Shown here one piece after another: positions 1-13,201 of a stretch of DNA of 13,201 bases. The notes below the pieces were generated by a model. That model ran no database searches. It was not told where the DNA came from and saw only the letters and a program-made list of their open reading frames with translations. Position 1 is the first letter of the stretch. Each line of letters opens with the position of its first letter. The stretch spans positions 1 through 13,201 of the forward strand of contig PKZK01000024.1 in assembly GCA_003133025.1 (NCBI GenBank), given 5' to 3'. A program made the translations under genes and the position numbers. The DNA comes from Vulcanimicrobiota bacterium (GTDB taxonomy: Bacteria > Vulcanimicrobiota > Vulcanimicrobiia > Vulcanimicrobiales > Vulcanimicrobiaceae).

Positions 1-1149
1 GTCGAGGAAGCGGCCTCCGGCGTGAAGGGCGAGAATTCCGTCAAGATCTTCGGGGGCGAGCTGAAGACATTGCAAAACGCCGCCGACGAGGTATCGAGAG
101 CCATGGCCAAAGTGCCCGGCATCGCCGACCTCGGCGTGTTCGAGTCGCTGGGCGAGCCGACGTTGAACATCGTGGTCGACCGCAAGCGCGCGGGGCGCTA
201 CGGTCTCGCGCCCGGCGACGTCAATGCCGCGGTGCAAAACGCGATCGGCGGTCAGGCCGCCGGCAACCTGTACGAACCCGGGAGCGACCGCAACTTCCCC
301 ATCGTGGTACGTCTCGCGCCACAGTTTCGCTCGACCGTCGAAGAAATCAAGAAGATCACCGTCAGCGCGCCCGCTCCCGGCGGCATCGGCACGGTGCCCG
401 TTCCGCTGGGCGACGTGGCCGACGTCCGGTTCGTCGACGGCGCCTCGCAGATCTTCCGTGAGAACCAGGAGCGGTACGTTCCGGTGAAATATAGCGTGCG
501 CGGTCGCGATCTCGGTAGCGCAGTCCTCGACGCGCAGGCTCGCGTTGCGAAGGAAGTGCATCTGCCCAGCGGCGTGCGTCTCGAGTGGGTGGGCGAACTC
601 ACCGAATTCAACGAAGCGCTGGCGCGGCTCGGCGTCGCGGTGCCGGTGAGCCTGTTGCTGGTGTTGATCTTGCTCTACTTCAACTTCGGGTCGGTCAGGG
701 AGGCGCTGCTTTCGGCGAGCGTCCTGCCGCTCGCGGTCGTCGGCGGCGTGCTCATTCTGGCGCTGACCCACACGCCGCTCAGCGTCTCCGCGACGATCGG
801 TTTCATCGCGCTCTTCGGTATCTCGATCATGAACGGGCTGATCATCGTCAGTTCGTTCAACGAGAACATCGCTCAGGGTATGTTGCTGTTGCCCGCGATT
901 CGGAAGGCCTGCGACCATCAGCTTCGTCCGGTCGTGATGACCTGCATCGCGGCGTGCGTCGGCCTCTTGCCGGCCGCCCTCTCGAACGGCATCGGCTCGC
1001 AGGTGCAAAAGCCGCTTGCGCTCGTGGTCGTGGGCGGTAGCTTGGTGGCGCCGTTTCTGATCTTGCTGGTATTGCCGGTGTTGCTCAGCGTCTTCGGCAA
1101 GGGCGGTGCGGTCAAGTCGCCGCCGCTTCCCGCACGGAGCGTGACGTGA
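1..1149 (+). CDS. RND efflux permease, CzcA/CusA heavy-metal efflux family (C-terminal part; 5' end outside window)
   Basis: Frame is open from base 1 (VEEAASGVKGENSVKIFG), so the ORF-track start at 22 is internal. RND porter/docking segment (VPLGDVA, RENQERY, VRGRDLGS) is followed by C-terminal TM helices with HME-type motifs GFIALFGISIMNG and LRPVVMT...GIGSQVQKPLALVVVGG. Confidence 0.9.
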   Translation, partial: VEEAASGVKGENSVKIFGGELKTLQNAADEVSRAMAKVPGIADLGVFESLGEPTLNIVVDRKRAGRYGLAPGDVNAAVQNAIGGQAAGNLYEPGSDRNFPIVVRLAPQFRSTVEEIKKITVSAPAPGGIGTVPVPLGDVADVRFVDGASQIFRENQERYVPVKYSVRGRDLGSAVLDAQARVAKEVHLPSGVRLEWVGELTEFNEALARLGVAVPVSLLLVLILLYFNFGSVREALLSASVLPLAVVGGVLILALTHTPLSVSATIGFIALFGISIMNGLIIVSSFNENIAQGMLLLPAIRKACDHQLRPVVMTCIAACVGLLPAALSNGIGSQVQKPLALVVVGGSLVAPFLILLVLPVLLSVFGKGGAVKSPPLPARSVT

Positions 1150-2615
1150 AGCGCATCTACGTTTCCGGCGCGATGATCGCGGCGCTCGCGCTCGCCGGCT
1201 GCAAGCAGCCGCAGCCGCCGCCGACGCCCGTTCCGCCCGCGCCCACCGCCACCGGATACGGTGACGTCCCGCCCGCGACCGCGTCGGCCAACGTCGCGGC
1301 CGGCGTCGCGCAGCGCTTCCACGTCGATATGGACGTGCCCGCGCAGTGGTGGACGCTTTTCCATTCCGAAGAGCTCAACGCGCTCGTCACCGAGGCGATC
1401 GCGAAGAATCCCGACATCGCCTCGGCTCAGGCTGCGCTTCGTGCGGCGCGCGAGAGCTACGTGGCCCAGCGATCCTCCGCCTATCCCAACGCCCAGGGCT
1501 CTTTTGGGGTCACGCGACAGCAATCGCCGACATTTTACGCGCCGCCGCTCAACAGCAACGCCTATGTGTACGGTATCCACACGCTTTCGCTCGACGTGGC
1601 CTACACGCCCGACGTGTTCGGAAACCTCCGCTACCAAACGCTCGCAGCCAAGGCGGGCGTCGACATCCAGCGGTACCAGACCGAGGCGACGTATCTGACG
1701 CTGACGTCGAACGTCGCGCTGACGGCCATCCAACTCGCCTCCATTCGCGATCAGCTCGCCACGACGCACAAGATCATCGAGATCGACCGGAAACTGATCG
1801 ACCTGGCCAAGGCGCAGCGTACCTATGCCCAGGCCGCGGGACTCGACGTACTCTCGCAGGAGGCAGCGCTGGCGGCGATCGAGCAAACCGTGCCGCCGCT
1901 CGAGAAGCAGTTGGGCCAGACCCGCGATCAGCTCGCGCGACTTCTCGGCCGCACGCCCAACGACGCGCCCCCGGCGGCGTTCGATCTGGTCGCGTTGCAT
2001 CTGCCGGAAGATCTGCCGCTTTCGTTGCCCTCGAAACTGATCGTGCAGCGTCCCGACATCGCCGCCGCAACGGCGACCCTCGTGCAAGCCGGCGATCAAG
2101 TCGGCGTGGCCTACACTAATCGGCTGCCGAATTTCTCGATCAACGCCCAGACCGCAACGCAAGCGCTGAGCCTCATCGGACTCTTCGGACCGGGGTCGTT
2201 GCTCTCGGTGCTCACGGCGCAGGTTGCGGCCCCGTTCTACGACCACGGCACGCTCAAGCACCGTGAGGCGGCGGCCATCGCCCAATACGACGAAGCCGCG
2301 GCCGACTACCAAGGTGCGGTGCTCAGCGGCTTCCAGAACGTGGCCGATTCGATGGTCGCCCTGACCAAGGATGCCGACGGCCTGCGTGCCGCGGCGTCGG
2401 CCGACGCTGCAGCGACCAAGTCGCTGCGCATCGTGCAATATCAACTCCGTTACGGTTCGGTCTCCGCGCTCGCCGAACTCAATGCCGAACAGACCTATCA
2501 GCAAGCCGAACTCGCCGTCGTCCAGGCGCAGGCGGCGCGCTTCAGCGATACGGTCGCGCTTTTCCAAGCGCTGGGCGGCGGTTGGTGGAACCGCGCCGAA
2601 ACGACCGGCTCGTAA
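1146..2615 (+). CDS. Efflux outer-membrane factor lipoprotein (NodT/OprM/TolC family)
   Basis: Signal peptide with lipobox LAGC. Motifs QWWTLF..EELNALV.EAIAKNPDI, LPSKLIVQRPDIAAA and C-terminal LFQALGGGWW. GTGA start/stop overlap (1146-1149) with the RND gene. Confidence 0.92.
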   Translation: MKRIYVSGAMIAALALAGCKQPQPPPTPVPPAPTATGYGDVPPATASANVAAGVAQRFHVDMDVPAQWWTLFHSEELNALVTEAIAKNPDIASAQAALRAARESYVAQRSSAYPNAQGSFGVTRQQSPTFYAPPLNSNAYVYGIHTLSLDVAYTPDVFGNLRYQTLAAKAGVDIQRYQTEATYLTLTSNVALTAIQLASIRDQLATTHKIIEIDRKLIDLAKAQRTYAQAAGLDVLSQEAALAAIEQTVPPLEKQLGQTRDQLARLLGRTPNDAPPAAFDLVALHLPEDLPLSLPSKLIVQRPDIAAATATLVQAGDQVGVAYTNRLPNFSINAQTATQALSLIGLFGPGSLLSVLTAQVAAPFYDHGTLKHREAAAIAQYDEAAADYQGAVLSGFQNVADSMVALTKDADGLRAAASADAAATKSLRIVQYQLRYGSVSALAELNAEQTYQQAELAVVQAQAARFSDTVALFQALGGGWWNRAETTGS

Positions 2616-2618
2616 CGG

Positions 2619-4499
2619 CTACAGCGGAACCACCACGCCGATCTGCACCTGCCAATCTTGGCGAATGCCCAAGTCTTCGGGCAGCGGGTGTGCGTTGCGC
2701 AGCAAGAGGTCGAAGTAACCGCGCATCCAGCCGGGCATCGGGTCGTGCTCGTCGCGCACGAGTTTCGGATTAGCGTAGAAGAAGGACGTGTCGGCTCCGT
2801 CGAGCACGAGGCCGGCCTCGGAACAGGACTCTAAAATCGGCGCGATGTTGGGCCGCTCCATGTAACCGAAATTCGCGGTCACGAGCGTCAAGCGGTCGGA
2901 AACGCGCTGGATTGCGACGCGCTGCTCGTCGGAGACGTAGGGGCTCGCGGCGCGCACGAGCGTCAAGAGAATGACGCGCCCTTCATCGGCGCGTTCGCGG
3001 ATCCACTCGTGCGAACCGCCCATGAAGGGCACGCCGTGTTGATCCCCGGTCATGAAGATCATCGTGCCGCGCGCCTTGGCTTTTGCCGGCTTGCTTTCGT
3101 GCACGTATTGCTCGAGCGGCATCTGCAGGTCGAGGAGCGTCTTGGCGATGCAGCGCCGGCCTTCGAGCCAAGTGATCGCGGTCACCACGAACGCGGCGCT
3201 GATGAGCAGCGGCACCCAGGCGCCCTCCGGAATCTTGGGCAAGCCCGAGAGAAAGAACGTGCCGTCGAGTAAAACGAACGACGCGACCAGCGGGATCACG
3301 TAGAACTTGTTCCATTTGAGGACGTTGGCCACCACGTCGTAGAATGCGATCGAGGTCGCGAGCATGGTGGCCGACACGGCGAGGCCATATGCCGCGGCGA
3401 GGTTATCGCTCGAGCGGAAGGTCACGACGAGCACCACGCAGGCGATGCCCAAAGCCACGTTGACCGCCGGGACGTAGACTTGGCCGCGCTGGTTCGTGGA
3501 CGTGTGAATCACGGAGAGGCGCGGCCACAAATTCAGGTTGATGGCCTGTTCGGTCAGCGTGAAGGCGCCCGAGATCAGCGCTTGCGAGGCGATCACGGTG
3601 GCCAGCGTTGCCAGGATCACCATCGGAATCAAGAACGGTCCGGGCGCGAGCGCGAAAAACGGCGAGTCGAATGCGTGCCGGTCGACGAGCAAAATCGCTC
3701 CTTGCCCGAGGTAGCTCAAGAGCAACGTGGGGAAGACGAGCGCGTACCAGGCCGCAACGATCGGAGGCCGGCCGAAGTGCGACATGTCGGCGTAGAGTGC
3801 TTCGACGCCGGTCATGGCCAGCACGATGGCACCGAACACCAGAAAGCCGAAGATGCCGTGGTGCGTCACGAAGCGGATCGCGTGCAACGGGTTCAGCGCG
3901 AACAGAATCTGCGGCGCCTTGAAGATCGCCACCAGTCCGCTCGCACCGATGGCCAAGAACCAAACGACCATCACCGGTCCGAAGATCTTGCCGACGCGTT
4001 GCGTACCGCGCGATTGGATCAGGAAGAGGGCGATCAGGATCGCCACCGAGATCGGCACGATAAAGGGTTGCGCCGCTTTGGTAGCCACGCCGATGCCTTC
4101 GACCGCGGAGATCACCGAGATTGCCGGCGTTATGATGCCGTCGCCGAAGAGCATTGCTGCGCCCGCGATCACGACGATCGTGAGCCAGCCGACCCGCAGC
4201 GGCATGCCGAACGATTTCGGCGGCGAAGCGAGGGCCAGCAACGCTAGGATGCCGCCCTCGCCCTCGTGGTTGACCAGCATCAGATTGCCGATGTACTTCA
4301 CGCAGACGACGAAGGCCAGCGCCCAGAGCAACACCGAGAGGATCCCGAGCACGTTCTCGAGCGTGGGCTCGACGTGCGCGGTGGTGAAGCACGTTTTGAT
4401 CGTGTACAGCGGGCTCGTGCCGATGTCGCCGAACACGACGCCGAGGGCGGCCACGGCGAGTCCGGGGTTCGGCCCCTTTGGGGCGGTAGCTTCTGCCAT
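2619..4499 (-). CDS. kup: KUP/HAK/KT family potassium transporter (~626 aa)
   Basis: Signature motifs LGVVFGDIGTSPLY, GEGGILAL, FGDGIITPAISVISAVEG, TGVEALYADMSHFG, IASQALISGAF, GQVYVP, LAAAYGLAV and FGYME. ATG at 4499 preferred over 4523; start uncertain by 8 codons. Confidence 0.95.
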   Translation of the reverse strand: MAEATAPKGPNPGLAVAALGVVFGDIGTSPLYTIKTCFTTAHVEPTLENVLGILSVLLWALAFVVCVKYIGNLMLVNHEGEGGILALLALASPPKSFGMPLRVGWLTIVVIAGAAMLFGDGIITPAISVISAVEGIGVATKAAQPFIVPISVAILIALFLIQSRGTQRVGKIFGPVMVVWFLAIGASGLVAIFKAPQILFALNPLHAIRFVTHHGIFGFLVFGAIVLAMTGVEALYADMSHFGRPPIVAAWYALVFPTLLLSYLGQGAILLVDRHAFDSPFFALAPGPFLIPMVILATLATVIASQALISGAFTLTEQAINLNLWPRLSVIHTSTNQRGQVYVPAVNVALGIACVVLVVTFRSSDNLAAAYGLAVSATMLATSIAFYDVVANVLKWNKFYVIPLVASFVLLDGTFFLSGLPKIPEGAWVPLLISAAFVVTAITWLEGRRCIAKTLLDLQMPLEQYVHESKPAKAKARGTMIFMTGDQHGVPFMGGSHEWIRERADEGRVILLTLVRAASPYVSDEQRVAIQRVSDRLTLVTANFGYMERPNIAPILESCSEAGLVLDGADTSFFYANPKLVRDEHDPMPGWMRGYFDLLLRNAHPLPEDLGIRQDWQVQIGVVVPL

Positions 4500-4577
4500 C
4501 GCGCCTGTGTATACGCGAAACATTCCGATATTCCGCGAGGCGGGGTTGCGCGCGCGAGGCGCTGAACCAGACGCGCG

Positions 4578-5996
4578 ATGTTTTTCACCGGATTCGCGCT
4601 TGCGGTCGCATTTGTGTCGCCCGCGCCCGCAACTCCGGGCGCTAGTCCATCCGGCTCACCCGCGCCTAGCCCTGCCGTCTCAGCGGCCCCTTCGCCTGCG
4701 CCGACCGCGACGCCCAAGCCCGAACGCTTCAGCGCGCACCTGCAAGCGACCGACACGCAGCAGTATCACGGCGGATTCCGCGCCGCGTATTCCGGGCCCC
4801 AGAGCCTCTCCGCGCGGCCCGATACGGCGAAGACGATCGACGCGACTTTGTTCCTCGGCGCGCATCTCTGGCAGGGCGGCGAATTGTACGTGAACCCCGA
4901 ATTGGATCAAGGTTTTGGATTGGGTCAGCCCGCGCCACCCGGCGGCATCTACGAGGGCACCGTCGGCGTCGCGGGCTACGTGAGCGGCGAGGCGTACAAG
5001 GTGGGTCGAGACAGTTCGTACGGCCGGATCCAGCGCTCGTTCTTGCGCCAGACGATCGAGCTCGGCGGCGGCGATGCACGGAGCGTCGATCCCGACATCA
5101 ATCAACTCGGCGGCTCGATTGCGCCCAAGCATCTCATTCTGACCGCGGGCAAGTTCTCGGTGGTCGACGTGTTCGACGACAACGTCTACGCGCACGATCC
5201 GAAGAACGATTTCCTCAACTGGACGATCATCGACATGGGTTCGTTCGACTACGCGGCCGACGCGTGGGGTTACACCTACGGTGCGAGTGCGGAACTCACG
5301 AGCGGCCTCTCGACCGCCCGCGCCGGACTCTTTCAACTGTCACTGCAGCCCAACGTGATCGCGGTCGAATCCGTGCCGCTGCGCCAGTATATGCCCGTGT
5401 TCGAATTCGAGCGGCGCACGTCGCTCTTCGGCGGCCGGCCGGGTGCGCTCAAAGCGTTGGCCTATTACGACGACGGCTACATGGGTGCGTACGCCGATGC
5501 GGTCGATGCGGCGATCGGAACGGGCAAGCCGCCCAGTACTGCGGACGTGCGTCAGAACAAGCACGTCAAGATCGGCGAGGGCCTCAACCTGGCTCAAGAG
5601 ATCGCGCCCCATGTGGGCGTCTTCGCGCGGCTCAGCGCGATGAACGGAACCTATGAAGCCTTCGAGTTCAGCGACGTCGACCGCGCGGCATCGGGTGGCG
5701 TCTCGATCGACGGTGGCCTCTATCATCGACCCGACGACGCCTTCGGTCTCGCCTGCGCTTTCAACGCGATCTCCACGCCCGCGCAGCGCTATTTCGCGGC
5801 CGGAGGCCTGGGCATTCTCGCCGGCGACGGCGCCCTCTCGTACGCGGGCGAACGCGTGCTCGAGACCTACTATAAGGCCGGTTTCACCAAGCATTTCGCG
5901 CTGACGTTCGATTACCAGTACATTACGAACCCGGCCTACAATACGGCGCGCGGCCCCGTCTCCGTGTACGGCCTGCGCTACCACGTGCAACTCTGA
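4578..5996 (+). CDS. Outer-membrane porin, OprB/'carbohydrate porin' superfamily, MnoP-like subgroup
   Basis: Sec signal peptide, then a Pro/Ser/Ala linker. Motifs LWQGGELYVNPE..QGFG, FLRQTIELGG, GKFSVVDVFDDNVYAHDP..FLNW, FDYAADAWGY and DYQYITNPAYN.ARGPV. Ends in a beta-strand-like GLRYHVQL. Confidence 0.8.
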   Translation: MFFTGFALAVAFVSPAPATPGASPSGSPAPSPAVSAAPSPAPTATPKPERFSAHLQATDTQQYHGGFRAAYSGPQSLSARPDTAKTIDATLFLGAHLWQGGELYVNPELDQGFGLGQPAPPGGIYEGTVGVAGYVSGEAYKVGRDSSYGRIQRSFLRQTIELGGGDARSVDPDINQLGGSIAPKHLILTAGKFSVVDVFDDNVYAHDPKNDFLNWTIIDMGSFDYAADAWGYTYGASAELTSGLSTARAGLFQLSLQPNVIAVESVPLRQYMPVFEFERRTSLFGGRPGALKALAYYDDGYMGAYADAVDAAIGTGKPPSTADVRQNKHVKIGEGLNLAQEIAPHVGVFARLSAMNGTYEAFEFSDVDRAASGGVSIDGGLYHRPDDAFGLACAFNAISTPAQRYFAAGGLGILAGDGALSYAGERVLETYYKAGFTKHFALTFDYQYITNPAYNTARGPVSVYGLRYHVQL

Positions 5997-6081
5997 CTTC
6001 AGCGTGACGACCTCGCGAGGCGGCAGCGACAGCGGCGGACGCGGCGCGGTGTTCCGAGTCGCGCCGTAGAAGCCCCGACGG

Positions 6082-7632
6082 GTGTGGGTGCTCGCGGTTG
6101 CCATCATCGGTTCGAGCATGATCTTCATCGATGCCAACGCGGTCAACGTGGCGTTGCCTTCGATGCAGCGCGACCTTCATGCCTCGGCGGCCGAGTTGCA
6201 ATGGGTCGTCGAGGGGTACTCGCTCTTCCTGTCGGCGTTGATCCTCATCGGCGGATCGCTGGGCGACATCTTCGGGCGGCGTCTGATCTTCGTCATCGGG
6301 ATCGCGCTGTTCGCCTGCGCGTCGGCCGGCTGTGCCGCCGCGGGTTCGATCGGCGAACTCGAAATCGCGCGCTGCATCCAAGGCGTGGGTGGCGCGCTCG
6401 CCACGCCCGGGAGCTTGGCCTTGATCAGTGCCAACTTCCCCGACGCCGAACGCGGCCGCGCCATCGGCACCTGGTCCGGCTTTGCGGCGATCACGGCGGC
6501 GCTCGGGCCGCTGCTGGGCGGATGGCTCGCGCAACACGCCTCGTGGCGGTACGTCTTCTTGATCAACTTGCCCCTCGCCGTCTTCGTCGCGATCGCGGCG
6601 CTCGCGCGCGTCCCGGAGAGCCGCGATGAAGACGTCGATCGAACGGTCGACGCCGGCGGTGCGAGCCTAGCCACGCTCGGCCTCGGCGCGCTGACCTTCG
6701 GGCTGATTCGTTTGCAGACCGACGTGGGCGACATCCCGGGGCTCGCGTCGTGCTCGTGCGGCATCCTGCTGCTCGTCGCTTTCTTCCTATGGGAGCGGCG
6801 TGCGAAGGTGCCGATGATTCCGACCAACGTCTTCGCCAACGTCACGTTCTCGATTGCAAACGCGTATACGTTGCTGCTCTATGCCGCGCTCGGCGGCAGC
6901 CTGTTCTTCGTGCCCTTCGATCTACAGAACGTCTTGGGTTACTCCCCTACCGCCGCGGGTGCTTCGCTGCTACCGTTCATCGTCATCATGTTTACGCTCT
7001 CGCGCTGGTCGGGTGGCCTGGTCGCGCGGATCGGCGCACGTTTGCCGCTGGTGACGGGCAGCATTCTCGCAGGCATCGGTTTCCTGGCTTTTGCGCGCGC
7101 GAGCGGCGGCGGCTCGTACTGGACGACGTTCTTCCCCGCGGCCGTCCTGCTGGGCTTTGGCGGGGCGTTGTTCGTCGCGCCGTTGACGACGACCGTGATG
7201 GAAGCGCTCGATCCGGCGCGCGCCGGGCTCGCCTCGGGCATCAACAACGCGGTGTCGCGCATCGCGGCACTCGTGGCCATCGCGGCACTCGGGATCGTGC
7301 TGTCGACGGTGTTGCTGGCGCATTTCGACGGCGCCCTGGGTGCGTTGCACCTTCCGCAGAGCACCCTGTCCTCGCTTGCCGGCGACCGCGCATCGCTGAC
7401 CACGGGGCGCGTGCCCGCGAATCTTCCCGAGCCCGACCGTGCCCGTGTCGACGCCGCGCTCCGCGACGCGTATACCGCCGGTTTTCGAGCGGTCATGCTG
7501 CTCTCGGCGTTGCTTTCGTTTGCAGCGGCGTTGGTTGCGTGGTTCGGCCTCAGTGGTGGCCCGGACCGTCGAGCGGACGCTGGTCGCTCTCGCGCGGCAC
7601 CAGCACCAGCAATTCCCGCGCTCCCGCGTTGA
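6082..7632 (+). CDS. MFS drug:H+ antiporter, DHA2 (EmrB/QacA-like, 14-TMS) family
   Basis: Motif D-like FIDANAVNVALP, motif A GSLGDIFGRR, motif B ARCIQGVG, motif C-like GPLLGGWL, and WRYVFLINLP. Many hydrophobic helices. An in-frame TAG at 6067-6069 limits the start to GTG 6082 or later. Confidence 0.92.
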   Translation: MWVLAVAIIGSSMIFIDANAVNVALPSMQRDLHASAAELQWVVEGYSLFLSALILIGGSLGDIFGRRLIFVIGIALFACASAGCAAAGSIGELEIARCIQGVGGALATPGSLALISANFPDAERGRAIGTWSGFAAITAALGPLLGGWLAQHASWRYVFLINLPLAVFVAIAALARVPESRDEDVDRTVDAGGASLATLGLGALTFGLIRLQTDVGDIPGLASCSCGILLLVAFFLWERRAKVPMIPTNVFANVTFSIANAYTLLLYAALGGSLFFVPFDLQNVLGYSPTAAGASLLPFIVIMFTLSRWSGGLVARIGARLPLVTGSILAGIGFLAFARASGGGSYWTTFFPAAVLLGFGGALFVAPLTTTVMEALDPARAGLASGINNAVSRIAALVAIAALGIVLSTVLLAHFDGALGALHLPQSTLSSLAGDRASLTTGRVPANLPEPDRARVDAALRDAYTAGFRAVMLLSALLSFAAALVAWFGLSGGPDRRADAGRSRAAPAPAIPALPR

Positions 7633-9670
7633 GCGCGCGCACGGCAAACGACCGTTTGCCGAAGAGCGACCGCGCCTTGCGCGGCGATTCGACGGCGAGT
7701 ACGTCGCCGTCGACCAGCATGCCGGCCAGATGCACCGCAGCGTCCGGTGCGACGACGGTGGCGAAGGTGCCGCGCGCGACCTTGGTCGCCTCGGTCAAGG
7801 CGGCGATCGCCGGTGCGTCGCTCGGCGATTCTCGCGGGACGACGCTGACGACGCGCACGTCGATGTCCAAGCGCCGGGCGAGACGGCCGATGCGCCGCAC
7901 CAGAATTACGTCGCGTTCGCGCGGCGCGACCCCGAGTACGATGCGCGCGAAGGGTTGTTCGCGGCGCGCCGCCGATCTGGCGTGCACCAATTCGCGCACG
8001 GTCAGTTCGCGCAGCGCGGCGAGGTTTTCGGTGCGGAAGAAGTTGCACAGCGCGGCTTCGATGCGTTCGGGCGGATAGATCTTGCCTTCGCGCAGACGCT
8101 CGCGCAGCACGTCGGGCGTCACGTCGACGAAGACGACCTCGTCGGCGAATTCCAGCACGCTGTCGGGCAGCGTCTCGCGCACGCGCGTGCCGGTCAACCG
8201 TTCGACCGCATCGCCTACGCCCTCGAGGTGCTGCACGTTGAGCGTCGTGATCACGTCGACTCCGGCGCGCAGCACCGCGAAGACGTCGTCGTAGCGCTTC
8301 ACGCGTGCACCCGCGCTGACGTTGGTGTGCGCGAGTTCGTCGATCAAAGCAACCTGCGGTTTGCGCGCCAGCAGGGTTTCGAGATCGATCTCGTTGTTGG
8401 CCAAACGCGGGATTTGCTCGAGACCGGTCAGTTTCTCGGCGGTCTCCGAGCGGCCGTGCGTCTCGATCAACGCGGCGACCACGTCGACGCCTTCCTCGCG
8501 GAGTTGGTGGGCGCGGTCGAGCATCGCGTAGGTCTTGCCGCTGCCGGCCGCGGAGCCGAGATAGATCGTCAGCTTGCCATATCCGATGCGCATCCGGTCG
8601 GCCAGCGCGAACCCGTAGGGGTGACGCGCGGTCTCGTAGGCGGCGCGCAGCGGCGGCCGTTCGGGGTCGGCGACGAGCAGATCGCGATCGAGCGGACGCG
8701 TGAGAATGCGTTCGGCGAGCGGCCCGCGCGGCACGATCACGAGCGACGCGCGCACGTCGGTGAGGTCGCCGCGGGCCAGGCCCGCCGGCGCCGGCACGCG
8801 ACCGGCCTCGGCGCGCAGCGCAGCGTCGACGAAGGCGTCGTCCTCGCGACCGTCGATCGCGGTCGTCTCCAGCGCGAGATCGATCGCCTCGGCAAATGCC
8901 GCCGAGCGGCGCAGAAAGGGCCCCGGGTCGGGGCTTTCGCCGACCACCGCCAGCGCCGTCGAGAGTTTGCTCGGCGCCACGACGGGAATCGTCAGGCTAT
9001 CCACGGTGCGCAAGAGCAACTCGCGCATCATCTGCAAATTCTTGGGTTGGAACAGTCCGGCTGCGGCGCGATCGACGTCTTCGCTGCGCACGATGCGTCC
9101 GGTGCGCAGGCGAGATTCGAGGATCGAGGGCGCCACGTCGATCGCGATAACGCGGTCGCAACGGCGCAGAAACGACATCGGGATCAGTTCCCGGATCGGG
9201 TGCCCGACGATCCGTTCGGCGACCGGTGCGACGTTGTCGAGGTGCATCACGTTGAAGGCGCCGAGCACGGACTTCCCGGCCTCGCGCAAGGCCAGCGCGT
9301 CTTGCCAGCGCTTGGCGTGCGGCGCGCCCGCGGGGTTGGCGTGCGCGAGTTCGTCGAGCAGGATCGTCTCGTACTCGCTCGCGAGGGCGGCCTCGAGATC
9401 GAAGTCGTCGATGCCGCCTTCGCCCGCGCCGAACGAACGCGGCGGAATGCGCGGCAGCATGTCGGCGAGCGCGTCGAGGTCGGGGCGGCGTTTGGTCTCC
9501 ACCCAGCCGATGGCGACCCGCCGGCCGGCCTTGGCTTCGCGCAGCGCGTCCGTAAGCAAGCGGTAGGTCTTACCGGCGCCCGGCGCGCCGCCGAGATAGA
9601 TCGTCAGACGCGGGGTCAAGCCCAGCTCGACGAGCAGCGCTCCCGCATCGGTCCGACGATCGTCTCGCAC
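7550..9670 (-). CDS. Soluble KdpD-like sensor: two tandem KdpD N-terminal domains, each followed by a Usp-like domain; no TM, HisKA or HATPase (~706 aa)
   Basis: Two copies of LTIYLG-[Walker A GKT]Y (GGAPGAGKT at 9566-9592; GSAAGSGKT at 8531-8557), DELAH.N, KR[WY].D, NV.HL, RE..P and NL...REL. Proposed start is GTG 9670 (MRDDRRTDAGALL); the longer ORF-track N-terminus is the antisense of the kinase gene. The Usp assignments are weaker than the KdpD-domain ones. Confidence 0.85.
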   Translation of the reverse strand: MRDDRRTDAGALLVELGLTPRLTIYLGGAPGAGKTYRLLTDALREAKAGRRVAIGWVETKRRPDLDALADMLPRIPPRSFGAGEGGIDDFDLEAALASEYETILLDELAHANPAGAPHAKRWQDALALREAGKSVLGAFNVMHLDNVAPVAERIVGHPIRELIPMSFLRRCDRVIAIDVAPSILESRLRTGRIVRSEDVDRAAAGLFQPKNLQMMRELLLRTVDSLTIPVVAPSKLSTALAVVGESPDPGPFLRRSAAFAEAIDLALETTAIDGREDDAFVDAALRAEAGRVPAPAGLARGDLTDVRASLVIVPRGPLAERILTRPLDRDLLVADPERPPLRAAYETARHPYGFALADRMRIGYGKLTIYLGSAAGSGKTYAMLDRAHQLREEGVDVVAALIETHGRSETAEKLTGLEQIPRLANNEIDLETLLARKPQVALIDELAHTNVSAGARVKRYDDVFAVLRAGVDVITTLNVQHLEGVGDAVERLTGTRVRETLPDSVLEFADEVVFVDVTPDVLRERLREGKIYPPERIEAALCNFFRTENLAALRELTVRELVHARSAARREQPFARIVLGVAPRERDVILVRRIGRLARRLDIDVRVVSVVPRESPSDAPAIAALTEATKVARGTFATVVAPDAAVHLAGMLVDGDVLAVESPRKARSLFGKRSFAVRALNAGARELLVLVPRESDQRPLDGPGHH
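8555..8572. repeat. Copy A of an 18-nt identical intragenic repeat (GCCGAGATAGATCGTCAG), also at 9590-9607
   Basis: Exact 18-mer encoding LTIYLG in both KdpD modules, 1035 nt apart. A second exact 17-mer (GTGCGCGAGTTCGTCGA, DELAH region) occurs at 8327-8343 and 9341-9357. Confidence 0.85.
9590..9607. repeat. Copy B of the 18-nt intragenic repeat in the tandem KdpD-like gene
   Basis: Identical to 8555-8572; reflects the internal domain duplication. Confidence 0.85.
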
Positions 9671-9718
9671 CGATTGGGGGTTCGCAGGGCGTGCCGCCGG
9701 GTCCCCGAAGGCCTCGGC

Positions 9719-11263
9719 GTGGGCTCGCGCGCAGTCGCCGTCGTCGCCTTCACGTTGCTCGCCGCGTTCTTCGTCGTCGACGCCTTGACGCCGCAGACGC
9801 TCGTGATCGCGATTCTGTTCGACATCCCGATCCTGCTCGCCGCGCTGACGCGCAGCCGGCGGTTGACGGCCGCACTCGTGGCAGCGGCGGTCTCGGCGGA
9901 CGCGCTCGCGGCGATCGTCAATGCCGCGCGCGACGGCTACCGCTGGGATCCGATCGGCATCGGCGACCGCGCCCTGTCGATTCTGTCGATCCTGATGGTC
10001 GGGTACTTGAGCACCGTCGTGCAAGCGCGTTCGGAACGCGTGGGCCGGCTCGCCGCGCAAGAGGCGCGCGCGCGGCGCGAGGTGACCTTTTCCGCCGCCG
10101 CCGATCGGATTCGCACCTCGCTCTCGCTCGACGTGGTGATCCGGGCCATCGTCCGCGAAGCGCCGCGCGCGCTCGACGCCGAGCGCGCGGTCTGGTATCC
10201 GTCCGGCGCGGGCCGCGAGACGCTGGCCGCGCGCGACGACGAAGCGGTCGAGGTGCTCGACGAACCCGTTCCGCCGGAGATTTCCTCGCTCGCGCATCGC
10301 GTGGTGGAAGAGCGCACGCCGCTGGTCATCGCGGGAGGCGATCCGGTCGGACGGTTCGTGCTCGATCGTCTCGCCGCGACGAGCGCCTTGGCGCTACCGC
10401 TGGCCGATCGCACGCGCACGTTCGGCGTGCTCTTCGTCACGCGTTCGTCCGGAGGGTTCGACGAGGTGGCGCCGGCCGCAGCGCGCGCGTATGCCAATCT
10501 CGCGGTGAACGCGCTCGCGCAGGCCGTGCTCTTCGACGAGTTGGCCGAGCGAAATACCGCGCTCGGCCAACGGCAGGCGGTGATCCACGATTTGGTCGAC
10601 GCGATTTCGCACGACGTGCGCACGCCGCTCGCGGCGCTCTCGCTGACCTTACGTCAGGCGGCCGACGGCGCGTACGGCGACTTGCCGCCCAAGTACGGCG
10701 GCGTGCTGCGCGACAGCCTCGTCTCGATCGACGATCTGCAACGTTTGGCGGAGACGCTGCTGCTGGTGGCGCGCTTCGAGTCTGGCGAGCGGCGTCCCGT
10801 CGAGCGGGCGCCGGTGGACCTGGCCGAGTTGGTCCGCGAAGTCGGTTCCGAGATCGGCGCGATGGCCGAATCGCGTAGCGTGCATCTGACGCTCGACGCG
10901 TCGCCCGCGCGAACGTTGGGCTCGCGCGGGGACCTGCGCCGTGCCGTGATCAATCTTGCCGCAAATGCGGTGCAGCATACGCCGGAAGGCGGCAACGTAG
11001 TTTTGCGCACGGGCGAAAACGGCAAGTCGGTCGAGGTCGCGATCGTGGACGACGGTTTCGGCGTAAACGAGGCGGCGCGCGCGTCGCTTTTTCAACGTTT
11101 TGCCAACGGCTCGAGCGCGGGATCGGGCACGGGTCTGGGCTTGTATATCGTGCGCCGGATCGCCGAGGAGACGGGCGGGAGCGTGCGTTACGAACCGCGC
11201 GCGCCGCAGGGCTCGGCGTTCGTGCTGACCTTACCGAAGGCCGACAGCGCGGCGCACCGATGA
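9719..11263 (+). CDS. Membrane sensor histidine kinase, ~4TM-GAF-HisKA-HATPase (~514 aa), resembling the C-terminal half of KdpD
   Basis: Proposed start GTG 9719, preceded by GAAGG. Four hydrophobic segments lie at ~9730-10020, followed by a GAF-like region (SALALPL...TFGVLFV). H-box SHDVRTPL (His codon 10610-10612), N-box NLAANAVQH, G1 DDGFG, F-box LFQRF, G2 GTGLGL. Confidence 0.9.
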   Translation: MGSRAVAVVAFTLLAAFFVVDALTPQTLVIAILFDIPILLAALTRSRRLTAALVAAAVSADALAAIVNAARDGYRWDPIGIGDRALSILSILMVGYLSTVVQARSERVGRLAAQEARARREVTFSAAADRIRTSLSLDVVIRAIVREAPRALDAERAVWYPSGAGRETLAARDDEAVEVLDEPVPPEISSLAHRVVEERTPLVIAGGDPVGRFVLDRLAATSALALPLADRTRTFGVLFVTRSSGGFDEVAPAAARAYANLAVNALAQAVLFDELAERNTALGQRQAVIHDLVDAISHDVRTPLAALSLTLRQAADGAYGDLPPKYGGVLRDSLVSIDDLQRLAETLLLVARFESGERRPVERAPVDLAELVREVGSEIGAMAESRSVHLTLDASPARTLGSRGDLRRAVINLAANAVQHTPEGGNVVLRTGENGKSVEVAIVDDGFGVNEAARASLFQRFANGSSAGSGTGLGLYIVRRIAEETGGSVRYEPRAPQGSAFVLTLPKADSAAHR

Positions 11264-11904
11264 GCGGCGACGCGCTCGTGCGCATCGTGCTGGTGGAGGA
11301 TCACGCGCTCGTGCGGACGGGCCTGCGCACGTCGTTCGCGGCCGCGGGCTTCGACGTGGTCGCCGAAGCGGCCGACGGCGTCTCCGGGTTCGCCGCGGTC
11401 GAGCGCGAACGGCCCGACGTCGCCGTCGTCGACGTGGGCTTGCCCGGAAAAGACGGCGTCGAATTGACGCGCGAACTCAAGGCGATGCCCGATCCGCCGG
11501 GGGTCGTGGTGCTAACGATGCAAGAACGTCCCGATGCGGTGCTCGCGGCAATCGCCGCCGGCGCCGATGCGTATTGCGTCAAATCATCGGACGTATCGTT
11601 CGTGGTGGATGCGGTGCGCGCGGTGGCCGCGGGCGGCGCCTATTTCGATCCGCGCATTGCCGGCGTCGTGTTGCGTCGCGTCGTTTCGCCGGGTGCGCCG
11701 CCCGAACGTTCGCCGCTCACGCCGCGCGAAACCGACGTGCTCAAGTTGATCGCGGAGGGCGTCGGCAACGCCGAGATCGCCGAACGTTTGAATCTCGGCC
11801 TGGGCACGGTGAAAGGCCACGTCGCCGACATCCTCGAGAAGCTCGAAGCGTCGGACCGCGCGCACGCGGCCGTCACCGCTTTTCGCCGCGGTCTCATTTC
11901 GTAA
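11260..11904 (+). CDS. DNA-binding response regulator, NarL/FixJ (LuxR-HTH) family
   Basis: Receiver domain with acidic pocket VEDH, phospho-acceptor VVDVGLP, LT and YCVK lysine. LuxR HTH LTPRETDVLKLIAEG.GNAEIAERL...GTVKGHV..ILEKL. ATGA overlap (11260-11263) with the kinase stop. Confidence 0.95.
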   Translation: MSGDALVRIVLVEDHALVRTGLRTSFAAAGFDVVAEAADGVSGFAAVERERPDVAVVDVGLPGKDGVELTRELKAMPDPPGVVVLTMQERPDAVLAAIAAGADAYCVKSSDVSFVVDAVRAVAAGGAYFDPRIAGVVLRRVVSPGAPPERSPLTPRETDVLKLIAEGVGNAEIAERLNLGLGTVKGHVADILEKLEASDRAHAAVTAFRRGLIS

Positions 11905-12772
11905 CGAAACCGCAGCGTTCGATCGCGAACGCGATGAAATCGGCAACCGCCTCGGGCACGTCGCGATCGCTCGCGGCCACGAGATGCCACTCTCGATCGA
12001 GCGGGGTGAACGCCGTCGGGATCTGCTGCACCGCGCCGCTGCGTAATTCGGCTTCGACGCCGTCGCGCGAGACCAGCGAATAACCCAGACCCGCGCGCAC
12101 GCAGGCGCTGATCGCGCCGTTGGAGGTGATCGTCAAGCGCGGCGGGTCGATGCCGAGCGCACCGAAGCACTCTTCGGTCAACGCGCGCGTTCCGGAGCCC
12201 GGCTCGCGCAACAGCCACGTTGCCGTTCCCAGCGAGAGCTCCGAGAAGCGTTCGCCCGGCGGCGCGATCACGATCATCTCGTGCTTGCGCGTCGCGAGGG
12301 TGGTGAGCGGCGAATCCAGTGGCGGCCGCCCGGCGATCACGAGATCCACTTCCCAGTGTCGTAGCCGGTCCCAGACGTGTTCGTGGTTGCCCACGTCGAG
12401 GTCGACGCCCACCGCGGGACGCAGCTCGCGAAAACTCTGCAAGAGTTGCGGCACCAGATGTTCGGCCGCGGTGGTGACCGCCGCCAAACCGACCCGGCTG
12501 ACGACTTCGCCGGAGACTTCGCGCGCGCGGCGGCCGCCTTCGTCGAGCAGCGCGAAGACGCGCCGGCCGTAGACCGCAAAGGCTTTGCCCGCGGGCGTGA
12601 GCCGGATTTTGCGGCCGTCGCGTTCGGTCAGCCGCACGCCCATCGAACGCTGCAGCGAGGCCAGCGCGGCCGAGACGGCCGGCTGCGACACCACGAGCGC
12701 GTCGGCCGCCTCCTGGACGGACCCGAGGCGCGCAGTTTCGAGGAAGGCCCGGAGCTGGTAGAGGGAGATCAT
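11894..12772 (-). CDS. cbbR: LysR-family regulator, CbbR (RuBisCO operon regulator)
   Basis: LysR HTH QLRAF...AADALVVSQPAVS...G.RL.ER.GR..RLTPAG. REPGSGTR motif of CbbR/CysL-type effector domains. Divergent from the RuBisCO large-subunit gene, the classic cbbR arrangement. Confidence 0.85.
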   Translation of the reverse strand: MISLYQLRAFLETARLGSVQEAADALVVSQPAVSAALASLQRSMGVRLTERDGRKIRLTPAGKAFAVYGRRVFALLDEGGRRAREVSGEVVSRVGLAAVTTAAEHLVPQLLQSFRELRPAVGVDLDVGNHEHVWDRLRHWEVDLVIAGRPPLDSPLTTLATRKHEMIVIAPPGERFSELSLGTATWLLREPGSGTRALTEECFGALGIDPPRLTITSNGAISACVRAGLGYSLVSRDGVEAELRSGAVQQIPTAFTPLDREWHLVAASDRDVPEAVADFIAFAIERCGFVTK

Positions 12773-12787
12773 AAGTCTATGTTTATG
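12770..12787. promoter_or_regulatory. Putative CbbR recognition site CATAA-N8-TTATG overlapping the cbbR start codon
   Basis: Perfect 5-bp inverted repeat fitting the TNA-N7/8-TNA CbbR-type motif, in an AT-rich island. A second LysR-type T-N11-A (12805-12817) overlaps the putative -35. Confidence 0.65.
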
Positions 12788-12807
12788 AATACGCCGGAAA
12801 GTTGTAT

Positions 12808-12837
12808 TTGACCTTTATGGCTTTCCGGGGGCATACT
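12808..12837 (+). promoter_or_regulatory. Putative sigma70-type cbbL promoter TTGACC-N18-CATACT
   Basis: -35 TTGACC at 12808-12813 (5/6 to consensus) and -10 CATACT at 12832-12837 (4/6), about 40 nt upstream of the cbbL start. Confidence 0.55.
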
Positions 12838-12867
12838 CTGCTGGGCGCGATGGATGCGCCGCACCGC

Positions 12868-12874
12868 GGGAGGA
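12868..12874 (+). promoter_or_regulatory. Shine-Dalgarno sequence of cbbL (GGGAGGA)
   Basis: Contains GGAGG, 5 nt before GTG 12879. Confidence 0.75.
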
Positions 12875-12878
12875 CAGC

Positions 12879-13201
12879 GTGGCTTCAAACACTTTCCAGG
12901 CCGGCGTCAAAGATTACCGGGCGACCTATTGGACGCCCGACTACGTGCCGCTCGACAGCGACCTGCTCGCCGTCTTCAAGATCGTGACGCAGGCCGGCGT
13001 GCCGCGGGAAGAAGCTGCCGCCGCGGTCGCGGCCGAGTCCTCGACGGGAACGTGGACCACCGTTTGGACCGACTGGCTGACCGACCTCGACTACTATCGC
13101 GGCCGTGCCTATCGCATCGAACCGGTGCCCGGCGACCCGAACGCGTTTTATGCCTTCATAGCGTATCCGATCGACCTCTTCGAAGAGGGCTCGGTCGTCA
13201 A
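12879..13201 (+). CDS. cbbL: RuBisCO large subunit, form I green-type (IA-like), N-terminal 107 aa; runs off the window
   Basis: Manual translation: [107 protein letters not shown]. Contains the RbcL signatures [15 protein letters not shown] and [10 protein letters not shown], with a strong SD upstream. Confidence 0.96.

Follow-up and report, generated by a model that had tools for sequence, protein, structure and literature searches.

The cassette is best read, with a probability of about 0.62, as a two-armed controller of the high-affinity potassium pump KdpFABC, in which a sensor kinase with its response regulator and a doubled KdpD-N/Usp protein would act in parallel, without the doubled protein and the kinase having to bind each other. 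It varies on systems already known and does not represent two halves of an E. coli-type sensor; split and doubled KdpD classes have already been published, and none of the features of the cassette amounts to a new kind of system. What is new is the orthology with Deinococcus, the operator, and the repeated loss of the kinase GAF domain together with the pump. The whole stretch of DNA analysed (the window) comprises 13,201 nt free of N and comes from Vulcanimicrobiota (Eremiobacterota), a lineage of soil and peat with few cultured members, for which the cassette outlines a probable K+-stress regulon with a sharp operator. No work on kdp or KdpD in the Eremiobacter, WPS-2 or Vulcanimicrobi lineage was found among the matches listed in the open literature.

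The first-pass annotation had described a head-to-head gene pair 48 bp apart, and this was borne out by the ORFs at 7550..9670 (minus strand, 706 aa) and 9719..11263 (plus strand, 514 aa), both with GTG starts. A third gene, missed by that annotation, lies at 11260..11904 on the plus strand and encodes a NarL/LuxR-family response regulator (D58), with its start overlapping the stop codon of the kinase gene. A contig from another study (run X7) covers 9279-10346 with 3 substitutions and zero gaps. Short pieces of RNA run X16 fell into 7 of 30 bins, and this run carries no weight on expression. Of 40 relative loci, 30 show the divergent layout, their gaps ranging from 26 to 113 bp, and one more shows it in frameshifted form; such conservation is far beyond chance. 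The divergent spacer (9671..9718, 48 bp) contains GAA elements and no kdp operator; across relatives, a GAA element was found 5-20 nt before both start codons in 26 of 31 loci, with shuffles giving a mean of 0.4 and a maximum of 3. The spacer may thus carry back-to-back weak promoters, and the layout would likely give both arms a shared, low-level and operator-independent expression; a sigma-70 consensus scan of 9400-10000 returned no match. The best score of the operator matrix over the whole window was 4.3 bits, suggesting neither autoregulation nor control of kup through the operator box. The K+ transporter gene kup (2619..4523, minus strand), which has no operator in front of it, is a local neighbour rather than a constant member of the cassette, being near it in 1 of 40 relative loci.

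The minus-strand gene had been described as holding KdpD-N/Usp modules only; it indeed has no TM or histidine-kinase part, while its two full KdpD-N copies had gone unmentioned. Its architecture is KdpD-N plus Usp, twice, with a Usp-like fold after each KdpD-N. A divergent KdpD-N domain 1 (9002..9610, minus strand; PF02702, 191 bits) is followed by a degenerate Usp-like domain 1 (8663..8965, minus strand), which forms an alpha/beta sandwich in the AF2 model and reached hhalign probabilities of 36% to Usp2 and 20% to the KdpD Usp. The canonical KdpD-N domain 2 (7988..8578, minus strand; PF02702, 264 bits) is followed by a Usp domain 2 of KdpD type (7595..7951, minus strand; hhalign probability 98.9% to the KdpD Usp alignment). 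The KdpD-N fold gave a TM-score of 0.90 to 2R8R. The Walker A GKT is kept in 37/37 family members in both domains, and the Walker B D-E pair in 36/37 in domain 1 (D 37/37, E 36/37) and 37/37 in domain 2. The equivalent of R190 is likewise kept in 37/37 in both domains. In domain 1, the first Walker A Gly is present in 11/37 only and the W39-equivalent is R in 26, H in 6 and Y in 5 of the 37, Y in the window protein. In domain 2, G-x5-GKT, D444/E445 and R525 are each found in 37/37, and the W39-equivalent is Y/F in 34/37.

The soluble part of KdpD acts on KdpB as a serine kinase and needs no histidine kinase to do so: the E. coli KdpD-NTD alone phosphorylates KdpB-S162 via G36/K37/T38, D109/E110 and W39/R190, and the kinase-less KdpD of D. 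geothermalis likewise phosphorylates KdpB (PMC11018627). The doubled protein is likely, as predicted from its fold and residues, a stand-alone atypical serine kinase for KdpB. The substrate motif, the TGES serine, was observed in 29 of 34 KdpB rows including that of the source genome, with three partial and two not resolved by the pattern. We consider it probable that the doubled protein phosphorylates KdpB-S162 and inhibits the pump. On this arm, high K+ would lead it to modify the serine in the TGES motif of KdpB, which is S162 in the E. coli protein, with domain 2 as the likely catalytic copy and domain 1 as a divergent, possibly regulatory one; both the activity and the trigger are what we infer from the observed fold, catalytic residues and substrate motif. 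Since a diadenylate cyclase is encoded in the source genome, c-di-AMP is a possible trigger. The c-di-AMP motif described for Firmicutes, (A/G/C)-X-S-X-S-X2-N-(Y/F) (PMC8214093), is not matched by either Usp in an alignment judged by eye, and by eye the motif is also missing from the D. geothermalis KdpD, which responds to c-di-AMP.

A doubled, kinase-less architecture of the same kind is the published class "KdpD domain, Usp domain x2", counted by Silberberg et al. 2024 (PMC11018627) in 86 of 5495 species, including 80 Bacillota and 2 Cyanobacteriota; no Eremiobacter or Vulcanimicrobium row was seen among the rows listed from its supplements. The idea that the doubled architecture is unique to the phylum was rejected, as Bacillota and Cyanobacteriota tandems exist. 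In the three Bacillota rows compared, the Walker B of domain 1 is mutated (DD/DG), whereas the cassette family keeps D-E in 36/37. In the domain tree, the Bacillota tandems stand apart, and the cassette domain 1 is sister to the domain 1 pair from two tandem proteins of cyanobacteria (SH-aLRT 92). The doubled protein, whose two Walker B motifs are intact, could serve as a tool for the asymmetric-dimer question on the KdpD-N serine kinase.

The domains assigned earlier to the plus-strand gene were confirmed: four N-terminal helices, GAF (aa 136-267), HisKA (aa 291-356, SHDVRTPL, H298) and HATPase_c (aa 404-508). The further claim that its TM region parallels the KdpD membrane domain gained no support, with no Pfam match at E<0.05; PF13493 (DUF4118) matched neither the kinase protein nor anything else in the source genome. 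Against the KdpD-TM profile, the kinase family reached at best 5.6 bits, in contrast to 57-115 bits for 11 true split C-halves, and the HMM-HMM comparison (hhalign) of the family TM region with KdpD-TM gave a probability of 2.8%. The family instead carries a TM signature of its own, D-x2-TP...G-x2-NG...R. DUF4118 was touched by 2 of 67 scanned distant relatives of the kinase, below the cut-off, so a very remote common origin of the TM domain with DUF4118 is possible. Three DUF4118 matches among 61 relatives lie away from the cassette, none with a KdpD-N match nearby within the stretch examined. The KdpD-GAF profile gave at most 17.8 bits for the kinase family and 26-42 for five of the 11 true halves, the rest being at most 10 or unlisted. 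In the HisKA-HATPase tree, which kept 87 of 119 qualifying rows, the kinase family branched as a separate clade (99) from the KdpD group (88); the AU test did not reject a topology uniting the two (p=0.44), and the tree alone is therefore undecisive. In a fold search with the whole kinase model, the catalytic and GAF domains filled the matches listed, among which the KdpD TM structure did not appear, so that the TM region was barely sampled and the search bears neither way. A descent of the kinase from the portion of KdpD that the minus-strand gene lacks is not supported, the TM region failing KdpD-TM tests that split halves pass.

Published split KdpD (KdpD/Usp plus TM-GAF-DHpCA with KdpE) occurs in 140 species, mainly Bacillota, Acidobacteriota and Chloroflexota (PMC11018627). 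The cassette resembles it in carrying the serine- and histidine-kinase functions on two chains and in the order of the kinase domains, but the C-halves of the split class match KdpD-TM as above and mostly adjoin KdpE-like regulators, unlike the cassette kinase with its NarL-type regulator. E. coli KdpD/KdpE shares with the cassette the KdpD-N fold, the catalytic residues and the inferred two-level control of KdpFABC, while differing in its fused chain, DUF4118 TM region, OmpR-type KdpE and AT-rich direct-repeat site.

The closest known counterpart is found in Deinococcus radiodurans, where DR_B0082/DR_B0081 and DR_B0088 (Dani et al. 2017, PMC5716572) comprise, like the cassette, a 4TM kinase and a NarL/LuxR (GerE) regulator encoded by coupled genes, and a separate kinase-less KdpD-N/Usp protein (DR_B0088). 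The KdpD-N/Usp protein is single and in the pump operon in D. radiodurans, whereas in the cassette it is doubled and head-to-head with the kinase, and the GAF region is Pfam-recognisable in the cassette kinase but not in DR_B0082. The family TM profile scored 70 bits with the D. radiodurans and 103 bits with the Allomeiothermus kdp kinase; the kinase family and the Deinococcota kdp kinases formed one clade (SH-aLRT 99); and hhalign of the family against DR_B0082 gave a probability of 100% over 475 columns, TM helices included. A tblastn search of the first 279 aa of the kinase against plasmids gave no match, although profiles found the Deinococcus orthologues, suggesting that single-sequence searches miss this family. 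The coupled regulator consists of REC and GerE (NarL/LuxR) domains, unlike the OmpR-family KdpE. It is 48% identical to DR_B0081, with the same kinase/regulator gene order. The best match of the source genome to DR_B0082 is the window kinase, and the two best matches to DR_B0081 are the window regulator and an in-genome paralogue. Judged from these comparisons, the kinase and regulator are orthologues of DR_B0082/DR_B0081, and the idea of a lineage-specific kinase was rejected. Deletion of DR_B0081 abolishes KdpB induction, and its product binds the kdp promoter (PMC5716572, the only paper found linking DR_B0082 with kdp); it is for DR_B0081 only that low-K+ induction of kdp is known to need the regulator. 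The Deinococcus pair thus belongs to a little-studied distinct family over two phyla, and is not the "C-terminal half of KdpD" as labelled.

A predicted operator, consisting of two boxes TCCG-WW-CGGA with a 13-bp period, was observed in front of the kdp operon and adjoining porin-like genes, with 23-25 nt between it and their TA...T -10 hexamer. It scored at least 14 bits at 36 of 40 operon-leading kdp promoters, a partly circular count because the matrix was trained on 29 sites, with ten farther upstream falling outside the training regions; the same threshold was reached in 0 of 40 shuffles and at none of 70 control loci, which came almost entirely from other phyla. After exclusion of the source genome's own kdp-operon site, the kdp promoter ranked first (29 bits) over 6.7 million positions in that genome. 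The box is also kept beside the kinase and regulator genes in two genomes without kdp (L163, L164). At Deinococcus and Allomeiothermus kdp loci the matrix reached at best 2.4 and 3.0 bits, respectively, indicating that the site is not common with the characterised orthologue, for which a T-rich regulator site has been proposed (PMC5716572); this lowers the case for a same site, not that for orthology. Very probably, given the orthology, the gene coupling and the motif position, the kinase and regulator activate kdp transcription at low K+. Low K+ would cause autophosphorylation of H298 and phosphate transfer to D58, and the phosphorylated regulator would bind the two-box operator in front of the kdp operon and the adjoining porin-like genes; binding of the motif and K+ as signal are here presumed. 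The source genome also encodes a paralogous kinase/regulator pair (C17), which could be the reader of the operator and would then count against this arm.

Across 151 genomes of the class, of which 44 belong to one genus so that the counts are not independent, the doubled protein, the GAF-bearing kinase and kdpC occur together in 126, and a GAF-bearing kinase without kdpC was found in none. The kdp genes lie near the cassette in 33 of 40 relative loci within the stretch examined; in the source genome, the cassette and the pump genes are on different contigs. A kdpB pseudogene in the source genome was unsupported, as the breaks coincide with NN assembly gaps, which were unbridged by contigs of four other runs among the pieces listed. 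The window shows no adjacent pump genes, and the NCBIfam matches of the kinase are generic and sub-threshold, as would be expected if a generic, non-potassium two-component pair merely neighboured a kdpD fragment by chance. This explanation is contradicted by the synteny, the 126/151 co-occurrence, the operator and the orthologue that has been proven to regulate kdp, making it exceedingly improbable. Of the earlier proposal of one Kdp sensor, a shared Kdp-control module is supported, on synteny, kdpC co-occurrence and the kdp operator, as is the view that the kinase functionally occupies the place of the C-terminal half of KdpD; descent from KdpD is not supported.

The proposal that the two proteins reconstitute a sensor in trans would have the doubled protein dock as a covalent pseudo-dimer on the kinase dimer, probably at the GAF domains, so that one K+/ATP-sensing complex would control both transcription and KdpB phosphorylation. 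Besides the conserved head-to-head layout, it is favoured by the presence of the doubled protein in 126/126 genomes with a GAF-bearing kinase and its absence from 4/4 genomes with a GAF-less kinase, a loss that arose at least twice. The GAF domain is also tracked by domain 1 above domain 2 (partial r 0.36 vs 0.14, 24 loci), and the distance correlation was 0.43 after removing KdpA and the regulator; linkage confounds correlations of this kind, and they weighed little here. Split halves of E. coli KdpD reportedly complement each other. However, the four GAF-less genomes also lack kdpC, so that GAF may have been shed once the pump or K+ sensing was gone. In five of the 151 genomes the doubled protein outlives both the kinase and kdpC, and the pair is reassorted in G004, where the doubled protein is 80% and the kinase 43% identical and the two genes lie tail to tail. 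Paralogous GAF-bearing kinases lack a doubled gene alongside (L160, L165), the single kdpD-N of D. radiodurans sits away from the kinase, and the TM sequence is not that of a KdpD C-half. We regard reconstitution in trans as possible but doubtful, even though the close head-to-head linkage, the loss of GAF where the doubled protein is absent and the 0.43 correlation are also in keeping with a physical partnership. A combined version, which we hold to be unlikely, would place a covalent, asymmetric pseudo-dimer on the GAF domains of a non-DUF4118 kinase, rebuilding a KdpD-like K+ sensor from non-orthologous parts; domain 1 would tune the kinase and domain 2 inhibit the pump, and loss of both partner and pump would lead to repeated GAF shedding and rewiring of the regulon to an APC-family permease. 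The GAF-less natural variants, one of which (G059) is, like G027, an unpublished genome, could reveal what the GAF domain senses.

The two parallel arms were also weighed against a second or different target of the doubled protein, such as TrkA-TrkA, a Na+/H+-exchanger-family protein or Kup, possibly reached via domain 1, which keeps its catalytic residues with consistent changes elsewhere. Two KdpD-N matches were obtained where no kdpC was found in G024, G043, G106, G113 and G140; two matches were likewise obtained in G003 and G027, where no kdpA was found. The pump-less copies mostly adjoin trkA-trkA and often an exchanger gene, and a second copy in G016 has the same trkA-trkA setting (L073). 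However, trkA-trkA and the exchanger gene also usually flank the full cassette, so that the pump-less loci may be deletion remnants, and such a substrate is unreported in the literature examined. This alternative was therefore judged improbable; G043 retains a broken kinase gene, and G113 retains the operator and a remnant of the kdp leader.

The cassette represents known Kdp control in varied form, in which a Deinococcus-type kinase and regulator are combined with a doubled KdpD-N predicted serine kinase, arranged divergently and lineage-wide. No papers on the kdp genes of the Vulcanimicrobiota lineage were found in the open-access literature, and the newly defined element is an operator. The ORF coordinates bear out the head-to-head layout of the first-pass annotation, with a 706 aa ORF on the minus strand (7550-9670, the doubled protein) and a 514 aa kinase ORF on the plus strand (9719-11263) separated by a 48 bp spacer, and the junction is spanned gap-free by a contig of a different peat study. 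The kinase contains four N-terminal helices followed by GAF, HisKA and HATPase domains, as described there; its stop codon is overlapped by the start of a REC-GerE regulator gene of the NarL/LuxR type (11260-11904, plus strand), which that annotation lacked. The KdpD-N and Usp modules of the minus-strand gene are likewise present, while their doubling had been missed (two PF02702 domains, 191 and 264 bits). In the host genome (G000, 80% complete), no second KdpD-N protein besides the doubled one and no DUF4118 match were detected, and kdpABC (contig C264) and a lone kdpA (C153) both lie off the window contig. Elsewhere in the window, the 3' end of the doubled gene overlaps that of a DHA2-type MFS gene (6082-7632, plus) by 83 bp (7550-7632), and the NarL/LuxR regulator gene shares 11 bp at its 3' end with the 3' end of a CbbR-like LysR regulator gene (minus); a RuBisCO large-subunit gene at the end of the contig is transcribed divergently from this LysR gene (11894-13201). 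A kup gene and an OprB-family porin gene (2619-5996) are divergent, 54 bp apart, and adjoin an RND efflux pair (1-2615).

The AlphaFold2 model of the doubled protein (pLDDT 85) revealed two KdpD-N domains, each followed by an alpha/beta sandwich, and it matches the KdpD-N structure 2R8R (P. syringae) with a TM-score of 0.90. Of the two sandwiches, the second is clearly a Usp of the KdpD type (98.9%) and the first is a degenerate Usp-like domain (20-36%). All 37 sequences retain GKT, R190 and the aspartate of Walker B in both KdpD-N copies, and all second domains also have the Walker B glutamate; in domain 1, the W39 site is mostly occupied by R or H, and the first glycine of Walker A is missing from 26/37. 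Silberberg et al. 2024 (PMC11018627) showed KdpD-N to be a serine kinase for KdpB-S162, the TGES serine, active as an isolated domain; they also report a kinase-less D. geothermalis KdpD that phosphorylates KdpB-S162 and is stimulated by c-di-AMP, and count 140 species in which a separate TM-GAF-kinase accompanies KdpD/Usp, and 86 of the class 'KdpD, Usp x2'. TGES was seen in 29 of 34 KdpB rows, that of G000 included, and a diadenylate cyclase is present in G000; the Firmicute c-di-AMP motif, as given in part of PMC8214093, had no match in either Usp, judged by eye. Bacillota, cyanobacteria and Dormiibacterota also have KdpD-N tandems; the glutamate is lost in the three from Bacillota that were seen, whereas domain 1 here keeps it in 36/37. 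In a 67-row KdpD-N domain tree, the tandems fall into at least three groups, and domain 1 is sister to two cyanobacterial tandem domains (92), one of these tandems being preceded by genes for a kinase and for a regulator of NarL type.

The doubled gene and the kinase form a conserved kdp module. Both occur in 34 of the 40 relative loci fetched from 43 relative genomes with a match, and the neighbourhood conservation raised in the first-pass annotation was confirmed, the pair being head-to-head in 30 of the 40 (gaps 26-113 bp) and in one more that is frameshifted; of the others, one pair is 1.1 kb apart and two are tail-to-tail. Three of the six loci without the kinase stop at a contig edge, and kdp pump genes lie within the fetched stretch in 33/40. 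Among 151 class genomes, which are kin (44 from one genus) and were assigned by elimination where not listed as matches, the doubled protein, a GAF-bearing kinase and kdpC occur together in 126; the remainder hold the doubled protein alone (5), a GAF-less kinase alone (4), the doubled protein and kdpC without kinase (1; 88% complete, contig edge), kdpC alone (1; 72% complete) or none (14). Unpublished genomes G048, G027 and G059 were used, G048 and G059 within the 151 and G048 also in the alignments. The nearest relatives of the window cassette genes are scattered across families, at L037 (G004), L038 (G048) and L039 (G023).

By TM sequence, the kinase does not qualify as half of a KdpD. A KdpD-TM profile built from 26 fused KdpDs gave 57-115 bits for true split C-halves (n = 11) and ≤5.6 bits for the kinase family, and the HMM-HMM probability between the two TM regions was 2.8%; the proposed parallel to the KdpD membrane domain is not supported. 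The family's own TM profile found only 154 matches among 1.84 billion proteins, and because two distant proteins of 67 scanned from these touch DUF4118 below cut-off, a very old common origin of both 4-TM bundles is possible. One match (P0050, 334 aa) lacks the kinase part and combines this TM domain with a GerE helix-turn-helix. In the HisKA phylogeny, a tree of catalytic domains from 87 of the 119 rows that qualified, the family forms its own clade (99) and does not fall within the KdpD group (88), although a joint clade with KdpD is not rejected (AU p = 0.44).

Sequence comparison instead identifies the window kinase as the Deinococcus kdp kinase. The family is alignable to DR_B0082, the D. 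radiodurans kdp sensor kinase, across 475 columns including the TM helices; its TM profile scores 70 bits on DR_B0082 and 103 bits on the Allomeiothermus kdp kinase, both score negatively on the KdpD-TM profile, and both group with the family in the tree (99). The cognate regulator DR_B0081 is likewise REC-GerE, with 48% identity to the window regulator, and DR_B0082 and DR_B0081 both find their best G000 matches in the window pair and in a paralogous pair from contig C17. Dani et al. 2017 (PMC5716572) showed that a DR_B0081 deletion strain no longer induces KdpB when K+ is limiting, and that the DR_B0081 protein binds the kdp promoter. The paralogous GAF-bearing kinase and NarL regulator pair, found on C17 (L160:7762-9899) and in G029 (L165:6756-8914), is 46%/62% identical to the window pair, with its kinase sister to the window kinase; its surroundings contain neither kdp nor doubled genes, nor the operator. 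A different kinase clade again (98) occurs at Deltaproteobacterial, Aminicenantes and Chlorobi kdp loci (L092, L094, L095, L099, L101, L103-L105, L119, L120, L125, L144, L154) with ~450 aa, probably NtrC-type regulators, and is a further KdpD-C/KdpE replacement.

The earlier claim that the doubled protein and the kinase reconstitute a sensor in trans appears unlikely to us, as does physical binding of the two. The tight linkage of the two genes speaks for such partnering, as does an in-frame GAF deletion in the kinase, with at least two independent origins, since all four such genomes lack the doubled protein; however, these four also lack the pump, and the doubled protein persists without kinase in five genomes. 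In G004, moreover, a doubled protein 80% identical to that of the window is paired tail-to-tail with a kinase only 43% identical, a mismatch which suggests that parts of the cassette may have been transferred or reassorted, and Deinococcus kdpD-N sits in the pump operon, not head-to-head with the kinase as here. A GAA element precedes both start codons in the spacer at 26/31 loci (0.4 in shuffles), and because these elements would fit shared basal expression of both genes, the layout can be accounted for without protein contact.

The operator lies 5' of kdpA in the relatives and consists of two boxes with a 13 bp period, ATCCGAACGGA-TCA-TCCGTTCGGCGG. It was found at ≥14 bits within 1.7 kb of 36/40 operon-leading kdpA genes, a count that is partly circular because 29 sites trained the matrix, against 0/40 shuffles and 0/70 control loci (drawn almost entirely from other phyla). 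Ten more sites (25-41 bits) lie outside the training regions, and all three inspected have a porin-like gene between box and kdp. With its own kdp-operon site left out of the matrix, the best of 6.7 million positions in G000 was the kdp promoter (C264:13649, 29 bits); further hits lie 5' of a BBP2 porin gene after kdpC (19.7), in a coding region (19.4) and 5' of the lone kdpA (17.4, a training site). The matrix found no operator in the window or at two Deinococcota kdp loci. A TA...T hexamer follows 23-25 nt past 27/28 strong sites, a spacing that would be expected if an activator binds next to a -10 box. Two genomes that lack kdp (L163, L164) still have the operator next to the kinase and regulator genes, which ties it to the regulator, not the pump, and we infer that the window-type NarL/LuxR regulator would bind it.

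Outer-membrane porin-like genes beside kdp (BBP2 and others) carry their own operators (L035:13222-14924; L084, L088, L044, L048, L053), suggesting that porins may be part of the K+-limitation regulon. The operator of the lone second kdpA (L036:2560-4307, on C153) is weaker (17-19 bits) and the gene is not followed by kdpB/C; extra kdpA copies also occur in L045 and L061. Two small membrane-peptide ORFs, presumably to be named kdpF and kdpZ, precede kdpA at L035:8690-8900 and in most relative kdp operons, one KdpF-like and ending LRPE(K/R)F, the second ~30 aa. The G000 kdpB (L035:10589-12585) looks broken, the breaks coinciding with NN assembly gaps. Of the four genomes with a GAF-less kinase and no pump, three have an APC-family permease in the doubled gene's place, head-to-head with the kinase (L163:8688-10157; L164, from unpublished G059, upstream of 1997, minus; L162:1-1098, minus), preceded by the operator in L163 and L164 and by a half-site in L162; the regulon is possibly rewired to this permease. 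Its NCBIfam/PDB matches are only generic amino-acid/polyamine transporters, and a paralogue in L163 has a weak KimA match (E 8e-8).
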